In this document: positions 1 to 64,000 of the stretch, piece after piece
Layout of the letters: the number at the start of each line of letters is the position of its first letter
Numbering within the stretch: the first letter of the stretch is position 1
Program-made: the position numbers and the translations under genes
The notes under the pieces: model-generated
Told to the model about the DNA's origin: nothing
Seen by the model: only the letters and a program-made list of their open reading frames with translations
The model's database searches: none
Sequence record: PP952733.1
Strand: one strand, 5' to 3'
Source of the DNA: Escherichia phage vB_EcoM_H12
Length of the DNA: 64,000 nt

Positions 1-1100
1 GCCCCCTTAACATTCTCTTAACAATTTCTTAACAATCCCTACATAGTTATGCTTGTTAGAGACTTGTTAGCCCCTTGTTAAATCTCTGTTAAGACCACGT
101 AAAAGCCTTGTAAGAGCCTTTAGCATAGCCTTTAAAGCCCCTGTAAAGCCCTATAAAGAGCTTTCTACATAGTTGGGGTGTAATTACTAGGAAGAGACTA
201 AAAAGAGCTTATAAGGAGCTATAAAGGGCTTTTAAGAGGGCTATTTAAAAAGTCACTAAGAGGGAAAGGGAACGATAAGAAAAGAGATAGTGACCATGTT
301 AATAGCTTGTTAAAAAGATTAAACACTTGTTAGGAACTTGTTAATTATCTTAACAAAATAACTCTTTAAAATTAACTTGTTAGCTCTTGTTAGTCATCTG
401 TTAAGACTCTGTAAAGCCTATGTATCAACTGTTGAGACTCTGTTACAGCCTTGTTAGTTCTGTTAAGAATCTGTTAAGACCTCTGAAGAGATGTTAAGAG
501 GATGTAGTAGCTGTTAAGAGATTGTTAAGGATATTTTAAAATTTTGCAAAGGGATGGTAAGGGAGCTGTTAAGGGCTACCAAGCAGATATACATCTTTTA
601 CAGATATTTTTCAGTTCCTTCAAAGACCCTAAAAAATGACTTGATAGTCCTATTTTATAAAAATTTTAAAATTCTGAATAATTACCTAAACAGTCTTCTA
701 AAAATACAGGCATAAACAGGCTTATAAGATACCTTGTTAGTACCGTGTTAGACCTTGTGAGATAAGGTCTGTAAAGATATTCCTGTTAAGTTTGTTAAAA
801 CAGTCTATATAGAGGCTTAGTAATACCTAGTGAACACCTATAGAGGGTAACATAGCTGACATAGAGATTAAGAGGTGTATAGGAGCTTCTAAGAGGGTAT
901 AGAGGTATGGTTAAGGTGATTGTATAGGTTGTTAAGAGGGCTTGTTAGAAGGTTTATTAGAAGGCTATTTAGAAGGTTTATACAGAGGGGCTATTAAGAC
1001 CACTAGATAGTTACTAAGATACTATATAGTACTATATAACTATATAGAGAGTAAGATTAAGAAGGTTGTTAAGAAGGGTAGATATTTTATTCACATATGA
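1..1100. repeat. Non-coding array of about 30 short direct repeats (consensus YTGTTARR, often CTGTTAAGA or CTTGTTAG), plus TAAGAGG-like motifs
   Basis: Repeat copies counted by eye, nearly all in plus orientation, several at 10-12 bp spacing (e.g. 375/386/398 and 461/471/483); two inverted copies (TTAACAA) near position 20; no ORF of 60 aa or more in the track for 1-1180. Confidence 0.7.
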
Positions 1101-1180
1101 TGGTGACCCAGAGGTTGGGACAACCGATAAAATTTTATAAAAATTAAAAAGCCCCCAATTAAGGAGGCTCTTAAGATATT

Positions 1181-1774
1181 TTAAATCAGTGTTTCCAGAA
1201 CTGTTTTCAATGATGACTTGGTTGTCTGATAAAAATGAGTAAATCCATTGTTGTTATCAAATACCTGCATCATGATGTCATCTCCCTTGATTGGGTACAC
1301 TCGGATATCATAGTGAAAACCATTAAAGACACAAGAACCACTACAGAATGCTCTAAAGTCATCCACTGAGATATACTCTTCATGTCCTGTGATTTTTATA
1401 CAAACACCTTTACTCGGTCTCTTAGGGTTGATATCTTCCATCACAGACATACTCTGTCCACCAAGAGATACCATAGTGACCACTTTACGGTTCTTCTGTT
1501 TAAAGTACATCTTAACTTTCTGCAAAGTGTCTTCATAGAACGGATAAGACTTCTCTACAAAGACTCCTTCAAGTGGGTCTTTACCATTTTGAACCTCTCT
1601 GTAACCCCGTACTGCAAAGATAATTTGTTCTAACCTATTAAGGCTTTCTTCGTAGAGTGCTCCACGAATATCATTCCAGTCAAGGACTAGGTAGTTACCT
1701 TCAACTTCTTTTAAGTTATCTTTTTCCATAACTATCACACCATTATCGTAAGACTTGGTAATCTGGGACTGCAA
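1181..1774 (-). CDS. hypothetical protein (197 aa)
   Basis: ORF in track; first gene of a leftward co-oriented block; no motif recognised. Confidence 0.5.
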   Translation of the reverse strand: MQSQITKSYDNGVIVMEKDNLKEVEGNYLVLDWNDIRGALYEESLNRLEQIIFAVRGYREVQNGKDPLEGVFVEKSYPFYEDTLQKVKMYFKQKNRKVVTMVSLGGQSMSVMEDINPKRPSKGVCIKITGHEEYISVDDFRAFCSGSCVFNGFHYDIRVYPIKGDDIMMQVFDNNNGFTHFYQTTKSSLKTVLETLI

Positions 1775-2207
1775 ACTTGTTGTCTTTGTTTTTAATGAGG
1801 TCTTCTTTTGTTACAAAGAATGTAAGCCCACATAAGTGTGTATGGTGGCTATCATACTCAAATACTTTAAGTAAGTATTCACCGTCATCATAAACATGCT
1901 CTACTACACCTTTTGCAACAACCTTTCCAGTCTTGAAATCTTTAAGTGGATATACATTACCAACTTTAGGAACTGTTTTCATCTCAGGTTCTTTTAGCTT
2001 CTCACCAGCTTCTACATCACCTAGTAAGTGAGAACTCTCAAACGCTACATATTGCATATAAGCTTCTGAGCATTCCCAGATAAAACAATGTACAAGAGCC
2101 TTAGCAGCATGTCTTGAACAATTCAACTTATCGCAAATCTCTTTGTACATTTCATCTTTAGTTGAGTTGTCGAGCATTGCTTTTCGAACTGTTTCTTTAA
2201 CTTTCAT
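1743..2207 (-). CDS. hypothetical protein (154 aa)
   Basis: ORF in track, short overlap with neighbours typical of phage operons. Confidence 0.5.
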   Translation of the reverse strand: MKVKETVRKAMLDNSTKDEMYKEICDKLNCSRHAAKALVHCFIWECSEAYMQYVAFESSHLLGDVEAGEKLKEPEMKTVPKVGNVYPLKDFKTGKVVAKGVVEHVYDDGEYLLKVFEYDSHHTHLCGLTFFVTKEDLIKNKDNKFAVPDYQVLR

Positions 2208-2625
2208 AAGCTCTCCGAATAACCCTATTAAGCATCTCTAAAGTCAGCTTTCCAGATTCTAAATGTGGCATAATGAGCTTTAAAGCTTCTTCAACATCAT
2301 GCACGACATCTATTATACCTTCTTCATAGGCTTCTACAAGGATATCTTTTACGTTTTGTGGGTTAACTTTTTGCGGTATCACTAGACGCATATCAAACTC
2401 ATTTGCTTGAGGATGGTTCTTACCTTGCCAATAACCGTCTTTGTTAAAGCTGATGTAGTCACCATGATAAAAGTGTATACCATTAGCTTTAAACTTTTCC
2501 AGCACAAGGCATTGAATGGGGTATTCAGTATTCCAATCCCTAACTCCTATAGCCTTCACTGTTGCGATATACTTCTGTGTTTTTGCATCTACGATGTCAA
2601 GTTCTTGACCAGCAATGATTTGCAT
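2197..2625 (-). CDS. hypothetical protein (142 aa)
   Basis: ORF in track; no motif recognised. Confidence 0.5.
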   Translation of the reverse strand: MQIIAGQELDIVDAKTQKYIATVKAIGVRDWNTEYPIQCLVLEKFKANGIHFYHGDYISFNKDGYWQGKNHPQANEFDMRLVIPQKVNPQNVKDILVEAYEEGIIDVVHDVEEALKLIMPHLESGKLTLEMLNRVIRRAYES

Positions 2626-2679
2626 ATTCGCTACCTTCTAAGTTTCTACAAAGGGGCTATCAAGTAACCCCTCAAGTTA

Positions 2680-2904
2680 CTACTCAGACTTTTCAGTCTT
2701 CTTATCGGATTTCTTACTAGTCTTCTTCTCAGCTTTCTGCTCAGGTTCCTTCTCAGAAGTTGCCTTGATAACCATATCAAGAAGCTCTGATAAGTCACTC
2801 TTCAGCAGAGTAACAGGCTGCTCATTGTAGAAGTTTTTGTCAAGATAAACTTTGAACTCTTCAATAGAAGGAAATCCAAAAATTGGTACAGGTGTCTTAA
2901 TCAT
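2680..2904 (-). CDS. hypothetical protein (74 aa), lysine-rich C-terminus
   Basis: ORF in track; C-terminal KAEKKTSKKSDKKTEKSE tail. Confidence 0.4.
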   Translation of the reverse strand: MIKTPVPIFGFPSIEEFKVYLDKNFYNEQPVTLLKSDLSELLDMVIKATSEKEPEQKAEKKTSKKSDKKTEKSE

Positions 2905-2980
2905 TACTTAGTTTCTCCATAGGCATCTTTTAAGATTGCCTTGTTAATCATTTCAGCGATTGCAAAACGAACACATACAG

Positions 2981-3484
2981 CTATAATTGTAGGTTGCATT
3001 CTTTACTTACCTCTTCAAGTTTAACCTCAGAGTCCTTAAGTCGTTTCTTATGAACTCTGAATCTCATTAGTGCGATGATGATACCAACTAAAGGAACAGC
3101 ATACAAGTACCAAACATCATACCCCTTTGCAGTAATCTGTGTAATGGTCAAGTCTTGAGCTATGGAACTGATTGCTGATACTGCCAGTAATGTTGCTAAG
3201 AAAAATGCCAGTACCATTACCGTACTTAAACAACCTCTGGCATGGTGTTCATGCTTAATGCACTTATTCTTTTCGTCAACAACCCTGTTATAGTCGTTTG
3301 TAAAGTCTCTGTAGAAAGCTTTCAAGTATTCTTTATTGTATCCTTCAAAGCAACCTGTACCGTACCAATAATCACCACCAAAATGTGCTATGATACCAGT
3401 GTCCCCATTCGGTTTAGTTACTCTCAAAGAGGTGTGATGACGAGTGTCTTGATAATCTATTTTGTATCTTTCTTCGTAAATCAT
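2981..3484 (-). CDS. putative membrane protein (167 aa)
   Basis: Two hydrophobic helices (VMVLAFFLATLLAVSAISSIA and AVPLVGIIIALMRF) in translation. Confidence 0.5.
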   Translation of the reverse strand: MIYEERYKIDYQDTRHHTSLRVTKPNGDTGIIAHFGGDYWYGTGCFEGYNKEYLKAFYRDFTNDYNRVVDEKNKCIKHEHHARGCLSTVMVLAFFLATLLAVSAISSIAQDLTITQITAKGYDVWYLYAVPLVGIIIALMRFRVHKKRLKDSEVKLEEVSKECNLQL

Positions 3485-3699
3485 TTTCTAATCCCTCTCA
3501 ATCGTTTGTTCCACTCAAGGTCAACAAGTCTTTGTAGGACTTTCCCTCTAGGTGTTACACCTCTTAAGTCTGCATCGTAACAATGGTAAAAGTCACCTTC
3601 AGCGTATCTACCATAGCATTTTCTGATATTCTGACTCCTACGATACTGCTCTAACAGGGACAGTTTGTAGTAATCTTCAACTGTAGTTAGTTTTTTCAT
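3481..3699 (-). CDS. hypothetical protein (72 aa)
   Basis: ORF in track, start overlaps stop of upstream gene. Confidence 0.4.
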   Translation of the reverse strand: MKKLTTVEDYYKLSLLEQYRRSQNIRKCYGRYAEGDFYHCYDADLRGVTPRGKVLQRLVDLEWNKRLRGIRK

Positions 3700-3782
3700 T
3701 CTTTCACCACGTATCTTCTCAAGAAAATAAAAAGGGAACTACCTCTCGATAGCTCCCATCATAGTTAATACTGCATATTTGG

Positions 3783-4364
3783 TCAAGAGTATTTTTTAGG
3801 CAGTAATGCACTGCGCTTGTTACTCTCTTCACTCAATAGTGCGATAAATTCATCACCTTTCCCTTTCCACGGACTGAATGTAGGGATGTGCTCTCGGATA
3901 GCCTCAATCACTGTTTTCAGGGCGTTGTTCTTTAACCACCAATCAGATACTGCCGAAGCTACAATGTAGTAAGCACCATCATCTGTGAAGATTGGCTCAG
4001 AGATACATGGTGAAATCATAGTGGTAATGATAGAACCATTATTCATGTAGTATGTTCTTTTTTCAACCTTGTCAAGCAGTTTATGAAGGTCTGCAAAGAG
4101 ACTTACCACCTCTTTATGGTCAATATCTTTTTCAAGATTTGCCCTGTATTTCAATAGTGCAGCATCAACCTCTTTATCATTGAATTTGAAGTATTGAACT
4201 TCTTCATTCACACATACACTGATGTTGTTGGTGTTTATCGTCAATTTGCACAGTTTGACTGGAGAGTTAATGTTGGTCTGAAAAAGTGCTACACAGCCTT
4301 CTACATTCCCGAAATGTTTGACTAATGTAACTTCTGGTTGGATGTGCTCATGTTCTTCTGACAT
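3783..4364 (-). CDS. hypothetical protein (193 aa)
   Basis: ORF in track. Confidence 0.5.
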   Translation of the reverse strand: MSEEHEHIQPEVTLVKHFGNVEGCVALFQTNINSPVKLCKLTINTNNISVCVNEEVQYFKFNDKEVDAALLKYRANLEKDIDHKEVVSLFADLHKLLDKVEKRTYYMNNGSIITTMISPCISEPIFTDDGAYYIVASAVSDWWLKNNALKTVIEAIREHIPTFSPWKGKGDEFIALLSEESNKRSALLPKKYS

Positions 4365-4708
4365 TATAGTTTCCTCATTAAATACTTTTTAAGTTGTGTG
4401 TTAGGTTTCTCAAAAACTTCTATAGAAGATATCTTGACAGACTCACCACGCATACCTGTATGTTTAAATATGTAATACTCTAACATCCCTATGTACTTTG
4501 CTGGTAAGTCATGTTTGACATAGACTGTTACAGAATCTTCAAATTCAACAACCTTTGTACCATCCTTGTAGTTAAACTCTTTAGGATGGTTGTAGTTGTC
4601 GATGTCGTACATTAAAAAGAGTCTTTTCCGTTGCATGTCAAGCTTATTGGTTAAAGATTCTTTGATATCTGAGAAGTTTTTATATACTATGACATGGAGC
4701 TTACTCAT
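4364..4708 (-). CDS. hypothetical protein (114 aa)
   Basis: ORF in track, abuts upstream gene. Confidence 0.5.
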   Translation of the reverse strand: MSKLHVIVYKNFSDIKESLTNKLDMQRKRLFLMYDIDNYNHPKEFNYKDGTKVVEFEDSVTVYVKHDLPAKYIGMLEYYIFKHTGMRGESVKISSIEVFEKPNTQLKKYLMRKL

Positions 4709-4994
4709 CGTTAAACTCTCTGACGAAGAAATAGTTGACTTTGTTATTACCTACCATAAGGTCAAAGCAGGTGTTCTCAAAAGGTTTATTGTAGGCATCA
4801 TAGGAAGTGTACGTATCAGCTACTTGTTTAGTATTGAGCTTTTTACTTGATGGATTTAAGAGGCCACCATACAGTTTCTTGATAGCCTCTTCTACAACAG
4901 ACCAGATAATTTCGTCAGTAATTTCTTCGTACAGGTCAAGTTCACGCTCTAGTGAGAAGTCACAAATAGGGAAGATAACCTGTACTTTGCTCAT
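4701..4994 (-). CDS. hypothetical protein (97 aa)
   Basis: ORF in track. Confidence 0.45.
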   Translation of the reverse strand: MSKVQVIFPICDFSLERELDLYEEITDEIIWSVVEEAIKKLYGGLLNPSSKKLNTKQVADTYTSYDAYNKPFENTCFDLMVGNNKVNYFFVREFNDE

Positions 4995-5389
4995 TAACGA
5001 ATAACCTGTGTGACTTGAATTGCTTCAGTTACGGACAAATCACCAACTTTCTCTTCTTTGATGAAAGTAAAGGTGAGTTCAACAGGTTCTTGCTCTTCTT
5101 GCTCAACTGGAATACCGTTAAGCTCATCAAAGATTGATTGGGTAGTCCAGTCTTCTCCACCATCTGGATAGTGGATGGCATAAAGAGGAAACTCTAAATT
5201 ATACCAAGCAAAAACAGGACAACCGTCTGCATCATCTCGGCATCTGTGGAGGTACGTATTTGTACCTTCAAAATGCAAATGAAGATTGCCATTCTTCTCA
5301 AATAGAAGAGCATCTCGCAGGTCTAGTTCCTCATTTTCGCTGTAACGACTGACATCAACTTTAACGTGGATATGACTGTTATTATTCAT
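4994..5389 (-). CDS. hypothetical acidic protein (131 aa)
   Basis: ORF in track; Glu/Asp-rich segments. Confidence 0.5.
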   Translation of the reverse strand: MNNNSHIHVKVDVSRYSENEELDLRDALLFEKNGNLHLHFEGTNTYLHRCRDDADGCPVFAWYNLEFPLYAIHYPDGGEDWTTQSIFDELNGIPVEQEEQEPVELTFTFIKEEKVGDLSVTEAIQVTQVIR

Positions 5390-5780
5390 AAAAACCTCTC
5401 TCTGCTTGTTCGATTTTTGCTCTTAAAGTTTCGCAATGCTGTAAATGGTAGTTAGCTTCTTGTTCATGTGTTGCTAACTGCCTTTCAAGAACAGTTTTAT
5501 AGTAACCTGCAAGTTGCTCTTTTGTCAATGGGTGCTCTGAAATAATATCAAGTCCACTTTCACCAAGAGGATTGAATTGTCCATGCTCATTGACATTGTA
5601 AGTCTCAAACTTGAACATACCATTGTTCACAGACTCAATAGGTGACAGTTCAACAAGCTCTACAGTAAACCGTGTATACACCTTGTCGCCTCTTGAAACT
5701 ACATTGTTTCCAATGATGCGTACAAGCGAACCATTACGAGTGTATTTAAAAGTCCCAAAATCACTAGCCCAAAGCTTCAT
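5382..5780 (-). CDS. hypothetical protein (132 aa)
   Basis: ORF in track; AAGGAG-like RBS upstream of start on minus strand. Confidence 0.5.
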   Translation of the reverse strand: MKLWASDFGTFKYTRNGSLVRIIGNNVVSRGDKVYTRFTVELVELSPIESVNNGMFKFETYNVNEHGQFNPLGESGLDIISEHPLTKEQLAGYYKTVLERQLATHEQEANYHLQHCETLRAKIEQAERGFYE

Positions 5781-5791
5781 AGTTTTCTCCT

Positions 5792-5821
5792 TAGAAAATA
5801 AAAAAGGCTCCCGAAGGAGCC
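5792..5821 (-). terminator. Rho-independent terminator-like hairpin downstream of endolysin gene
   Basis: GGCTCC-CGAA-GGAGCC stem-loop (5806-5821) followed on the minus strand by a T-run (plus-strand AAAATAAAAAA). Confidence 0.5.
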
Positions 5822-5831
5822 TATGAAGATA

Positions 5832-6296
5832 TTACTTTGGATATACACTGTCAAGATAAATGTCAGCTTCCATTCTACGTCTGTTTTTCAAGCCGTTTGA
5901 AGTGACCTTCTTACCTTTGACTGTAATCTTGTTCCACCACTGCATAGCTTCTGCACAACCTACCTTATTACCAGCATTGTGGCGCTTGATAAATGTAGAG
6001 TCCTGCATAGCTGTGATACCAATGTTATATGTTTCACTTACAAGTGCATCGAACTCATTCTGAGAAGTTGGAGCCTTGATAGCTTTGTTCACTGCTGCAA
6101 CAAACTTTTCAACATCTGCGAGAAGATACTGTTCAGCTTGTTCAGCCGTGATTTTCATACCCATCTTAACAGGTTTACCAGAAATACTGGTTGTCCCATA
6201 CCCAATTGTTGGGATTCCAGCAGAGTCTTCGTAAGCCTCTAACTTAAGACCCTCAAAGAACTTAATGGCTTCTAAACCTTTTCTTGAGAGTTGCAT
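5832..6296 (-). CDS. endolysin, GH24 (T4/lambda-type) lysozyme family
   Basis: N-terminal motif LEAIKFFEGLKLEAYEDSAGIPTIGYGTT matches the catalytic Glu / TIGYG signature of phage lysozymes. Confidence 0.8.
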   Translation of the reverse strand: MQLSRKGLEAIKFFEGLKLEAYEDSAGIPTIGYGTTSISGKPVKMGMKITAEQAEQYLLADVEKFVAAVNKAIKAPTSQNEFDALVSETYNIGITAMQDSTFIKRHNAGNKVGCAEAMQWWNKITVKGKKVTSNGLKNRRRMEADIYLDSVYPK

Positions 6297-7429
6297 TATT
6301 CACCTCCTGCTGGATTAACTGTAACTGTTGCCGCATTAGATGTTACCGAACCACCTGCGCCAGTTACTACACAAGTGTAGCTTCCTGCATCAGCAGCGGT
6401 TGCACCTTCTTTGGTGTAAGTTGCAGTAGTTGCGTCTGGGATGTTTTCCTCACCCTTCTTCCACTGATAGCCTGTTGCACCTGTTGCCACAACATTCAGC
6501 GTTAAGGTCTCACCTTCAGTGATTTCTTGATTGGTTGGCTGTTGAGTGATTACAGGAAGAGCATTCACAGTTACTGTCGCTGCATTAGATGTGACTGAAC
6601 CACCTGCACCAGTTACAACACAAGTGTAAGAACCTGCATCTGCTGGAAGCGCACCAGTCTTGCTATAGGTAGCATTTGTAGCTGAAGGGATGTTAGAGCC
6701 ATCTTTCTTCCACTGGTAACCTGTTGCACCTGTTGCAGTCACTTCCAAGCTAATGCTTCCACCCTCATTGATGGTCTGGCTAGAAGGTTGCTTGGTAATC
6801 ACTGGTAGAGCATTAACAGTAACTGTTGCCGCATCTGAAGTAACACTTGTCCCAGCCTCTCCAGATACAACACAAGTATATGAACCAGCATCGGCAGGTA
6901 CTACAGATTGTTTTGTGTAAGTTGCAGAAGTGGCACTGGAGATGTCCTCACCATCCTTCTTCCACTGATATCCAGTGGCGTTATTTGCGATAACGTTTAA
7001 GGTCAGTGTGTCACCCTCATTAACCGTTTGGTTTGTTGGTTGCTGAGTAATTGCGGGTGGCTTAATAGCATCCTTCAGCTTAGCATTCAACATTGAGAAC
7101 GGCTTAACCCTCGCCAACCACTCACAATACACTGTATCAACGTCTTTACCATTGATGATTGCATACTGTAAATCCATGAAGAAATCAGCAGTCCTCATCT
7201 GTGCACCAACACTGTAAAGGAGTTCATCACTAAAAGGGACTTTGTAGTCTGGTTTGTAGTCAAACTTCTCAACCTCTGCAATATCAGCTTCAGGCCAATA
7301 TGAGCTATAGGTGAGTGGTAAAATAGCTTCTTGATATGTTCTAAAATCATATCTCTTACCAGCCTTTACATTTGCGATGAAGCCCTTCACAAATTCTTTG
7401 AAGTCTGGGTAAGTCTTTGCTTTAATCAT
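6296..7429 (-). CDS. protein with N-terminal domain plus three tandem Ig-like repeats (377 aa)
   Basis: Three consecutive ~85-aa repeats (ITQQPTNQ...GYQWKKDG...AGSYTCVV...ATVTVN); N-terminal ~120 aa is paralogous to the adjacent 123-aa protein. Confidence 0.6.
   Translation of the reverse strand: MIKAKTYPDFKEFVKGFIANVKAGKRYDFRTYQEAILPLTYSSYWPEADIAEVEKFDYKPDYKVPFSDELLYSVGAQMRTADFFMDLQYAIINGKDVDTVYCEWLARVKPFSMLNAKLKDAIKPPAITQQPTNQTVNEGDTLTLNVIANNATGYQWKKDGEDISSATSATYTKQSVVPADAGSYTCVVSGEAGTSVTSDAATVTVNALPVITKQPSSQTINEGGSISLEVTATGATGYQWKKDGSNIPSATNATYSKTGALPADAGSYTCVVTGAGGSVTSNAATVTVNALPVITQQPTNQEITEGETLTLNVVATGATGYQWKKGEENIPDATTATYTKEGATAADAGSYTCVVTGAGGSVTSNAATVTVNPAGGE
6299..7072 (-). repeat. 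Three tandem ~258-bp coding repeats (Ig-like domain units)
   Basis: Direct repetition visible in the protein and in the nucleotide sequence. Confidence 0.7.
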
Positions 7430-7797
7430 TTCTTTTTAGCCTCTAAACGTGCGTTTAATCTGAAATAGCCTTTATGTTGTGGAGACACATCACTAACAAC
7501 AATACCTTCAACTTTATAACCCTTACCAATTACATACTGGATATCCATAAGAAACGTACCAAGACCAACAATGTGGAACATTGGGTATAGTAACTTATCT
7601 GAATCTGGAAGTTTGATGTCTGGTTTATAGGTAGGTTGCTCGGCAGTTGGTGTAATATCTTCTTCAGGCCATCTACTCATTCTCCATGTTAAAGGTGATG
7701 AAATAACATCGTTAAGATTGTATTTTTCACCATTCTCCACGGAGCGGATATAGGATTGTAGGAAGCAATAAAAGTCTTTTGCACTCTTAGCCTTCAT
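7426..7797 (-). CDS. hypothetical protein (123 aa), paralog of N-terminal domain of the Ig-like repeat protein
   Basis: Shared motifs KDFxxFxxxxIxxVxxGxxY, WPExDI, YKPDxKxPxSDxLLY, FxMDxQYxIxxGxxV with 6296..7429. Confidence 0.55.
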   Translation of the reverse strand: MKAKSAKDFYCFLQSYIRSVENGEKYNLNDVISSPLTWRMSRWPEEDITPTAEQPTYKPDIKLPDSDKLLYPMFHIVGLGTFLMDIQYVIGKGYKVEGIVVSDVSPQHKGYFRLNARLEAKKK

Positions 7798-7844
7798 TAA
7801 ATATCCTTATAAATAGATAAAGGGGCGTTAGCCCCTGTTGACAC

Positions 7845-8435
7845 TTAAGCTTTGGTCTTAAGTAGGTTCTTAAGCTTTTTGAGATTCATGCTCTCGTCAA
7901 ACTTAAAACCAAATCCATTGACATAATCAATGAACTCGGATTTCTTACTAAGTGATAGTGCGTAACTCATATCAAAGTTATTACTTGTTTCTGCGTCTGG
8001 ACTAGAGTTCACATCAAATGAAATTTCTGTAGGTTCTTGTTTGCTGCTTCTCATGTTATCAATCAATAGACAGGTATAGTTTGCTGGATAGAAGTTAACA
8101 CTCCCGTCAACATACCCATACTTATTATTGTGAATGAGGCTGGAAAATACCTTAAGGAATGTTTCTGCGTCGTGGCATACAAGTTTGAATTGACTACATT
8201 CACCAAGAGCCACTAAAGAGTAAGGACTTTCACTATCAATGTCATAATTCGGATTTGATGTTGTAACCGTCACACGCATCAGGTTATTGGCAATAGTCTT
8301 CTGCTTAAAAGAATTTGGAACATAGTGAAGACCTCTGTCACACTGATTAACTAACTCTTTCAATAGGTCGTTTGCATATGGTGAATTAATTGATACAGAG
8401 CCATCACTATTGTAATTAAAACTTACTGTTAACAT
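7845..8435 (-). CDS. hypothetical protein (196 aa)
   Basis: ORF in track. Confidence 0.5.
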   Translation of the reverse strand: MLTVSFNYNSDGSVSINSPYANDLLKELVNQCDRGLHYVPNSFKQKTIANNLMRVTVTTSNPNYDIDSESPYSLVALGECSQFKLVCHDAETFLKVFSSLIHNNKYGYVDGSVNFYPANYTCLLIDNMRSSKQEPTEISFDVNSSPDAETSNNFDMSYALSLSKKSEFIDYVNGFGFKFDESMNLKKLKNLLKTKA

Positions 8436-8662
8436 TTTTCAGTTCTCCTGCGATTTATAATTTTGCTGCAATAGAGAAACGAAGTAAACTCACTGGAAGA
8501 AACCATTAAGTGTTGTTCACTAGATTGAGCCATTGCCCTGAAATACATTCCAGTCAAAGCATCATAGTGACTATTCTTTCCAATTGAGGTTATATAGCCA
8601 TGACTCTTTGCAGTTTGATATAAATCTATAATATCTGCGATTTCTAATTGGGAACTACACAT
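8429..8662 (-). CDS. hypothetical protein (77 aa)
   Basis: ORF in track; GAGG-type RBS upstream on minus strand. Confidence 0.4.
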   Translation of the reverse strand: MCSSQLEIADIIDLYQTAKSHGYITSIGKNSHYDALTGMYFRAMAQSSEQHLMVSSSEFTSFLYCSKIINRRRTEKC

Positions 8663-8805
8663 AGATAATCCTCTTGTCTTCTGTAATTTTGAAAGAACAG
8701 GTACAGACCAATTTCAGAGGATGAATAGTAGAGTAACTCTACCCTTTTTGATTCCTTACAGTGATTGGTATTTTTACCTTTCTTCGGGTTATTTGATTTT
8801 CTCAT
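8644..8805 (-). CDS. small basic protein (about 53 aa; start moved to internal ATG)
   Basis: Internal ATG preceded by AAGGAG; track ORF 8644..8826 starts further upstream. Confidence 0.3.
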   Translation of the reverse strand: MRKSNNPKKGKNTNHCKESKRVELLYYSSSEIGLYLFFQNYRRQEDYLCVVPN

Positions 8806-8903
8806 TAAGTCTCCTTTGTAGAACAAGGCAGACCTACAGCTTTAAGTAAGATGGTACAGTAATCCATACAACAAGTCAAGAACTATTGCAAGTTAAAAAA
8901 GTT

Positions 8904-8928
8904 GTTGACAAAGTACTTGACAAGGTGT
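8904..8928 (+). promoter_or_regulatory. Conserved 25-bp promoter-like element GTTGACAAAGTACTTGACAAGGTGT at divergent junction
   Basis: Two TTGACA boxes 12 bp apart after an A-tract; near-identical copy (one mismatch) at 50936-50960. Confidence 0.55.
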
Positions 8929-9054
8929 AGGCTTATAAATACTTAGAAGATAACTTAAAAGGTTCCTCTAAAAAGGCTATTTAAACAGATATCTTTCTGG
9001 ATATCTATCTTTTATCTTAAAAGCCTTTTAAGAGGTCTTATAAGAGGCATACCA

Positions 9055-9426
9055 ATGAAAAACAGAACAAACAAAGGCCAGTTTAAAAAAGGCCAGTCTG
9101 GAAACCCATCTGGAAGACCAAAAGGCTCTCGTAACAAAAGCTCACTTGTAAAAGCTCAACTGACCATTGATAATTCTGCTGAGTTTGCTGCAAAGTTGTT
9201 TGAAGCGATTGTTACAAGGGACGCTGCTAAGCTTGCAGAGTTTGGTCTAAACACAGATGACGTAACCATCAAGAGCATGATTGAGGTCGGTAAAACTATC
9301 ATGACTCACTCAGCAGGTGAGATGAAAGCAATTGCAGCAGATACTAAGAAGACCCCTGATAATGGTGGTCAGTCACAGACAGATAACAAACCAACGTTCT
9401 CTGCTGTAGCTACTCTCAAAAAATAA
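9055..9426 (+). CDS. hypothetical protein (123 aa) with basic Gly/Pro-rich N-terminus
   Basis: AAGAGG RBS; N-terminal KGQFKKGQSGNPSGRPKGSRNK. Confidence 0.5.
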   Translation: MKNRTNKGQFKKGQSGNPSGRPKGSRNKSSLVKAQLTIDNSAEFAAKLFEAIVTRDAAKLAEFGLNTDDVTIKSMIEVGKTIMTHSAGEMKAIAADTKKTPDNGGQSQTDNKPTFSAVATLKK

Positions 9427-9507
9427 TTTTAAAAGGTGTTGACAGGCTCTACAAAGTTGCTCTAAAGTCTGTCACATCAAACAACAAATGAGAGAAGAGA
9501 GTAAAAT

Positions 9508-10923
9508 ATGAGCGAATTATTTAAACATGCGCACCTTCATGCAGGTCGAACTGAAAATGGTGCTGTAAACCATACTTCATCAATGTCTGCTCTGGTAGAC
9601 TTCTACAAAGCCGCTGGCTCAAGCCGTAGCAATGTAGAAATCTTACCAGACCTGTTCTACAAAGCTTTGCGTGAGGATGTTGATGTTGCAGTTCGTATTT
9701 TACTGCATATGCGAGATGTACGAGAAGGTATGGGTGAGCGTAAAGCTTTCCGAACTGTTTTACTTCAAGCGATTGAAGATAAAGTTTTAGAGCCTACACA
9801 GGTTCTTCGCATTATGGATAAGATTGCAGAACTTGGTCGTTTTGATGACTTCAAAATCTTCGTAGGTACTCGTTTTGAGACAGATGCCTTCAAACATTTA
9901 GAAGCAGCATTACTAGACCCTGCAACAGCAGGTTTAGCGGCTAAGTGGTTACCACGAGTAAAACCACGCCACAAACAGTTTGTAAAACGTTTCTGTAAGT
10001 TTGCAAACTTAAGTGAGAAGGAGTATCGCACGCTGTTATCTGCACTGTCTGATACGGTTGAGCAAAAAATCTCTGCTAATGAGTTTGGTAAGATTGACTA
10101 CAGCAAGATTCCTTCACTCGCTGCTGCACGTTACCAAAAGCTCTTTAACCGTAAAGATGGGGAACGTTACAAAGCTTACATCGAGTCCCTCTCAAAAGGT
10201 GAGGCTAAGATTAACGCTGGTGCTGTTTACCCATACGATGTGATTAAATCTATCAAGTATGGTAATGCAGATGTTGCTAATGAGCAGTGGAAAGCACTAC
10301 CAAACTGGATGGCAGAAGGTGAGAACATCTTGTGTATGACTGATGTTTCAAGCTCAATGTCTTGGGTGAATCTTGGTTCAATCACTGCCCTTGATATTGG
10401 TGTATCACTTGCTTTGTATGTAGCAGAACGCAACACTGGTTGCTTTAAGAATGAGTTAATGGTTTACTCAACAAACCCTCACTTCATCGAACTGAGTGGT
10501 GATTTACGAAACCGTCATCGTCAGGTAATGCGTCATGTTGAATACGGTTCAACTAACTTACAAGCAGCTTTTGACCGTATTCTTGAGGTAGGTAAGCGAA
10601 ACAACTTGACTCAGAAAGATATGCCAAGTAAGCTTATTATCTTCTCCGATATGGAGTTCAATCAGGTTGATGGAGCTAACGGTCGTACAAACTTTGAAGC
10701 AATTCAGAGTAAGTACAAAAAAGCTGGATACGAAATGCCACAACTAGTATTCTGGTACTTAGCAAACCGTAATGGTACTTGCGAAGTATCTGTTAAGGAT
10801 AATGGTGTAGCAATGGTATCAGGGTTCTCTCCAGCCACTTTAAAAGCTCTGCTTGGTGGTGAGAAGTTTGACCCAATCAGCATAATGCTCAAAGCGGTAA
10901 TGATTGACCGTTACATCTGGTAA
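9508..10923 (+). CDS. vWA-domain protein with MIDAS motif and long helical N-terminal domain; candidate Ro60-like (TROVE-vWA) protein
   Basis: DxSxS MIDAS motif (CMTDVSSSMSW) about residue 277 preceded by hydrophobic strand; about 270-aa N-terminal domain; TROVE-like assignment is inference from domain layout only. Confidence 0.6.
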   Translation: MSELFKHAHLHAGRTENGAVNHTSSMSALVDFYKAAGSSRSNVEILPDLFYKALREDVDVAVRILLHMRDVREGMGERKAFRTVLLQAIEDKVLEPTQVLRIMDKIAELGRFDDFKIFVGTRFETDAFKHLEAALLDPATAGLAAKWLPRVKPRHKQFVKRFCKFANLSEKEYRTLLSALSDTVEQKISANEFGKIDYSKIPSLAAARYQKLFNRKDGERYKAYIESLSKGEAKINAGAVYPYDVIKSIKYGNADVANEQWKALPNWMAEGENILCMTDVSSSMSWVNLGSITALDIGVSLALYVAERNTGCFKNELMVYSTNPHFIELSGDLRNRHRQVMRHVEYGSTNLQAAFDRILEVGKRNNLTQKDMPSKLIIFSDMEFNQVDGANGRTNFEAIQSKYKKAGYEMPQLVFWYLANRNGTCEVSVKDNGVAMVSGFSPATLKALLGGEKFDPISIMLKAVMIDRYIW

Positions 10924-10934
10924 AAAGTTTTAAA

Positions 10935-10970
10935 AAGGGTATTGACAATGTGTTTAATACCCTTTAATAT
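10935..10970 (+). promoter_or_regulatory. Sigma70-like promoter (TTGACA-17-TAATAT) embedded in a 9-bp inverted repeat
   Basis: TTGACA at 10942-10947, TAATAT at 10965-10970; AAGGGTATT / AATACCCTT arms flank the -35 box. Confidence 0.55.
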
Positions 10971-11033
10971 GTTCTACATAGAAACGAAATGAGAGCTTTT
11001 CTAAGATACTGAAAAATATTTTAAAAAAGTTCT

Positions 11034-11062
11034 TGACAACCACTAAAAAATAATGTTAAAGT
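11034..11062 (+). promoter_or_regulatory. Promoter-like element upstream of tRNA array
   Basis: A-tract then TTGACA at 11034-11039; weak -10 (TTAAAG). Confidence 0.4.
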
Positions 11063-11088
11063 GGTTACATAGAGTTTGAAAAGTTTAT

Positions 11089-11165
11089 CTCTGTTTAGCT
11101 CAGCTTGGTAGAGCGTTCCGTTTGGGGCGGTAAGGCCGGAGGTTCAAGTCCTCCAACAGAGACCA
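11089..11165 (+). tRNA. tRNA-Pro (anticodon UGG)
   Basis: Cloverleaf folded by hand: 7-bp acceptor CTCTGTT/AACAGAG, anticodon loop TTTGGGG, T-arm GGAGG-TTCAAGT-CCTCC, CCA encoded. Confidence 0.85.
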
Positions 11166-11172
11166 AATTAAT

Positions 11173-11250
11173 GTTCCAGTAGACAAAATGGTAAAGTCAC
11201 CACTCTTTCAAAGTGGATATTTGAGGGTTCAAATCCCTTCTGGAACGCCA
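11173..11250 (+). tRNA. tRNA-Glu (anticodon UUC)
   Basis: Acceptor GTTCCAG/CTGGAAC, anticodon loop CTTTCAA, T-loop TTCAAAT, CCA encoded. Confidence 0.8.
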
Positions 11251-11257
11251 GTTTTGA

Positions 11258-11330
11258 CAGAAGACCAATTGCAGCAAACTTAATCTTATTCATCTGACAC
11301 GAAATCGGACAAAGAAGAGATTTGGTCTGG
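11258..11330 (+). ncRNA. Stem-closed RNA-like element A (CAGAAGACCAAT...TTTGGTCTGG)
   Basis: Terminal inverted repeat AGACCAA/TTGGTCT enclosing about 50 nt; conserved CAGCAA next to 5' arm; one of four related elements. Confidence 0.4.
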
Positions 11331-11341
11331 TCATTAAGAAT

Positions 11342-11418
11342 TGCGGGTATAGAGAAAGGGCGTCTCACATGTCTCATTAGCATGGTATCGGCAGGTTCGA
11401 CTCCTGCACCCGCCTCCA
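11342..11418 (+). tRNA. tRNA with anticodon CAU (Met or Ile2 type)
   Basis: Anticodon loop CTCATTA, T-arm GCAGG-TTCGACT-CCTGC, CCA encoded; first acceptor pair mismatched. Confidence 0.75.
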
Positions 11419-11424
11419 AATTTA

Positions 11425-11488
11425 CAGAAGACCGTTTACAGCAATATTTATTAAATTTTTAGCGGAAAAATTGAAAGATACGGTCTGG
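11425..11488 (+). ncRNA. Stem-closed RNA-like element B (CAGAAGACCGTT...ACGGTCTGG)
   Basis: Terminal inverted repeat AGACCGT/ACGGTCT; compensatory changes relative to elements A and C. Confidence 0.4.
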
Positions 11489-11501
11489 TAATACTAAACA
11501 T

Positions 11502-11578
11502 GGTTAGGAAGCACATAAGGTATGTGCGGTCGCCTGTTAAGCGAATGGCACAGGGTTCGAATCCCTGACTAACCGCCA
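11502..11578 (+). tRNA. tRNA-Asn (anticodon GUU)
   Basis: Anticodon loop CTGTTAA, T-arm CAGGG-TTCGAAT-CCCTG, CCA encoded. Confidence 0.8.
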
Positions 11579-11587
11579 AATTTAAAT

Positions 11588-11675
11588 GTGTCGTTATCCC
11601 GTAGATGGTAGCGGTGGGGACTGTAAATCCCTTGTCATTGAGACTCGGTAGGTTCGACTCCTACACGGCACACCA
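11588..11675 (+). tRNA. tRNA-Tyr (anticodon GUA), long variable arm
   Basis: Anticodon loop CTGTAAA, about 14-nt variable arm, T-loop TTCGACT, CCA encoded. Confidence 0.8.
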
Positions 11676-11681
11676 AATAAA

Positions 11682-11759
11682 GGTTATGTAGTTTAATCTG
11701 GTTAAAATACTCCCCTGTCACGGGAGATGATGAGGGTTCAAATCCCTTCGTAACCGCCA
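11682..11759 (+). tRNA. tRNA-Asp (anticodon GUC)
   Basis: Anticodon stem CTCCC/GGGAG with loop CTGTCAC, T-loop TTCAAAT, CCA encoded. Confidence 0.8.
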
Positions 11760-11845
11760 AATTATAATAAGTATTTCAAAATGATGTTTGAGAGGGCTAT
11801 TCAGCCCCTCCCTTAAAGAGTTTTTACGAGTATTCTTTAAAGGAG

Positions 11846-11918
11846 CAGAAGACCAAATTCAGCAAGTTACTTAAAATTTCAAGCCAATTTAATTTTGAAA
11901 AATTTAAAACTTGGTCTG
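11846..11918 (+). ncRNA. Stem-closed RNA-like element C (CAGAAGACCAAA...TTGGTCTG)
   Basis: Terminal inverted repeat AGACCAA/TTGGTCT; conserved CAGCAA after 5' arm. Confidence 0.4.
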
Positions 11919-11932
11919 ACTCAACAAATTTA

Positions 11933-12064
11933 CAGAAGACCGTTTACAGCAAAACTTAAACAATCTATTTCTCCGGTAAAGAAAAGGCGAAGGTTCGATT
12001 CCTTCACTCGGCAGATGTCGAGTTGGTGTAATGGTAGCACTTAAGATGATAAACAACGGTCTGG
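11933..12064 (+). ncRNA. Stem-closed element D with permuted tRNA-like module (Y RNA-like candidate)
   Basis: Closing stem AGACCGTT/AACGGTCT; inside, in order: T-arm GAAGG-TTCGATT-CCTTC (11989-12005), 7-bp hairpin ACTCGGC-AGAT-GTCGAGT (12006-12023), D-arm-like TGGTGTAATGGTAGCAC; no anticodon arm or CCA. Confidence 0.45.
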
Positions 12065-12065
12065 T

Positions 12066-12209
12066 AATTATCTTTGTAGATAAGTTATTAAGCTTACTTG
12101 TGAGTATGCGACCACAAAGGGTGAAAGGGTAAATTCTAGATTTAAACCCAACAACGCACATCGCTACAGACCTTAAGCAAGTCTGGGTAGCTTATCTACA
12201 AAGATAATT
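12066..12209 (+). repeat. 19-bp perfect inverted repeat (AATTATCTTTGTAGATAAG / CTTATCTACAAAGATAATT) enclosing about 105 nt
   Basis: Arms at 12066-12084 and 12191-12209 are exact reverse complements; inner hairpin CAGAC-CTTAAGCAA-GTCTG. Confidence 0.6.
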
Positions 12210-12223
12210 TAATGGAAGTGTAG

Positions 12224-12289
12224 CAGAATGGTGATGCGGCAGACTTTTAATCTGACAGGCGATGGGTTCGAATCCCTCCACTTCTACCA
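12224..12289 (+). tRNA. tRNA-Lys (anticodon UUU)
   Basis: Acceptor GGAAGTG/CACTTCT, anticodon loop CTTTTAA, T-loop TTCGAAT (T-stem has two mismatches), CCA encoded. Confidence 0.7.
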
Positions 12290-12293
12290 ATAT

Positions 12294-12370
12294 GGTTCAG
12301 TCGCAGATAAGGTAATGCAGGGGTCTCATAAGCCCTATGAATGTGGGTTCGATTCCCATCTGAACCTCCA
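12294..12370 (+). tRNA. tRNA-Met (anticodon CAU), second copy
   Basis: Anticodon stem with three consecutive G-C pairs, loop CTCATAA, T-arm GTGGG-TTCGATT-CCCAT, CCA encoded. Confidence 0.75.
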
Positions 12371-12371
12371 A

Positions 12372-12447
12372 GCTGGTATAGTTAAGAAGGTTATAACACT
12401 CCCCTGATAAGGGAACATCGGTGGTTCGATTCCACCTACCAGTACCA
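12372..12447 (+). tRNA. tRNA-Ile (anticodon GAU)
   Basis: Anticodon loop CTGATAA, T-arm GGTGG-TTCGATT-CCACC, CCA encoded. Confidence 0.8.
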
Positions 12448-12462
12448 ATTTCAATAAAGTTG

Positions 12463-12491
12463 TTGACATTGAGATGTGACCACTTTATAGT
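12463..12491 (+). promoter_or_regulatory. Sigma70-like promoter TTGACA-17-TATAGT inside tRNA array
   Basis: TTGACA at 12463-12468, TATAGT at 12486-12491, upstream A-tract. Confidence 0.55.
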
Positions 12492-12783
12492 AACTAAAAT
12501 ACTTCATAATATGTATAATTCAAACACCAATACATGAGCGTTAGACGTAACACAATGTGGGGAAATTTGTTGTACATATTCTGAATAGTTTTCGTTGCGT
12601 AGCGTCTATTTTGCAAATTTAAAATAAATGCAAACGACAATGTTTTTCTGGCAGTAGCTTGATAGGCTAAACACCAGTGAGGTCTTCCAATCCCTCATCA
12701 AAGAATTTGGCGTACTAGCCCACGGTATGATTAATAAGGTGGGCATCTTTAAGTACTTTCTAAGAGAGTCTTTAAAGATTAAT

Positions 12784-12860
12784 GCACCCTTAGTTCAATT
12801 GGATAGAGCAACGGTCTTCTAAATCGTTAGTTACAGGTTCGAATCCTGTAGGGTGTGCCA
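12784..12860 (+). tRNA. tRNA-Arg (anticodon UCU)
   Basis: Acceptor GCACCCT/AGGGTGT, anticodon stem ACGGT/ATCGT with loop CTTCTAA, T-loop TTCGAAT, CCA encoded. Confidence 0.8.
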
Positions 12861-13001
12861 AATAGTTAGCAGATTGCTTAGACGACCTTATCGGGTCTCC
12901 GTGTAAGGAGGTGGTCTGTATCTCATGTTTCCAGAACATGTAAATAATCTGAGAAGGGGCTTTACAGTGTTGCGAAAATACGGTAAGCTTCGAATTATAG
13001 T

Positions 13002-13084
13002 GTGGGACGATGTTAAGACTCTAAGGCATGAGCAACGGCCTCCAAAACCGTTTCAAAGGGGTTCAACTCCTCCGTCCCATGCCA
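13002..13084 (+). tRNA. tRNA-Trp-like (anticodon CCA), atypical expanded D region
   Basis: Acceptor GTGGGAC/GTCCCAT, anticodon loop CTCCAAA, T-arm AGGGG-TTCAACT-CCTCC, CCA encoded; about 26 nt between acceptor and anticodon stem. Confidence 0.45.
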
Positions 13085-13097
13085 AAGTCTTATTAGG

Positions 13098-13185
13098 GGT
13101 AGGTAGCGGCTAATGGCAGCCAAACAGTCTTGAAAACTGTTGCCACTGTAGAGATACGGTGAGGGTTCGACTCCTTTACTTACCG
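13098..13185 (+). tRNA. tRNA-Ser (anticodon UGA), long variable arm
   Basis: Anticodon stem ACAGT/ACTGT with loop CTTGAAA, long variable arm, T-loop TTCGACT; CCA not encoded. Confidence 0.75.
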
Positions 13186-13340
13186 CCTAATAAGATTTAA
13201 AACCAAGCTTCATTCGGATGTTGCTTTGGTATCCCTCGTGTATTGTCGTACACAAGTAAAGCACCTAGTAGGTGTCACGGAGAAGAGATAATATCAAGCT
13301 CTCCAAAGGTTCTAGTCACCGGATTAAACAAGACTATGCA

Positions 13341-13361
13341 AAGACCTATTTAGGTCTTTTT
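13341..13361 (+). terminator. Terminator-like hairpin inside tRNA array
   Basis: AAGACCT-ATTT-AGGTCTT followed by TTT; AT-rich stem so probably weak. Confidence 0.4.
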
Positions 13362-13440
13362 AGAGGGCTTCTAAGGTTATTACAGCTTGTTGTGGAACCT
13401 TGTTGCTTAGGTTCTTAGAAGTTCTCTAAAAAGATTTAAT

Positions 13441-13518
13441 GGGAGATTGACGGTAATTGGTAAACCTACCATCCTTAGAAGTTGGTGTTTGAGGGTTCGA
13501 ATCCCTTGTCTCCTACCA
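13441..13518 (+). tRNA. tRNA with anticodon UAG (leucine-type anticodon) but short variable arm
   Basis: Acceptor GGGAGAT/GTCTCCT, anticodon loop CTTAGAA, 5-nt variable loop, T-arm GAGGG-TTCGAAT-CCCTT, A73, CCA encoded. Confidence 0.7.
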
Positions 13519-13525
13519 AATTAAT

Positions 13526-13601
13526 GCAGGTGTAGCAAAATGGTTATGCGGCTGACTCTTAATCAGTAAGACGATGGGTTCAATTCCCTCCACCTGTACC
13601 A
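13526..13601 (+). tRNA. tRNA-Lys (anticodon CUU)
   Basis: Close paralog of the UUU tRNA at 12224; anticodon loop CTCTTAA; CCA encoded. Confidence 0.75.
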
Positions 13602-13605
13602 AATT

Positions 13606-13681
13606 GGGGTCATAGTTTATATGGTTAAAATTCGAGTTTTGCAAACTTGGGAACTGAGTTCAATTCTCAGTGACTCCACCA
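13606..13681 (+). tRNA. tRNA-Ala (anticodon UGC)
   Basis: Acceptor GGGGTCA/TGACTCC, anticodon loop TTTGCAA, T-arm CTGAG-TTCAATT-CTCAG, CCA encoded. Confidence 0.8.
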
Positions 13682-13687
13682 ATTAGT

Positions 13688-13762
13688 GCATCCATAGTTT
13701 AAACGGGAAAATTACAGTCTTCCAAACTGAGGTTGAGGGTTCGATTCCCTCTGGATGCTCCA
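13688..13762 (+). tRNA. tRNA-Gly (anticodon UCC)
   Basis: Acceptor GCATCCA/TGGATGC, anticodon loop CTTCCAA, T-arm GAGGG-TTCGATT-CCCTC, CCA encoded. Confidence 0.8.
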
Positions 13763-13769
13763 AATTAAT

Positions 13770-13845
13770 GCTCCTATCGTATAATTGGCTATTACGGTTG
13801 CCTTGTAAGCAACTTATCAGGGTTCGAATCCTTGTGGGAGCACCA
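13770..13845 (+). tRNA. tRNA-Thr (anticodon UGU)
   Basis: Acceptor GCTCCTA/TGGGAGC, anticodon stem GTTGC/GCAAC with loop CTTGTAA, T-loop TTCGAAT, CCA encoded. Confidence 0.8.
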
Positions 13846-13850
13846 ATTCA

Positions 13851-13936
13851 GAGGTCAAGTGAAAGACCGCTTTGAGTCAACTGAAGACCGTAACAAATCC
13901 CACGGAGTTGAGTTAGCGGCACAACTTCAGACCTCT
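13851..13936 (+). ncRNA. Structured hairpin element between tRNA-Thr and tRNA-Val
   Basis: 6-bp closing inverted repeat GAGGTC/GACCTC around about 75 nt with nested complementary segments (TCAACT/AGTTGA) and a GAAGACCGT motif; no canonical T-loop. Confidence 0.35.
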
Positions 13937-13941
13937 TTCAT

Positions 13942-14016
13942 ACTCGCTTAGTTTATATGGTAAAACATCACCCTTACAAGATGAAGAAAAAGGTTCAAGC
14001 CCTTTAGTGAGTACCA
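13942..14016 (+). tRNA. tRNA-Val (anticodon UAC)
   Basis: Acceptor ACTCGCT/AGTGAGT, anticodon loop CTTACAA, T-arm AAAGG-TTCAAGC-CCTTT, CCA encoded. Confidence 0.7.
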
Positions 14017-14017
14017 T

Positions 14018-14095
14018 GTTCCAGTATCCCAATTGGCAGAGGATGCAAGCTCAAACCTTGTACTAGTGACGGTTCGAATCCGTCTTGGAACACCA
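14018..14095 (+). tRNA. tRNA with anticodon CAA (leucine-type anticodon) but short variable arm
   Basis: Acceptor GTTCCAG/TTGGAAC, anticodon stem GCAAG/CTTGT with loop CTCAAAC, 6-nt variable loop, T-arm GACGG-TTCGAAT-CCGTC, A73, CCA encoded. Confidence 0.7.
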
Positions 14096-14100
14096 ATTTT

Positions 14101-14176
14101 GCAGGATTAGTTCAAATGGATAGAGCAACAGTCTACGAAGCTGTTAATAGGGGTTCGAATCCCTTATCCTGCGCCA
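14101..14176 (+). tRNA. tRNA-Arg (anticodon ACG)
   Basis: Acceptor GCAGGAT/ATCCTGC, anticodon stem ACAGT/GCTGT with loop CTACGAA, T-loop TTCGAAT, CCA encoded. Confidence 0.8.
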
Positions 14177-14195
14177 ATTTAAAGAGGCTATTTAG

Positions 14196-14753
14196 ATGAG
14201 ATATTTGAAGTATGCTTCATGGATTTTCTTAGCTTTGTTAGAGCCATTTGCAGCAATCTTAGCAGTTATCTTAGCACCTTTTGTAGTTCCATTCTACAGT
14301 GAAAAGAAAGGACACTTACCTTTCGGCTTCAGATGGATGGAAACATATGACAACCCAATTGATGGTGATGAAGGTCATGTTGAACGATGGGCTAAGATTA
14401 GAAAGATTGGTAAGCTTGGTGTCTATATGCAGAGAGTTGGTTGGCTCTGGAGAAACAAAGCTTATAACTTCTCTTACCATGTGTTAGGAAGAGATGTAAA
14501 AGATGTTACTAAGTGGAAAGGTAATATCAATGTAAGTTCTAACCCTGAAGATAATCAGACAGGTTATCTCCTAATGTGGAACAGTAATGCTTGGGGATTA
14601 TTCGCTTTTATCCCATCAATTAAAGTCTTTGGTAAGCAATTCTACTGGAGAATTTATGTTGGATGGAAACTTAAAAGTGTTGTTCCAAAAGAAAGAGCAT
14701 TCTCAAGGGAAAGAGTTATGTTGGCATTCTTTATTCATCCACTAAGAAAGTAA
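14196..14753 (+). CDS. putative membrane protein (185 aa) encoded inside the tRNA array
   Basis: AAAGAGG RBS; N-terminal hydrophobic helix (WIFLALLEPFAAILAVILAPFVVPF); Trp-rich. Confidence 0.55.
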   Translation: MRYLKYASWIFLALLEPFAAILAVILAPFVVPFYSEKKGHLPFGFRWMETYDNPIDGDEGHVERWAKIRKIGKLGVYMQRVGWLWRNKAYNFSYHVLGRDVKDVTKWKGNINVSSNPEDNQTGYLLMWNSNAWGLFAFIPSIKVFGKQFYWRIYVGWKLKSVVPKERAFSRERVMLAFFIHPLRK

Positions 14754-14761
14754 AGATTTAA

Positions 14762-14837
14762 AGGGGATTAGTTTACAAGGTTAAAACCTCGGTCTTTGAA
14801 ATCGAAGAAGTTGGTTCAATTCCAACATCCCCCGCCA
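14762..14837 (+). tRNA. tRNA-Gln (anticodon UUG)
   Basis: Anticodon stem TCGGT/ATCGA with loop CTTTGAA, T-arm GTTGG-TTCAATT-CCAAC, CCA encoded; first acceptor pair mismatched. Confidence 0.75.
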
Positions 14838-14839
14838 AT

Positions 14840-14918
14840 GCTCCATTACTCCAATTGGTAGAGAGGCCAGACTTAAAATCTGTGTTATGTATCGGTTCGA
14901 ATCCGATATGGAGTACCA
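14840..14918 (+). tRNA. tRNA with anticodon UAA (leucine-type anticodon) but short variable arm
   Basis: Acceptor GCTCCAT/ATGGAGT, anticodon loop CTTAAAA, about 7-nt variable loop, T-arm ATCGG-TTCGAAT-CCGAT, A73, CCA encoded. Confidence 0.7.
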
Positions 14919-14923
14919 AATTT

Positions 14924-14999
14924 AGCGGTATAGCATAACTGGCAATGCAGCAGTCTCTGAAGCTGTCTTATTAAGGTTCAAATCCTTATGCCGCTGCCA
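14924..14999 (+). tRNA. tRNA-Gln (anticodon CUG)
   Basis: D-stem GCAT/ATGC, anticodon stem GCAGT/GCTGT with loop CTCTGAA, T-loop TTCAAAT, CCA encoded. Confidence 0.7.
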
Positions 15000-15030
15000 C
15001 TTCTAAGGATTCTTACGAGAGTCCTTAAAT

Positions 15031-15106
15031 GTGGCCTTATCATAAATGGTAATGACCCATGCTGTGAACATGGTCTATACGGGTTCAAATCCCGTAGGTC
15101 ACCCCA
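15031..15106 (+). tRNA. tRNA-His (anticodon GUG)
   Basis: Acceptor GTGGCCT/AGGTCAC, anticodon stem CCATG/CATGG with loop CTGTGAA, T-arm ACGGG-TTCAAAT-CCCGT, CCA encoded. Confidence 0.8.
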
Positions 15107-15111
15107 ATTTA

Positions 15112-15188
15112 TAGTCCAAGTAGCTTATATGGTTAAAGCGCGTGTCTGAAAAACATGAGAAGAGGGTTCAAATCCCACTGGACTACCA
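15112..15188 (+). tRNA. tRNA-Phe (anticodon GAA)
   Basis: Acceptor TAGTCCA/TGGACTA, anticodon loop CTGAAAA, T-loop TTCAAAT. Confidence 0.75.
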
Positions 15189-15204
15189 ATTTCAAAGGTG
15201 CTTA

Positions 15205-15939
15205 ATGAAAGAGATGACAGAACAAGGTAAGGAGATTTTTAATCTCTTAAAAACTGGTAAAGGGTTATCTAACCCCCTTATTACTGGTGCAGCAGTTCTC
15301 GGTGGAACAGTAGCTGCCTCTACATCACTTGTAAGCTCTATTAGCTCTGTAACAGACCCTACAATAAAGGATAAGCTTATTGCTGCTGGACTTACAACAG
15401 TTCTGCTTAACAGCTTTACCACAAGTCTGACAAGCACTACATCAACTACTAAAACACTGACAGATTACGGTCAAAAGTCCATTGATGAGTTTTCATCACG
15501 TATGCAGGTAGCAAAAGGTTATTCTAATGTTATGGGTGCAGCAGGTGAACAAGTTGGCTGTACACCATTTAGTGGTATTATGGGTGTTGCTACAGAGTAC
15601 GGTCAAAAAGCTATTGACACAATTAACAGCACACTAGACGGTGTTAATGATGTATTAAGTGACTTACAAGACGCTATTGACAAAGGTCTTGATACTATTT
15701 CTGATTTAGCTAACCAAGCTGTTAGTAAGATTAATGAAGGTATCTCGAAGATTACAGCTTATGCAGATGAAGTTGTGCAGATGATTGAAGAAGAAGCTGC
15801 CCTTATTGCAGAGTACCTTAAAACAAATATCAATGGGTTCTTAGCAGGTATCTTACCAGACTGGTTTGATGATGCTTGTAAAACTGGTGTAATTGATACT
15901 ATTGCAACACCAGAGATGAAGAACGCATTACAGAAATAA
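15205..15939 (+). CDS. hypothetical Ser/Thr-rich protein (244 aa) inside the tRNA array
   Basis: Start moved from track 15142 to ATG 15205 (AAAGG RBS) so it does not overlap tRNA-Phe; low-complexity S/T segment. Confidence 0.5.
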   Translation: MKEMTEQGKEIFNLLKTGKGLSNPLITGAAVLGGTVAASTSLVSSISSVTDPTIKDKLIAAGLTTVLLNSFTTSLTSTTSTTKTLTDYGQKSIDEFSSRMQVAKGYSNVMGAAGEQVGCTPFSGIMGVATEYGQKAIDTINSTLDGVNDVLSDLQDAIDKGLDTISDLANQAVSKINEGISKITAYADEVVQMIEEEAALIAEYLKTNINGFLAGILPDWFDDACKTGVIDTIATPEMKNALQK

Positions 15940-15941
15940 AT

Positions 15942-16034
15942 GGAAGATTAACCCTAAAAGGTAAGGGAGCAGTTTGCTAAACTGCCAGTAGCTGAGAAAT
16001 CGGTGTACCAGTTCAAGTCTGGTATCTTCCTCCA
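15942..16034 (+). tRNA. tRNA-Ser (anticodon GCU), long variable arm
   Basis: Acceptor GGAAGAT/ATCTTCC, anticodon stem GCAGT/ACTGC with loop TTGCTAA, long variable arm, T-arm ACCAG-TTCAAGT-CTGGT, CCA encoded. Confidence 0.8.
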
Positions 16035-16038
16035 ATTT

Positions 16039-16114
16039 GAATCCGTGACAGAAATGGATATGTACCTGTCTGCAAAACAGGTTTATAAGGGTTCGAGTCC
16101 CTTCGGATTCTCCA
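16039..16114 (+). tRNA. tRNA-Cys (anticodon GCA)
   Basis: Acceptor GAATCCG/CGGATTC, anticodon stem CCTGT/ACAGG with loop CTGCAAA, T-loop TTCGAGT, CCA encoded. Confidence 0.8.
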
Positions 16115-16276
16115 AGTTATTTTACTCTCTCTCAATTAAAATAATAATAATGCCCTGCTATAAGTATTCTTCCTTTCGCTACCGAAGAGTATTTTTAGAC
16201 AGGGCTTTTTTACAGAGTTATACTTTATAAGAAGACTTATACAGTATGTCTCTGACGTACATTGTGGTTTCTCCTT

Positions 16277-16300
16277 GACGGTCTCTGTACCGTCTTTTTT
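16277..16300 (+). terminator. Rho-independent terminator after the tRNA array
   Basis: GACGGT-CTCTGT-ACCGTC hairpin followed by TTTTTT. Confidence 0.7.
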
Positions 16301-16336
16301 AAGGGGAAACATGGTTAAATATTTGGAGAAAACATA

Positions 16337-16537
16337 ATGAGCGAGACCGTTTATAAAGAACTTTATGAAGCTAATAAGAAGCTAGAATTTATGCAGAATA
16401 CTATCATGGCAATTGCAGACAGATTATCTGTAGCAACAGGTATTGATATTAAAGAAGCATCTATGGATGCACTTCTTGATGCTGTTGATGCAAAGTTCGA
16501 AGTTAAGAAAGAAGAGACTGCTACAGACTCTGAATAA
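16337..16537 (+). CDS. hypothetical small acidic protein (66 aa)
   Basis: GGAG RBS; just upstream of large terminase; too small to call small terminase. Confidence 0.4.
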   Translation: MSETVYKELYEANKKLEFMQNTIMAIADRLSVATGIDIKEASMDALLDAVDAKFEVKKEETATDSE

Positions 16538-16558
16538 TTCTATTTGCGGAGGTGCTTA

Positions 16559-18160
16559 ATGGACTTAAATGCTGTTAAGCAGAAGCGAGTGGAAGATGTT
16601 AGGAAAGTCCTAGCTGGAGAGTTGGGGCTTTCTGATGAAGTAAAAGAAATTATCAAATCATTCGGTAAAGACCCCTCTAAATTCCTTCCAACTCAAATTC
16701 TGACTTTATTAAGATACACACCAGACCAAGTTAGACTTATCTTCAAATTGATGACTGATAAGAACTATGTAGCCCCTCAGCCGGGTTCTCAAGAGGTCTT
16801 TTTAAATACTAATGCTGACTTGGTTCTCTATGGTGGTGCTGCTGGTGCTGGTAAGACTGCTGCATTGTTAATGGACTCTTTAAGGTTTATTGATGACCCT
16901 AACTATAACGCTGTCTATTTCCGTCGAAACACAACACAGTTACAAGGTGGTTTGTGGCCTGCTGCAAAGAAACTATTTGGTAAGTTTGGTGGGGTTCCTC
17001 ACGAGCAGAAGATGACTATCACATTCCCTTCTGGGGCAACTATCAAGTTTACCTATCTAGAACTTGAAAAGCACGCTGAAGGTCATCAGGGTATTGAATA
17101 CTCAGCCATTTACTTTGACGAAGGTACACACTTCTCTGCTTCACAGATTTCATACCTACAGACTCGTCTACGTTCTGGGGCTGAAGGTGATTCATACATG
17201 AAGATTTCTATGAACCCAGACAGAGACCACTTTATTTATGATTGGGTAGAACCATTCTTAGATGAAGAAGGTTACCCAGACCCTGAAAAGTGTGGTCGTA
17301 TTCGTTGGTATGTAATGAATGATGGTGTTATGGTTTCTGATTGGGAGAGAGACAAGATTCTTGAAATGTTTCCTCTTGAGATTCCTCAAACATATACATT
17401 CATCTCTGGTACGATTGATGATAACCCAATTCTTGACTTCTTAGAACCTAAATATCGTGGTAAGTTGGAAAACAACACCCCTGTAAACGTTGCAAGACTT
17501 CGTTTCGGTAACTGGAAGGCTCGTGCAGAAGGTTCAAACTATTGGCAAAGACAATGGTGTGAAATTGTTGATTCACTCCCAGAAGATGTATTCGATGTCA
17601 GAGCATGGGACTTAGCAGCAACTTTACCATCTGAGATTAACCCTAATCCAGACTGGACAGCAGGTGTTAAGATGGGTAAATCTAAAAAAGACGGTTGCTA
17701 TTATATCATTGATGTAGTAAGATTTAGAGATAGACCCTCTGGAGTCGAAACACAAATTAATTTGACTGCTGAAAGTGACGGTAAGCGAACTGGTATTTTT
17801 ATCCCTCAAGACCCAGGCGCTGCTGGTAAATCCTACGCAACATCCCTCATCAGGAAACTTGCCGAGAAAGGTTATCGAGCAAGAGCTAAACCAACAAATA
17901 AAGATAAAGTTACCCGATTTGCGGGGTTTTCTGCTGCTTCTGAAGCTGGACTTGTAAAAGTCTTGAGAGGTAGTTGGAACGAAGCTTACTTCCAAGAACT
18001 TGAAGGTTTTTGTGGTGATGGTAAAACTAAAGATGACCAAGTGGATGCTACCAGTGATGCTTTCAACAGTCTTAACGAAGTTAAATTATTCAAGCCACCA
18101 TCAATGGGTGCTCACACAGACTTAGTGAGAGGAAACCCATATGAGGGGCTTAGACGTTGA
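16559..18160 (+). CDS. terminase large subunit
   Basis: Walker A LYGGAAGAGKT; start moved to ATG 16559 preceded by GGAGG (track starts at TTG 16544). Confidence 0.85.
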   Translation: MDLNAVKQKRVEDVRKVLAGELGLSDEVKEIIKSFGKDPSKFLPTQILTLLRYTPDQVRLIFKLMTDKNYVAPQPGSQEVFLNTNADLVLYGGAAGAGKTAALLMDSLRFIDDPNYNAVYFRRNTTQLQGGLWPAAKKLFGKFGGVPHEQKMTITFPSGATIKFTYLELEKHAEGHQGIEYSAIYFDEGTHFSASQISYLQTRLRSGAEGDSYMKISMNPDRDHFIYDWVEPFLDEEGYPDPEKCGRIRWYVMNDGVMVSDWERDKILEMFPLEIPQTYTFISGTIDDNPILDFLEPKYRGKLENNTPVNVARLRFGNWKARAEGSNYWQRQWCEIVDSLPEDVFDVRAWDLAATLPSEINPNPDWTAGVKMGKSKKDGCYYIIDVVRFRDRPSGVETQINLTAESDGKRTGIFIPQDPGAAGKSYATSLIRKLAEKGYRARAKPTNKDKVTRFAGFSAASEAGLVKVLRGSWNEAYFQELEGFCGDGKTKDDQVDATSDAFNSLNEVKLFKPPSMGAHTDLVRGNPYEGLRR

Positions 18161-18167
18161 TAGCTAG

Positions 18168-19643
18168 GTGAGAAGAATGGCAGATATTACAGAAACACAA
18201 GAAAGCTTACCACCATTTAGAATGGGTGAAGTAGGTTCTTTGGGTCTGAAGGTTAAGAATGGAAGAATCTATGAAGAACCTCGTCAGGCACTAAGGTTCC
18301 CTGAAAGTATTAAAACTTTCCAATTAATGATGCGTGACCCTGCTGTAGCAGCATCTGTAAATATTATTAAGATGTTTGTCAGAAAAGTCAACTGGAGATT
18401 CGTACCTCCAAAGGGAAAAGAGCAAGACCCTAAAATGCTTGAAAGAGCAGACTTCTTTAATTCTTTAATGGATGACATGGAGCATGATTGGGCAGATTTT
18501 ATTAACTCTGTAATGTCATTCTGCACTTATGGGTTCTGTGTTAACGAAAAGGTTTATAAGAAACGTCAGGGTAAAAAAGGAAAGTACCAGTCAAAATTTG
18601 ATGATGGTCTAATTGGGTGGGCTAAATTACCAATCAGAAACCAGTCAACGCTTGATAAGTGGTATTTTGACGAAGATTTTAGAAAAGTTACTGGTGTTAG
18701 ACAGAATCTGAGAAATGTTTCACATATTGCTGGAGCAATCAATCTCGGAGAAAGACCACTAACAAGAAAACTTCCACGAGCTAAATTCATGCTGTTTAAG
18801 TATGATGATGAGTATGGTAACCCAGAAGGTCGTTCACCATTACTTAATGCTTATGTACCGTGGAAATATAAAGTACAGATTGAAGAGTATGAAGCTGTTG
18901 GTGTTTCAAGAGACTTAGTAGGTATGCCAAAGATTGGTTTACCACCAGACTATCTGGATGAAAATGCAGAGCCTGAAAAGAAAGCTTTCGTACAATACTG
19001 CAAAACTGTTGTTAATGACATGATTGCTAATGACAGAGCAGGCTTAATCTGGCCTAGATATATCGACCCAGAAACTAAAGAGGATATCTTTGAGTTCTCA
19101 TTAGTTTCTAGACAGGGTGCTAAAGCATATGATACAGGTTCTATCATTGACAGATATTCCAAGCAAATTATGATGGCATTTATGTCAGATGTTCTTGCTA
19201 TGGGTCAGTCAAAATATGGTTCATTCTCTCTTGCAGATTCTAAGACAAGCCTGTTAGCAATGTCAGTAGATATCCTGCTGAAGCAAATTAAGAACGTAAT
19301 TAACCGTGATTTAGTTGCACAGACTTATGCTCTTAATATGTGGGATGATGAAGAACATGTACAAATCACATACGATGATATCGAAACTCCAGACCTTGAA
19401 GCAATTGGTTCTTATATTCAGAAGACTGTTGCAGTAGGTGCTTTGGAAGTTGACAAAGAGCTATCTAACAAACTTAGAGAGCATATTGGTCTTCCTCCTG
19501 CTGATGAGTCTCAGCCAGTATCTGAAAAGCTTTCTCCAAATAGCCAAAGCCGTTCAGGAGATGGTTATAAGACCGCTGGAGAAGGTACTGCAAAGACACC
19601 TTCAGCGAAAGACCCAAGCACAGCAAATAAGGCAAATAAATAA
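18168..19643 (+). CDS. portal protein (putative)
   Basis: About 490-aa ORF directly after large terminase; track start is GTG, alternative ATG at 18177. Confidence 0.7.
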   Translation: MRRMADITETQESLPPFRMGEVGSLGLKVKNGRIYEEPRQALRFPESIKTFQLMMRDPAVAASVNIIKMFVRKVNWRFVPPKGKEQDPKMLERADFFNSLMDDMEHDWADFINSVMSFCTYGFCVNEKVYKKRQGKKGKYQSKFDDGLIGWAKLPIRNQSTLDKWYFDEDFRKVTGVRQNLRNVSHIAGAINLGERPLTRKLPRAKFMLFKYDDEYGNPEGRSPLLNAYVPWKYKVQIEEYEAVGVSRDLVGMPKIGLPPDYLDENAEPEKKAFVQYCKTVVNDMIANDRAGLIWPRYIDPETKEDIFEFSLVSRQGAKAYDTGSIIDRYSKQIMMAFMSDVLAMGQSKYGSFSLADSKTSLLAMSVDILLKQIKNVINRDLVAQTYALNMWDDEEHVQITYDDIETPDLEAIGSYIQKTVAVGALEVDKELSNKLREHIGLPPADESQPVSEKLSPNSQSRSGDGYKTAGEGTAKTPSAKDPSTANKANK

Positions 19644-20143
19644 TGGCTGAAGTTATCTCTATTTCAAATGCTACACGAGTGCATTCGTATAGGGGTGTCC
19701 TTATCATTACTGATAAGTTATCTGTAGAGGCTGGCTCAAGGGTCAGCCTTTCAGGTTATGTTAGTGATGGTGGAGTCTCTGACGTTTTCACTATTTGCAG
19801 GTTACTTGATGCACCAATGAGTGGTAAACCGTTTATTTCAGGAAATTGTAGTGAAATTGTTAAAATTCCATTTGACAGTTCATGCCTTTTGGGTGTAAAG
19901 TTATATAACTGCGAGAATAAACGTATCAATGTTAATAGCATTGAAGCCGCTTTCATTACCCTCGACACTGCATTTCAATCCCCAATGACAGTTAACAAAG
20001 AAACAAACAGACTTGAATACATTTTTTCACAAAATGATTACAAAGTACTTGTCAAAGGTAAAGTATATGATATGATTGTAAATGTGGTAGATGAATCTGG
20101 TAACCATTCAACAGTCCTTAAACAAAAAGTAAGGTTTAATTAA
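19643..20143 (+). CDS. hypothetical head-module protein (166 aa)
   Basis: ORF between portal and protease genes. Confidence 0.45.
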   Translation: MAEVISISNATRVHSYRGVLIITDKLSVEAGSRVSLSGYVSDGGVSDVFTICRLLDAPMSGKPFISGNCSEIVKIPFDSSCLLGVKLYNCENKRINVNSIEAAFITLDTAFQSPMTVNKETNRLEYIFSQNDYKVLVKGKVYDMIVNVVDESGNHSTVLKQKVRFN

Positions 20144-20475
20144 TGGGAACATTAACTATTGATGGTAAGAATAAAATCCTCGCCACGCTAACCCCAACGA
20201 CTATTATTTTACACAATGTAGACCCAACGGCAGACCCTACAGCAAATAAGGTTACTCAGCCAGTGGCTATTTATTTTTCTGAACCGGATAATGGCTTAAT
20301 TGTCTCAGAAGATACAGTTAATATTACTGTTCCAGCTTCTGCAACGGTCTCACACTATAGCTTGTGGGATGCTAACGATAAATGCGTGGCAACTGGTGCT
20401 CTTAGCAAACCTCAATTCTTTGCTGAAGAAGGTATCTATGTTATCTCTTCAGTCTCTGTAGATTTAAACAAATAG
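20143..20475 (+). CDS. hypothetical head-module protein (110 aa)
   Basis: ORF abutting flanking genes. Confidence 0.45.
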   Translation: MGTLTIDGKNKILATLTPTTIILHNVDPTADPTANKVTQPVAIYFSEPDNGLIVSEDTVNITVPASATVSHYSLWDANDKCVATGALSKPQFFAEEGIYVISSVSVDLNK

Positions 20476-20486
20476 GGTGAGTAAAA

Positions 20487-21833
20487 ATGAGTTCGAATAT
20501 CTTCAGACTTGCTGATAGATTATTCAACCAACCTTTACTAGCCACTGAATCATTAGCTCACTCAGCAGCAACTTATGTGAATAACAGATTGCTGGGTGAT
20601 GTCCAAGCAGCAGTAAACTTTGATAAACCCAAAGGTGAAGCAAGAAGTCTTTTAAAAGTAAAAGATGATATTGCTATTGTTCCTATTATGGGTGGCTTAA
20701 CCCATCGTATGACATTCATTGATGCAATGTGTACAGGTGGTTTAAGCTCTTATGAAGGTTTACGCAGAGGCTTTGACGAAGCTTTAGCAGATGAGTCAAT
20801 TAAGACTATTGTTCTGCACATCGATTCTGGTGGTGGTGAAGCTTCAGGTTGCTTTGAATTAGCACGTCACATTATGGCTTCAAGAGGCCAAAAGAAAATT
20901 ATTGCTTATGTAGATGAGTTCGCTTGTTCCGCTGCATATGCTCTTGCATCTTCTGCTGAAGAAATTATTGCATCACCAGATGCAGATGTTGGTTCTATCG
21001 GTGTAATCATGGTTCATCAGGAATTAACTAAGGCATTTGAAAAGAATGGCGTAACAATTAACGTCATCAAAGCTGGTGAGTTTAAAGGTATGGGTTCACC
21101 ATTCCAAGCACTTTCAGAAGAAAGCAAAGAAAGACTTCAAAAGAGAATTAATGATACCTACGCAACCTTCACAGGTTTTGTAGCTGAATCACGTAATATC
21201 TCTGAAGAAGCTGTAAAGAATACTGAGGCGAATGTTTATTCTGCTCAGGAAGCTCTTGAACTTGGTTTAATTAACTCAATCATGTCTCAAGATGATTTCT
21301 TAAATTACTTACAAGGTTCTGAAGAGGCTCCTGTAAGTTTAAACGTTAACAATTCAGGTGAAGAAATGACTGAACAAGAAAAGCAAGAACTAGAAGCTTT
21401 GCGTCTTCAGGTTGCTCAAATGAAAGCTAAAGAACAGGAAGCTGCTTTGTCAGATTTGACTAATAAGATTTCTGCTTCTGCTGAAGCTTTTGGATTTGAT
21501 GCAAAAGAAGCTGCAACGACTATTTTAGGTGCTGGTCTTGATAACCCTCTGAGTGTTCTGTTTATGAATGCTATGGAAGGTGCTAACCAGAAACTTAATG
21601 AAACTATCGCGTCCCATGCTTCTGCAATGGAAGAAAAAGAATCAGAAATTACCAAGCTGAAAGAAACTGCTGGTGCTGTTCTTGAACATTCCAACGCTAT
21701 GGAAGAAGTGGGTAATGACGGCGAAGCTGATTTAGTTGAAGAAGAAAAAGAACCAGCTAAGAATGCTTCCGAAGACACCGCTGAACAACGCAAACTGGCT
21801 CTCCAGAATGCTCTAAAATCTCTTATCAAATAA
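20487..21833 (+). CDS. prohead protease (S49/ClpP-like) fused to coiled-coil scaffold-like C-terminus
   Basis: N-terminal half has S49-like segments (IVPIMGGLT, HIDSGGGEASG, YVDEFACSAAYALAS); C-terminal half is Ala/Glu-rich. Confidence 0.7.
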   Translation: MSSNIFRLADRLFNQPLLATESLAHSAATYVNNRLLGDVQAAVNFDKPKGEARSLLKVKDDIAIVPIMGGLTHRMTFIDAMCTGGLSSYEGLRRGFDEALADESIKTIVLHIDSGGGEASGCFELARHIMASRGQKKIIAYVDEFACSAAYALASSAEEIIASPDADVGSIGVIMVHQELTKAFEKNGVTINVIKAGEFKGMGSPFQALSEESKERLQKRINDTYATFTGFVAESRNISEEAVKNTEANVYSAQEALELGLINSIMSQDDFLNYLQGSEEAPVSLNVNNSGEEMTEQEKQELEALRLQVAQMKAKEQEAALSDLTNKISASAEAFGFDAKEAATTILGAGLDNPLSVLFMNAMEGANQKLNETIASHASAMEEKESEITKLKETAGAVLEHSNAMEEVGNDGEADLVEEEKEPAKNASEDTAEQRKLALQNALKSLIK

Positions 21834-21844
21834 GGAACACAATA

Positions 21845-22222
21845 ATGGCATATCAAGGTTTTACTAAGTTAGGTAAAAGAGAACCTCTGAATGATATCAT
21901 TCTTTGGGAACAGGTTACCCCAACAGGCCACTCTCGTAAAGAGTACACCCCACAGGCATCTACAGAATATCGTGTAGGTGAGGTTCTGAAGGCAGACGGT
22001 ACTAAAGTTACAGCAGGGCAAGAAGCTCAGGCTGATTCGGTATGTATCGTTAACTTCTATGCAGACCTGCAACTGTCTTACCACGGTCAGTTGAAAGTTG
22101 TTGGTATTTACCGCGACGCAGAACTAAAAGACCTGCTTACTCTTGAGTCAGGTGTTGATGCTGCCGCAGTCAAGACAGCTCTGGCTGCTAAAGGTATCGA
22201 TTTCGTACCAACTGGCCTGTAA
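21845..22222 (+). CDS. putative head accessory or decoration protein (125 aa)
   Basis: Position between protease/scaffold and major capsid genes; no motif. Confidence 0.4.
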   Translation: MAYQGFTKLGKREPLNDIILWEQVTPTGHSRKEYTPQASTEYRVGEVLKADGTKVTAGQEAQADSVCIVNFYADLQLSYHGQLKVVGIYRDAELKDLLTLESGVDAAAVKTALAAKGIDFVPTGL

Positions 22223-22255
22223 TAACAATAATAAGACATTCTGGAGAATTTTACA

Positions 22256-23359
22256 ATGTTGACTAATTCTGAAAAAAGCAGATTTTTCCTTGCTGACCTG
22301 ACTGGTGAAGTCCAGTCTATCCCAAATACTTATGGGTATATTTCCAACTTAGGTCTGTTCCGTTCAGCACCAATCACCCAAACTACTTTCCTTATGGATT
22401 TGACTGATTGGGATGTTAGCTTGCTTGATGCGGTAGACCGTGATAGCCGTAAAGCAGAGACTAGCGCACCTGAGCGTGTTCGTCAAATCAGCTTCCCAAT
22501 GATGTACTTCAAAGAAGTTGAAAGCATTACTCCTGATGAAATTCAGGGTGTACGTCAGCCAGGCACTGCAAACGAACTGACTACTGAAGCTGTAGTACGT
22601 GCTAAGAAGCTGATGAAGATTCGTACCAAGTTCGATATTACTCGTGAGTTCCTGTTTATGCAAGCTCTGAAGGGTAAAGTTGTTGATGCTCGTGGTACTC
22701 TGTATGCTGACCTGTACAAGCAGTTCGACGTTGAGAAGAAGACTGTTTACTTCGACCTTGACAACCCTAATGCTGACATCGACGCTTCTATTGAAGAACT
22801 GCGTATGCACATGGAAGACGAAGCTAAGACTGGCACTGTAATCAACGGTGAAGAAATTCACGTAGTTGTTGACCGTGTATTCTTCAGCAAGCTGACTAAA
22901 CACCCTAAGATTCGTGATGCCTATCTTGCACAGCAGACCCCACTGGCTTGGCAACAGATTACTGGTTCTCTGAGAACTGGTGGTACTGACGGCGTTCAGG
23001 CTCACATGAACACTTTCTACTACGGTGGTGTTAAGTTTGTCCAGTACAACGGTAAGTTCAAAGACAAGCGTGGTAAGGTTCATACTCTGGTGAGCATTGA
23101 TGGTGCTGGTGCAGAGGTTGGTGTAGGACACGCTTTCCCTAACGTTTCTATGCTGGGTGAAGCAAACAACATCTTCGAAGTGGCATATGGTCCATGTCCT
23201 AAGATGGGTTATGCAAATACGCTTGGTCAGGAACTGTACGTATTTGAATACGAAAAAGACCGTGACGAAGGTATCGACTTTGAAGCTCACTCTTACATGC
23301 TGCCATACTGTACTCGTCCTCAGTTGCTGGTAGACGTTCGTTCTGACGCTCAAGGCTAA
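22256..23359 (+). CDS. major capsid protein (lambda gpE-like family)
   Basis: 367 aa; GGAG RBS; segments resembling lambda E-type capsid proteins; position after protease and accessory protein. Confidence 0.75.
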   Translation: MLTNSEKSRFFLADLTGEVQSIPNTYGYISNLGLFRSAPITQTTFLMDLTDWDVSLLDAVDRDSRKAETSAPERVRQISFPMMYFKEVESITPDEIQGVRQPGTANELTTEAVVRAKKLMKIRTKFDITREFLFMQALKGKVVDARGTLYADLYKQFDVEKKTVYFDLDNPNADIDASIEELRMHMEDEAKTGTVINGEEIHVVVDRVFFSKLTKHPKIRDAYLAQQTPLAWQQITGSLRTGGTDGVQAHMNTFYYGGVKFVQYNGKFKDKRGKVHTLVSIDGAGAEVGVGHAFPNVSMLGEANNIFEVAYGPCPKMGYANTLGQELYVFEYEKDRDEGIDFEAHSYMLPYCTRPQLLVDVRSDAQG

Positions 23360-23380
23360 TATTCTTAAGGAGGGTTATGA

Positions 23381-23830
23381 ATGTGCTATACAGGCGACCC
23401 AGCCAATAACCCTCTTGATAGAGTAAGAATCCTCTGCACAGACACCAATAATGATGAAATTCTTATTGAACAGTCTGTGCTAGAGTGGTTCTATCTAGAA
23501 TCTGGAAAGGATGAAAAGAAAGCAGCCATCAAAGCTCTTAAATATTTACTCTTTCAAGTAGCCAAGATGGGAGATGAGAAGGTTGGTGGTGTTTATTTAC
23601 GTAACTCTTCCAGATTCAAATCTCTGAAAGCTGTTTATGACGACCTTGTTAAAAGCTCTGTTTCAGGACTACCCTATGCAGGTGGTATTAATCAGTGCGA
23701 CATTGATATGCGTCGTCAAAATCCTTGCTCTGTCAAGAAATACACAGAATATGGTGATGCTGCCAGATACGAAGGCAGAGATTACTGCAACCGTGTTAAT
23801 GGCGTATTTATTATCGAGCGAGATGAATAA
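23381..23830 (+). CDS. putative head-tail connector protein (149 aa)
   Basis: Position after capsid gene; GGAGGG RBS. Confidence 0.4.
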   Translation: MCYTGDPANNPLDRVRILCTDTNNDEILIEQSVLEWFYLESGKDEKKAAIKALKYLLFQVAKMGDEKVGGVYLRNSSRFKSLKAVYDDLVKSSVSGLPYAGGINQCDIDMRRQNPCSVKKYTEYGDAARYEGRDYCNRVNGVFIIERDE

Positions 23831-24312
23831 TGGTTAAAAGGGTTATTCACCCCGCTAGAGCAAAATTAGTCGGGGCTATGAAGAACTTGCAAACGGCTAA
23901 TGCTCAAGTTGGGTATTTTCAAGAACAAGGTCAACATAGCTCTGGTTTTTCTTATCCTGCTTTAATGTATTTACAAGAAGTTATTGGGGTTCCCTCAGCT
24001 TCTGGTAAAGTATATCGTAGGTTGTTTGAAATCACTATGATGCTAAACAGACAGACCTTGTTAGAGCAGACTAAGAAGAATCTATATAAGCAGCTTAGCA
24101 GTCTCAACACAGACCCTTCAAATACCTTAGAAGCATTTGCAAAGAATGCTCAGAAGGCAATTAAAAGAGGTTTTGGTAATTCTGCTATACTCCCTCCTAA
24201 CGCACCTTCCACAGTCAAGAAAAAAGGCTTTAACGCACCTCTTGTTGAGACAGGTGACTTAAGGGACAACCTTGCTTATAAAATTTCTACTAAGAAGGGT
24301 ATTAAAAAATGA
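23830..24312 (+). CDS. putative head completion or adaptor protein (160 aa)
   Basis: Position in head-tail joining region. Confidence 0.4.
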   Translation: MVKRVIHPARAKLVGAMKNLQTANAQVGYFQEQGQHSSGFSYPALMYLQEVIGVPSASGKVYRRLFEITMMLNRQTLLEQTKKNLYKQLSSLNTDPSNTLEAFAKNAQKAIKRGFGNSAILPPNAPSTVKKKGFNAPLVETGDLRDNLAYKISTKKGIKK

Positions 24313-24710
24313 GACTCTTAAACAGACACAGCTTTGTAGTAAAGCGTAAAGTCTCTGAAGACGGTTATTATAATGATGATGGTGATTGGGTAGCTTCACA
24401 AGATATTGTAGAGGTTAACTGTAAAGGTAATATCCAGCCATACATCAAAGGTTCTGTAAAGAACGGTACACAGATTGCTTTACCAGAAGGTATTAGACTC
24501 ACTGATACGAGAATCTTGTATACCACATATAAACTTAGAACTTCAGATGATGTAGAGTGGAATGAGTCTGACATTGTTATGATTGATGGTCATGAGTATG
24601 AAGTATTTATGACTATGGATTGGTCACAACAATTAGCCCATACGTCCCATTATGAATATATCATTATTAGAAGGGATAAAATGAATGCAGTTAGAAACAG
24701 CAGAACTTGA
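24309..24710 (+). CDS. hypothetical virion protein (133 aa)
   Basis: ORF in late operon. Confidence 0.4.
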   Translation: MRLLNRHSFVVKRKVSEDGYYNDDGDWVASQDIVEVNCKGNIQPYIKGSVKNGTQIALPEGIRLTDTRILYTTYKLRTSDDVEWNESDIVMIDGHEYEVFMTMDWSQQLAHTSHYEYIIIRRDKMNAVRNSRT

Positions 24711-25284
24711 AAAAGGTCTAGTTAGAACCTTAGTGGATGTTATTGGTCACAGACTAGCTCGTGATAAAAATAATAGACCAAATGTAATTAGAGCTTACCC
24801 TTCTGATAACTCAAATGACAAAGGTTTAAAACCTGACCAGCCATTTATTACCGTATATTGTCAAGATGCTGCAACACCTTATGGTTGGGTTCTTGATAAG
24901 TTTGTTGAGGATGATGTAGTTTGCTATAGAATTGCTTTTCAAATTCCAGTATTAATTACGGTAAATGGTAAAGGTGCTCACAGTATTATGCTTGAGCTTA
25001 AACAACGATTAGAGATGAGTTCAGTCAGAGATTTAATTCTTGAAGAGACAGGAGCTACAGTTTTAGACACTGGAGCTATCCCAAATGACTACACTTATCT
25101 TAATACAGATTTCGAAAATTCTGCACCTCTTGTTGTAACTCTTGTAAAAAATTCAGTCCTGAAAGATGAACGTGGAGGTATCATTGAACGTGTCATTGTT
25201 GATGGTGAATTAGTTTACGAAGAAGGACAAGAGCCACCAGAATATACTATCCATCTAGATGTAGACTCCAAAGGGGTAAAATAA
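24685..25284 (+). CDS. hypothetical virion protein (199 aa)
   Basis: ORF in late operon. Confidence 0.4.
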   Translation: MQLETAELEKGLVRTLVDVIGHRLARDKNNRPNVIRAYPSDNSNDKGLKPDQPFITVYCQDAATPYGWVLDKFVEDDVVCYRIAFQIPVLITVNGKGAHSIMLELKQRLEMSSVRDLILEETGATVLDTGAIPNDYTYLNTDFENSAPLVVTLVKNSVLKDERGGIIERVIVDGELVYEEGQEPPEYTIHLDVDSKGVK

Positions 25285-26637
25285 ATGTGGAATCCAATTG
25301 TTAATGTAGATATTACATTGAACACCGCAGGAACTACAAGAGAAGGTTTTGGGCTGCCACTATTTTTAGCTTCAACAGATAACTTTGAAGAAAGAGTCCG
25401 TGGTTACACTTCCTTAACTGAAGTTGCTGAAGATTTCGATGAAAATTCTGCTGCATATAAGGCTGCTAAACAACTTTGGAGTCAGACTCCTAAAGTAACT
25501 CAGCTTTATATTGGTAGACGTGCTATGCAGTACACTGTATCAATTCCTGATGAGGTTACTGAGAGCACCGACTATTCTTTAACTGTAGCTGTGAGCGGTG
25601 GAGTTTCTCAGCCATTCCAGTACACTTCACAGTCAGAAGATACTGCTGAGAAGGTGCTACAGCAGCTTAAAACTCAGATTGAAGCAGAACCTTCTGTAAA
25701 AGACCTTGTTACTGTCAATGTAACTGGTGCTGGCGGTTCAGCAACAATGGTAATCACCAAAGCTGGTGTCAACGACTTCGTGAAGGTTACTACTACAGCA
25801 CAAACAGTGTCAATTGCAAGCACAACTGCTGACACAGCATCGACTGCTCTGGCAGCTATTGAAGCGTATTCAACTGACTGGTATTTCATTGCAGCAGAAG
25901 ACAGAACTCAACAGTTTGTCTTAGCAATGGCTTCTGAGATTCAAGCTCGTAAGAAGATTTTCTTTACAGCTAACTCCGATGTAGCAGCACTGCAAGGTAC
26001 AGAATTAGCGAGTGCAAATGATGTTCCAGCACAGCTTGCTAAGAATCAGTACACTCGTACAGTTTGCTTGTGGCATCACACAGCAGCAGAAGACTATCCA
26101 GAAATGGCTTATATTGCTTATGGTGCTCCGTATGATGCAGGTTCAATTGCTTGGGGTAACGCACAGTTAACTGGTGTAGCTGCTTCTCTACAGCCATCTA
26201 ATCAGAGACCTCTGACAAGTATTCAGAAGTCAGCTTTAGATGCACGTCACTGTAACTTTATTGACCTTGATGGTGGTGTTCCAGTGGTTCGTAGAGGGAT
26301 TACTTCTGGTGGGGAATGGATTGATATCATCCGTGGTGTTGACTGGTTAGAATCAGACCTGAAAACTTCTCTGAGAGACTTGCTAATTAACCAGAAGGGT
26401 GGTAAGATTACTTATGATGATACTGGTATTACCCGTATTCGTCAAGTCATTGAAACCTCTCTGCAAAGAGCAGTCAACAGAAACTTCCTGTCATCTTACA
26501 CAGTTAATGTTCCTAAAGCCTCTCAAGTTGCTTTGGCAGACAAGAAAGCTCGTATCCTGAAAGATGTTACCTTCGCAGGTATCTTGGCAGGGGCTATCTT
26601 GGATGTTGACTTGAAAGGTACAGTGGCTTACGAATAA
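25285..26637 (+). CDS. putative tail sheath protein (450 aa)
   Basis: Size and position upstream of a 148-aa tube-like protein, chaperones and tape measure; no motif. Confidence 0.45.
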   Translation: MWNPIVNVDITLNTAGTTREGFGLPLFLASTDNFEERVRGYTSLTEVAEDFDENSAAYKAAKQLWSQTPKVTQLYIGRRAMQYTVSIPDEVTESTDYSLTVAVSGGVSQPFQYTSQSEDTAEKVLQQLKTQIEAEPSVKDLVTVNVTGAGGSATMVITKAGVNDFVKVTTTAQTVSIASTTADTASTALAAIEAYSTDWYFIAAEDRTQQFVLAMASEIQARKKIFFTANSDVAALQGTELASANDVPAQLAKNQYTRTVCLWHHTAAEDYPEMAYIAYGAPYDAGSIAWGNAQLTGVAASLQPSNQRPLTSIQKSALDARHCNFIDLDGGVPVVRRGITSGGEWIDIIRGVDWLESDLKTSLRDLLINQKGGKITYDDTGITRIRQVIETSLQRAVNRNFLSSYTVNVPKASQVALADKKARILKDVTFAGILAGAILDVDLKGTVAYE

Positions 26638-26652
26638 TAGAGGTAAATTGGA

Positions 26653-27099
26653 ATGGCTATGTATCAGCAATATTCCCCTAAAGACGTTGTGTGTAGCTGG
26701 AATGGTATTGCCATTGAAGGCTTTGCCCCAGACTCATTCTTACGTCTACAGAGAACATCACCACTTGTGACACCAGTTGTAGGTGCAGGTGGTCAGGTTG
26801 CTCTGACAAGAAATGCAGACAAGACAGGTACTATTGAGATTGAGCTAATGCAGACTTCTCTCTCTAATCAGATGCTTTCTGCAATTCAAGCTAAACAAGA
26901 CAATATGGAACTTGAAGAAGATATCTCTTCTAACTTCGTAATCTACGACCCATCAGGCTCTGTTCTGGCAACTGGTATTAATGCTTGGTTGCAGGAATTA
27001 CCACAGATTGAACTTGGTCGTGACCAGAACTCTAAAACTTGGATTTTTGGTTGTGAGAAGCTAGACTACACTTCTACAATTCCAGCGTCAAGTGTTTAA
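26653..27099 (+). CDS. putative tail tube protein (148 aa)
   Basis: Size and position; followed by a strong terminator-like hairpin. Confidence 0.45.
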   Translation: MAMYQQYSPKDVVCSWNGIAIEGFAPDSFLRLQRTSPLVTPVVGAGGQVALTRNADKTGTIEIELMQTSLSNQMLSAIQAKQDNMELEEDISSNFVIYDPSGSVLATGINAWLQELPQIELGRDQNSKTWIFGCEKLDYTSTIPASSV

Positions 27100-27111
27100 T
27101 AAATCCTATAA

Positions 27112-27144
27112 GGGGGAGACTTTAAAAGGTCTTCCCCTTTTTTG
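27112..27144 (+). terminator. Rho-independent terminator after putative tail tube gene
   Basis: GGGGGAGAC-TTTAAAAG-GTCTTCCCC hairpin followed by TTTTTTG. Confidence 0.65.
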
Positions 27145-27172
27145 TTTCTTTTAAAAGTATTAAGGAATCACA

Positions 27173-27571
27173 ATGAAAACAGAATCTAGAGTAATTAATG
27201 GTAAGAAAGTAAATATCGTTCTGCTTGGGGCAAGAGATGGTATTAAGATGTCTATGAAGTTGGGTAAAATTGTTGTTCCAACATTTGCACAGATGCTGTC
27301 AAGCCTGACTGATAAAGATAAGAAAGAAGCTCCAATGGTTCCATTTAAAGAACTTGTTGAAGCTTGTTTTGACAGAATTGAAGAAATTAACCTTGAAGAA
27401 ATGGCTACCCTGTTATTTCAAGGGGCAACTGTTGATGACTTCCCACTTAATATTGATACATACTTCCAAGCAAACTATGGTGAATTTATTGATTACTTAG
27501 TATTTGCGCTGGAGGCAAACTTCGGAAGTTTTTTCGAAGCAAGCATTTTCAAAAGCCTAACTTCTCAGTAA
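27173..27571 (+). CDS. tail assembly chaperone (132 aa)
   Basis: Position upstream of tape measure; slippery heptamer near 3' end. Confidence 0.55.
   Translation: MKTESRVINGKKVNIVLLGARDGIKMSMKLGKIVVPTFAQMLSSLTDKDKKEAPMVPFKELVEACFDRIEEINLEEMATLLFQGATVDDFPLNIDTYFQANYGEFIDYLVFALEANFGSFFEASIFKSLTSQ
27529..27535 (+). other. Candidate -1 frameshift slippery heptamer T_TTT_TTC
   Basis: X_XXY_YYZ heptamer aligned to the zero frame; the -1 frame runs without a stop into the downstream 79-aa ORF. Confidence 0.5.
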
Positions 27572-27573
27572 AC

Positions 27574-27812
27574 ATGGGTAACACTCTACAGACACCACTG
27601 ACTGATGCTGCTGTAGAGGCAACCTATGAAGAAGCAGACGAGATGAAATTTGTGCTTGCTATTTATGGTATGGAAGGGTGTAAAGAAACACTTGACCAAC
27701 TCTTTGCTATGACATTCTCTGATTTATTATCATTGAGACAATTTCTTGAGATTCAGAGGTCGTATAAAGAGGAAATTGCTTACAACGAACTTAGAAGAGC
27801 AGGAAAAATGTA

Positions 27813-27813
<1 letters not shown>
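27574..27813 (+). CDS. tail assembly chaperone frameshift extension (79 aa ORF in -1 frame)
   Basis: In -1 frame relative to 27173..27571 and abutting tape measure start. Confidence 0.45.
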
Positions 27814-33197
<5,384 letters not shown>

Positions 33198-33198
<1 letters not shown>

Positions 33199-34667
33199 TG
33201 GCAGGATTAACTACAACAGGATTACAAACTCTAAGATATCAGGAGATTTTTGATAATATCAAATCAAGACTTCTTAGAGATATTTCACCCAATCTTGACG
33301 TTTCTGAAGATAGTCAATTAGGACTCTTCCTAGCTTCAATTGCAAGGTCTTTAGCAGATACTCATGAGATTCTATCAGAAATCTACGATGGTGGGACAAT
33401 TGATAAAGCTGAAGGTTTTAACCTTGACGACATTACAGCTTTGAACGCGGTGTATAGGTATGTTGCTCAGGCAACAAGAGGTCAGGTTGAGTTTACTGGA
33501 ACAACTGGTGCTACCATTCCTTCAACAACAAGATTAAGAAGTACTGCCGGAAACATCTTTTATCCAGTTAATAACATTACCCTTACTCCATCATATTGTG
33601 TTGAAGCTATCCTTGAAGTTAACTCTTTACGAACTGATGCAGATTATGTTATTATTATTGATAACGTCATTTTCTCATATAAACCAACCTCATTAGACAC
33701 AATCACCACGCTGCTAACAAAATTAGCAGAAGCTATTAATGGTGGTATTGTAGCAAAAGCAGAAGTCATTAATGATGGAGCCGCACTAAGAGTCTATAAA
33801 GACGAGGGTGATATCATTGCAAGAACAAACCCTATGGTTGTCACTGCAACAACGTTTCTGACCTTTACAAAAATTACAACTATTTCAGATGTAGTAGCTG
33901 AAGAGGTTGGTGCTACCCCTGCTTTGGCTGGTACGCTTATTGAGATTGAGACAACTGTTGATGGTCTTGACAGTATTTATAACAGGTATGATTTAACAAC
34001 TGGTAGAAACGAAGAAACTGACACAGAACTTAGACAGAGATATTTAGAATCTTTAGCAGTTACTGGTGTAGGGACTTTGGATGCAATTGTAGCTGCTGTT
34101 AAAAGAGTTCAAGGTGTCTCAGATGCTTCAGGTGTTGAAAATGATACTGAAGAGACAAGCTCAGAAGGTCTTCCACCAAAATCTTTTAAGATTGTTGTGG
34201 TTGGTGGTCAAAATGATAATGTTGCTCAAGCAATCTGGGATACAAAACCTGCTGGTATTAGGGCTTATGGCTCAATTTTTGGTACAGCCCATGATTTAGG
34301 TGGTTTGGCACATAATATTTATTTTAGCAGACCAACACCAAAATACGCATTTGTTAAAGTCTCTTACTCTTTATATGATGAAGAAAGCTTGACAATCCCT
34401 GAAGAGGATATCAGAGACAGCATTGTACAAGGTATTAATGCTTATGGAAGAACTCTTAAGGTTGGTAATGATGTTATCCCTAACAGAATCTATGGATATA
34501 TCTATGACGTGATTAAAGGTATTGAGATTAATGAGGTTAAAGTAGCCTTATCAAACAGCCAATCAGTCCCACCTAGTGACGGGCAGTATACTACAGCAAG
34601 AATTACTGTTGACGGTGACCAATATACTGTTTGGGAAAGCAGCCAGTATACCATCACTAAGGAGTAA
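33198..34667 (+). CDS. putative baseplate J-like protein (489 aa)
   Basis: Size and position. Confidence 0.45.
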
Positions 34668-34669
34668 TA

Positions 34670-35524
34670 ATGTTTGAAAAGATTGATAGTGTTTATTACA
34701 AAACACTTGATGAAAGGACTGTAACACAGTTTAAAGATAAATTTATCTATACAAGTATCTTGAAAGCAATCACTGATGAATTACAAACTCTAGAGGATGT
34801 TTGCTGGCAGATGCACACAGAGAGAAATATCAGGACGTCAGTAGGCCAACAACTTGATAACATTGGCTCACTGATTAAAGTTCCTAGACCTTTAGGTGCA
34901 GATGATGAAACATATAGGGCTATGCTTTATATTCAAATCTTCCTAAGACGCTCTGACACCACCCCAACATTCTTGCAAAAAGCAATTATGACGCTATACG
35001 GTGCAACTTTCTCTCAGATTTTTGAGCATATTACTCCTAAGATTGGTGGTATCGTTATCCGTATCAACACTAGAAAAAGCGTTCTAGATGCTGCATATAC
35101 ACTATCAAAGATTTCTGCAACAACTACTGGCTCCGCTGTTATCTTAAGAGATGTTACTTTAAATGGGACTGCTTGGACACCTGTAGAGGTTGCTGATTCA
35201 TCACTTGCTATTGTTGATGATAAAGAGAACTGGTTTGTAACTGATGCTAACAGGGGTCTTGTCACAAATAACACTGGTGGCTCTCTGGAGTCCAACTTAG
35301 TAGGTAGTCTTGCAGATGCTGGTGTTATTGATGGTTACTTTAGGGTTGACAGAACAGCAAACTCACAGAGTGATGATTATATGACTGTAGATAGGTCCAA
35401 TAATAGTGGCTATTTCATCGTTGGTAAAGAAGCTATTGCAGGTGGTGCATATGGAATCATGGCTGAGGTTGCACAAATTGTCAAAGGCAGAAAAGATAAA
35501 TCACAACAAGAAGGAAATTCTTAA
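34670..35524 (+). CDS. putative baseplate or tail-fiber-associated protein (284 aa)
   Basis: Position upstream of tail fibers. Confidence 0.4.
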
Positions 35525-35826
35525 TGGCAGTTTTAAATTGGTCTACAAATGAAGTAGATACTGATGGTAACCAGTTAAAAGTTTTACCACCACCGGAAGT
35601 TCAAGAGACAGGTCTTTTAAAGGGTGAACCTATGGGTAGACAGTGGTTCAACTATATTATCAACTACCTGCTTAATAAAGTAAACGGCACTGTTGGTGAA
35701 GTTCGCTCATATGCAACTCAGCAACCAGATTTAGTAGCCAATGGCTGGAAACTAATTAAGTCTGAGACAGGGACTGCAACAACAAGTACAAAGAACCTTT
35801 ACACATATGAATATGTAGGAGCTTAA
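35524..35826 (+). CDS. small tail protein (100 aa)
   Basis: Position. Confidence 0.4.
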
Positions 35827-35828
35827 TA

Positions 35829-37004
35829 ATGGCAGTCGGTGAAATTCAAATTAGTGCCTTGCCACAAGCGGCATTACCTGTTGATTTAAGTGATATCTTC
35901 CATCTTAAGCAAGGTGTTGAGGATAAAAGATGTACGCTTGAACAGTTGTTAGCACCTCACGCATCTTTGAGGAATAATCCTCATGGTGTAACCAAATCGC
36001 AAGTGGGTCTTGATAATGTTATTAACTCTCTTCAATTAGTTGCAGCTAATAACTTGTCAGACATTGTGAATGTTGCTGAGGCAAGAGCAAATCTACAAAT
36101 TATGTCGTCAGAGGAAGTGAATAACTTAATTCAGCAACATATTGACGACAAAAGTAACCCACACAATACAACGAAAGCACAGGTCGGTTTAAGTAATGTT
36201 CAGAACTGGACAACATCTAATCTGTACAACGAAGATGCTGATAAGTACGCCACCGCGAGAGCAGTGAATAATTTATACAAAGCTATTCAAGCATCATATC
36301 CAGTAGGGACTATTCATCTATCTGTTAACTCTGCCAACCCATCCACTTACTTGCTTTGTGGAGGTACTTGGGAGTTAGTTTCTAAAGGTAGAGCACTAGT
36401 TGGTTACGATACAGATTCTAGACCTGTTGGTTCAATGTTTGGTTCTCAGACTGTAGCATTAACGAATAATAATTTACCAGCACACACACACTCTATCTAT
36501 CTAACAGGTGGTGGTCATACACACTCTGCAAGTGTATCTATCTCTAGTTTTGATTATGGTTCAAAGAGTACATCAACTTTTGACTACGGTACAAAAACGA
36601 CTAATAGTGCTGGTGCTCATACTCACACGTTTAGTGGTACAACAAGTAATGCTGGTAACCACAACCACAGAGTACCTATGAGGGGTAATGATAGGGGTGG
36701 TACAAATGCTATTACTGCATCTGCTGATGCTGGTGTTGGTAATGCTATGTATACTGATTTAGCTGGTGCTCACACCCATAGCTTCTCAGGCACAACTGCA
36801 TCATCTGGTGCTCATAGCCATACTCTTGCAATTGGTGCTCACAGCCACACTGTTAATATTGGTTCACACAGTCATACGGGCACTGTTACTGTTTCTAGCT
36901 CTGAGCATACACACTCAGGGACATCTGGTTCTGTTGGTGGTGGTCAAGCTTTCAGTGTTGAGCAACCATCTTTTGTAGTATATGTGTGGCAGAGAACAGC
37001 TTAA
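35829..37004 (+). CDS. tail fiber protein with His-rich repeat tip
   Basis: Repeated PHxxTKxQVGLxNV motifs and C-terminal GAHTHxFSGTT / GAHSHT repeats; C-terminus related to 37051..39600. Confidence 0.7.
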   Translation: MAVGEIQISALPQAALPVDLSDIFHLKQGVEDKRCTLEQLLAPHASLRNNPHGVTKSQVGLDNVINSLQLVAANNLSDIVNVAEARANLQIMSSEEVNNLIQQHIDDKSNPHNTTKAQVGLSNVQNWTTSNLYNEDADKYATARAVNNLYKAIQASYPVGTIHLSVNSANPSTYLLCGGTWELVSKGRALVGYDTDSRPVGSMFGSQTVALTNNNLPAHTHSIYLTGGGHTHSASVSISSFDYGSKSTSTFDYGTKTTNSAGAHTHTFSGTTSNAGNHNHRVPMRGNDRGGTNAITASADAGVGNAMYTDLAGAHTHSFSGTTASSGAHSHTLAIGAHSHTVNIGSHSHTGTVTVSSSEHTHSGTSGSVGGGQAFSVEQPSFVVYVWQRTA

Positions 37005-37013
37005 TTTCTTTAC

Positions 37014-37034
37014 AGGGGCTTTGTAGCCCCTTTT
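37014..37034 (+). terminator. Terminator-like hairpin between the two tail fiber genes
   Basis: GGGGCT-TTGT-AGCCCC followed by TTTT. Confidence 0.55.
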
Positions 37035-37050
37035 AAGAGGAAAATTTATA

Positions 37051-39600
37051 ATGGCAGATTACAAATTGAGTCAATTAAACTCAATCGACACAATTCGTTC
37101 AGAAGACCTATTGCACATCAGAGTTAAGAAAAGACCTGAAATGTTGGGTGACGAAGACCGTAGAATGACCTATCAAGACTTCTTAGCTTCCTTCAAACTA
37201 GAAAGGTTTGTTCAGATTGCTGGGAGTACTATGGTTGGGGATTTAGGTATTGTCAAGTTACTTTACGGTGGTAAGGCAGTATTTGACCCAACAGGCTCTT
37301 CTGAGATTACTATTGGGGATATTTTAAAGTCTTTTAAAATTAACTCAAATGGGCTTAAACTCACTATTGCAGATGCCACAAGGTCGGCAACTGTTTATCA
37401 TACTTTGAATAAACCAAGCCCTAATGAACTTGGTATGAGAACTAATGAAGAGAATGATGCAAGATATGCAAGGCTTGCTGTTACAAACACATTCTCTGGG
37501 ACTCAGAACATTCAAGGTGATGCTAACTTACTTCGCCTTAGAAACCGAAATGCAAACAATGCACAATACATTGAAGGTGTAAACCCAGATGGTTCAGCTA
37601 GATGGTGGGTTGGTATTGGTAGCAATGGTTCTGACGAAGTAAAACTGTACAATAACAAATACAACTCAGTCTTGACTGTTGCAAGTAATATCTCTGTTAA
37701 TAAGTCTTTAGCAATCACTGGACAAGTCCAACCTTCAGATTTCTCTAACTTAGATGCTAGATACTTTACTCAGACAGTTGCTAATCAGAGATTTGCACAG
37801 TTAGCTGGTAATAACACTTTTACAGGTGCTAACACATTTAGGACTATGAGTGTTATTTCAAATGCTGCTGCTATCACACTGCAATGTGCATCAGCAAACG
37901 AATCCCTGTATCTACTTGCAAAAGATTATGAAGGTGGAAACTTATGGTATCTCGGTAAAGGTAGTTCAGGTGCTGGTGTAACTATCTACAACTATACCAC
38001 TAACACCTCTTTGGTCTTAGATGCTGCTGGAGTATCAGCAAATAAAAATGTCAGAATCACTGGACAAGTTCAACCTTCAGATTGGGCTAACATTGACTCT
38101 AGATATATTCCGGCAGCAACATTAAGTACAATTGCAAGAACTAATGCAAGGAATACTTTTAATGGTGTACAGACAGTTGTTACGGATAATGAAGGTCTGA
38201 TTGTTAAAAACTCTACTCAGAATAGACCATTATATATTCGTGGTGTGGACACTACTAATGTATCAAGATGGTGGATTGGTGTTGGTGGTGCTGATACGAA
38301 TGATGTTACCCTAAATAACAGTTATTCTGGAACCCAATTGGTTCTCGGAAATACAACATCATACATTAACAAAACATTGACTATTGCTGGACAAGTTCAA
38401 CCTTCAGATTTTTCTAACTTAGATGCTAGATACTTTACGCAAAGTGCTAGTGATAGCAGATACCTAAGAATCAGAAGCACTAGCTTCAATGTGGGAAACA
38501 CTGATAAGTGGGCTAAAATTGCCACTGTTGTGATGCCACAATCAGCATCAACTGCTGTTATTGAGGTATTTGGTGGGTCAGGTTTTAATATTAATACACC
38601 ACAACAAGCAGGTAAATGTGAAATTGTTCTGCGAACTTCAAATAACAATCCAAAGGGCTTAAATGTTGTTGCTTGGAGAACATCAGACAACACCATTGTC
38701 AGGGATATTGGTTATGTGAATACTTCTGGAGACACCTATGATATTTACTATCTTGCTGGTACGTATCAAAACAGCACAACGACAAGGGTTCAGTCTTCTA
38801 GTAATGCAAGTGTACAGTTGTTTGAAGTCCCACAGACATTTGATGATGCTCCACAAGGTATTGTGAAGGGTACAATTGCAAAATACTACACAAGTTTGCA
38901 AAAACCAACCCCTTCAGAAATTGGTGCATACACTAAAGCAGAGACTGACCAGAAGATTGCAGAAGCAATTAGTGACTCTACAGACCTGAATAAAATCTAT
39001 CCAGTAGGTATTGTGACGTGGTTTAATAGTAATGTTAACCCTAATACAGCACTTCCTGGTCTAACTTGGACGTACCTGAATAATGGTGTTGGCAGAACTA
39101 TTAGAATTGCAGCAGCAAATGGTTCAGATGTTGCTACAACTGGTGGTTCAGACTCTGTAACGTTATCTGTTGGTAACTTGCCTTCACACACGCATAGTTT
39201 CTCTGCTACTACTTCATCATTTGATTATGGTACTAAGACTTCTAGTACAACTGGTAACCATAACCATAACAGAGGGACTATGGAGATTACTGGTACAGTA
39301 GGTTACTTTAGAAGTGACTCTAGCAGCTTCTACACAGCAAGTGGTGCATTTACACTTGGTAGCTCAACTGCTTCTAAAGGCTTTACTGGTTCTCACTTCA
39401 CTTATGGTATCCCTGCTAACTTCAATGCGTCAAGAACTTGGTCTGGTGTAACTAACACAACTGGTAACCACAGCCACACTGTTGGTATTGGTGCTCACAG
39501 CCACACAGTTAGTGGTAACACAGGTGGTACTGGTTCTGGTTCAGCATTTAGTGTTACTAACCAGTTCTACAAGTTAATGGCTTGGGTGAGAACTGCTTAA
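37051..39600 (+). CDS. large tail fiber protein (849 aa) with His-rich repeat tip
   Basis: Repeated QVQPSD(F/W)(S/A)N(L/I)D(A/S)RY modules; C-terminal LPSHTHSFS and GNHSHTVGIGAHSHT repeats. Confidence 0.7.
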   Translation: MADYKLSQLNSIDTIRSEDLLHIRVKKRPEMLGDEDRRMTYQDFLASFKLERFVQIAGSTMVGDLGIVKLLYGGKAVFDPTGSSEITIGDILKSFKINSNGLKLTIADATRSATVYHTLNKPSPNELGMRTNEENDARYARLAVTNTFSGTQNIQGDANLLRLRNRNANNAQYIEGVNPDGSARWWVGIGSNGSDEVKLYNNKYNSVLTVASNISVNKSLAITGQVQPSDFSNLDARYFTQTVANQRFAQLAGNNTFTGANTFRTMSVISNAAAITLQCASANESLYLLAKDYEGGNLWYLGKGSSGAGVTIYNYTTNTSLVLDAAGVSANKNVRITGQVQPSDWANIDSRYIPAATLSTIARTNARNTFNGVQTVVTDNEGLIVKNSTQNRPLYIRGVDTTNVSRWWIGVGGADTNDVTLNNSYSGTQLVLGNTTSYINKTLTIAGQVQPSDFSNLDARYFTQSASDSRYLRIRSTSFNVGNTDKWAKIATVVMPQSASTAVIEVFGGSGFNINTPQQAGKCEIVLRTSNNNPKGLNVVAWRTSDNTIVRDIGYVNTSGDTYDIYYLAGTYQNSTTTRVQSSSNASVQLFEVPQTFDDAPQGIVKGTIAKYYTSLQKPTPSEIGAYTKAETDQKIAEAISDSTDLNKIYPVGIVTWFNSNVNPNTALPGLTWTYLNNGVGRTIRIAAANGSDVATTGGSDSVTLSVGNLPSHTHSFSATTSSFDYGTKTSSTTGNHNHNRGTMEITGTVGYFRSDSSSFYTASGAFTLGSSTASKGFTGSHFTYGIPANFNASRTWSGVTNTTGNHSHTVGIGAHSHTVSGNTGGTGSGSAFSVTNQFYKLMAWVRTA

Positions 39601-39679
39601 TCACTTGTTGACTGATTGTTAAGATGGTGTTAATATTCTTTATGGGTATTCTCACCATCTTGGCTGATGAGGTGATTAA

Positions 39680-39877
39680 ATGCCTACAATCCTAGCAATT
39701 CTTCTAAAAAATCTAGGTAGCTTCTTCTGGAAACTCATTTTATCCCTTCTAAGTGAATACATGATTGAGAAAGTGTTCTTTAAGCTTGCAAGATATCTTG
39801 CGAGTAAGACAGATACACCTATTGATGATGAGTTCGTAGATAACTTAGAAAAAGCTTTTAAGGGGGAGAATAAATGA
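39680..39877 (+). CDS. small membrane protein (65 aa), holin-like candidate
   Basis: N-terminal hydrophobic helix; last genes of late operon. Confidence 0.35.
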   Translation: MPTILAILLKNLGSFFWKLILSLLSEYMIEKVFFKLARYLASKTDTPIDDEFVDNLEKAFKGENK

Positions 39878-40245
39878 AGTGGCTAGAGGAAGCTTTTAAA
39901 AATAATATTGGTGCAATTGTAGTTGGTATTTTTAGTGTTATTGGGATGTATACCACCATGCAAGTTTCGGATGGTAAGCAAGAAGTGTCTGTCACAACAA
40001 AGTTACAGCAGCTAGATAATTATAGCAAATCTAATTACTCAGCTATTCGTGATTTACAGTCTGACATGAGACTGATTCAGCTAGGGATGGAGAACCAGAA
40101 AGTTCAGTTAGAGAATGTTAAGGGTGAGAACGCAAAACTTACTAAAACTCTGGACAAATTCTCTGACAGTGTGAACAATCTGGCTCAATCAGTATCAGCC
40201 TTGCAAGCTATTACTGAAAAGAACACAAAGAATACTGAAAAATAA
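39874..40245 (+). CDS. membrane-anchored coiled-coil protein (123 aa)
   Basis: N-terminal hydrophobic helix (IGAIVVGIFSVIGMY) then helical region. Confidence 0.4.
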   Translation: MKWLEEAFKNNIGAIVVGIFSVIGMYTTMQVSDGKQEVSVTTKLQQLDNYSKSNYSAIRDLQSDMRLIQLGMENQKVQLENVKGENAKLTKTLDKFSDSVNNLAQSVSALQAITEKNTKNTEK

Positions 40246-40252
40246 AATTTAA

Positions 40253-40277
40253 GGCTCCTTTTTACGGGAGCCTTTTT
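40253..40277. terminator. Terminator hairpin at convergent junction
   Basis: GGCTCC-loop-GGAGCC followed by TTTTT on plus strand and A-rich tract upstream; between convergent late and thyA blocks. Confidence 0.6.
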
Positions 40278-40280
40278 GTT

Positions 40281-41180
40281 TTACTTGCCTACTGACAGAG
40301 GTGCTTCAATCTTACCTGCATGTTGGTAGTTATTAATCCCACCAATAAAATCACTTGCTGTAAGATGTTTTAAGTCACTTAAAGTGTTAAGTGGAATACC
40401 AATCTCAAAAGTTGGTGCATGGAACTCTTCATTGTTCATCAGTTCATAAACCTGCTTCATATGGTTCTGATAAATCTGAGTATCTCCAAAGACACCTATC
40501 AAGTACCGTGGAGTGTATCCAGTCATCTTACAAAGAACTTCCAGAATAAAACCGTAAGATGCAATATTAAACGGAAGTCCTAAAAAGGTGTCTACTGAAC
40601 GCTGATACCATTGTAAGTCAACTTCACCCTCGTTAGTGATATAAATCTGAAACAGAACATGACAAGGTGCTAAAGCCATCGAGTTTGCTGCAATATCTGC
40701 TGCATTCCAAGCATTAACAAGCATGTAACGGTCTGTGATATCACCCTTCATCTTCGTTACTAAGGTCTCTAGTTGGTCTACAACACAACCATTATGACCT
40801 TCAAAGTTTCTCCACTGAACCCCATAGATTCTTCCACCTGCATCCTCTAACCAATCTTGTTCAGAAGAATAATTAGAGCTTAACCAGCGTTTAAAATCAT
40901 CTGACCAGATAGTCCAGCGTTCCCCATCATTTTCACCCCAAGTGCGGTAACGGAGTTCACCCAGCTTATTCTCACCGTTCAGGAACCATAAAGCTTCACC
41001 GATAACTTGTCGTGTAAACACCTGTTTAGATGTTAAGAGTGGGAAACCAGTTCGCATATCAAAACGAAACTGAGGTGGAGCAAATGCAGAGATAACATCA
41101 CCAGTTCGTGTAGTACGCAGTTCACCAACGGATAAAACATGGTTCAGGATATTTTTGTAACTTGTATCTGCTTGTGACAT
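40281..41180 (-). CDS. thyA: thymidylate synthase (ThyA family)
   Basis: LAPCHVLFQ with catalytic Cys, QRSVDTFLGLPFNIASY with dUMP-specifying Asn; DHFR gene adjacent. Confidence 0.85.
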   Translation of the reverse strand: MSQADTSYKNILNHVLSVGELRTTRTGDVISAFAPPQFRFDMRTGFPLLTSKQVFTRQVIGEALWFLNGENKLGELRYRTWGENDGERWTIWSDDFKRWLSSNYSSEQDWLEDAGGRIYGVQWRNFEGHNGCVVDQLETLVTKMKGDITDRYMLVNAWNAADIAANSMALAPCHVLFQIYITNEGEVDLQWYQRSVDTFLGLPFNIASYGFILEVLCKMTGYTPRYLIGVFGDTQIYQNHMKQVYELMNNEEFHAPTFEIGIPLNTLSDLKHLTASDFIGGINNYQHAGKIEAPLSVGK

Positions 41181-41181
41181 A

Positions 41182-41727
41182 TCAAAAGTGTCCTTTTACT
41201 TGTGGTGTATAGATATCAAAAGTTGCTTTTCCATCTGCTGATGGTCTTGACTGAATCTTAGCGAAAATTTTACGGTCATGCAACTTGTCAAAGAAGTTCT
41301 CAAAAGGTAGATATACAGTTGCCTCTTCATTAACTTCATGGAAAACTGTATGGAACACTACATCAGCATACGGTAAAGCACTGACAAGGATACCTGAACC
41401 ACCAATTACGAAAACATCTTCTTCAATATTACTGTCAAGATACTTTAAAAATGCTCCAAAAGAGTCTTGATGAGCTTTAGCAAACATAACATCATCTTTA
41501 CTAAAATCTATACCGTAATAAGGCACAGAGTTTGTCAAGATAAGGTTTTCACGTTCAGGTAAAGGGTTACTTCCCAGAGTCTTGAAAGTCTCATTACCCA
41601 TTACTACTAAGTTGTCTTTAGTGAGTCTCTTAAACTCTTGCATATCCTCTTTATGTCGAGGCCACGGCATACCAGTTGGAGTACCAAACTCACCATTTTC
41701 ACCACTTGCAAAGATTAATTTAATCAT
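41182..41727 (-). CDS. dihydrofolate reductase
   Basis: N-terminal IKLIFASGENGEFGTPTGMPWP and GNETF motif; AAGGA RBS; adjacent to thyA. Confidence 0.75.
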   Translation of the reverse strand: MIKLIFASGENGEFGTPTGMPWPRHKEDMQEFKRLTKDNLVVMGNETFKTLGSNPLPERENLILTNSVPYYGIDFSKDDVMFAKAHQDSFGAFLKYLDSNIEEDVFVIGGSGILVSALPYADVVFHTVFHEVNEEATVYLPFENFFDKLHDRKIFAKIQSRPSADGKATFDIYTPQVKGHF

Positions 41728-41984
41728 TTTGTAAATCCTTTCTTAATGAACCAGTTGATAACATTCTTCACAGCTTTATTGCTATGGTAGATTAAGTGTG
41801 GCGTAGGCTGGTATGAACCATAAGCCCAGAAAGCAATAATTTCACTACACCCTGTACACCTTGTACTCTCTTCAGCAATATGACCGTTGACTATTTCACT
41901 TACCTCACCTTGTAAGTCTGTGCATCCACAATGTGGACAACGGATAGGTGCTCCGTCAGACTCATAGCAGTGTTCAATTTTCAT
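41724..41984 (-). CDS. small zinc-ribbon protein (86 aa)
   Basis: CPHCGC ... CTGC cysteine pairs. Confidence 0.45.
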   Translation of the reverse strand: MKIEHCYESDGAPIRCPHCGCTDLQGEVSEIVNGHIAEESTRCTGCSEIIAFWAYGSYQPTPHLIYHSNKAVKNVINWFIKKGFTK

Positions 41985-42500
41985 TTATTTAACCTCAAAA
42001 ACTGGTTCAAGAACCAATATAAAATCTACACAGTCATCTTCTTCATCCAGAATACCATCAAAGTTCTTAGGAACGAAGTCGAAGAGGCTCATAACAAAGC
42101 AGTCAGAAGTAACCCTAATAGTGCCTCCCATATTCTCTACAGTCAACACTGTACGGCTTTCTTTTACCTCTCTCAGAAGATTACTCACAAAGTCATCTAA
42201 GAAGTACTTCATCAGTGACTTAAAGCCTTTAGGGTAATCTGTACCAGAGTATGTTTCAATCTGAGGTACAAGCTTAACATTTATACTGGTCTTTGTTAAG
42301 AATGTGCTAGAGAACATGCTATCAGGTAACTTACAAACAGTCTTTTCAGTACCTTCATGTTCAATCTCAACAAAACCAGCTTCATCGCCACATGTGACTA
42401 TTTTAAAAGATGCTTCATTATCACCCTGTGAAGCCATAAACTTTTTAAGCATCACTTTAAGGAAATCTGCATGAGCATCTTGTAAGTATATATCAATCAT
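41985..42500 (-). CDS. hypothetical protein (171 aa)
   Basis: ORF in track. Confidence 0.5.
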   Translation of the reverse strand: MIDIYLQDAHADFLKVMLKKFMASQGDNEASFKIVTCGDEAGFVEIEHEGTEKTVCKLPDSMFSSTFLTKTSINVKLVPQIETYSGTDYPKGFKSLMKYFLDDFVSNLLREVKESRTVLTVENMGGTIRVTSDCFVMSLFDFVPKNFDGILDEEDDCVDFILVLEPVFEVK

Positions 42501-42513
42501 AATTCATCACCTA

Positions 42514-42873
42514 TTATGGGAACAGACATTTGATGTCATCGTTTTTGAAAACGAAGCTTGTGTAGTTGTGACCGTCAACATCCAGCCAAACAGCCTGAAC
42601 ATCTACACCATCAAGATTGTGGTAAAGCTCTTTGATGAAGTGGTCTTTCACAATCTGGCTGCTAGTTGTCTCCAGCTTAATGTTTGAGATTGCTGAACCT
42701 ACAGCCATATAACCCATGACACGTTTCTTCTCAGTATGCTTAATCTTACCATCTTTGTAAGCCATAATGAGATTGGAAAGAATCTTCACACCATAATACT
42801 TTTCAAGGTGAGTAGGTACACCATAAAAGCCTAATGCGAAATTTTCAGAGTGGATAATGTTTTCACGTTTCAT
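42514..42873 (-). CDS. hypothetical protein (119 aa)
   Basis: ORF in track. Confidence 0.5.
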   Translation of the reverse strand: MKRENIIHSENFALGFYGVPTHLEKYYGVKILSNLIMAYKDGKIKHTEKKRVMGYMAVGSAISNIKLETTSSQIVKDHFIKELYHNLDGVDVQAVWLDVDGHNYTSFVFKNDDIKCLFP

Positions 42874-42874
42874 A

Positions 42875-43174
42875 TTAATCTGCCAGCCTTAAATTAAAAT
42901 TAACACCAAATTTTTCGCATACTTCCAACATAAACTCAAGAGAGACATTACCAGTGAGATTGATTATGTTGGATACGCGAGCCTGAGAGATACCACAAAT
43001 TTTAGCAACTTGCTCTTGAGAAAGACCTCTGGATTTAATCTCTCTCTTAAAACGATGTGCAACGAAGTCTCTCATTTCGTCTACATCCATTGGACAAATA
43101 TAATTCTCCATTTCAGCCTCTCTGTCAGCCTCCCAATCATCTTGTGGAGCATAAGGGTCAAAAACCTCATTCAT
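42875..43174 (-). CDS. HTH (XRE-like) transcriptional regulator
   Basis: Helix-turn-helix LSQEQVAKICGISQARVSNIINL; start moved to internal ATG (track start is TTG at 43204). Confidence 0.55.
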   Translation of the reverse strand: MNEVFDPYAPQDDWEADREAEMENYICPMDVDEMRDFVAHRFKREIKSRGLSQEQVAKICGISQARVSNIINLTGNVSLEFMLEVCEKFGVNFNLRLAD

Positions 43175-43379
43175 CTTTCTTCTTCCGTTTTCGTGAAGTG
43201 TCAATCAATGAATCTATGTTTGTAGACCTAACCTTTTCACGTTCATCGTTAAGATAATCGTCAAGAATCTTTTCAATCTGTGAATCATCTTGACAGATAA
43301 CTGTAAAGACTGTAAAGCCGTCTGTATCATCAATTATCTTACCATAACCGCTTCTGGGATGTAACTTTTTAAGAGCCAT
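43167..43379 (-). CDS. hypothetical small protein (70 aa), basic C-terminus
   Basis: ORF in track. Confidence 0.35.
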   Translation of the reverse strand: MALKKLHPRSGYGKIIDDTDGFTVFTVICQDDSQIEKILDDYLNDEREKVRSTNIDSLIDTSRKRKKKDE

Positions 43380-43380
43380 A

Positions 43381-43764
43381 TCAAATACCTGTGCAGCTTC
43401 TGTTTTCTAAGAAATACTCAACACCATACATAGCTTTTTGCATCAAATCTTCTTTAAACTGCATGCGATGATTGAGCATAGCCTGTACATCAATATCATC
43501 AGGGTGCTTCTCTTTAATGTTTGCAGATTGCAGGAAATACTCTGCAAGAACACGATACTGATAGTCAGTTACCTTATCAGTCATCTCTGTTAAAGACTCT
43601 TCAGAGATTGGTTTAAGTAGCTCACCATTAGATAGAGCAACACCTTTAACAATCTGACAAGTGTCTTCTGGAACACCTGATAAGTCCACATTTGGAAGTT
43701 CTGTTGCATTGACTGGTAAATTCATTGCCATAACCATTGCAGCAGCTAATAAAATCTTTTTCAT
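43381..43764 (-). CDS. secreted or periplasmic protein with signal peptide (127 aa)
   Basis: N-terminal MKKILLAAAMVMAMNLPVNA signal-peptide-like sequence. Confidence 0.55.
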   Translation of the reverse strand: MKKILLAAAMVMAMNLPVNATELPNVDLSGVPEDTCQIVKGVALSNGELLKPISEESLTEMTDKVTDYQYRVLAEYFLQSANIKEKHPDDIDVQAMLNHRMQFKEDLMQKAMYGVEYFLENRSCTGI

Positions 43765-43860
43765 AATGACCTCAAAGTTATATTAAATTTTGTATTACAT
43801 TGAGTATAAAAATAAGCTATAACACCTGACTTGTCAACAGATTTTATAGCTTATTTGGCA

Positions 43861-43997
43861 GATTTTTTATAAGGCTACTGCCATCCTTCCATACCTTACC
43901 ACACCAAACCACACCATACCGAGCCACACCCTACCAGACCCTACCAAACCCGACCGAGCATCACTTAAAAATCCTCTTAGAAGACTCTTAAGTGATG
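43861..43997. repeat. ACC-rich intergenic repeat copy 1 with 10-bp inverted repeat
   Basis: GGCTACTGCCATCC then ACC/CCA-rich tract, then CATCACTTAA ... TTAAGTGATG; homologous to 45261-45388. Confidence 0.65.
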
Positions 43998-44009
43998 TAA
44001 TCGAATTTT

Positions 44010-44108
44010 AATGTAGCTCCGATTAACTACCCGCACTTTACCAAACCTCACCCTACCCTACCAGACCTTACCTAACCGCGCCGTACCTCATTAAAAGACC
44101 CTCTTAAA
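44010..44108. repeat. ACC-rich intergenic repeat copy 2 (degenerate)
   Basis: CTACCC..ACCAAACCTCACCCTACCCTACCAGACCTTACC tract similar to copies 1 and 3. Confidence 0.5.
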
Positions 44109-44139
44109 GACCTTTTAAAAAGGAGCCTCCGAAGAGGCT
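44109..44139 (-). terminator. Terminator-like hairpin downstream of 44151..44591
   Basis: AGCCTC-CGAA-GAGGCT with T-run on the minus strand. Confidence 0.5.
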
Positions 44140-44150
44140 ACCTAGTCAAC

Positions 44151-44591
44151 TTAGAAAGGTTTTCTACGTTGCTTATTAATGTTAGCTTTCATAGCAGCTA
44201 AATGGTTTTGCTGTTCAATCAGTCGTGAGCGTTCTTGATGGCTAAGTGCCATAGTGTTCACATTCTCAATCGCTTGAGTGGCTTGCTTTAAAGCTCGACC
44301 AATCTTGCCAGACATTTTACGTTTTGCAATAGTTGCTTGATGCTTAGGTTCAACCACACGATAACCAACACCCATTGAAGCAACCAGATAAATCTTCTCT
44401 TCTTTAAGAAGCTTCTCAATAAACTTCTCAAGTCGGTTTAGACGTGTAAGCGCATAAGCCTTCATTTCATCTTCGTACTTAACAATGTCACCTTGATAAG
44501 TTGGCTTCACAATACCTAAGAATGTGTCCATCTCAGAATGTGATACAGTGTCACCGTAACTAAACTTTGCTGCTAATGCTTTTGTATTCAT
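44151..44591 (-). CDS. hypothetical protein (146 aa)
   Basis: ORF in track; flanked by ACC-rich repeats. Confidence 0.5.
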   Translation of the reverse strand: MNTKALAAKFSYGDTVSHSEMDTFLGIVKPTYQGDIVKYEDEMKAYALTRLNRLEKFIEKLLKEEKIYLVASMGVGYRVVEPKHQATIAKRKMSGKIGRALKQATQAIENVNTMALSHQERSRLIEQQNHLAAMKANINKQRRKPF

Positions 44592-44593
44592 AA

Positions 44594-45199
<606 letters not shown>

Positions 45200-45260
45200 T
45201 TAGTTGATTGTTAAGTTGTTTGTAAAGAACCCTCAACAGAAGACTCTTTAGAAACTTGGT

Positions 45261-45388
45261 AGATTTTTAACGTGGCTACTACCATCCACCCAGACTTTAC
45301 CATACCTCACCAGACCATACCTCACCTGGCCGCGCCTTGCCTTGCCAAACATCACTTAAAAACCCTTTTAAAAGACTCTTAAGTGATG
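45261..45388. repeat. ACC-rich intergenic repeat copy 3 with 10-bp inverted repeat
   Basis: GGCTACTACCATCC then ACC-rich tract, then CATCACTTAA ... TTAAGTGATG; homologous to copy 1. Confidence 0.65.
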
Positions 45389-45442
45389 CTGGTGAGTACC
45401 CGTTGGTTTATGCTGCTCAGTATACTCACCAAATTTTCTATG

Positions 45443-45631
45443 TCAACAACTTTCTAATAAAGTTTTATGAAGATTTTGCTTAACAACCCGCCTCACATGT
45501 CTGTGCTCTTTCTTAATAAAGAGTGACCTCTTCTTGATAGAGCGCCTATTCTTGTAAGTGTTGCTAGGGTATTTATCATGAACCGGACAACAACTACCCG
45601 GTTTTGCAAACTTGATAATCTCTCTTTTCAC
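45443..45631 (-). CDS. small basic protein (62 aa)
   Basis: ORF in track; Lys/Arg-rich. Confidence 0.35.
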   Translation of the reverse strand: MKREIIKFAKPGSCCPVHDKYPSNTYKNRRSIKKRSLFIKKEHRHVRRVVKQNLHKTLLESC

Positions 45632-46734
45632 TATTCATAATCTCGTATAACCAGCCCAACAGGGAACTGTAAAGACCCCTTACGAGTCATCTTCTGGAAC
45701 TGAACCGTTAAAGGCTTCCCGATAAACTCTTCAGGATGCTCAGCAAGATACTGTTTCTTCTCATGAGTAGTCTTCCATGAGACATCTACAAAGACGTTAG
45801 GAAGAGTCTCTACAACGAACTTGCCATGACCACGTTTATCGGTCTTTACACCAGTCACTTTAAACTCTTCAGTGTGCATCTTCTTGTGTTTAATCAAGAA
45901 GTATGAACGGTGACAACACTCGTAGAAGGAGTCTTCAGAGATTGAACGGTACATTGCACCTTCAAACTTAGCTTCAACCCACTTATCATGAGCTTCATCG
46001 AACTCTTCCCAAGAATTTACACGACGAGACTTAACAGGGACAACTTTACAGCCATCTCTAAAGTCATTCAATGGTGAAGTCTCAATAATATCTCTACGCT
46101 CAGGCCACGTCTTAGTACTGTCACAGATATCGTACCAGTAAAACTTGAGCAAGTGTCTGTCAGGATTGTCTTCATTTTTAATCATAGAGACAATATCTTC
46201 TAAGTCCCACCCATGAGCATAAATCTCTCCATCAAATTCATCAACATCTTTGTGGAGCCTTAACATTGCCATAATGTCAGGTATTAGTTCAGTAGGGATT
46301 TTGTAAACAGTATTTTCACGAGAATATGCTGTGAATACACTGCCAATACTTAAGTGCCTTGAAATCCTACAACGGACACCATCAAGTTTCGGTTGAGCAT
46401 CAGCAGGGAACTTCAGATACTTTGCATGACTAACCTTTGCAGCATCATGAGCAAGCTGTACACCTACCTTCTCAGTATTCTGTGCAGACTCTTTTGTGTA
46501 AGCATAACCTTTGCGGTCAACTTGTTTTTTATACTTAGCAGCAACTTCAAAGAGAGCTTGCTGTTCAGCGTTACGCTCGTTCTTTTTACCGATGTTTTTA
46601 GGTTCTGCTGTATACTCTTCAAACATCATCTTGCCATTTTCTTTACCGTAGGTTGTAATAACTTTGTCACCTACAGCGACACATGACCAGACGTTAAAAG
46701 AGCCATCTTTATTTTGTTTGTATAGAGTTGTCAT
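45631..46734 (-). CDS. ATP-dependent DNA ligase
   Basis: KxDG adenylation motif (PKLDGVRC); start moved to internal ATG preceded by GAGGA. Confidence 0.75.
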   Translation of the reverse strand: MTTLYKQNKDGSFNVWSCVAVGDKVITTYGKENGKMMFEEYTAEPKNIGKKNERNAEQQALFEVAAKYKKQVDRKGYAYTKESAQNTEKVGVQLAHDAAKVSHAKYLKFPADAQPKLDGVRCRISRHLSIGSVFTAYSRENTVYKIPTELIPDIMAMLRLHKDVDEFDGEIYAHGWDLEDIVSMIKNEDNPDRHLLKFYWYDICDSTKTWPERRDIIETSPLNDFRDGCKVVPVKSRRVNSWEEFDEAHDKWVEAKFEGAMYRSISEDSFYECCHRSYFLIKHKKMHTEEFKVTGVKTDKRGHGKFVVETLPNVFVDVSWKTTHEKKQYLAEHPEEFIGKPLTVQFQKMTRKGSLQFPVGLVIRDYE

Positions 46735-46735
46735 T

Positions 46736-46927
46736 TTATTCCTCTGAGTGATACCAAGTATTGCAAGCATTACATGCGTAAAGCTCTAAGTCATTTTTAT
46801 CTGGTTTATGAAAACAGTTTGCTCCGCAGTGGCAACGAAATGGCTTTCCATCAACTGTAAGGATGAAGGATTGAACCTTTCCATCAGGAGTTCGTACAGC
46901 ATTTTTATGCTTATCTTCTTTGTTCAT
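46736..46927 (-). CDS. small zinc-finger protein (63 aa)
   Basis: CHC ... C ... CNAC cysteine/histidine pattern. Confidence 0.4.
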   Translation of the reverse strand: MNKEDKHKNAVRTPDGKVQSFILTVDGKPFRCHCGANCFHKPDKNDLELYACNACNTWYHSEE

Positions 46928-47083
46928 TTTATCTCTTGCCTTTGTCAGATTTCATATATGACATGTTACTACGCCTTTTAATGAAATGCACAACGCATTT
47001 TGGTGTATTTTTTGCATCTTTGATGTGCAACCTTTCGAAACTGCGCACTGTGAAGGTTGCATCTGTCATTGTTTGCTTAGGTT

Positions 47084-47290
47084 TCATTTTCTCTTACCAC
47101 CAATCTCTACGTCGATAACTTGAACATCACCAGCAACATCAAACTTATGGATGATGCTTTCCACAGTGTAAGTCCAACCCTCGATGCGAACCAACTCACC
47201 TTCTCGTGGGATGATTGGGTTACGTTGAGCTACGGTTGTAGTGGAGTGAACAACATCATAACAATAGATATAGTTTACTAGGACTTCCAT
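47084..47290 (-). CDS. hypothetical protein (about 68 aa; start adjusted)
   Basis: Track ORF 47084..47389 overlaps the lipoprotein gene; internal ATG with GAGG RBS avoids the overlap. Confidence 0.4.
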   Translation of the reverse strand: MEVLVNYIYCYDVVHSTTTVAQRNPIIPREGELVRIEGWTYTVESIIHKFDVAGDVQVIDVEIGGKRK

Positions 47291-47300
47291 CGTGAAAACC

Positions 47301-47558
47301 TCACTCAATAACCGTAGTGTGTGATTGACCATTTTTCCCATAACTATAAGATGTTGTTGTTTGAGAGTTTGGACATCTGACAACAACAATATCTCTGCTT
47401 ATGGCATCACCATGTAACTTATAGACTTTGCAATCTTGCATCTCTGGTGGGAGGCTATAAGAAGCGTTTTTGTCCTCGTAAGAGGGGTTGCAGCCAGATA
47501 GAAAAATTACTCCAAGTGCAACCATTGCTTTCACACAACTCTTAACCTTATTGTTCAC
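47301..47558 (-). CDS. putative lipoprotein (85 aa)
   Basis: Signal peptide with lipobox (ALGVIFLSGC), small Cys-containing mature domain. Confidence 0.55.
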   Translation of the reverse strand: MNNKVKSCVKAMVALGVIFLSGCNPSYEDKNASYSLPPEMQDCKVYKLHGDAISRDIVVVRCPNSQTTTSYSYGKNGQSHTTVIE

Positions 47559-47690
47559 GATAGTCTACCTCTCTGTATGTTTTTAAATAGTGAGTAATGA
47601 GTTCTGGTAATTCACTACGTTTAACGTTTGAACGAAGAAGTGTCCAGTCAAAACCTTTACCAACCCTTCCCCAGAGACTGTACATTTTCT

Positions 47691-47924
47691 TCATAGCAAC
47701 TCCAGAATATCAATACGTTCACCTTTAAGTACTCCAGTACGGTCTTTTGCAATCTTACCGTCAACGATAAGGATGTGTGTAGACCTTAAAGCGTCGTTGT
47801 TAAAGGTTTTTACGAACTTACTAGGCATGACTACAATGGACATCTCCTGAATTAACTCTGGAGTGTAGCAGTTATCATGAAGTTGCTGAATAACGTCTGC
47901 AAGTGTCATTTTTGATGTCTCCAA
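47691..47924 (-). CDS. hypothetical protein (77 aa)
   Basis: ORF in track. Confidence 0.45.
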   Translation of the reverse strand: METSKMTLADVIQQLHDNCYTPELIQEMSIVVMPSKFVKTFNNDALRSTHILIVDGKIAKDRTGVLKGERIDILELL

Positions 47925-48115
47925 TATTCAATATCTACAAGTTCTTGTGCAATGCTTTTCAGATTACCTTTCAAGAAAACCTTCTCAGAACCTGAAAGAG
48001 ATGAATTGTCAATCAACCTGTTTATTCTCTCAAACAACTTCTGCTTACGATTCTTGATAGTTTCCTTTGAAGCACCTTTCATCATTGCTGCATGGGTTCT
48101 TCCACGGTGGCTCAT
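47906..48115 (-). CDS. hypothetical basic protein (69 aa)
   Basis: ORF in track. Confidence 0.4.
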   Translation of the reverse strand: MSHRGRTHAAMMKGASKETIKNRKQKLFERINRLIDNSSLSGSEKVFLKGNLKSIAQELVDIEYWRHQK

Positions 48116-48176
48116 AATCGCTCCTATATAAGATATTGTATAAGGTACTCTTCCATGAGCACCTTGTCAATACTAA

Positions 48177-50876
48177 TTAGTGAACCTCAAGCCAGCTTTT
48201 ACCAACCTTACCAGTACCTGTAACAAGTGTTTCTTTCTTAAGACCTAAGTTCTTAGAAGCTTGTCCATAATACCAGTCAGTAACTGCTTTCACTTCTGCC
48301 GTCATACTTTCTGGACATTCCCAGCTTGTTTCATCGTGATATGCGCAGAGCAAACGAGCACCAATAGCTGGTTGACGACCATTCAACTTCATCAAACCTT
48401 CGTCAATCATACGACGACAAGCAAGGTTAATTGCCTCGTTTTGAATCTGAGCCTCCGAACCCATAAGCAAATAATTCAATAGCTTATGTGGAGATTTACA
48501 CCATAACCAAGCTCCAGCAACCTTTACAAAACCCCCTTTAGAGATTGCAGCAGTCTTACCAAACACCTCTTCAAGTGCCTTTTTAGTCGCTTTGTAGTCA
48601 GCTTCCAAGTCATCTAGCAGCTTCTTAATTTTAGGCAAACGAATAAAGTAAGTCTGTTTAGTCAGTGCACCTTCCTGAGTAGTTGCAGCCTTAATTGTCT
48701 TAGCAAACTTCTCATCACCTGCACCGAACAGTAGTGCATAGATACCATTCTTAGCTTTCTTACGACCCTTACTAATCTCATGAAGAAGATTCTCATCCTG
48801 AGTAGCTCGACAAGTCAAGATATCCTGCTCATCATTCAAGCTAAAGTAAATACTGTTCAGTGTGTGTGCATCAGTCCCTGAATAGACAACGTAAAGGTCG
48901 TTCTCAGAGTCATAGTGAAGGTACTTATCAACCTCTGGGTTGAGGTACTCATCAAAGTGTTTGCAGTAATAGCGTCCATCTTCTTGACGAATAAACTCAA
49001 TCTCTTCTTTACCTTGCGTTACCGCTTTGGTGAAGTCTTTGTCACCCATAAAGTTACAAAGAAGAACTAGCTGGGCTGAGTTCATGTCTACAGAGACAAC
49101 GTTAGTACCTTCTTCACAAATCCACACTGCCCTCATTGGTTCCCCATAGACAGCAGCACCAGACGGTACGTTTACAATACCATACTGTGTCATACGTCCA
49201 GTTGAAGTACCAAACACCATTGCACCAGCACTAAGGCGACCATCTGGACGAATCTGGTTCAACCAACCTTTTTCATCATCCTTTGAGTTCTCAATAGTTC
49301 TGCGTCTGTGCATCAAAGTATAGTACTTAGCAATCTTCTGTCCAAGCTCACCTTCAATCGTATCATAAGATGATTCAGTAAGTTTTGGTGAAGTACGGAT
49401 TAAGCAAGGCTCAAGCAAATCTGTGTACTTCTTCACAGACCAGTTATGTTCAATGTACTGGACACCTTCATGTTCAACATAACTCAAACCACACCGTTCC
49501 ACCATCTCATCCCACTTAGGATGTTTTGTAATCATCTTTTTGTTGTCTTTGAAACGACAAACCTTAACAGGACGACCATCTGAGTCTTTCTTGTAGTTCC
49601 AGTCATCTGGAATCCAACCAACTGATTTCAAGTAGTCTTTAACAACTGCTACCTGAGTCATACGAGAAACTTCGAACTCAATTGGTGTATATGGTGCATC
49701 AATCAAACCTGTGTAGCGACTTGACTCAAGTTCAAAGTGGTTAACAACATGACTGTTATAGTACTTCACAGTTTTAACTGTTTTTACTGGCTTCCAGTCT
49801 TTACACTTCTTACCAATCTTTGCATTCAACTCATTGCAAATTGCACGAGCATCCTTCATTGCTACAAAGCCTTCCTTGTACTCTTCGCCAGTTACAGAGT
49901 TGGTTGGTGTATAGCAATTCCGCTTTTCAATGTTAAAAATCTTTGTAGTTGGCTTACCAAATGGCTTGATTTCATATGTCTGCATCTCACCGTTACGTAC
50001 CTGCTGACGATACTTTGTCTTAGGGTACTTGGTAATTCTCTTCAGTCCATCTGCATGACCGAATGCTTCAACATACTCATTCCAAGCTTTTGCAAATTCT
50101 TCTCCAGTGACTTTACCTTTGGTCTTAATAGTTGGAGGAAGATGTGGTTCAACTTCTGAAGCAAGCTCATTAGTCAACTTGTCAAGTTCCTTTACATGGA
50201 ACTCCATAAGTTCTTTATCAGCTTTCCAACCATTGATAGCTTGTTGACTCATCCAGAAAGATGTTTCTTTAGCTCGCATGTAGGTTTCATAAGTATCTAC
50301 GCCACACTTCTTCAGCTTGAGATATTCATTATCCAGTGCGCGTTTAGTTTTGGCGTTAATACGAATATCTTCTACAACACGAGTGAAGATTTCTGCATTC
50401 CACACACCCCAATGTTCAATCTCTGGTTTACGTACACCAACACGAGCACCCCATGCTGCCAAGCCATGAGCGCCTTTATAGCCTTTTGGAGTTGGTCTAT
50501 CCATCCACTGAACACGAGACTGGATAAGAGAATCCTGAAAGAAATTACTCCACGGCTTACACTTTGGATTATCAAAGTTCCACAAATCAGGTGCAATGTG
50601 ATTGAAAACCCACCAGTCATATCCCAGACCATTATGGATGCAAAGTCGTTTTGCCTTTAACGCAAACTCAACACCTTCACGCAAGCCACCCTTAATGTAC
50701 TTGGTATACTTGTGACCGAGGATAGGTTCATCTGTAAAGACCCATACAGGCGGCTCTTCATCGTCAGATTTATAGTCTGCGAAAGCCATTACGTGCACTT
50801 TAGTGAACTCAAGGAGTAAACCATCAGTTTCTGTATCACCAACTAAATGTAAGTTTTTAAAATCTACGTTTTCCAT
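48177..50876 (-). CDS. DNA polymerase, family A, with 3'-5' exonuclease domain
   Basis: Exo I motif HLVGDTETDGL near N-terminus; about 900 aa; start moved to internal ATG preceded by GAGGGA. Confidence 0.85.
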   Translation of the reverse strand: MENVDFKNLHLVGDTETDGLLLEFTKVHVMAFADYKSDDEEPPVWVFTDEPILGHKYTKYIKGGLREGVEFALKAKRLCIHNGLGYDWWVFNHIAPDLWNFDNPKCKPWSNFFQDSLIQSRVQWMDRPTPKGYKGAHGLAAWGARVGVRKPEIEHWGVWNAEIFTRVVEDIRINAKTKRALDNEYLKLKKCGVDTYETYMRAKETSFWMSQQAINGWKADKELMEFHVKELDKLTNELASEVEPHLPPTIKTKGKVTGEEFAKAWNEYVEAFGHADGLKRITKYPKTKYRQQVRNGEMQTYEIKPFGKPTTKIFNIEKRNCYTPTNSVTGEEYKEGFVAMKDARAICNELNAKIGKKCKDWKPVKTVKTVKYYNSHVVNHFELESSRYTGLIDAPYTPIEFEVSRMTQVAVVKDYLKSVGWIPDDWNYKKDSDGRPVKVCRFKDNKKMITKHPKWDEMVERCGLSYVEHEGVQYIEHNWSVKKYTDLLEPCLIRTSPKLTESSYDTIEGELGQKIAKYYTLMHRRRTIENSKDDEKGWLNQIRPDGRLSAGAMVFGTSTGRMTQYGIVNVPSGAAVYGEPMRAVWICEEGTNVVSVDMNSAQLVLLCNFMGDKDFTKAVTQGKEEIEFIRQEDGRYYCKHFDEYLNPEVDKYLHYDSENDLYVVYSGTDAHTLNSIYFSLNDEQDILTCRATQDENLLHEISKGRKKAKNGIYALLFGAGDEKFAKTIKAATTQEGALTKQTYFIRLPKIKKLLDDLEADYKATKKALEEVFGKTAAISKGGFVKVAGAWLWCKSPHKLLNYLLMGSEAQIQNEAINLACRRMIDEGLMKLNGRQPAIGARLLCAYHDETSWECPESMTAEVKAVTDWYYGQASKNLGLKKETLVTGTGKVGKSWLEVH

Positions 50877-50935
50877 TTTTACTCCCTCTAAAATCATTAA
50901 CCTCATACATTACTGCAAAAAATTATAAAAAGCAA

Positions 50936-50960
50936 GTTGACAATGTACTTGACAAGGTGT
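50936..50960 (+). promoter_or_regulatory. Conserved 25-bp promoter-like element GTTGACAATGTACTTGACAAGGTGT at second divergent junction
   Basis: One mismatch relative to the element at 8904-8928; two TTGACA boxes. Confidence 0.55.
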
Positions 50961-51071
50961 TAATCTTTGCGAAGTGGGTTTTTACTTAAAAGGTTACTTA
51001 ACAGTTTAACTATACAGATACTTTAAAACTCTTAAAAGATTATTTAATAGCTTTTAAAAAGCTTTAAAGTA

Positions 51072-51090
51072 TAACGTATAGAATACGTTA
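51072..51090. promoter_or_regulatory. Palindrome TAACGTA-TAGAA-TACGTTA, operator-like
   Basis: Perfect 7-bp inverted repeat 45 bp upstream of the first gene of the rightward block. Confidence 0.4.
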
Positions 51091-51133
51091 AGATAAAAGA
51101 TTAAAACTTAATAGTTACTTAAAAGAGGCTTAC

Positions 51134-51556
51134 ATGCAGAAAATGTTTGTTCACCCAGACATAGCTGACTTTGTTAGGGCTTTGCAGAAGTTGGAAGAAC
51201 TTGACATTGCTGCTCAACGGGAATATGCTCACCATCACAGGAGAATGGTTGATATACAACATGAAATAGAGTTGTCTGAAAACTATGAAGATGACTTAAA
51301 ATGCTCTGTATTTGAGCATATGAAAGATGTTGCTACAGCGAGACGTAAAGCTAAAGATACAGTTGCTTTACTAGATTCTCTTAAAAAGAGGTTGCAAAGT
51401 GGTACAGACCTGTGTAATCTAGCGTCACTGATTAACGATGTTGAAACTTCTTGGGATAGACATTACTATCCACGTTCTGAAAAGGCACTTGACTTTTCTT
51501 CATCAGAAAACTTAAAATATTCTAGAAAGAAACTTAACCAACTGAGAGAGAAATAA
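51134..51556 (+). CDS. hypothetical protein (140 aa)
   Basis: AAGAGG RBS; ORF in track. Confidence 0.5.
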   Translation: MQKMFVHPDIADFVRALQKLEELDIAAQREYAHHHRRMVDIQHEIELSENYEDDLKCSVFEHMKDVATARRKAKDTVALLDSLKKRLQSGTDLCNLASLINDVETSWDRHYYPRSEKALDFSSSENLKYSRKKLNQLREK

Positions 51557-51557
51557 T

Positions 51558-52370
51558 ATGAATACTACTGTAGACCAGATGCTTGAAGAAAAAGGTATTG
51601 ACGAAGCATTCTTAATCAATGCCGTAGAAAGCATGGCTATTATTCTTCGTGGAAACAACTACACAGAACAGTTTATGCCTGCAAGCTATAACTTGCCTAA
51701 AGACAAGTCTGATAACGGTGCTTTTGCAGAACAGGTTAATATGATGCTGTGTGACAAAACGCTTGCTTTAGCATCTATCGTTGTAGGTGTTGATGCTCTT
51801 GCAGAGTTCATTTTTTATGAGATGCAGAAAAATGACTATATTGCCATGACCTCTGAAGAAAAAGACTCGCTACTGCTCTTAGATAATAATGAGCTAGTTG
51901 ACCTGTTAATTTCGTCAACTAGTGCTGTTATGGCTGCTCTTGAGAAGCGCATGGAAGAGAAGTTGTCACGATATGAAAAACTTGATTGGGGTGTAGAAGA
52001 GTTAAACCCACGAATCAAAGAGATTATCCAGCAAACTAAAGACTCTTTAGCAGAAGCTGTGAAAGATGATTCTGTAGCTGATGTAGAACCACTACAGGTG
52101 AAGGTCGCTCTGATGATTCCAGCTATTTCTACAATGATGAATATCGTTGCACTAATCCAACTTTCTCAGATGTTGGGTGTCACCATTGAGTTCGTTGAGG
52201 AGATGACTGGTGGTGTAAGTATGCAAGCAATCAATGATGTTTTGGTAAACATTGGTGCTTCAATCATTGAAGAGAAACTGCGTATTAACTTCGGTGATGA
52301 TTTTGTGAAGCAAATCTCAGCTATGGCTGAAAAAGAACACTCACAGATTAATACTGACCGACTGCACTAA
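51558..52370 (+). CDS. hypothetical protein (270 aa)
   Basis: ORF in track. Confidence 0.5.
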   Translation: MNTTVDQMLEEKGIDEAFLINAVESMAIILRGNNYTEQFMPASYNLPKDKSDNGAFAEQVNMMLCDKTLALASIVVGVDALAEFIFYEMQKNDYIAMTSEEKDSLLLLDNNELVDLLISSTSAVMAALEKRMEEKLSRYEKLDWGVEELNPRIKEIIQQTKDSLAEAVKDDSVADVEPLQVKVALMIPAISTMMNIVALIQLSQMLGVTIEFVEEMTGGVSMQAINDVLVNIGASIIEEKLRINFGDDFVKQISAMAEKEHSQINTDRLH

Positions 52371-52431
52371 GTCTTTATAAACCTTACAAGCCTCCTTAGT
52401 TGGGGGCTTTTTAGTAATTAAGGGAGACAAA

Positions 52432-53175
52432 ATGAGTAATATTATTGCATTTACTGGAAAGGCACGTTCTGGAAAAGACACCTCATGTTCTATTGTTAAG
52501 AATATCTTAGAAGATGAGTATGGCTACAATGTTGCAGTAATGGCATATGCAGACAACCTTAAGCTATCTGCATCAAAGATATTTGACCTGACTTGGAATG
52601 ACCTATACGGTGAAACTAAAGAGACTCCACAGGTTTTTGATTTATCATACTCTGAACTAATGTTCAAAGTTACAGAAGCTATGGAGTTCACCTTCAGAGA
52701 TGAACGTTACCATATGGACTTTAAGCTTATGTCGGAGTTAACCGGACGATTAATCATGGAACTTAAGAAGGTCGCTAAACCGACTCTATTGACACGTCTG
52801 GGGTTTAGTAAAAAGTATAAATTCTCATCAAGGCAAATTCAACAGATTTGGGGCACTGAAGTTATCCGTAAAGTTATGGGTGACAAATTCTGGGCTAAAG
52901 ACCTCGAAACACGGATGGTTCGCTTCTTTGAATCTTGTTCACTAAGGAATCAAGAGGGTGTTGTTTTAATCAGTGACTTAAGGTTTGACTCTGAAGCTGA
53001 GTGGCTGAGTAGATTTGCACACCAAACTATTGAAGTAAAAAGAGACAATGTGGATAAGGTTTCATCACATGTTTCAGAAAATGGGATTTCTACCAAATAT
53101 GCGCGTGACATTATCCATAATAATGGTACTCTTGAAGACCTTGAAAGCAAGCTAAGAGCTATCCTGAAAATTTAA
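52432..53175 (+). CDS. deoxynucleoside monophosphate kinase-like protein
   Basis: N-terminal P-loop AFTGKARSGKDT resembling T4 gp1. Confidence 0.6.
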   Translation: MSNIIAFTGKARSGKDTSCSIVKNILEDEYGYNVAVMAYADNLKLSASKIFDLTWNDLYGETKETPQVFDLSYSELMFKVTEAMEFTFRDERYHMDFKLMSELTGRLIMELKKVAKPTLLTRLGFSKKYKFSSRQIQQIWGTEVIRKVMGDKFWAKDLETRMVRFFESCSLRNQEGVVLISDLRFDSEAEWLSRFAHQTIEVKRDNVDKVSSHVSENGISTKYARDIIHNNGTLEDLESKLRAILKI

Positions 53176-53183
53176 AATGGAGA

Positions 53184-53384
53184 ATGAAGATGAGAGTAAA
53201 AGATAATTTTAAGGTTATTGACCATCGTTTAGTGGAACTCTCATCTCTTTCCAATGAGGTAATGATTGAACGTCTTAAGAGAGTTGAATCACGAAGGAAA
53301 GAGATTGCAGATGAGATTCATGAACTGGACAAGATTGAAAATGGATTGAAGGCAGAACTACAACGAAGAGGTGCTAATGTCTAA
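53184..53384 (+). CDS. small coiled-coil protein (66 aa)
   Basis: ORF in track. Confidence 0.4.
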   Translation: MKMRVKDNFKVIDHRLVELSSLSNEVMIERLKRVESRRKEIADEIHELDKIENGLKAELQRRGANV

Positions 53385-55362
53385 AGGTCGTAAATTGAAA
53401 GAGGCTGGTCAGTTTATTGGTCATTGTGCATGTCCACGTTGTGGTTCATCAGATGCTGGTTCAATCTACCATCATGACGATGATTCTTATTCGATGACTT
53501 GCTTTAGTTGTAACAAAGGTTTCCCAGAGTGGGATTTTGATAAAGGACAAATCGTGAGCACTTATTCTACCGGTTCAGATAATAAAAACCGTACTTTCCG
53601 TGGAATGGATTTAGATGATGTAAAAGAAAACCTAGAAGCAATGGACTTGAAAGACAGGAAGATTCCTGCAAAAGTCCTTGAACGTTTGGGTATCAAGGTT
53701 GACATTGACAGTGATGGTGAAATTGACGCACATTTCTACCCAACTTACAAACGTAATGAAGATGGCAAGCTAGAACATGTTGGCTACCGTGTTCGTCACC
53801 GTTACCCAGAAGACCACCCAAAAGAACACCTACGTGGTAAGCTAAAAGACTTTTCAGGTGGTGTTGGAGATATTAAAGGCGAACTGGCAATGTTCGGTTC
53901 ATGGATTGCTCCAGAAGGTGGGAACCGACTGTTCATCTGGGAAGGTGAGATGGAATGTGCGACAGCTATCTACATGACTTCTTTGGCGATTAAAGATAAG
54001 TCTCGTCGTAAGAATTACTGTCACGTATCTGTTCCATCAGGTGCAAACATTAAGTCTATTAAGGACAACTATCAGTACATCACATCATTTGATGAGATTT
54101 ACTTGTGCTTTGATAACGATGAAGCAGGTGCTAAAGCTACCAAAGAGGCTGCTGGTATCCTACCTATTGAGAAGGTTCGTTTGTTCCAGTATCCAGAAGG
54201 TGTAAAAGACCTTAACGAATGGTGGACAAAGTTCTATAAAGAGAAAGACACAGTTCTGGAAGGATTTAAACAGCGTATCTACAACGCACCTCGTTACTGC
54301 CCTGCTGGTATCAAGAACTTCGCAGATGGTTTTGAGGCAATGAAGAATCGTGGTCAGATTCCATTGATTCCTTTCCCAGAATCTTTCGGGGATTTGAATA
54401 GGTTGACTTATGGTGGTTACGGTTTAGGTGAGATTACAACTCTGGCAGCACCATCTTCAGTAGGTAAATCAGCATACACCCGTGAAATGATTTACACTGC
54501 TTGGAAGGAAACCGATTACAATATTGGTGTAATTCCAGTTGAAGATACCTATGAAGAGTTGATGGAGATGCTATGTGCAATCCACCTGAGCAAGCAGATT
54601 TCTGAGATTCCTTATGACGAACGTGATTGGGATGAATTAAAGGAAGCACACGCAGAACTATCTAAAGGTCGTCGTATCCACATCGTAGACCATCAAGGGG
54701 CAATTGACCAAGATAACCTGCTGGAATTTGTTGACTATCTTGTTAACAGTTTAGACTGTAAGATTATTATTCTTGACCCTATTACGTTGGCTCTGTCACG
54801 TTCAGATACGGATGAAGAGGAAGTTTTGTCTGAACTATTGCGTCGTTGCAAACGCTATCAGTATGCACAGGTTAACGTCTGTCACGTTCGTAAGAGTGCA
54901 GGTGGTCAGAAAGCCAACTCTGAAGGTGGAGATATCTCTGAAGAGGATATTAAGGGTTCTGGTGCATACTTCCAGATTTCCATGAACAACATTCTGTTAA
55001 TGCGTAACAAGGTTGACCCAGACCCTGTTAAGAAAAACTTGACAAAAATCAAGTTAACTAAGTGTCGTCGTCATGGTAAGTCAACAGGTATTGCTGGTCA
55101 TACTTGGTACAATCCAGACACAGGACGTCTTATCAAAGCTTCTGGGTGTGGTGTTGACATTGATGGTGCAGCAGAAAATATTCGTCAACAGTTTGGTATT
55201 GGTGAAGCTGAAGACCATTATGATGACTCTTTACCTCATTATGAGGATGAAGTGTTTGACCGTGAGACTGGTGAAGTTTATACTGAAGAACAGCGTCAAA
55301 GCTCAACGATTCCACCTGTATTAAGTGAGGATGCAGATGACTGCCCGTTTGAAACTGAGTGA
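53371..55362 (+). CDS. bifunctional DNA primase-helicase (T7 gp4-like)
   Basis: Cys4 zinc ribbon (CPRCGSSD ... CFSCNKG), TOPRIM-like EGEMECATAI / FDNDEAG, helicase Walker A APSSVGKSAYT and Walker B IIILDPI. Confidence 0.8.
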   Translation: MLMSKGRKLKEAGQFIGHCACPRCGSSDAGSIYHHDDDSYSMTCFSCNKGFPEWDFDKGQIVSTYSTGSDNKNRTFRGMDLDDVKENLEAMDLKDRKIPAKVLERLGIKVDIDSDGEIDAHFYPTYKRNEDGKLEHVGYRVRHRYPEDHPKEHLRGKLKDFSGGVGDIKGELAMFGSWIAPEGGNRLFIWEGEMECATAIYMTSLAIKDKSRRKNYCHVSVPSGANIKSIKDNYQYITSFDEIYLCFDNDEAGAKATKEAAGILPIEKVRLFQYPEGVKDLNEWWTKFYKEKDTVLEGFKQRIYNAPRYCPAGIKNFADGFEAMKNRGQIPLIPFPESFGDLNRLTYGGYGLGEITTLAAPSSVGKSAYTREMIYTAWKETDYNIGVIPVEDTYEELMEMLCAIHLSKQISEIPYDERDWDELKEAHAELSKGRRIHIVDHQGAIDQDNLLEFVDYLVNSLDCKIIILDPITLALSRSDTDEEEVLSELLRRCKRYQYAQVNVCHVRKSAGGQKANSEGGDISEEDIKGSGAYFQISMNNILLMRNKVDPDPVKKNLTKIKLTKCRRHGKSTGIAGHTWYNPDTGRLIKASGCGVDIDGAAENIRQQFGIGEAEDHYDDSLPHYEDEVFDRETGEVYTEEQRQSSTIPPVLSEDADDCPFETE

Positions 55363-55374
55363 TAGTTATAAAAG

Positions 55375-55396
55375 AGAGGGGTTCATACCCTTCTTT
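55375..55396 (+). terminator. Terminator-like hairpin after primase-helicase gene
   Basis: GGGT-TCAT-ACCC followed by TTCTTT. Confidence 0.4.
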
Positions 55397-55433
55397 GAAG
55401 AAAAAAGTTTAAATAAATTTCAGGAAGAGTGTT

Positions 55434-55461
55434 TGACAAAGATTGATAGGTTCTATAGAAT
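55434..55461 (+). promoter_or_regulatory. Sigma70-like promoter TTGACA-16-TAGAAT
   Basis: TTGACA 55434-55439, TAGAAT 55456-55461. Confidence 0.5.
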
Positions 55462-55615
55462 GCTCTACATGAAATGTGATGGAGGCGTTGAGGTAGAAGA
55501 AAAGTTCCATCACAGTATGATAACAGTCACTATTACTATACCTCGACATAATATTGGTTGGTTGTTTATAATTAAAGAAAATGTGTTTGAATATCAAGTA
55601 TATCGGAGAATATCA

Positions 55616-55762
55616 TGAAACACTCTAAAGCATTTGAAAAAGTTTTTGGGGATTCCTTAAAAGCCACTGCTGGCAAACCAGCAAAATACTATGAAGAGAA
55701 GCGTGTAAGAACTGGAAAAACTGCACGTAAAGCAGCTTCTAAAGATAAGCACAACTTCCAGT
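55616..55762 (+). CDS. small basic protein (48 aa), not in ORF track
   Basis: ATG 55616 to TAA 55760-55762 reads MKHSKAFEKVFGDSLKATAGKPAKYYEEKRVRTGKTARKAASKDKHNFQ; between two promoters. Confidence 0.3.
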
Positions 55763-55771
55763 AATTAATGT

Positions 55772-55800
55772 TTGACAATAGAGTATCAACAAATTAGAAT
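55772..55800 (+). promoter_or_regulatory. Sigma70-like promoter TTGACA-17-TAGAAT upstream of SSB-like gene
   Basis: TTGACA 55772-55777, TAGAAT 55795-55800. Confidence 0.6.
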
Positions 55801-55836
55801 TGGTACTCTTCATAAATTGAGATAGAGGTTTAAATA

Positions 55837-56694
55837 ATGTCTAAAGTTGTTAAAATGAAAGCTCCGGTAGAGAAGTACAACGGTACTGAACGTCAAACTC
55901 TGCGTTACCTGCTGAAAGATGTCTGGTTTTATTACCTGAACACTTCACCACGTCCGGGAAAAGGTAAATCAATTGATAAGAAATTCCCAGGAAAAGACTG
56001 CAACTACAGTGTTTCAATTCTGGCAGAAGATGGTAACAAGCTGTTTAAAGAGTTCACTAAGTCTAAGAGAAACCCAGAAGGTTGGGATAAAGTTACTACT
56101 GAAGCAGTTGATGCAGATGACTTCGAAGAGAAGTTTGGTTGCAAACCACCATTTGAAGCAGACACTTACTACATCTTGAAAGTAAGTCGTGCAGCAGCTT
56201 ATAAGGATGGTGCTGTGTGGACAGCTAAACAGTCATTCCCTGTAATGCTGATTGAAGAAGTAAACGGTAAGCGTGTAGCTGTTAAGCAGCCGATGAAGAA
56301 AATCAAAGCTCAAGCATCTGATAAGCATGAAGATGACAAGAACTATGATGTAATTCATCCAGATATTGCAGTTGGTAACGGTTCTTTTGGTAGTGTGATT
56401 CTTTCTACTCACTTCTACACCTTTGAGAACAATGTTCTGACAAAACCTATTCAGGAACAGTTTATCATTGATACTCTTGTGCCTTACACTGGTGGTAACG
56501 GTGCTAATGGCGAACCTGAACTGGATGAAGACGAACTGGCTATGCTTGGTCTTGATGGTGTTGAAGATAACGGTGAAATCACTGAAGAAGATGCAAAAGA
56601 CCACAAACCTTCGAATGATTCTGATGATGGTGACGATGAAGACTTGCCAGACCCAGATGACGAAGGAGATGAAGACTTCGATACAGAAGACTAA
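55837..56694 (+). CDS. single-stranded DNA-binding protein (T7 gp2.5-like) with acidic C-terminal tail
   Basis: Strongly acidic C-terminus (DDGDDEDLPDPDDEGDEDFDTED); position in replication module. Confidence 0.6.
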   Translation: MSKVVKMKAPVEKYNGTERQTLRYLLKDVWFYYLNTSPRPGKGKSIDKKFPGKDCNYSVSILAEDGNKLFKEFTKSKRNPEGWDKVTTEAVDADDFEEKFGCKPPFEADTYYILKVSRAAAYKDGAVWTAKQSFPVMLIEEVNGKRVAVKQPMKKIKAQASDKHEDDKNYDVIHPDIAVGNGSFGSVILSTHFYTFENNVLTKPIQEQFIIDTLVPYTGGNGANGEPELDEDELAMLGLDGVEDNGEITEEDAKDHKPSNDSDDGDDEDLPDPDDEGDEDFDTED

Positions 56695-56756
56695 TCTCTA
56701 AAAGTTACTTTAAAGCCCTGTACTTAGTATGGGGCTTTTTCATATGGAGAGTCACA

Positions 56757-57797
56757 ATGGAGAAGTATACGCTAACAAAACTTCCCGATTCAGTTACACA
56801 TGTCTTTATTGATTCTGACAGTATTGCCTATAAAGGTGCTTGTGTAGTTGAGAAAGCAAAATATAAATACATCAATAAACTCACAGCAGAAGAATCTGAA
56901 TCATTTGATAATGCAAAAGATGCTGCAAGATGGTTAGCAGACCAGAGAATCTTTGTAGAAGAGCTTGGCCTAACATTTGATGAAGATGAATGGGAAAGAC
57001 AGACTTGGAAAGAAGCTAAGAGTGAAAAAGAAGCTATAATGGCGACTCAGCAGGTTCTTCAGGAATGGCTTAAGGTTGTTGGTAAAGAAAGAACTTGGGT
57101 AGGTTACTTAACAGAGAAGGGTGTACATAAACATAAAGACATTAAAGGTCTTGAGCACCAATATCAAGGTAACCGTAAAGAGGCTGTCACACCAACACAC
57201 TTAGTTGCTTGTCGTGAATATCTTCTGTCAAGACCAGAGTTCAAGCTTTTAAAAGGTGGCTTTGAAGCTGACTCAATCGTAATTGCTAAAGCTGAAAAGA
57301 TGGGTAAGAAGGCTGCTCTTATGAGTATTGACAAAGACCTTCGACAAGCTGAAGGGACTTATTGTATTGACATGACTTATGAGAAGTCACCACTAATTTT
57401 TATTGCTGACAATAATGTTGGTAATATCTGGGATTGTCCTATCAAATCAAAACCAAAAGCTGCAAAAACAGTTGGTGTAGGTTTTAAATTCTTGTGTTAT
57501 CAGGCTGTTGCTGGGGATAATGCAGACAACTACTTCGGCCTTAAAGGTGCTGGTAAAGTAGCTGTGATGAATGCTTTAGATGGTAAAGAGACCTATAAAG
57601 AGTGCCTTGATGCTATCTATGAACTCTATGCTAAAAAAGAGTCATACACCTATGTATCATGGGATGGACAGACTATCACAAAGACACCATTAGAGTTAAT
57701 GGAACAGCATTTCTGGATAGCATATCAAGAGAGAAATCCAAAAGATAATTTCTCTTTTAAGAAATATAATTGGGAGCCGTGTATGAATGAAGATTAA
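56757..57797 (+). CDS. RNase H / 5'-3' exonuclease (FEN family)
   Basis: Segments VFIDSDSIAYKG, YQGNRKE, GFEADSIVIAK, MSIDKDLRQ align by eye with T4 RNase H acidic-residue motifs. Confidence 0.65.
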   Translation: MEKYTLTKLPDSVTHVFIDSDSIAYKGACVVEKAKYKYINKLTAEESESFDNAKDAARWLADQRIFVEELGLTFDEDEWERQTWKEAKSEKEAIMATQQVLQEWLKVVGKERTWVGYLTEKGVHKHKDIKGLEHQYQGNRKEAVTPTHLVACREYLLSRPEFKLLKGGFEADSIVIAKAEKMGKKAALMSIDKDLRQAEGTYCIDMTYEKSPLIFIADNNVGNIWDCPIKSKPKAAKTVGVGFKFLCYQAVAGDNADNYFGLKGAGKVAVMNALDGKETYKECLDAIYELYAKKESYTYVSWDGQTITKTPLELMEQHFWIAYQERNPKDNFSFKKYNWEPCMNED

Positions 57798-58284
57798 AGG
57801 ATTTGGCAATTGTCCTACCTATGGTCATTGGGTATCTTTATGTGGGGAAGTTGACCCCACTAAACATTTTGGCTTTGTCTATTTAGTACACTGTAAGAAA
57901 ACCGGACAATACTATATCGGAAAGAAACAGCTTAATAGTGTGACCAAAAGAAAGGTTGCTGGGAAGACTCGGAAGAAGGTAGTCACTAAGGAAAGTGATT
58001 GGATGACTTACGAGACTTCTTCTGAGTATATTAAAAAAGATATTGAGAGCTTTGGAAAAGAATTTTTTGACTTTTACATTATTCAGACCTACTACACTAA
58101 AGGCGGTCTAGTTTATGGCGAAGCAAACCTTCAACATAAATTCGATGTAATGACAAAAAGGATTGACTCTAAGCTCAGACTCTTCTACAATGCCAATATT
58201 GCAGCAATTAAGTTTATTACTAAAGAAACTTATGAAGATGCTGAAAAAAGAATCCATAAGGTAATGAAAGCAAATTGTGCTTGA
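57787..58284 (+). CDS. GIY-YIG homing-endonuclease-like protein
   Basis: N-terminal FGFVYLVHCKKTGQYYIGKK matches the GIY-(10-11)-YIG pattern; free-standing small ORF. Confidence 0.65.
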   Translation: MKIKGFGNCPTYGHWVSLCGEVDPTKHFGFVYLVHCKKTGQYYIGKKQLNSVTKRKVAGKTRKKVVTKESDWMTYETSSEYIKKDIESFGKEFFDFYIIQTYYTKGGLVYGEANLQHKFDVMTKRIDSKLRLFYNANIAAIKFITKETYEDAEKRIHKVMKANCA

Positions 58285-58290
58285 TAACTA

Positions 58291-58554
58291 TTGAGAGAGA
58301 ATAAAATGTTTAACAAAAGCAAAGCTGTGAGTCATGTAGCAAAAGTTGACAGCAAGATTGAAGAACTTGAGCGCATCCTTGCAAATGCTAGAGAGTCAAT
58401 AATCAAAGAAGTTGAAGCTGTTGAATCTCAAATGCAGCACCTAATGCTTAAACGTCAAGAGCTACGTGAGCATCTAGAATATATTGAAACACGAGAGCTA
58501 AAAGTTAACAGATATTTTAAGGAGTCCGAATGTTTAACTCAAGAGAATCAGTAA
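58291..58554 (+). CDS. small coiled-coil protein (87 aa)
   Basis: ORF in track. Confidence 0.4.
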   Translation: MRENKMFNKSKAVSHVAKVDSKIEELERILANARESIIKEVEAVESQMQHLMLKRQELREHLEYIETRELKVNRYFKESECLTQENQ

Positions 58555-59285
58555 AAAACTGGAACCTTCGTTGTGGAAACACTCAAAAGCAACCTTACAG
58601 TAATGAGTATTGGGAATCTTTAAAATCTCAATCTCTGTGTATGCTTGAAGAAGCAAAAGAGCTTGTAAAAGCAATTGAAGAGAAAGACCCCATTGAGACA
58701 CTGGATGCTCAGGCAGATTTACAATATGTTCTTGACGGTTTGATTTACCTGTCACAACATGACCATAACGGTGCTATGGAAGCTGTTTGCCATAATAATG
58801 ACCTGAAGTACACAGACAACTATGAAGAAGCTTTAAAACGTCTTGCAGACATTGAAAAGCGTACTGGTCAAGAATGTATCATCAGAATGTCAGTAGTTGA
58901 TGGTAAAGAGTGGTATGCAATTGTTCGTGCAGCAGATGGGAAGATTATGAAGCAATCTAATCTCCCTAAAGTGCAGCTTGGTGAATACATTGTAGAACTT
59001 GAAAGCCAAGAACTTTTTGTGGTAGTATCTGAGACATGCGTTATCTGCAAAGGTATTGTATGTAGCTTAAAGGATTTGGGTGTAGATGGTTTTGTAGAAG
59101 TTAATCCAATTACCTCTAAAGCAGATAAAGATTTCTGTAAAGAGAATGGACTATGGATTGCAGATATTGTCTACTATGATGGTGAGCAGTTCCATGTAAC
59201 CTCATACCCGAAACTGAATTATGATGCTAATAACCTGAAGTGCTGGTTAAAAGGGGTTGGTTATAATGGATTCACAGAACATTAA
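58530..59285 (+). CDS. hypothetical protein (251 aa), possible MazG-like N-terminal domain
   Basis: EExxE ... E ... D pattern (LEEAKELVKAIEEKDPIETLDAQADLQYVLDGLIY); weak. Confidence 0.4.
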   Translation: MFNSRESVKNWNLRCGNTQKQPYSNEYWESLKSQSLCMLEEAKELVKAIEEKDPIETLDAQADLQYVLDGLIYLSQHDHNGAMEAVCHNNDLKYTDNYEEALKRLADIEKRTGQECIIRMSVVDGKEWYAIVRAADGKIMKQSNLPKVQLGEYIVELESQELFVVVSETCVICKGIVCSLKDLGVDGFVEVNPITSKADKDFCKENGLWIADIVYYDGEQFHVTSYPKLNYDANNLKCWLKGVGYNGFTEH

Positions 59286-59589
59286 TAAAGAAGGTGTGGC
59301 TCAGAAGAGCCACTTCTCAAACTACAATATTTCTATGACGGTGTTTATGAATGACCCGTTACTTGAGAAGTATGGTGAGACTCCAGATACACTTCTGGAT
59401 AATGAACAAGTTTTAAAAGCAGTCCTGTACAAATACGGGATTGATATTGAGAAAGAGTATTCTTTTGAAATCTGTCAACACAGGAATACTTTTGGTAAAG
59501 TTGTAATGGCTCCACTCTTCATGGGTGTAGAAAGAACTGACTATGGTTGGTTATATCTAAAAAGAAACTTGGAGAAATACCGTGTCTAA
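59257..59589 (+). CDS. hypothetical protein (110 aa)
   Basis: ORF in track. Confidence 0.4.
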   Translation: MVIMDSQNINKEGVAQKSHFSNYNISMTVFMNDPLLEKYGETPDTLLDNEQVLKAVLYKYGIDIEKEYSFEICQHRNTFGKVVMAPLFMGVERTDYGWLYLKRNLEKYRV

Positions 59590-59914
59590 AGCAAAAAAGT
59601 TATCTTATGATGACATTATCTCAGGTGCTAAATTAGGTGTTGATAGTATCGGACAAGATGTTAAGCACGGAGACACAGTTATGTACTGTGACGACCGAAG
59701 AGGCAGAAGTGCAATCTTGTTTGGAAGAGTTGTTTGCAAGATGCGAGGTAATTACGTTGTTGAAGACATGAATGTGGATGTCACAAAACAGCTTGAAATA
59801 ATTATGAATAGTAATATATCATGGTTCGTCAATTGTATGCACACTTCGTCAGTCACAAAGGTAAGTGATAAGTTTTACGATATGTGGCAGAATGAGCAAA
59901 TTTTCAAGATTTAA
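59582..59914 (+). CDS. hypothetical protein (110 aa)
   Basis: ORF in track. Confidence 0.45.
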   Translation: MSKAKKLSYDDIISGAKLGVDSIGQDVKHGDTVMYCDDRRGRSAILFGRVVCKMRGNYVVEDMNVDVTKQLEIIMNSNISWFVNCMHTSSVTKVSDKFYDMWQNEQIFKI

Positions 59915-59920
59915 ACTAGG

Positions 59921-59945
59921 GAGCCTCTTCGGAGGCTCTTCTCAT
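59921..59945 (+). terminator. Terminator-like hairpin upstream of nrdA
   Basis: GAGCCTC-TTCG-GAGGCTC followed by TTCTCATCT. Confidence 0.5.
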
Positions 59946-59960
59946 CTGTAGGATTCAAAA

Positions 59961-62195
59961 ATGATTAAGACAATTAAAAAATCAAACGGTACAGTAGTAA
60001 GCTTTGACCCAGAAAGACTGAATAAGTGGGCATCATGGGCAGATAAGCGTGGAATTATCTGGTCAGAAGTCACTATGGAAGCCATGAAGCGTGTCTATGA
60101 GGGTTGCACTACAAAAGAGATGCACCAAGCCATGATTGATGTTTGTGTTGATAAACAAACTCAAGAGTACTCAGATATGGCTGGACGGCTACTTCTGGGG
60201 ATTATCTACAAAGAAGCCTTTGGAGGCTTTACTAAGGTTCCTACGCTGGTTACCTTCGTTAAAAATATGGAGAGAGCAGGACTTTGGGAGAAGATGGACT
60301 ATTCTCAGGAAGAGCTTGAATATCTGCAAGGATACATTGTGCACTCAAAAGATATCTCTTACGGCTATGCAGTGTTGAAACAGTTCAGAGATAAATATGG
60401 TATCCGTGATATTAAAACGGGAAGACTTTTTGAGTCACCACAATTTATGTTTATGGGTATGGCTATGAAAGCCTTTGAGAAGCAACCAAAGCACCGTAGA
60501 CTGCAAGATGTTATTAAGCTGTACACTTACCTATCTGACCTGAAGATTAATGCTCCTACACCTTATCTGAATGGTTTACGTGCTACTAAGTCAGGTTATG
60601 CGTCATGCTGTTTGATTAAGGCAAATGATACTGCTGAGTCTCTTGGTATTGCTGCAAAGGTTGCTTATAATATGACCACAAAGCAAGCTGGTATTGGTAT
60701 GCTGATGGAGACACGTACTATTGGTGATGGTATCCGTCAAAATACGATTGAGCACATGGGTAAACTACCTTATTACAAGCTTGTACGTTCATCTGTAGAG
60801 GCAAACAAACAGAAGAGTCGTGGCGGTTCAGCTAATAACTTCTACACTGCTCTAGACCCGCAGATTGAAGATTTACTGCGTTTGAAGCACCCTACAACGG
60901 TTCCTTCTAAACGTATTAATGAGATGGACTATTCATTCGGCACAAACGATTATTTCTGGCAGTGTGTTCAGTATGATACAGATTGGTTGCTATTCTCTTA
61001 CAAAGATGCACCAAAACTCTATGACATGTTCTACACAGCATCTGCTGATGAGTTTGCTATGGCAGTTGGTCATGCAGTACATTCAGGTGTTAAGCACAGA
61101 CGAGTCAAGGCTCGTGAAATTGCTAAGCTGTTTATTCAACAGCGTTATGCTACAGGTCGTGTGTATCCATTCTTCACTAACAATGCAAACACACATACAC
61201 CATTTAAAGAACCATTGAAGATGTCAAATCTTTGTATGGAAATTGTATTGCCAGTGTATGGTTTTGAGAAAGAGACAGACCTTTACAGAGACGATGCTGT
61301 GAAAGAGGATGGTGAGGTGGCTCTTTGCTTCCTAGCTAGTTTGGTTGCAGGGAGAATTTCAGAAGATGAATACGCTGACGTTGCTTATTATGCTCTTGCA
61401 ATGGTTGACTCCGTTATTGACCTTATGGATTATCCGTATCCGTCGATGCGTAACCATGTTCAGAAGCGTCGTTCTGTTGGGATTGGCCTTACAAATGTGG
61501 CTCATTACCTTGCGAAGAACTACGTGAACTATTCTTCAAGAGCAGGTAAGACGAAGCTTCATGAGCTTGCTGAAATGCACTCTTACTACTTACACGAAGC
61601 TTCTTTGAGACTTGCTAAAGAGCGTGGTGTTCCAGAGTACATGAAGTTCACTAAGTATCCTGAAGGATGGGTTCCTCCAAAAACAGCTAACAAGAAGATT
61701 GATGAAAAGCATGACGCAAAACTACGATATGATTGGGATGACTTAGCACAGCGTATCAAAGAAAATGGTGGAATCCGAAACTCTGTATTAGAAGCTTACA
61801 TGCCTAATGAGAGTTCTTCACTAGCAACTAATACGACAAATGGCTTGTACCCAATTCGTGACTTTATTTTAACTAAAAAGTCTGCAACTGGTAACGTGCT
61901 GTTTATTGTTCCAGATTATGAAGAGTTGAAGTATGTCTATGAAATTGCTTGGGGTATTGACACCTTTGACCTGATTGATTGTTATGCAATTGTTCAAAAG
62001 TTCACTGGTCAAGCTATCTCTTCAGATTTCTATGTTGACTACGCAAAAGCTAAGAAGGTATCATTGGCTCAAGCTTTGAAATACATGATTTATGCTAACT
62101 CAGTAGGTATGAAAACCATGTACTACCTTAACAGTCGCATTGGTGTAGGTAAATCTGCACTACAAGATGCTTATTGCGAGGGTTGTGGTGTTTAG
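59961..62195 (+). CDS. nrdA: ribonucleotide reductase large subunit (class I, NrdA-like)
   Basis: 744 aa; active-site-like NLCMEI; C-terminal Cys pair (CEGCGV); followed by small subunit gene. Confidence 0.85.
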   Translation: MIKTIKKSNGTVVSFDPERLNKWASWADKRGIIWSEVTMEAMKRVYEGCTTKEMHQAMIDVCVDKQTQEYSDMAGRLLLGIIYKEAFGGFTKVPTLVTFVKNMERAGLWEKMDYSQEELEYLQGYIVHSKDISYGYAVLKQFRDKYGIRDIKTGRLFESPQFMFMGMAMKAFEKQPKHRRLQDVIKLYTYLSDLKINAPTPYLNGLRATKSGYASCCLIKANDTAESLGIAAKVAYNMTTKQAGIGMLMETRTIGDGIRQNTIEHMGKLPYYKLVRSSVEANKQKSRGGSANNFYTALDPQIEDLLRLKHPTTVPSKRINEMDYSFGTNDYFWQCVQYDTDWLLFSYKDAPKLYDMFYTASADEFAMAVGHAVHSGVKHRRVKAREIAKLFIQQRYATGRVYPFFTNNANTHTPFKEPLKMSNLCMEIVLPVYGFEKETDLYRDDAVKEDGEVALCFLASLVAGRISEDEYADVAYYALAMVDSVIDLMDYPYPSMRNHVQKRRSVGIGLTNVAHYLAKNYVNYSSRAGKTKLHELAEMHSYYLHEASLRLAKERGVPEYMKFTKYPEGWVPPKTANKKIDEKHDAKLRYDWDDLAQRIKENGGIRNSVLEAYMPNESSSLATNTTNGLYPIRDFILTKKSATGNVLFIVPDYEELKYVYEIAWGIDTFDLIDCYAIVQKFTGQAISSDFYVDYAKAKKVSLAQALKYMIYANSVGMKTMYYLNSRIGVGKSALQDAYCEGCGV

Positions 62196-62207
62196 TTTTA
62201 ACAACTA

Positions 62208-62227
62208 TGAGGGTCGTAAAAGACCCT
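62208..62227 (+). promoter_or_regulatory. Hairpin GAGGGTC-GTAAAA-GACCCTC between nrdA and downstream ORF
   Basis: 7-bp perfect stem; no T-run, so attenuator or processing site rather than a canonical terminator. Confidence 0.4.
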
Positions 62228-62250
62228 CTAAAAATAACTTTGGAGAGACC

Positions 62251-62526
62251 ATGTTAGAACTTATTAAAGCTGCAAGATTGAGAAGTAAAGATAGCTCATT
62301 GTATTTGTATTATGCGCCAAGAAAATCACTGTACTATATTGCAGATTTAGATTTAAAAGTTAAAATGCCAGATGGCTCTTGGAAAGAGCATATACGTTAC
62401 ACTGACTGTTTCAATCCTAAACAGACATATGCAAGGCCACTTGACATGTTTAAAACCGAACGCTGGGTTGTAATGACAACACCTGAAGCCAGAGAATTTC
62501 TTAATACAGGAAGATTACCAGAATGA
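62251..62526 (+). CDS. hypothetical protein (91 aa) between nrdA and nrdB
   Basis: Start moved to ATG 62251 preceded by GGAGAG; track ORF 62167 overlaps nrdA. Confidence 0.4.
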   Translation: MLELIKAARLRSKDSSLYLYYAPRKSLYYIADLDLKVKMPDGSWKEHIRYTDCFNPKQTYARPLDMFKTERWVVMTTPEAREFLNTGRLPE

Positions 62527-63596
62527 TTAACCAACACCCAATCTTTTTAGGTGGTGAGAGAAAAACTTTTGACTCACTTAACAAGCACTACCCAAAAATC
62601 TTTGAACTTTATAAACAACAAAAAGCACAAGACTGGTCAGAAGATGAGTTCCCTTTTGAACAATCCCGTCTTGATTTTGAGAGTGTCCCAGCATCAATGT
62701 CAGGTGTAATGCTTGAGATTCTTAAGTGGCAGTGGGAAGCAGACACTCAAGTTGCTAAGAGCTTGGCATTTGCCTTTGCACCCTTTATCTCTGATGACAT
62801 CTATGCAACTGCAATTATGAAGCAGTCTGAGATTGAAAACCTACATGCTCTTACTTACTCAGAGATTGTAAGACAATGTATTAAAAACCCTGAAACAATC
62901 TTAGATGAGATTAACCAGAATGTTGCTGTGCAAGACCGATTAAAAACTGTGAATCGTGTTCTTGAAGAATTATTGGATGAAGGGATAAACTACCGACTGA
63001 GTTATGTCCGTGATTCACTTCTGGACAAAGACCCTTTACACTTCCATAAAGTGATTCTAAAAGGTCTATTTGCAGTGACTGCACTTGAAGGTATATCTTT
63101 TATGGCATCCTTTGCATGTACTTTTGCACTTGATGCTCAAGATAAATTTCAGGGTATTGCTCAAGCTGTCCAGAAAATTATGCTTGATGAAATCCTTCAC
63201 ACTAAAATTGATATTGAAGTTTTAAAAGAAACTTTAAGAGATGATGAGTGGCAAAAAGCTTTCCAACAAATTCTTCCAGAGATTAAAGTAATCTTAGATG
63301 AAGTAGTTGAAAGTGAAGAAAAATGGTCGTATTATATCTTCTCCGAAGGACGTGCTGTAGTTGGTTTAAATACAAAGCTTCTTCATGAGTGGGTTTACTA
63401 TAATGCTGCCCCACTGTATGATATGTTTGGCATTCCCAGAGATTTTGTAGCTCCTAAAGAACCACCTTTGAAGTATATGATTAAGAAGATGGAAATTGAT
63501 AAAGAGCAGAATGCTAATCAGGAGCAACAGAACGGTGCGTACCTGTTGAATACTGTTGTAGATGATTTGAATAGTGGATTTTTAGAGGTTCCTTAA
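62523..63596 (+). CDS. nrdB: ribonucleotide reductase small subunit (NrdB-like)
   Basis: 357 aa; position directly after nrdA; helical ferritin-like segments (EILHTKIDIE). Confidence 0.8.
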   Translation: MINQHPIFLGGERKTFDSLNKHYPKIFELYKQQKAQDWSEDEFPFEQSRLDFESVPASMSGVMLEILKWQWEADTQVAKSLAFAFAPFISDDIYATAIMKQSEIENLHALTYSEIVRQCIKNPETILDEINQNVAVQDRLKTVNRVLEELLDEGINYRLSYVRDSLLDKDPLHFHKVILKGLFAVTALEGISFMASFACTFALDAQDKFQGIAQAVQKIMLDEILHTKIDIEVLKETLRDDEWQKAFQQILPEIKVILDEVVESEEKWSYYIFSEGRAVVGLNTKLLHEWVYYNAAPLYDMFGIPRDFVAPKEPPLKYMIKKMEIDKEQNANQEQQNGAYLLNTVVDDLNSGFLEVP

Positions 63597-63838
63597 TGAC
63601 TTATGTGATTTACTCCAAAACTGGATGCCCTCAGTGTGAGACTGCAAAGAATTTTGCAAAAGCTCGTGGTATTGACCATGTTGTGAGAATGTTAGGGCAG
63701 GATTATGAACTGTCAGACCTGATGGATATTGCACAGATGCCAGTTCGTCAGATGCCATTCATCATGAAAACTGATGGACAAAGCCTAAAGCCTGTTGGGA
63801 CGCTACAGAATTTTATGGCAGAGGTGAATAATGCTTAA
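63596..63838 (+). CDS. glutaredoxin-like (NrdH-type) redoxin
   Basis: CPQC redox motif near N-terminus; 80 aa; directly after nrdB. Confidence 0.6.
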   Translation: MTYVIYSKTGCPQCETAKNFAKARGIDHVVRMLGQDYELSDLMDIAQMPVRQMPFIMKTDGQSLKPVGTLQNFMAEVNNA

Positions 63839-64000
63839 ACGCATTTGGGAAGGTTTGGTTGTTGATGCACCAGCTATTGTGATTGGTATGCTGATTGTTA
63901 ACCTATTTACTGATTTTGAACAAGGTTCATTGTTTGGGGCCATGTTACTATGGGTTATCTTTGAAATATTAGAGATACAGCTAGGCATCACTGAAAAACT
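63829..64000 (+). CDS. partial ORF, hydrophobic small protein (runs off window end)
   Basis: ATG 63829 overlapping the redoxin stop; hydrophobic stretch; no stop before the window end. Confidence 0.3.

What the first reader, a model, noticed from the sequence alone, without database searches (positions are those of the whole stretch)
12066..12209. 19-bp perfect inverted repeat forming a ~145-nt hairpin between element D and tRNA-Lys
AATTATCTTTGTAGATAAG at 12066-12084 is the exact reverse complement of 12191-12209, enclosing about 105 nt that contain a further hairpin (CAGAC-CTTAAGCAA-GTCTG). A perfect stem of this length is unlikely by chance in AT-rich DNA. It could be a stable structured RNA, a processing signal, or a DNA cruciform or recombination site.
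Basis: seen in the sequence. Interest (0 to 1): 0.5.

Follow-up and report, generated by a model that had tools for sequence, protein, structure and literature searches.

The report
Conserved phage RNA hairpin beside tRNA-Lys
The inverted repeat is the closing stem of a conserved, roughly 144-nucleotide structured RNA that always sits just before tRNA-Lys in Felix O1-like phages, and it probably belongs to an undescribed set of Y-RNA-like partners of the phage's Ro60-like anti-defence protein.

Summary
A 19-bp perfect inverted repeat (24 pairs with G·U) closes a 144-nt structure at 12066-12209, ending 4 nt before tRNA-Lys(UUU).

It is a functional RNA read from the + strand. In relatives down to ~52% marker-protein identity a 142-166 nt structure ends 0-5 nt before tRNA-Lys(UUU). 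All but one lineage keep a 21-24 bp closing helix of unrelated sequence. On 14 sequences, 97% of cells pair, 10 pairs show compensatory changes, and G·U outnumbers A·C 44 to 2. The overlapping minus-strand ORF is not conserved, and there is no Rfam match or terminator.

- The ORF heading the tRNA array (9508-10923) has a Ro60 fold.
- "Elements A-D" are Y-RNA-like RNAs: a terminal bulged helix followed by UUACAGCAA.
- D is a YrlA-type tRNA mimic.
- The motif is enriched on the gene strand near homologous genes in distant phages (24 vs 4 hits).

The hairpin's 3' stem-loop (CAGAC-CUUAAGCAA-GUCUG) is a compact version of that motif, and one lineage has a hybrid form.

Best reading: a fifth, lineage-specific Y-like RNA released by tRNA processing. 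Whether it binds the protein, and how it is processed, are untested.

The parts
12066..12209 (+). The finding ('E' RNA): a 144-nt structured RNA with a closing helix and three internal hairpins (a four-way junction).
   Evidence: Homologs of 142-166 nt end 0-5 nt before tRNA-Lys(UUU) in every Ounavirinae-like locus examined. Covariation is shown.
12066..12089 (+). 5' strand of the closing helix (24 pairs including 3 G·U; 19 perfect Watson-Crick).
   Evidence: Eight of 22 pairs have changes on both sides across 14 sequences. The helix is 21-24 pairs long in all lineages except L098, despite unrelated sequence.
12186..12209 (+). 3' strand of the closing helix, followed by UAAU and then tRNA-Lys.
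12098..12117 (+). Internal hairpin H1: UUGUG / CACAA with the loop AGUAUGCGAC.
   Evidence: The stem changes to GGGG/CCCC around a near-identical loop (AGUAUGCGGC) in L097 and L102 (sequences). This was read by eye and not counted formally.
12127..12149 (+). Central hairpin H2. Its apex, UCUAGA (12135-12140), is a palindrome lying exactly at the midpoint of the structure.
   Evidence: The apex is ACUAGU in L097/L102 and AACGUU in L099/L100, so it stays palindromic while the sequence changes. Its meaning is unexplained.
12167..12185 (+). 3' hairpin H3: CAGAC-CUUAAGCAA-GUCUG, a compact version of the A-D motif, stacked directly on the closing helix.
   Evidence: The loop C(C)UU(A/U)AGCAA is conserved. 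The stem covaries: CAGUC/GACUG, CAAACC/GGUUUG, UGUUC/GAACG, AAGUC/GACUU, GAGAC/GUCUC. Two of 5 pairs are compensatory and 100% of cells are paired.
12214..12289 (+). tRNA-Lys(UUU), the invariant downstream neighbour. RNase P cleavage at its 5' end is inferred to make the RNA's 3' end.
   Evidence: The gap is 0-5 nt in all lineages.
11930..12067 (+). Element D, a YrlA-type tRNA-mimic Y RNA. Order: outer helix UUAC/GUAA, AGA bulge, helix AGACCGU/ACGGUCU, UUACAGCAA, V hairpin, T-arm, loop-closed acceptor-like stem, D-arm.
   Evidence: RNAalifold on 10 sequences finds 16 of 26 pairs compensatory, including all 7 pairs of the acceptor-like stem. The Klebsiella phage counterpart matches Rfam YrlA at 39.6 bits.
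11843..11922 (+). Element C, a short Y-like RNA (helix AGACCAA/UUGGUCU followed by UUCAGCAA).
11422..11491 (+). Element B, a short Y-like RNA lying between tRNA-Met and tRNA-Asn.
   Evidence: It gives a weak Rfam Dicty_Class_I_RNA match of 20 bits.
11255..11333 (+). Element A, a short Y-like RNA lying between tRNA-Glu and tRNA-Met.
9508..10923 (+). Gene for a Ro60-like protein (471 aa; Pfam DUF2828 + DUF7788; helical-repeat ring plus a vWA domain with a DxSxS MIDAS motif). It heads the tRNA/ncRNA array.
   Evidence: AF2 model pLDDT 89.6. The top 11 Foldseek PDB hits are all Ro60/TROVE. Mycobacteriophage 'Ro-like RNA binding protein' is a full-length homolog.
13348..13439 (+). A second long-stem hairpin RNA, abutting tRNA-Leu(UAG), with UUACAGC right after the 5' strand of its stem.

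Best explanation
The inverted repeat is the closing helix of a noncoding RNA gene transcribed from the + strand as part of the phage's polycistronic tRNA array.

Shown here:
- The RNA is about 144 nt and folds into a 21-24 bp closing helix around three hairpins.
- The helix, and the 3' hairpin with the loop CUUAAGCAA, are kept by compensatory mutation across Felixounavirus, Suspvirus, Mooglevirus and more distant relatives.
- The RNA always ends 0-5 nt before tRNA-Lys(UUU).
- It lies 1.1 kb downstream of, and on the same strand as, a gene for a Ro60-fold protein.
- It directly abuts a YrlA-type tRNA-mimic Y RNA (element D) and follows three shorter Y-like RNAs (A-C).
- A-D share the module 'bulged terminal helix + UUACAGCAA', which tracks Ro-like genes in distant phages.

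Inferred:
- RNase P cleavage at tRNA-Lys creates the RNA's 3' end. The 5' end comes from cleavage at or near the D/E junction, possibly by RNase III acting on the two-turn helix.
- The released RNA is a fifth, lineage-specific Y-like RNA whose 3' hairpin (helix + CCUUA-AGCAA) is bound by the Ro60-like protein. The rest of the RNA would act as the effector or tether module, as in Ro60-Y RNA-exoribonuclease complexes.

I put about 0.9 on 'functional structured + strand RNA' and about 0.5 on the full statement including the link to the Ro-like protein.
For: Structure and selection:
- 97.2% of cells paired against 27-47% for slid partners; 10 pairs with changes on both sides; 0 of 500 shuffles reached that.
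- RNAalifold independently recovers 24 outer pairs and the 3' hairpin.
- the closing helix is 21-24 pairs in all lineages but one, with unrelated sequences.
- G·U 44 against A·C 2.
- the position next to tRNA-Lys(UUU) is invariant.

Transcription context:
- + strand promoter-like sites at 10942, 11033 and 12463, and no terminator-like site at the hairpin.

The protein:
- Ro60 fold. MIDAS motif.
- the PhageMaP preprint reports that the Ro60-like gp130 of the Felixounavirus Bas63, located directly upstream of the tRNAs, counters the Ppl defence, and it predicts undiscovered Y RNAs.

The family link:
- common architecture of A-D, and D as a tRNA mimic.
- a Klebsiella phage has the order Ro-like gene, two motif RNAs, a YrlA hit, then tRNAs.
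- TTACAGCAA occurs 24 times on the gene strand, 4 on the other and 3.5 by chance in 81 distant Ro-like loci, each time just after a covarying stem.
- the L098 RNA before tRNA-Lys combines the canonical closing (outer helix, AAG bulge, AAUCU helix, UUCAGCA) with the hairpin's hallmark UGUUC-CUUAAGCAA-GAACG.
- a sister long-stem hairpin before tRNA-Leu carries UUACAGC, and in other lineages that slot is filled by a canonical motif RNA.
Against: - No transcript, RNA end or protein-binding data exist for this RNA.
- The canonical Ro-binding motifs (GGUCCGA, GNCGAAN0-1G, CGAA) are absent from the hairpin.
- No Rfam family matches it, even at E <= 10.
- The CUUAAGCAA hairpin differs from UUACAGCAA by one deletion and sits internally, not at the RNA's terminal stem.
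- The hairpin-type motif is not enriched near Ro-like genes in distant phages (3 hits on the gene strand, 5 on the other). Its link to the Ro-like system therefore rests on adjacency, motif resemblance and one hybrid lineage.
- At 144 nt it is longer than typical Y RNAs.
- That the UUACAGCAA module is the binding site of the Ro-like protein is itself an inference from co-occurrence.
Confidence: 0.5

Rival explanations
1. It is purely a processing stem. The two-turn double-stranded helix is an RNase III site, like the stems flanking rRNAs or the T7 R sites. Its only job would be to separate the upstream Y RNA (D) from pre-tRNA-Lys, and the enclosed sequence would be a spacer without function.
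For: The closing helix stays at 21-24 pairs in all lineages but one, although its sequence is free to change. That fits a factor that senses helix length. There is no spacer between D and the helix, and only 0-5 nt before the tRNA.
Against: The interior is not free to vary. The 3' hairpin loop C(C)UU(A/U)AGCAA, the H1 loop AGUAUGCGRC and a palindromic central apex persist across lineages. Other tRNA junctions in the same array need no such stem, with gaps of 2-10 nt. In L098 the long perfect helix is replaced by a bulged canonical closure while the 3' hairpin is kept.
Confidence: 0.2
2. It is a stand-alone stable RNA unrelated to the Ro-like protein, comparable to T4 species 1 and 2 RNAs. For example, it could be a leader or chaperone specific to tRNA-Lys(UUU), or a decoy for a host factor that targets this tRNA.
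For: The one invariant neighbour is tRNA-Lys(UUU), whereas the upstream neighbour varies between D, C and tRNA-Ala plus another structure. The hairpin-type motif is not found with Ro-like genes outside this lineage. T4 also keeps stable RNAs of unknown function in its tRNA cluster.
Against: The L098 hybrid and the 10-of-11 match of CCUUA-AGCAA to the motif of A-D argue for common descent with the Y-like set. There is no sequence similarity to T4 rnaC or rnaD. Nothing in the sequence points to a particular tRNA-Lys-related mechanism.
Confidence: 0.2
3. It is a DNA-level element: a cruciform, a recombination or homing site, a replication signal, or a mobile palindromic insert.
For: It is a long perfect palindrome-like repeat with a palindromic centre (TCTAGA) exactly at its midpoint. 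HNH homing endonuclease genes are inserted nearby in some relatives. The interior exists in two largely unalignable versions, as if exchanged as a cassette.
Against: G·T positions outnumber A·C 44 to 2, which only makes sense for + strand RNA. The repeat is single-copy in the window. The arms evolve by compensatory substitution instead of being conserved as a protein-binding sequence.
Confidence: 0.03
4. It is part of a protein-coding gene on the minus strand. The 85-codon ORF at 11904-12161 is annotated as a 'hypothetical protein' in several GenBank records.
For: The ORF exists in the window and in Felix O1, and it is annotated in AYO145A, wV8 and others.
Against: The longest minus-strand ORF in the same spacer is only 12, 38, 48, 32 and 8 codons in CRP22, SUSP1, Mordin, L101 and L097, although the RNA structure is intact in all of them. 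There is no Pfam match. The ORF would run antisense through a T-arm and D-arm.
Confidence: 0.01
5. It is an intrinsic transcription terminator or attenuator within the tRNA array.
For: It is a very stable hairpin.
Against: The stem is AT-rich and 24 bp long around a 96-nt interior, and it is followed by UAAU and not a U-tract. The terminator scan reports nothing there. A tRNA gene follows 4 nt later and has no strong promoter of its own.
Confidence: 0.02

Closest known systems
Bacterial and phage Y RNAs, especially YrlA/YrlB (Chen et al. 2014, PMC4201824; Rfam RF02553) and Yrl1/Yrl2 of Thermus phage phiLo (PMC12135203)
   Same: They are small noncoding RNAs encoded within a few kb of a Ro60-type gene and on the same strand. 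Several occur per locus. The 5' and 3' ends pair into a long stem around a variable module. One member per locus mimics tRNA (T-arm, closed acceptor-like stem, D-arm); here that is the adjacent element D. M. smegmatis YrlA is processed by tRNA enzymes (RNase P).
   Different: The protein is a DUF2828/DUF7788 family member that matches Ro60 only at the fold level. The shared RNA motif is 'helix + UUACAGCAA' and not GNCGAAN0-1G or CGAA. Rfam YrlA does not detect D. The RNAs are interleaved with genuine tRNAs. The hairpin itself is longer (144 nt), has a perfect two-turn helix, and carries the motif in an internal hairpin.
Phage T4 species 1 (rnaC, 139 nt) and species 2 (rnaD, 119 nt) stable RNAs
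   Same: They are stable-RNA-sized genes embedded in a phage tRNA cluster on the tRNA strand and directly abutting tRNA genes. Their function has been unknown for decades (my own knowledge). rnaC is similar in size to the hairpin.
   Different: There is no sequence similarity. rnaC has a T-arm-like 3' domain and no two-turn closing helix or AGCAA motif. I know of no Ro-like gene in T4, but I did not test this.
RNase III processing stems (rRNA operon flanking stems, T7 early R sites)
   Same: A long double-stranded helix formed by sequences flanking a structured RNA inside a polycistronic transcript. The helix length of about 22 bp equals the RNase III substrate size (established knowledge).
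   Different: Cleavage has not been shown. The enclosed core is only about 96 nt, and its loops are conserved in a way that suggests a function of their own.
Dictyostelium Class I RNAs (Rfam RF01414; Kjellin et al. 2021, PMC7919456)
   Same: Elements A-D and their counterparts in distant phages share the defining layout: a short terminal stem of free sequence, then the motif (CC)UUACAGCAA immediately after the 5' strand, a variable remainder, and AAG near the 5' end and CUG near the 3' end. The hairpin's H3 reads CCUUA-AGCAA, a 10-of-11 match with one deletion.
   Different: Rfam scores are sub-threshold (20-25 bits against a cut-off of 41.5). The phage RNAs are longer. The hairpin does not have the motif at its terminal stem. 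No shared protein partner has been shown, so this may be convergence or chance.

Membership tests
Y RNA (Ro60-associated noncoding RNA) | Encoded close to a Ro60-type gene (within about 4 kb) and on the same strand. | tested here: met
   The hairpin starts 1143 nt after the stop codon of ORF 9508-10923, on the same strand. That ORF's model (pLDDT 89.6) has Ro60/TROVE proteins as its top 11 PDB fold matches (E 1.6e-7, TM up to 0.66). Caveat: Pfam TROVE is not matched at sequence level, and the PDB profile hit to Ro60 has E 0.43.
Y RNA (Ro60-associated noncoding RNA) | A long stem formed by the RNA's 5' and 3' ends, enclosing an internal loop or module. | tested here: met
   24-pair closing helix. 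Eight of 22 pairs are compensatory and 98% of cells are paired.
Y RNA (Ro60-associated noncoding RNA) | A conserved Ro-binding sequence in or next to the stem: GGUCCGA in animals, GNCGAAN0-1G in YrlA/YrlB, CGAA in phiLo Yrl. | tested here: not met
   No CGAA or GNCGAA occurs in 12066-12209. Elements A-D have CAGAAG(ACC), which shares only GAAG. The candidate recognition element here is a different motif: helix + (C)UUA(C)AGCAA.
Y RNA (Ro60-associated noncoding RNA) | Physically bound by the Ro60-type protein. | not testable with these tools
   This needs RIP/CLIP or EMSA with the 9508-10923 protein.
YrlA (Rfam RF02553) | Covariance-model score at or above the gathering threshold (69 bits). | tested here: not met
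   No YrlA hit overlaps D or the hairpin, even at E <= 10 in a 976-nt search. The Klebsiella phage counterpart of D reaches 39.6 bits.
YrlA (Rfam RF02553) | A tRNA-like domain (T-arm, loop-closed acceptor-like stem, D-arm, in that order) inside the closing stem. | tested here: not met
   The hairpin itself has no T-arm or D-arm. The feature is met by the adjacent element D, not by the finding.
RNase III processing stem | About 20 bp or more of near-continuous double-stranded RNA. | tested here: met
   21-24 pairs in all lineages except L098.
RNase III processing stem | Staggered cleavage by RNase III in vivo or in vitro. | not testable with these tools
   This needs end mapping in wild-type and rnc hosts.
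Dictyostelium Class I RNA (Rfam RF01414) | Covariance-model score at or above the gathering threshold (41.5 bits). | tested here: not met
   There is no hit on the hairpin. Element B scores 20.1 bits. The Klebsiella phage elements score 25.2 and 23.6 bits.
Dictyostelium Class I RNA (Rfam RF01414) | A short terminal stem with the 11-nt motif directly after its 5' strand. | tested here: inconclusive
   This is met by A-D and by 24 motif copies in 21 distant Ro-like loci (stems checked for 14 of them). In the hairpin the motif, with one deletion, is the loop of an internal hairpin and is not next to the terminal stem.
Intrinsic terminator | A short GC-rich stem-loop followed by a U-tract. | tested here: not met
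   No terminator-like site at 12066-12215. The tail is UAAU.
T4 species 1 / species 2 RNA | Sequence or structural homology to rnaC or rnaD. | tested here: not met
   Only 7-9 nt word matches, E >= 0.1. The folds differ.
DNA cruciform or recombination palindrome | Strand-symmetric complementarity, with G·T and A·C equally disfavoured. | tested here: not met
   44 G·T against 2 A·C in paired columns.

The most novel reading that the evidence does not exclude
The module 'terminal helix + (CC)UUACAGCAA' may be the recognition element of the DUF2828 branch of Ro60-like proteins wherever that branch occurs. If so, the phage RNAs found here (A-D, the hairpin's H3, and their counterparts in Klebsiella, Campylobacter, Sinorhizobium and many uncultured phages) and the Dictyostelium Class I RNAs would be one RNA class. 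Class I RNAs were reported as unique to dictyostelids and have no known mechanism. They would then be Y-RNA analogues serving a Ro-like protein. One candidate partner is the uncharacterised Class I RNA-interacting protein DDB_G0281243. On this reading the hairpin is a specialised derivative that couples the module to a two-turn dsRNA handle.
Probability: 0.12. Interest if true: 0.85.

Novelty: new variant of a known kind. Interest (0 to 1): 0.62.

Why it matters
A 2024 genetic screen found that the Ro60-like protein of a Felix O1-like phage (Bas63 gp130) counteracts the Ppl defence. The authors guessed that some 'tRNA genes' downstream might really be Y RNAs, but they named none.

This analysis locates concrete candidates. 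They lie in the spacers, not among the annotated tRNAs. They are three short motif RNAs, a permuted tRNA mimic, and the long-stem hairpin of this finding. Exact coordinates, structures and a shared motif now make the hypothesis directly testable by binding assays and deletions.

The analysis also extends Y-RNA biology to a large protein family that is still annotated as DUF2828: 709 phage records in the collection searched, and 2,885 protein clusters. It shows that several GenBank 'hypothetical protein' calls in this spacer are spurious.

If the hairpin is bound by the protein or cut by RNase III, it would be a new way of building and maturing a Y-type RNP from a tRNA operon.

Tried and rejected
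- Rfam scans of the array, and of the spacer alone at E <= 10, found no family on the hairpin.
- Single-sequence AlphaFold of the upstream ORF was unusable (pLDDT 45). phmmer against PDB sequences found nothing. A profile against PDB gave only weak Ro60 hits (E 0.4). The fold search on the alignment-based model settled the question.
- The supplementary tables of Chen et al. 2014 listing their 22 phages were not held, so I could not check whether any DUF2828-type phage was in their set.
- MAFFT placed the two most divergent homologs (L099, L100) out of register in the upper stem. I therefore counted pairs on 14 sequences and described those two separately.
- The interiors of the Felix-type and CRP22/SUSP1/Mordin-type versions cannot be aligned, so RNAalifold resolves no interior helices. 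The H1 and H2 statements rest on per-sequence folds and inspection.
- The hairpin-type motif was searched for in 81 distant Ro-like loci and was not enriched.
- T4 rnaC and rnaD were tested as homologs and rejected.
- The minus-strand ORF was rejected. Terminator and promoter readings of the repeat were rejected. My first idea, that elements A-D were sigma-70 promoters (TTTACA-N17-...), was dropped once their folds and covariation were seen.
- Literature searches for DUF2828, DDB_G0281243 and Felixounavirus transcriptomes gave nothing usable.
- I did not build a covariance model of the hairpin, and I did not scan the metagenome or genome collections.
Full report
**Observation.** The window is a Felix O1-like phage genome (Felixounavirus): the tRNA-Asp to tRNA-Lys spacer matches 251 phage records, most at 95-99% identity. 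12066-12084 is the reverse complement of 12191-12209, and with G·U pairs the helix runs 24 uninterrupted pairs, 12066-12089 with 12186-12209. It is the longest perfect inverted repeat in the window; the next is 13 bp, and none of 60 composition-matched random windows reached 19. The region folds 5.5 standard deviations better than dinucleotide shuffles.

**It is an RNA, and it is under selection.** I collected the homologous spacer from the following sources:
- Felixounavirus variants (CRP22, DaR-2019a, SPJ41, AYO145A, Felix O1, IMG/VR contigs);
- Suspvirus (SUSP1, mistaenkt) and Mooglevirus (Mordin, Michonne);
- six more distant contigs whose marker protein is only 52-80% identical.

In every one, a 142-166 nt structure ends 0-5 nt before tRNA-Lys(UUU). 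On a 14-sequence alignment, 97.2% of cells in the proposed helices are paired, against 27-47% when partners are slid by 1-3 columns. Ten pairs have changes on both sides, and 0 of 500 shuffles reached that. RNAalifold independently recovers a 24-pair outer helix and the 3' hairpin. The two most distant homologs (L099, L100) have closing helices of entirely different sequence but again 24 pairs. Across lineages the helix is 21-24 pairs, with L098 the one exception. G·U pairs outnumber A·C 44 to 2 in paired columns. That excludes a DNA cruciform and a minus-strand transcript.

The 85-codon minus-strand ORF that several GenBank records annotate here shrinks to 8-48 codons in relatives and has no Pfam match. 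No terminator-like site is present, and the only strong + strand promoter-like sites flank the block at 10942, 11033 and 12463. The RNA therefore lies within a polycistronic tRNA transcript; that last step is an inference. No Rfam family matches it.

**Anatomy.** Inside the closing helix are three hairpins.
- H1 (12098-12117) has the loop AGUAUGCGAC. Its stem changes from UGUG/CACA to GGGG/CCCC in L097 and L102 (read by eye).
- H2 (12127-12149) has the palindrome UCUAGA as its apex, exactly at the midpoint of the structure. The apex is ACUAGU in L097 and AACGUU in L099/L100, so it stays palindromic while the sequence changes. I have no explanation for this.
- H3 (12167-12185) is CAGAC-CUUAAGCAA-GUCUG. 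Its loop is conserved as C(C)UU(A/U)AGCAA, and its stem covaries in at least five forms. H3 stacks directly on the closing helix.

**Context that changes the interpretation.** The 471-aa ORF at 9508-10923 heads the array. Pfam sees only DUF2828 and DUF7788. An alignment-based AlphaFold model (pLDDT 89.6) has Ro60/TROVE proteins as its top eleven PDB matches. These are Xenopus and human Ro60, Deinococcus Rsr and Thermus phage phiLo Ro60, aligned over the full length with TM up to 0.66; below them the list drops to isolated vWA domains. A DxSxS MIDAS motif is invariant. Mycobacteriophage 'Ro-like RNA binding proteins' are full-length homologs at about 33% identity.

A 2024 preprint reports that gp130 of the Felixounavirus Bas63 has a Ro60-like structure, lies directly upstream of the tRNAs, and counters the Ppl defence. 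It speculates that some annotated tRNAs are really Y RNAs (PMC11482910). I infer, from family and gene position and not from a sequence comparison, that gp130 is the ortholog of the window ORF.

**Elements A-D are Y-like RNAs.** The four exact copies of CAGAAGACC mark four RNAs: A 11255-11333, B 11422-11491, C 11843-11922 and D 11930-12067. They share one fold:
- a 3-4 bp outer helix;
- an AGA bulge;
- a 7-bp helix AGACCNN/NNGGUCU that covaries between copies;
- then (U)UUACAGCAA or U(U/G)CAGCAA and a variable module.

In D the module is a permuted tRNA: a V hairpin, a T-arm (GAAGGUUCGAUUCCUUC), an acceptor-like stem closed by a loop, and a D-arm. This is the YrlA layout described by Chen et al. 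2014 (PMC4201824). RNAalifold on ten sequences finds 16 of 26 pairs compensatory, including all seven pairs of the acceptor-like stem. Rfam's YrlA model does not detect D. It does detect, at 39.6 bits, the equivalent RNA in Klebsiella phage FBKp34, where the order is Ro-like gene, two short motif RNAs, YrlA, then tRNAs. Chen et al. searched only genomes annotated with a TROVE protein, so phages whose protein is annotated only as DUF2828 were probably outside their search.

In 81 Ro-like loci from other phage groups, TTACAGCAA occurs 24 times on the gene strand, 4 times on the other strand and 3.5 times by chance. ACAGCAA occurs 130 times against 49 and 45. In the 14 copies I examined, the motif directly follows the 5' strand of a 6-13 bp stem whose sequence covaries freely. 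I therefore regard 'terminal helix + UUACAGCAA' as the signature of the RNA partners of this protein family. That is an inference from co-occurrence.

**Linking the hairpin to that set.** There are four arguments.
1. It abuts D with no spacer and lies 1.1 kb from the Ro-like gene, on the same strand.
2. H3 reads CCUUA-AGCAA after a helix AGAC/GUCU. That is the A-D module with one base deleted, closed directly into a hairpin.
3. In lineage L098 the RNA before tRNA-Lys(UUU) has the canonical closure (outer helix, AAG bulge, AAUCU helix, UUCAGCA) around an interior that ends in UGUUC-CUUAAGCAA-GAACG. It is a hybrid of the two forms.
4. A sister long-stem hairpin at 13348-13439 abuts tRNA-Leu(UAG) and carries UUACAGC right after the 5' strand of its stem. 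It is conserved with covariation, and in L098 and L100 that slot is filled by a canonical motif RNA with a T-arm.

Against the link:
- The hairpin-type motif is not enriched near Ro-like genes outside this lineage.
- The classical Ro-binding sequences are absent.
- There are no experimental data.

**Mechanism proposed.**
- Shown: a conserved + strand structured RNA, flanked tightly by a Y RNA and a tRNA.
- Inferred: RNase P cleavage at tRNA-Lys creates its 3' end. This is established knowledge for polycistronic tRNA transcripts, and RNase P also cleaves M. smegmatis YrlA.
- Inferred: the 21-24 bp helix, kept at the length of an RNase III substrate while its sequence drifts, either is cut by RNase III to separate D from the hairpin core or serves as a double-stranded handle.
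- Inferred: H3 is the docking site for the Ro-like protein. The remaining hairpins would form the effector module, by analogy with Ro60-Y RNA-PNPase complexes in Deinococcus, Salmonella and phage phiLo.

I give about 0.9 to 'functional structured RNA' and about 0.5 to the full model. The main rivals are a pure processing stem (0.2) and a stable RNA unrelated to the Ro-like protein, perhaps tied to tRNA-Lys(UUU) (0.2).

**Comparison and novelty.** The closest known systems are bacterial and phage Y RNAs. The differences are the protein branch (DUF2828), the RNA motif, the interleaving with genuine tRNAs, and, for the hairpin, its size, its two-turn perfect helix and the internal position of the motif. 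T4 species 1 and 2 RNAs are positional analogues without homology. The searchable literature has no description of these RNAs. I rate the finding as a new variant of a known kind.

**An unexpected side observation.** The layout of the phage motif RNAs matches the published definition of Dictyostelium Class I RNAs, which were reported as unique to dictyostelids (PMC7919456). The shared features are a short terminal stem, (CC)UUACAGCAA directly after its 5' strand, a variable remainder, AAG near the 5' end and CUG near the 3' end. Rfam's Class I model gives sub-threshold hits of 20-25 bits on element B and on the Klebsiella phage elements. One of four proteins pulled down with a Class I RNA, DDB_G0281243, is uncharacterised, and I could not examine it. 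This may be convergence or chance, and I record it as the most novel reading that the evidence does not exclude.

Noticed in passing
window 9508-10923 (+): The ORF heading the tRNA array (Pfam DUF2828 + DUF7788) has a Ro60/TROVE + vWA fold with an invariant DxSxS MIDAS motif. Homologs occur in 709 phage records, including mycobacteriophage 'Ro-like RNA binding protein', Vibrio, Listeria, Campylobacter, Enterococcus and Bacillus phages.
   Followed up: yes
window 11255-11333, 11422-11491, 11843-11922, 11930-12067 (+): Four Y-RNA-like genes sit in the spacers of the tRNA array. They share an outer helix, an AGA bulge, an AGACCNN/NNGGUCU helix and (U)UACAGCAA. D encloses a permuted tRNA-like domain of YrlA type. 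None is annotated in the GenBank records examined.
   Followed up: yes
window 11430-11487; L012 4532-4594 and 4621-4671; 21 of 81 distant Ro-like loci: The phage motif RNAs match the defining layout and the 11-nt motif (CCUUACAGCAA) of Dictyostelium Class I RNAs (Rfam RF01414, sub-threshold hits of 20-25 bits). That class was reported as unique to dictyostelids. It is not known whether the two share a DUF2828-type protein partner.
   Followed up: partly
window 13348-13439 (+): A second long-stem hairpin (about 30 pairs) ends just before tRNA-Leu(UAG) with the same ...GAUUUAAU junction, and has UUACAGC right after the 5' strand of its stem. It is conserved with covariation in L097, L101 and L102. 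In L098 and L100 the slot holds a canonical motif RNA with a T-arm.
   Followed up: partly
window 12135-12140 (centre of the finding); L097, L099, L100 homologs: The apex of the central hairpin is always a palindrome at the exact midpoint of the structure, although its sequence changes: UCUAGA, ACUAGU, AACGUU. Possible explanations are loop-loop self-pairing, a dimeric binding site, or a relic of origin from a long palindrome. It remains unexplained.
   Followed up: no
window 11788-11845 (+): Two further conserved hairpins open the Asp-Lys spacer: GAGAGGGCU...AGCCCCUC, then CCCUUAAAGAG...UUCUUUAAAGGAG. Both show compensatory changes in L097 and L102 (GGAAGGACU/AGUCCCUCC; CCAUUAAAGGG/UUCUUUAAUGGGG). 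Their function is unknown.
   Followed up: no
window 11904-12161 (-): An 85-codon ORF annotated as 'hypothetical protein' in several Felixounavirus records (for example AYO145A_047 and wV8 gp048) runs antisense through element D and the hairpin. It is not conserved in relatives, so it is a likely mis-annotation.
   Followed up: yes
window 13004-13078 and 13846-13941 (+): 13004-13078 is a tRNA-like remnant: it gives a weak tRNA-Sec model hit of 23 bits, has anticodon-arm and T-arm-like sequence, and was not called by ARAGORN. 13846-13941 is a 96-nt imperfect hairpin spacer containing CUGAAGACCGU...ACGG, a degenerate copy of the A-D helix.
   Followed up: no
L013 4895-5015 and 5025-5137 (Cronobacter phage S13); L012 5003-5113 (Klebsiella phage FBKp34): Oversized 'tRNAs' of 111-121 nt lie just downstream of the Ro-like gene. 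The Klebsiella one has a 51-nt insertion in the anticodon arm. They may be non-permuted tRNA-like RNAs or intron-containing tRNAs related to the Y-like set.
   Followed up: no
L015 1429-1980 and 5808-7019 (Listeria phage WIL-1): A ROOL RNA (Rfam RF03087, 87 bits, just below the gathering score) lies about 1 kb upstream of this phage's Ro-like gene, and an RtcB-type 'tRNA splicing ligase' gene lies about 1.3 kb downstream. This echoes the bacterial rsr-yrlA-rtcBA association.
   Followed up: no
L003, L005, L009, L010 (CRP22, SPJ41, mistaenkt, Felix O1): HNH homing endonuclease genes are inserted at different points of the tRNA/ncRNA array in different relatives. The interior of the hairpin also exists in two largely unalignable versions with conserved flanks, which suggests cassette-like exchange by recombination.
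   Followed up: no

Follow-up and report, generated by a model that had tools for sequence, protein, structure and literature searches.

A conserved, structurally non-canonical tRNA-Trp candidate in the tRNA array of Felix O1-like phages

The tRNA array and its Trp-like element

The window analysed here is a 64,000-nt stretch of the genome of Escherichia phage vB_EcoM_H12 (PP952733.1), a Felix O1-like myovirus (genus Felixounavirus, subfamily Ounavirinae). ARAGORN finds 26 tRNA genes in it, between 11089 and 16114 and all on the + strand, which together specify 19 amino acids, Trp alone being absent. The 6.3-kb tRNA region is 96-98% identical to that of many Escherichia and Salmonella phages. 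A tRNA-Trp-like element (13002-13084) sits in the 238-nt gap between the end of tRNA-Arg(tct) at 12860 and the start of tRNA-Ser(tga) at 13098. It lies on the same strand as its neighbours and, like 25/26 of them, encodes its CCA, which in those neighbours is mostly followed by A. A near-consensus sigma-70-like site lies upstream on that strand, and the stretch from there to the element contains no + strand terminator-like site; the element would probably be co-transcribed with tRNA-Arg and tRNA-Ser. The features are as follows.

12463-12491 (+): promoter-like site, TTGACA, 17 nt, TATAGT; 11/12 matches, a consensus match only
13002-13084 (+): tRNA-Trp-like element, inside the 26-gene tRNA array
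13002-13009 (+): 5' strand of the acceptor stem, GTGGGACG, pairing with 13073-13080
13010-13018 (+): single-stranded linker ATGTTAAGA, 9 nt from acceptor stem to D hairpin (2 nt in canonical tRNAs)
13019-13033 (+): D-arm equivalent; stem CTC (13019-13021) / GAG (13030-13032), 8-nt loop TAAGGCAT (13022-13029) containing GG, then C13033
13034-13052 (+): anticodon arm; 5-bp stem 13034-13038 / 13048-13052 (positions 26-30 / 40-44), 9-nt loop CCTCCAAAA
13053-13057 (+): short variable region TCAAA, as in a class I tRNA, with no long variable arm; invariant in the 13 variants described below
13058-13072 (+): T-arm; GGGG / CCTC, 4 bp including a G.U (5 bp counting A13057.C13073), loop TTCAACT
13073-13084 (+): the acceptor stem's 3' strand, CGTCCCAT (13073-13080), G73 (13081) and encoded CCA (13082-13084); GCCA invariant

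The acceptor stem pairs GTGGGAC(G) at 13002-13009 with (C)GTCCCAT at 13073-13080, giving 8 bp, or 7 bp if G13009 is taken as position 8. The acceptor/T branch can accordingly be drawn as 8+4, or as 7+5 with an A.C mismatch, and has 12 layers in both cases. The anticodon loop CTCCAAA (13040-13046) presents U33 at 13041 and the anticodon CCA at 13042-13044, followed by A37 and A38, and C31.A39 is unpaired. All the parts listed in the first-pass annotation (acceptor stem, anticodon arm with CTCCAAA and anticodon CCA, T-arm, encoded CCA) are thus present, and its estimate of about 26 nt ahead of the anticodon stem is exact: 26 nt (13009-13034) run from a 7-bp acceptor stem to position 27. It had also missed a canonical 4-bp D-stem, rightly, the supported D-stem being of 3 bp. 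What it called an expanded D region does contain surplus nucleotides, but most of these belong to the acceptor-to-D connector and not to an enlarged D-loop.

The core departs from that of a canonical tRNA in three respects: a 9-nt linker stands in for nucleotides 8-9, the D-stem is of 3 bp, and a one-pair shift of the anticodon stem leaves C31.A39 open. The element has no place for U8 and the usual core triples, which weighs against its being a functional tRNA-Trp.

A neighbouring tRNA, a protein gene upstream of the array and a short repeat were also noted. (i) The adjoining tRNA-Ser(tga) gene (13098-13187, +) is the sole tRNA of the 26 without an encoded CCA, its end CGCC being followed by TAA; its top Rfam model is tRNA-Sec (36.9 bits, under the gathering score), and its homologue in Pectobacterium phage Arno162 (L004:3111-3199) receives no ARAGORN call. 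(ii) Directly upstream of the array, a 471-aa protein (9508-10923, +) with Pfam domains DUF2828 and DUF7788 is annotated in relatives as RNA-binding protein, vWFA protein or DUF2828 family protein, and shows no sequence match to solved structures; a Ro60/TROVE-like tie to the tRNA-like RNAs close by is speculation. (iii) An 8-mer, TCTTAACA, occurs three times in the first 355 bases of the window (at 16, 27 and 348; 6-34 and 348), and is probably unrelated.

Detection by gene finders and databases

ARAGORN at default settings makes no call at 13002-13084, and at relaxed thresholds reports only a mis-folded '???' (unknown type). The top Rfam match is tRNA-Sec (RF01852), at 23 bits versus a gathering score of 47. 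Both the missing call and the sub-threshold match weigh against a functional tRNA-Trp, as does the ordinary single-sequence fold energy (z = -1.5). Among 60 relatives listed, none has a tRNA annotated at the site, which is left bare or lies under a "hypothetical protein". Deleting 6 nt in silico, starting at 13010, 13011, 13013, 13014 or 13015, yields a default ARAGORN call of tRNA-Trp(cca); thus a surplus of about 6 nt in the acceptor-to-D connector is what hides the gene. A covariance model derived from the element finds one copy per genome and no paralogues, with canonical tRNAs aligned end to end at only 15-38 bits.

The element had been put forward as the only Trp-decoding candidate of the array, and this holds: no conventional tRNA-Trp, the finding named beforehand as telling against the proposal, is detected by ARAGORN elsewhere in the window or in the complete close relative MT322327, whose tRNA set matches these 26 and includes no other tRNA-Trp. 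The paper on the Felix O1 genome counts 22 tRNAs by tRNAscan-SE, with Trp unmentioned (PMC3185647), and a 2025 study of the Moogle-like phage Sf14 gives 26 tRNAs for 19 amino acids (PMC12482277). Full-text literature searches found no description of the Trp-like element.

Conservation and distribution

The element is found by BLAST in 235 phage records, compared with 239 containing most of the array. In divergent lineages its identity to the window is 74-90%, in the range of the flanking true tRNAs (61-93%) and above the upstream spacer (35-52%). A scan of metagenomes gained three useful lineages (L163, L166 and L171), while a 14-mer scan of IMG/VR returned mostly chance matches plus near-identical phages, and gapped-pattern scans of IMG/VR no new lineage. 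One genome each of 185,579 bacterial and archaeal species was scanned with the pattern and gave nothing; the Trp-like pattern is therefore taken as phage-specific. Contig L171 contains, in addition, a segment (L171:2641-2715) that the Trp-like covariance model scores at 22 bits, as it does some true tRNAs, but that receives no ARAGORN call; it may be a missed tRNA in a metagenomic phage contig.

Erwinia phage phiEa21-4 (Kolesnikvirus) has a canonical tRNA-Trp (L130:4785-4860), and searching its sequence with the element covariance model finds no copy of the odd Trp-like element. The odd element and the canonical tRNA-Trp thus show a complementary distribution in this phage. The 15-nt anticodon-arm core CGGCCTCCAAAACCG of the element, including C31.A39, is identical in the canonical tRNA-Trp of phiEa21-4, so the C31.A39 mismatch is no part of the novelty.

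Covariation across variants

The BLAST, IMG/VR and metagenome scans together provided 39 copies of the element, which reduce to 13 distinct sequences. These come from Felixounavirus, Mooglevirus (Moogle, Michonne, Sf13), Suspvirus (SUSP2), the Pectobacterium phages Arno162 and Wc4-1, and the metagenomic contigs L163, L164, L166 and L171. The structure tested had an 8-bp acceptor stem, a 3-bp D hairpin, a 5-bp anticodon stem with a 9-nt loop and a 4-bp T-stem. In the 13 variants 98% of pair cells are standard and 9/23 pairs are changed on both sides, values that none of 500 shuffles reaches; sliding the partners by 1-3 columns, as a control, abolishes the signal. A blind RNAalifold run on this alignment arrives at these helices too and chooses the 8/4 branch. 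Comparison of homologs, proposed at the outset as a check, thus reveals compensatory changes in all four helices, with the anticodon, G73, CCA, the D-loop GG and the T-loop TTC invariant.

In the acceptor stem, pair 1-72 covaries (A-U in 8 variants, G.U in 3 including the window, G-C in 2), as does pair 2-71 (U-A in 11, C-G in 1), while the remaining six pairs are invariant. Because G13009 and C13073 are both among the invariant positions, covariation does not separate the 8/4 branch from a 7/5 branch with an A49.C65 mismatch. Double-sided changes affect two of the three D-hairpin pairs, U-A giving way to A-U in 4 variants and C-G to U-A or U.G, so that CTC/GAG becomes CAC/GTG, CAT/GTG or CGT/ACG. 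In the anticodon stem, paired in 100% of cells, four of five pairs are changed on both sides, AACGG/CCGTT being replaced by GTAAG/CTTAC, GTAGG/CCTAC or ACTTG/CAAGT; the covarying 5-bp stem is 26-30 / 40-44, and 31-39 is C.A, or C.C in the Pectobacterium phages. A T-stem G-C pair has become U-A, on both sides, in Moogle and Sf13. Invariant in the 13 variants are the linker ATGTTAAGA, the D-loop GG, TCCAAA, TCAAA, GGTTC and G73-CCA.

Some variants carry features that would destabilise the fold and weigh against a functional tRNA-Trp. T-stem mismatches occur in 3/13 variants, as U.U (MBP469, L103; 4/39 copies) or G.G (L164; one copy), and in the acceptor stem the Pectobacterium phages have a bulged U and contig L171 has two mismatches.

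Other pairings of the D region fared poorly. An ancestral D-stem, GTTA/GAGC, lines up with G10-C13 / G22-C25 in E. coli tRNA-Trp; 5/13 variants break it, without compensation. Neither it nor the alternative TGTT/AGCA has covariation support (in 5/13 variants the third pair is lost, and the fourth pairs in none), and TGTT/AGCA also requires A13034, which covaries with T13052. Linker ATG (13010-13012) can pair with D-loop CAT (13027-13029) in 13/13 variants, and the changes there are one-sided, for which reason we advance this pairing as a hypothesis; it would stack on the CTC/GAG helix as a pseudoknot. No 8-9-mer complement of the invariant linker occurs in the tRNA array region.

Comparison with known tRNAs

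Among the sequences tested, namely the 26 array tRNAs, E. coli trpT and the phiEa21-4 tRNA-Trp, the best pairwise matches to the element are the two tRNA-Trp. Shared with both are the loop CUCCAAA, G73-CCA, G5:C68, the D-loop GG, a T-loop TTCRA and a short variable loop, and the A1:U72 of canonical tRNA-Trp is common to most element variants. Unlike canonical tRNA-Trp, the element has a connector of 9 nt rather than 2 and a shifted 3-bp D-stem, and it lacks U8; its 31-39 is open, with 26-44 paired in compensation, and its branch is 8/4, or 7/5 with a mismatch.

In its top Rfam family, tRNA-Sec, the acceptor stem is longer than usual, and both the anticodon stem and the D region are extended. 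Membership of that family was rejected on the score (23 bits versus 47), the anticodon CCA rather than UCA, and the lack both of a long variable arm and of a 6-bp D-stem with a 4-nt loop.

More telling likenesses are to 8/4 tRNAs, whose 12-bp branch (8-bp acceptor plus 4-bp T-stem) the element may share, its 8th pair showing no covariation, and to "E-loop" tRNAs, which have an extra loop between acceptor stem and D-stem (PMC5389517, PMC7609411). Both kinds are known from metagenomes and metatranscriptomes, and 8/4 tRNA-Ser and tRNA-His have been reported in phages (PMC5389517; reviewed in PMC7609411). Like the element, 8/4 and E-loop tRNAs are found in tRNA gene clusters. They are, however, either Ser/Sec-like with long variable arms or acidobacterial and of uncertain identity, whereas the element is class I with the 5-nt variable region TCAAA. 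It differs from them further in having a complete Trp identity set and in occurring in virulent enterobacterial phages of three or more named genera, besides unclassified and metagenomic lineages.

Identity and proposed function

Recognition by tryptophanyl-tRNA synthetase can be compared position by position. A co-crystal study of E. coli TrpRS found that the anticodon triplet and G73 are recognised, with A1:U72 and G5:C68 as minor elements, and its main text leaves the D-arm and D-loop unmentioned (PMC12135181). C34, C35, A36 and G73 are invariant in the 13 variants, G5:C68 is present in 13/13 and A1:U72 in 8/13; in the window 1-72 is G.U rather than A-U, a point against a functional tRNA-Trp. 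The 12 layers of the acceptor/T stack are kept, as are the GG in the D-loop and the TTC in the T-loop, so the tRNA elbow can form.

We propose, with a probability of about 0.6, that the element is a functional, structurally non-canonical tRNA-Trp of Felix O1-like phages, charged by the host TrpRS and decoding. It would be transcribed with the surrounding tRNA array, cut by RNase P at 13002 and trimmed at its 3' end until the encoded CCA halts trimming. Host TrpRS may then charge it through C34-C35-A36, G73, A1:U72 (G.U in this window) and G5:C68, and the charged tRNA would read UGG codons. We count in favour of this proposal that the element fills the one amino-acid gap of the array.

Conserved structure is a mark of a functional RNA, not of translation as such, and the element may instead be a tRNA-like RNA without a decoding role: a decoy for, or a sponge of, some host nuclease or enzyme that acts on tRNA-Trp, the partner of a phage protein, or a processing signal in the polycistronic tRNA transcript. 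We regard this as possible though unlikely. That neither the 9-nt linker nor the variable loop varies at all would suggest a specific ligand or a tertiary motif, there are further unconventional tRNA-like and tmRNA-like elements in the array region, and irregular 8/4 and E-loop tRNAs elsewhere were uncharged or unused in translation (PMC5389517). The one E-loop tRNA tested showed no in vitro aminoacylation by E. coli GlyRS or ThrRS (PMC5389517), a result that weighs against the functional reading of the element as well, and so does the fact that 9-nt connectors lack a precedent proven to work in E. coli translation. Yet a decoy would have no need for invariance in every TrpRS identity element, in U33, in A37-A38, in the GG of the D-loop and the TTC of the T-loop, and in a precise G73-CCA end. 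The element also corresponds to just the amino acid that the array lacks, and is distributed in complement to the canonical tRNA-Trp of Kolesnikvirus. A decoder of altered specificity is a quite improbable variant of the tRNA reading, in which the remodelled D region or core would allow, for example, UGA read-through, or the 9-nt loop a changed frame. Its appeal is that the D region and 31-39 are exactly the departures from canonical tRNA-Trp; the Hirsh suppressor, a D-arm mutant of E. coli tRNA-Trp, reads through UGA. However, stop-codon usage in the window gives no sign of UGA recoding: TGA is the ordinary stop of 17/80 long ORFs, with short in-frame extensions and no conserved read-through candidate. 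The C31.A39 loop context also occurs in the canonical tRNA-Trp of phiEa21-4, which means that the 9-nt loop is not tied to the odd D region.

The first-pass annotation had left open the choice between a functional tRNA with an unusual D-arm and a pseudogene. Covariation and the invariant functional positions, together with conservation, favour the former and speak against the latter. It is true that gene finders reject the element, that its D-stem is disrupted relative to E. coli tRNA-Trp and that a few variants have mismatches, as would suit a decaying tRNA-Trp pseudogene that looks conserved only through the close kinship of the phages. Such decay is more improbable still, given nine compensatory double changes across lineages just 74-79% identical, conservation above that of the spacer and equal to that of true tRNAs, and retention in about 235/239 array-bearing genomes. 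As for protein coding, a 62-aa ORF (12925-13113) is present in the window behind a strong Shine-Dalgarno-like TAAGGAGGTG, is called a hypothetical protein in some relatives and carries a CDS annotation in phage E9, among others. It is interrupted by in-frame stops in Michonne, Moogle, SUSP2 and L166, and its frame is shifted by indels in Arno162 (+2/+1 nt) and L171 (+1 nt); it also spans the element and continues into tRNA-Ser, and substitutions follow RNA pairing rather than codon position. We reject the coding reading of 12925-13113 on the strength of the stops and frameshifts in relatives, and consider it scarcely credible.

If the tRNA-Trp candidate is charged and used, Felix O1-like phages, which are widely used in typing and biocontrol, would have tRNAs for all 20 amino acids and not the reported 19, and a conserved tRNA would have been missed by standard annotation in hundreds of deposited genomes. 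It would also mean that a natural tRNA whose acceptor-to-D connector runs to 9 nt is tolerated by TrpRS, EF-Tu and the ribosome of E. coli. The extent to which the tRNA core is required is at issue here, and tRNA engineering would gain a natural scaffold in the best-studied host. Were the element a non-decoding mimic, it would be a conserved phage RNA with some target of its own. A bolder extension, which we hold to be improbable, is that the remodelled core (invariant linker, possible pseudoknot, 8/4 branch, open 31-39) is itself an adaptation, the RNA being Trp-charged and active on E. coli ribosomes while also allowing either escape from a host factor that detects the core of canonical tRNA-Trp or altered decoding such as UGA read-through; it would then represent a natural, genetically tractable non-canonical tRNA fold active in E. 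coli translation.

Other RNA elements in the region

Several further elements of the region have an RNA-like character. A tmRNA-like messenger domain (12600-12745, +) reads AAAUAAAU GCA AAC GAC AAU GUU UUU CUG GCA GUA GCU UGA UAG and encodes the tag-like ANDNVFLAVA followed by two stops; the stop codons lie in a hairpin loop, with a covarying hairpin after it. The tag resembles the SsrA tag of E. coli, ANDENYALAA. Homologues of the domain (L130:~4290-4450, L176:~390-520, L177 and L178) are conserved and unannotated in unrelated phages, with tag versions ANDAQFLAVA in phiEa21-4, ANDNTFLAVA in Vi01 and UPM2146, and ANEEMYLAVA in the Klebsiella siphophage ZX4. ARAGORN calls permuted tmRNAs here only at relaxed thresholds, the Rfam tmRNA and tmRNA_permuted models match below threshold (14-25 bits), and no convincing tRNA-like domain for the element was found within the window.

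Directly upstream of the Trp-like gene, a conserved motif, TAAGGAGGTGGTCTGTATCTC (within 12901-12990, +), is almost perfectly complementary to the 3' end of 16S rRNA. Next comes a covarying hairpin (ATGTT/AACAT, GTGA/TCAC, CAGAC/GTCTG, CTGAC/GTCAG), and most lineages then have a second hairpin with a GNRA loop. Motif and hairpin also occur in L163, L171, L006, L009, L166 and L130:4615-4705, the last lying upstream of tRNA-Gly and the canonical tRNA-Trp of phiEa21-4, and are absent from Arno162. Rfam gives nothing significant at 12901-12990, with chance-level microRNA and lncRNA matches only (E > 4).

Three more stretches contain tRNA-like parts. (i) The segment 11975-12045 (+) of the window has a permuted or broken-tRNA look, in that a T-arm and 3' acceptor strand (GAAGGTTCGATTCCTTC ACTCGGCA) directly precede a complementary 5' acceptor strand and D-arm (GTCGAGT TG GTGTAATGGTAGCAC); 11956-12006 gives a partial Rfam tRNA match (22 bits), and small CDSs are annotated there in phage E9. 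(ii) An extra, unannotated tRNA-like element of about 120 nt, absent from the window, lies between tRNA-Arg(tct) and the Shine-Dalgarno-like motif in Michonne (L006:~125-300) and SUSP2 (L009). It has an acceptor stem GGTCAAG / CTTGACT, a T-arm GTAGGTTCGACTCCTAC, a GCCA end and a long unusual body. (iii) In phiEa21-4 an unannotated RNA-like stretch of about 170 nt (L130:4086-4256) comes just after tRNA-Arg(tct). It starts with GGGTGATTCTG, like a tmRNA 5' end, and ends with GAGGTTCGAATCCTTAATCACTCGCCA, comprising a T-arm, an acceptor strand and GCCA; the Trp-like covariance model gives 20.5 bits to its 3' part (4167-4252).

Follow-up and report, generated by a model that had tools for sequence, protein, structure and literature searches.

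Two tRNA-free stretches in the tRNA array of a Felix O1-like phage as candidate non-coding RNA genes, one resembling the messenger half of tmRNA and complementary to host tmRNA

We analysed a 64,000-nt window of the genome of Escherichia phage vB_EcoM_H12 (PP952733.1), a Felixounavirus (Felix O1-like), and in particular two stretches of its tRNA array, gap A (12497–12783) and gap B (13188–13440). Our best explanation is that both are non-coding RNA genes on the plus strand, for which we infer transcripts shared with the tRNA array. By its sequence, the gap A RNA looks like a tmRNA derivative in which the messenger half is retained and the tRNA-like half lost, and it probably masks the tag frame of host tmRNA and offers its own. 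Gap B probably encodes a distinct structured RNA that is confined to Ounavirinae and cut out as a stable small species by tRNA-processing enzymes. As a whole, covering both gaps and including docking and masking by gap A, this explanation is tentative and in our estimation falls slightly short of an even chance.

Table 1. Predicted features of gaps A and B (window coordinates).
Feature	Position	Strand	Remarks
Sigma-70 promoter TTGACA-17-TATAGT	12463..12491	+	11/12 match; would drive gap A RNA
Leader hairpin between promoter and RNA body	12503..12585	+	predicted fold, z = -2.85
Anti-tmRNA arm	12581..12620	+	complementary to E. coli tmRNA nt 76-115; seed UAGUUUUCGUUG at 12586-12597
Resume codon GCA, 10-codon tag ANDNVFLAVA, stop TGA	12630..12662	+	tmRNA-type
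Helix 5 analogue, stop codon in loop	12648..12677	+	CTGG 12648-12651 with CCAG 12674-12677
Pseudoknot PK2	12678..12710	+	S1 12678-12682 with 12693-12697; S2 12687-12690 with 12707-12710
Pseudoknot PK3	12711..12744	+	S1 12711-12716 with 12724-12729; S2 12718-12723 with 12739-12744
3' terminal hairpin	12745..12779	+	predicted fold; directly before tRNA-Arg (start 12784)
Gap B RNA, conserved structured non-coding segment	13188..13440	+	between tRNA-Ser(UGA) and tRNA-Leu(UAG)
Gap B hairpins	13202-13230 (variable), 13235-13256, 13261-13275, 13279-13304, 13307-13347	+	predicted fold
Small terminator-like hairpin AAAGACC/GGUCUUU with short U-run	13340..13361	+	not called by terminator scan
24-bp terminal helix with apical branch	13350..13439	+	13350-13373 with 13416-13439

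ARAGORN reported 26 tRNAs in 11089–16114, no tmRNA in the window and no tRNA in 12448–12783 or 13188–13440. Rfam searches found no tRNA in either gap, for 13188–13440 even at E values up to 1, and no known RNA family scored above threshold in gap A or gap B in the tRNA, tmRNA and Rfam searches. Both programs agree with an earlier note on this DNA, which had described the two stretches as free of tRNAs; it had ended gap B at 13361, and the gap between the Ser and Leu tRNAs actually extends to 13440. Cross-genus identity was 0.91 for the gap A core and 0.94 for the gap B core (13237–13361; Felixounavirus, Mooglevirus and Suspvirus), compared with 0.70–1.00 for tRNA genes, and in these sequence comparisons both stretches are conserved beyond chance. 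Such 'spacers' of phage tRNA arrays (here gaps A, B, X and Y) show tRNA-level conservation and merit annotation as RNA genes.

Gap A belongs to a family with matches in 614–683 phage records. These come from unrelated families and include P1-like plasmids as well as lambdoid prophages; members also occur in Felix O1-like, Vi01-like, N4-like and other enterobacterial phages. Matches were present in 690 of 5426 E. coli genomes, located either between Q and holin in the late leaders of lambdoid phages or on P1-like plasmids. The element is invariably on the same strand as neighbouring tRNAs and is nowhere annotated as RNA; hundreds of sequenced phages carry it without annotation, with model phages and candidates for therapy among them. 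Open-access papers and bioRxiv preprints on phage tmRNA-like, anti-tmRNA and decoy RNAs yielded no description of the family. Its tmRNA-like nature, tag reading frame and antisense arm were also absent from the earlier note.

In gap A, the A-rich, frame-setting element AUAAAU directly precedes the resume codon GCA. The tag was 10 codons long and followed by a stop in 30 of 30 distinct DNA versions of the family, with all three stop codons in use, and 85 of 128 IMG/VR pattern matches read AN[DE]xxxxx[AV]A and then stop. Entropy at third positions of the tag frame was 1.03, about twice that at positions 1 and 2 (0.61 and 0.53), and pN/pS was 0.66 versus 1.37 and 1.09 in the other frames. The family tags agree with the ClpXP degron consensus, [L/F/Y/W]-[L/A/R]-L-A-A or -LVA (10.1101/2024.01.29.576913). 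The family thus combines an A-rich element, a resume codon and a short tag ORF with a hydrophobic, Ala-rich degron and a stop.

Downstream, covariation supports the stop-bearing helix 5 and the pseudoknots PK2 and PK3 that follow it. One helix 5 pair is GC in 42 sequences and AU in 25; PK2 S1 alternates between UA37/CG35, GC45/AU21 and AU56/GC14/UA2, PK2 S2 between GC50/AU20/UG2 and AU59/GC13, and PK3 S1 between CG53/GC10/UA9. PK3 S2 occurs in 14 differing versions, complementary every time, and the conserved UGAUUAAUAA sits in the PK3 loop. For the family structure, 98.0% of cells were paired versus 88.0% in shuffles, double-change cells numbered 169 versus 42.7 in shuffles (reached by 0 of 500), and slid controls were at most 48.5% paired. 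An A/U-rich, PK1-like stem is suggested upstream of the resume codon.

The closest known systems are tmRNA (SsrA; RF00023) and the two-piece or permuted tmRNAs (RF01849, RF01850, RF04321; loci L089 and L108). Gap A shares with tmRNA the A-rich element with GCA, a 10-codon AND...AA-type degron, the stop in the helix 5 loop and H-type pseudoknots downstream of the tag. Unlike tmRNA, it has just two downstream pseudoknots, and a 5' antisense arm replaces the tRNA-like strand, P2 and PK1. A tRNA-like domain, with an acceptor stem carrying G3:U70, a T-arm and a 3' CCA end, was not found in the family, and because acceptor stem, T-arm and CCA end are missing, the gap A RNA would not be charged with alanine. 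ARAGORN found no tmRNA in 82 of 85 family loci; its three calls were L089 and L108, which represent a different family, and a false one that borrowed a tRNA-Met. Matches to Rfam tmRNA families recur below threshold, at 7–28 bits versus gathering thresholds of 47–84, the best scores being 20.4 bits for the window and 27.9 bits for locus L007.

The 5' arm of gap A is complementary to tmRNA across the resume codon, taking in the A-rich element that precedes it and tag codons 3–6, with E. coli K-12 tmRNA taken as a proxy for that of the phage's own host, which may differ. The window arm is predicted to form 29 pairs (-28.6 kcal/mol), and its Smith–Waterman antisense score of 28 was equalled by 3 of 1000 shuffles. 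It is of the short, weaker-pairing type, and taken alone its statistics are modest: the RNAduplex z of -2.5 was reached by shuffles, and the contiguous-match statistic gave p ~0.035. As shuffles fold nearly as well, RNAduplex energy z-scores are a weak statistic, and we relied on alignment-based scores in their place. The 49 distinct family arms are all predicted to dock at one site (tmRNA nt 54–107 or 76–115), forming 25–44 pairs with nt 54–115, although these are not 49 independent observations because the family members are related. Antisense scores of the arms were 22–36 versus sense scores of 12–15. Of 1000 shuffles, 0–4 reached the antisense score for seven of 11 arms, that of the window among them, and 10–33 for the other four. 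Pairing in cis with the RNA's own tag region was much weaker (-11 to -22 versus -26 to -48 kcal/mol).

The seed agrees with the host block at 8–11 of 12 positions in every version, and the phage's own homologous block departs from that of the host at 3–9 of 12. Variation at paired arm positions consists of C or U facing host G and A or G facing host U. The target site is nearly invariant in Enterobacterales; Yersinia tmRNA differs there and pairs poorly with the arms, and in Enterobacter phage EspM4VN an A facing host U61 provides one phage–host compensatory change. Extended, conserved complementarity and pairing-preserving changes point to a trans-acting antisense sRNA. Like what we take to be the classic anti-ssrA oligonucleotide, the arm is complementary to the tag-coding region around GACGAAAACUAC and to the resume codon; the oligonucleotides are artificial DNA, whereas the gap A RNA, as their natural counterpart, would be a structured molecule in which the arm is joined to a tag frame of its own. 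Anti-ssrA (anti-tmRNA) oligonucleotides are used in ribosome display and cell-free translation and suppress tmRNA-mediated release (PMC3384345).

The promoter that the earlier note had placed at 12463 proved to be the best sigma-70 match of the array, with an identity of 0.91–0.97 across genera. Equivalent promoters adjoin the family RNA in Swiduovirus, Sashavirus, Jedunavirus and Kolesnikvirus, and in five lineages the promoter lies 0–8 nt upstream of the antisense arm. The leader hairpin is lineage-specific: it is missing from most Felixounaviruses, has an identity of 0.0 to other genera and recurs upstream of the family member in the Chaseviridae phage SKA49. Its 3' arm overlaps the antisense seed, and docking in this lineage would have to involve its removal or opening. 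At the other end, RNase P cleavage at the tRNA 5' end would set the 3' end of the gap A RNA.

In the mechanism that we prefer, the gap A RNA would be transcribed from its own promoter, and its 5' arm, standing in place of the lost tRNA-like half and spanning the 3' part of host PK1 to tag codon 6, would dock it on host tmRNA and mask the host tag frame. Docking would yield a hybrid two-piece tmRNA in which the arm replaces PK1: the alanine-charged tRNA-like domain of the host would enter stalled ribosomes with SmpB, and translation would resume on the phage tag frame, which lies 10–15 nt from the duplex end, about the distance from PK1 to the resume codon in the host. In lambdoid phages, rescued ribosomes may also be placed on the leader of the late mRNA, a short distance before the lysis genes. 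The model requires a ribosome that accepts a template tethered via an antiparallel duplex; alternatively, RNase III might cut the arm–tmRNA duplex of ~40 bp and thereby detach the arm from the tag frame. Judged by their sequences, the phage tags also look like ordinary degrons, which makes any gain from tag swapping uncertain. That a widespread phage RNA turns host tmRNA into a hybrid two-piece tmRNA and redirects rescued ribosomes to a phage tag is, in our view, possible but doubtful.

Ribosome rescue by tmRNA is nearly universal in bacteria and a drug target, and some phages, such as lambda–P22 hybrids and Mu, depend on it. Previously known were phages that carry whole tmRNAs and one case of a decoy consisting of the tRNA-like half only. 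If true, a messenger half with an arm against the host resume codon would be a new form of viral takeover or shutdown of host quality control, and trans-translation would be reprogrammed by a viral RNA without a tRNA-like domain.

Alternatively, the gap A RNA may be a pure antisense inhibitor or sponge that blocks the host resume region or triggers its cleavage and so stops tagging, in which case the tmRNA-like body would be untranslated and would confer stability or co-localisation only. The complementarity evidence for an inhibitor is identical to that for our main explanation, RNase III could cut the long interrupted duplex, and synthetic anti-tmRNA oligonucleotides inhibit tmRNA in vitro (PMC3384345). 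A precedent is the tmRNA derivative of mycobacteriophage DS6A, which has no tag reading frame and inhibits host tmRNA (PMC11915505). DS6A resembles gap A as a partial phage tmRNA that interferes with host trans-translation, an interference that for gap A is predicted from sequence, and is at the same time its mirror image: DS6A has kept the tRNA-like half without a tag frame, whereas the gap A family has done the opposite and carries an antisense arm. However, pure inhibition does not account for a tag fixed at 10 codons, a stop position that uses any of the three stop codons, third-position as well as synonymous variation, peptides that resemble degrons or the conservation of the AUAAAU–GCA element, and we consider it unlikely.

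Gap B has a fold z of -3.4, and the internal hairpin sequence GCACCTAGTAGGTGTC reported in the earlier note is present at 13261–13276. ARAGORN and the Rfam tRNA model found no cloverleaf that would make it a tRNA or tRNA pseudogene, sequence searches found no similarity outside Ounavirinae, and BLAST against E. coli genomes gave no match. None of the host RNAs compared (16S, 23S and 5S rRNA, rnpB, 6S, 4.5S and tmRNA) offered convincing complementarity over 11 nt or more, and the rest of the window contained no antisense matches of 13 nt or longer. The earlier note had also read a terminator-like hairpin with a T-run at the end of its gap. Its letters were given exactly (AAGACCT 13341–13347, ATTT 13348–13351, AGGTCTT 13352–13358, TTT 13359–13361), but the run comprises only five T, two of them within the stem. 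Hairpin 13341–13358, with 3 G–C pairs and UUU then AG after the stem, makes a poor intrinsic terminator; a consensus terminator scan of 10500–17000 did not report it, and it excludes the better-supported 24-bp helix, which is predicted to sequester the U-run.

The small hairpin (13340–13361) is 100% pairable in seven genus-level relatives, with two wobble-type changes. For the 24-bp helix, 95.8% of cells were paired, with two double and five wobble-type single changes, compatible with plus-strand pairing only. The whole-structure test of gap B (seven genus-level sequences) was not significant, at 85.5% versus 84.9% paired (59 of 500 shuffles), and its core yields no covariation information because it is invariant. 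Compensatory or wobble changes preserve helices in both gaps. The suggestion of the earlier note that the spacers could encode small RNAs is partly borne out: comparisons favour RNA genes over filler, with discrete transcripts as an extrapolation. Gap B is like intrinsic terminators or attenuators in its conserved hairpin with a U-run and in the alternative helix predicted to mask that run, and unlike terminators in its 3 G–C pairs, the 3 U after the stem and the tRNA genes that continue immediately downstream. The small hairpin with its U-run may be at most a weak attenuator, and the 24-bp helix may act as a double-strand-specific (RNase III-type) processing site. The best analogy is offered by T4 'species 1 and 2' (rnaC, rnaD), stable non-tRNA RNAs of the T4 tRNA cluster that are freed by tRNA-processing enzymes and whose function was long unknown; gap B would fit this analogy by its location and conservation.

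Both gaps might instead be processed spacer without a stable or functional RNA, conserved for hairpins that guide RNase P, E or III processing of the flanking tRNAs or punctuate transcription. In favour, the tRNA array that contains them is polycistronic, gap B has a terminal 24-bp helix suited to RNase III as well as a weak U-run hairpin, and searches of host stable RNAs and of the window gave no gap B target. Long spacers are, however, unneeded, since the other tRNAs of the array are just 2–10 nt apart, and the gap B core is invariant over ~90 nt across genera, far beyond the needs of a processing signal. The gap A element also occurs without an adjoining tRNA in Vi01, Jedunavirus, Sashavirus and lambdoid phages. 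A mere spacer is thus decidedly unlikely.

In another reading, gap A encodes the coding piece of a split tmRNA whose acceptor piece lies elsewhere, in the phage or in a tRNA-like module, with complementarity to host tmRNA as a by-product of common ancestry. Complete permuted two-piece tmRNAs do occur in the viral contigs L089 and L108, with a PK2 motif homologous to that of gap A (CCUCGUAACAGAAU against CCUCAUCAAAGAAU), and the top Rfam matches are two-piece families. T-arm 'tRNA-like modules' adjoin family members in lambdoids and P1-like plasmids. As acceptor pieces these modules were rejected: they are separate hairpin cassettes, variable in position, not complementary to the RNA ends and missing from the window. 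The odd tRNA-like region at 11956–12035 was likewise discarded, as it is without a G3:U70 pair, and neither the window nor small genomes such as swi2 and KLPPOU148 yielded an acceptor piece. With promoters placed directly at the arm, the RNA lacks a 5' acceptor strand, and the arm matches the host, not the phage's own sequence. A split tmRNA is accordingly improbable.

Small proteins encoded in the gaps, for instance by the 46-aa minus-strand ORF 12606–12746 or the gap B ORFs of 36 and 48 aa, are scarcely credible: ORFs of at least 20 aa occur in both gaps and some database records carry a 'hypothetical protein' there, but we rejected protein coding, as the earlier note had done in finding no credible ORFs, because none is conserved in relatives, their strand, length and presence vary, ten gap A family members have no ORF of at least 30 aa, pEC-M719 has none in gap B, 5- and 11-nt indels disrupt the gap B frames, and base-pair covariation explains the conservation instead.

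Other candidate readings were also set aside. GUUUUCG had been considered as a D-loop analogue and was dropped when the arm was found to be antisense to host tag codons. For the ANDSEMRVAA subtype, a host with a DSENY tag had been guessed, wrongly, as SKA49 is an E. coli phage. The Salmonella tag presumed to be ANDETYALAA was not confirmed; one Salmonella tmRNA (subsp. arizonae) has ANDENYALAA as well as the standard target. Finally, a closing helix CAGTGCTCTTTCC/GGTAAGAGCATTG in lambdoid copies is better read, against what we take to be lambda's inverted-repeat sequence, as a lambda inverted-repeat cassette flanking the insert, and the genomic context of these copies agrees with this reading.

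ARAGORN placed 26 tRNA genes on the + strand of the array (11089–16114) and found no tmRNA gene there. Most adjoining tRNAs lie 2–10 nt apart, and there are several long gaps besides. Two tRNA-free stretches put forward in an earlier note as possible small-RNA genes both exist, with the motifs quoted for them in place; the second, gap B, was correctly described as tRNA-free but does not end at 13361, as the true gap extends to 13440. The promoter claimed at 12463–12491 (TTGACA-17-TATAGT) proved to be the best sigma-70 match within the array. The terminator-like hairpin at 13341–13358 is poorly supported as a terminator: it has three G-C pairs followed by UUU and AG, and was not called in a terminator scan. 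As the note had said, credible ORFs are lacking: those of at least 30 aa vary among relatives in strand, length and presence, and reading frames in gap B are interrupted by indels. Judged from these comparisons, neither gap is protein-coding. When the array was aligned with its counterparts in six phages (Mooglevirus, Suspvirus and related lineages), identity was 0.91 in the gap A core (12583–12750) and 0.94 in the gap B core (13237–13361), with tRNA genes ranging from 0.70 to 1.00, so that by alignment both gaps are conserved like genes. Rfam searches at E up to 1 gave no real match in gap B and only weak tmRNA-type matches in gap A.

Two more gaps were conserved in the same alignment (12861–13097, 0.89; 13846–13941, 0.93). 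The latter, between tRNA-Thr and tRNA-Val, is a fourth conserved non-tRNA segment with a closing stem (AGAGGTC with GACCTCT) and is probably another structured RNA. The array also holds a 185-aa ORF (14196–14753) between tRNA-Arg(ACG) and tRNA-Gln, hydrophobic in its N-terminal half and annotated in relatives as a conserved Felix O1 phage protein; neighbouring spacers of some relatives carry HNH homing endonuclease genes. Felix O1-like myoviruses that infect E. coli and Salmonella, among them vB_EcoM_DE17, UAB_Phi87 and BPS17W1, share 97–99% identity with this region. Two records, GU169904.1 ('Staphylococcus phage SA1') and MG065664.1 ('Campylobacter phage A132'), contain Felix O1-like tRNA-array sequence at 96–98% identity and are probably chimeric or mislabelled.

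Features of the two tRNA-free gaps and their RNAs
Feature	Position	Strand	Description
Gap A	12448–12783		tRNA-Ile to tRNA-Arg
Gap B	13188–13440		tRNA-Ser to tRNA-Leu
Gap A resume codon, tag and stop	12630–12662	+	GCA AAC GAC AAU GUU UUU CUG GCA GUA GCU UGA, preceded by AUAAAU
Gap A RNA, order of parts			promoter, antisense arm, 10–15 nt linker with frame-setting AUAAAU, resume codon, tag, helix 5, PK2, PK3
Gap B 24-bp terminal helix	13350–13373 with 13416–13439	+	predicted fold

Approximately 12583–12750 of gap A shows 70–87% identity to unrelated phages, among them Ackermannviridae (Vi01 and relatives), Jedunavirus, Swiduovirus, Roufvirus, Sashavirus, N4-like Schitoviridae, Drexlerviridae, Chaseviridae and Erwinia Kolesnikvirus. 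The element matched 614–683 of 50,697 phage records. Of 5426 complete E. coli genomes, 690 carry it; most of these copies lie on P1-like plasmids, between the dam methylase terminator and tRNA-Asn plus tRNA-Thr. Other copies are in lambdoid prophages, flanked by the Q antiterminator with tR' on one side and a holin gene on the other. Nearby tRNA genes are always on the same strand, and none of the records annotates the element as an RNA. Lambdoid late leaders (L016, L031, L019, L136) contain tandem RNA 'cassettes', each bounded by the inverted repeat CACAACAGGTAAGAGCATTG / CAGTGCTCTTTCCGTTGTG; in P1-like plasmids (L135) this repeat shows covariation, as GGTAAGGGTA with TACCCTTACC. One recurrent cassette is a tRNA-like module, in which a hairpin is combined with a T-arm (GGTAGAGGGTTCGAATCCCTACC), and goes uncalled by every tRNA finder.

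The gap A RNA encodes ANDNVFLAVA followed by a stop; the tag of SsrA in E. coli is ANDENYALAA. Scanning IMG/VR for the pattern yielded 128 matches, 85 with a ten-codon AN[DE]xxxxx[AV]A and then a stop. Across 72 distinct family members every tag has ten codons, with 30 distinct DNA sequences encoding 18 distinct peptides; several peptides occur in 3–5 synonymous versions, and TAA, TAG and TGA are all found at the stop position. Entropy in the tag frame is highest at third positions (1.03 versus 0.61 and 0.53 at positions 1 and 2), and pN/pS is 0.66 compared with 1.37 and 1.09 in the other two frames. The C-terminal pentapeptides (FLAVA, YLAVA, VLMAA, MLMAA, MRVAA) agree with the ClpXP degron consensus established by experiment, [L/F/Y/W]-[L/A/R]-L-A-A, and with the ...LVA class that ranked highest (10.1101/2024.01.29.576913). 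A helix loop holds the stop codon, as in tmRNA helix 5, and two H-type pseudoknots (PK2 and PK3) follow. In the 72-sequence alignment, 98.0% of cells pair, versus 88.0% in 500 shuffles and at most 48.5% when structures were slid by 1–3 columns; 169 cells carried double changes, compared with 42.7 in shuffles, none of which (0/500) reached 169. The structure and covariation check suggested in the note came out in favour of the gap A helices. Covariation was seen in PK2 stem 1 (UA37/CG35, GC45/AU21, AU56/GC14/UA2), in PK2 stem 2 (GC50/AU20/UG2 and AU59/GC13, with zero unpaired cases at both pairs) and in PK3 stem 1 (CG53/GC10/UA9), and PK3 stem 2 occurs in 14 different versions, complementary in each. 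By these signatures, the gap A RNA includes a tmRNA messenger half.

The tRNA-like half is missing. An ARAGORN tmRNA search of the window and the family loci found none, apart from one false call and two unrelated loci in IMG/VR viral contigs, L089 (5328–5680) and L108 (2242–2637). Both hold a complete, circularly permuted gene for a two-piece tmRNA with a G3:U70 acceptor stem, and their tags are ANDEVFALAA and ANDSVFALAA; their motif CCUCGUAACAGAAU matches the gap A family's CCUCAUCAAAGAAU after PK2 stem 1. The family's best Rfam alignments, likewise to two-piece tmRNA families, span the tag into PK2. Rfam scores for the family (7–28 bits) lie far under gathering thresholds. Furthermore, in Felixounavirus, Kolesnikvirus, Swiduovirus-type, Sashavirus and Jedunavirus members a good sigma-70 promoter puts the transcription start 0–8 nt upstream of the conserved 5' motif, leaving no space for an acceptor strand. 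By this anatomy, the RNA cannot be aminoacylated by itself. A leader hairpin of ∼85 nt (12503–12585), overlapping the antisense seed in the window's lineage, is common to that Felixounavirus lineage, the E. coli phage SKA49 (Chaseviridae; L265, ∼495–570) and Yersinia phage PYps3T at 83–85% identity. It directly precedes the tmRNA-like RNA in the Felixounavirus lineage and in SKA49. As SKA49 is unrelated, the hairpin probably forms a functional leader module, and its placement in both phages suggests that this module, regulatory or for processing, is mobile or can be exchanged.

The 5' arm of the gap A RNA carries a near-invariant motif, AGUUUUCGU, that is the reverse complement of host tag codons 3–6 (GAC GAA AAC U). 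When 49 distinct arms were run in RNAduplex against the full 363-nt E. coli tmRNA, all 49 selected the same site. Long arms pair with nt 54–107 (38–44 pairs, −37 to −54 kcal/mol), covering the PK1 3' half, the A-rich element, the resume codon and codons 1–6, and short arms with nt 76–115 (25–29 pairs, −26 to −30 kcal/mol). The window arm is of the short type: 12581–12615 forms 29 pairs, 12 of them contiguous (12586–12597 with tmRNA 95–106). Watson–Crick local alignment scored 22–36 against the reverse complement versus 12–15 against the sense strand, and 0 to 33 of 1000 dinucleotide shuffles reached the score, depending on the arm (window 3, Panisse 0, the lambdoid locus L016 0). Duplex energy z-scores discriminated less well (−2.5 for the window, −3.7 to −5.8 for long arms), and the contiguous-match statistic for the window alone gave p ∼0.035; as both are modest for the window, its case draws on the family. 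Such complementarity might simply be inherited from a shared tmRNA ancestor. However, the two arm types pair with different, overlapping host segments, variable-length inserts fall in unpaired loops, paired positions vary only as C/U facing host G or A/G facing host U, and in each of the 19 versions the seed agrees with the host block at 8–11 of 12 positions. The homologous tag block of the phage itself differs from the host's at 3–9 of 12 positions, in many directions, making pairing in cis weak (−11 to −22 versus −26 to −48 kcal/mol in trans). Together, this argues for selection on host pairing rather than inherited similarity. The target is nearly invariant in 120 Enterobacterales tmRNAs, including Escherichia, Klebsiella, Citrobacter, Enterobacter, Salmonella arizonae, an Erwinia species and Pantoea; the Yersinia target is divergent and pairs poorly. 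Enterobacter tmRNAs have U61. The nucleotide facing it in Enterobacter phage EspM4VN is A, where the relatives of this phage, Vi01 and IME250, have U facing G61; this is one host-matched compensatory change.

Oligonucleotides complementary to the targeted part of tmRNA suppress its action in vitro (PMC3384345), and the arm would dock the gap A RNA onto host tmRNA and mask the host frame. The main rival reading stops there, taking the RNA as a pure inhibitor with a vestigial body. Against a swap of host for phage tags, the phage tags resemble ordinary degrons and bring no evident benefit, RNase III could cut a long duplex, and the leader hairpin overlaps the seed in the window's lineage. Nonetheless, a tag frame under coding selection in an RNA with no tRNA-like half is most simply reconciled by a hybrid two-piece tmRNA, in which the host tRNA-like domain and SmpB would bring stalled ribosomes to the phage tag frame. 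We prefer this hybrid, and the modelled geometry is suggestive: the duplex would take the place of PK1, at a distance from the phage resume codon similar to that from PK1 to the host's. The RNA resembles part of a tmRNA but fails its defining test, the tRNA-like domain, and through its arm also resembles an antisense small RNA. The tmRNA of phage DS6A, which has no tag frame and inhibits host tmRNA (PMC11915505), is its mirror image. An RNA of this anatomy, complementary to tmRNA and without a tRNA-like domain, has no family in Rfam 15 and no description in the open-access papers and bioRxiv preprints searched; the hybrid, if true, would be categorically new.

Homologues of gap B, found in 253 records plus two mislabelled ones, are confined to Ounavirinae whose hosts are E. 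coli, Salmonella, Shigella and Citrobacter. The + strand folds (z = −3.4) into five hairpins and a 24-bp terminal helix. The core hairpins are invariant and neither support nor contradict the structure. Here the structure and covariation check succeeded in part: the terminal helix is 95.8% paired with two compensatory pairs, but the whole structure was not significant with seven sequences. Five wobble-type single changes in the helix (U-G to C-G, A-U to G-U) would give C-A mismatches on the opposite strand, which indicates an RNA of the + strand. The small terminator-like hairpin is pairable in 7/7 sequences, with two wobble changes; as both it and the 24-bp helix need 13350–13359, they are mutually exclusive. 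Together with its U-run, the hairpin would serve as a weak attenuator at best. No complementarity to gap B was found in E. coli genomes, host stable RNAs or the rest of the window. Gap B is probably a conserved structured RNA released by tRNA-processing enzymes, with the 24-bp helix as a possible RNase III site. The nearest analogy is offered by 'species 1 and 2' of T4, RNAs likewise encoded within a phage tRNA cluster.

Further gaps showed several tRNA-like and other oddities. In the 454-nt Asp-to-Lys gap, 11956–12035 has an anticodon-like arm and a T-arm (GAAGGTTCGATTCCTTC) with a 3' acceptor strand (ACTCGGC); 4 nt later come its 5' acceptor counterpart (GTCGAGT) and a segment resembling a D-arm. 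This order resembles that of a circularly permuted tRNA; its sole Rfam match is a partial tRNA (22 bits). On its 3' side lies an 18-bp inverted repeat (ATTATCTTTGTAGATAAG at 12067–12084, partner 12191–12208). The same gap has an 11-nt perfect complement to host tmRNA nt 116–126 (the tag stop codons) at 12084–12094, in a poorly conserved stretch, and a 13-nt perfect complement to 23S rRNA nt 1176–1188 at 12146–12158, both near chance level after multiple testing. In the conserved Arg-to-Ser gap, TAAGGAGGTGGTCTG (12904–12918) complements the extreme 3' end of 16S rRNA (nt 1528–1542) with a perfect 10-nt Shine–Dalgarno core; a hairpin follows, with an ATG 13 nt past GGAGG, and the site may act as a decoy for ribosome binding or belong to an unusual small ORF. 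Finally, ARAGORN made no call at 13003–13084, which is likely a non-canonical tRNA-Trp(CCA). Its acceptor stem spans 7 bp (TGGGACG with CGTCCCA) and a T-arm is present (GGGGTTCAACTCCTC); the D region is oversized, and the anticodon loop either has 9 nt or is mismatched. Its sole Rfam match is tRNA-Sec (23 bits). The Erwinia relative carries a normal tRNA-Trp.
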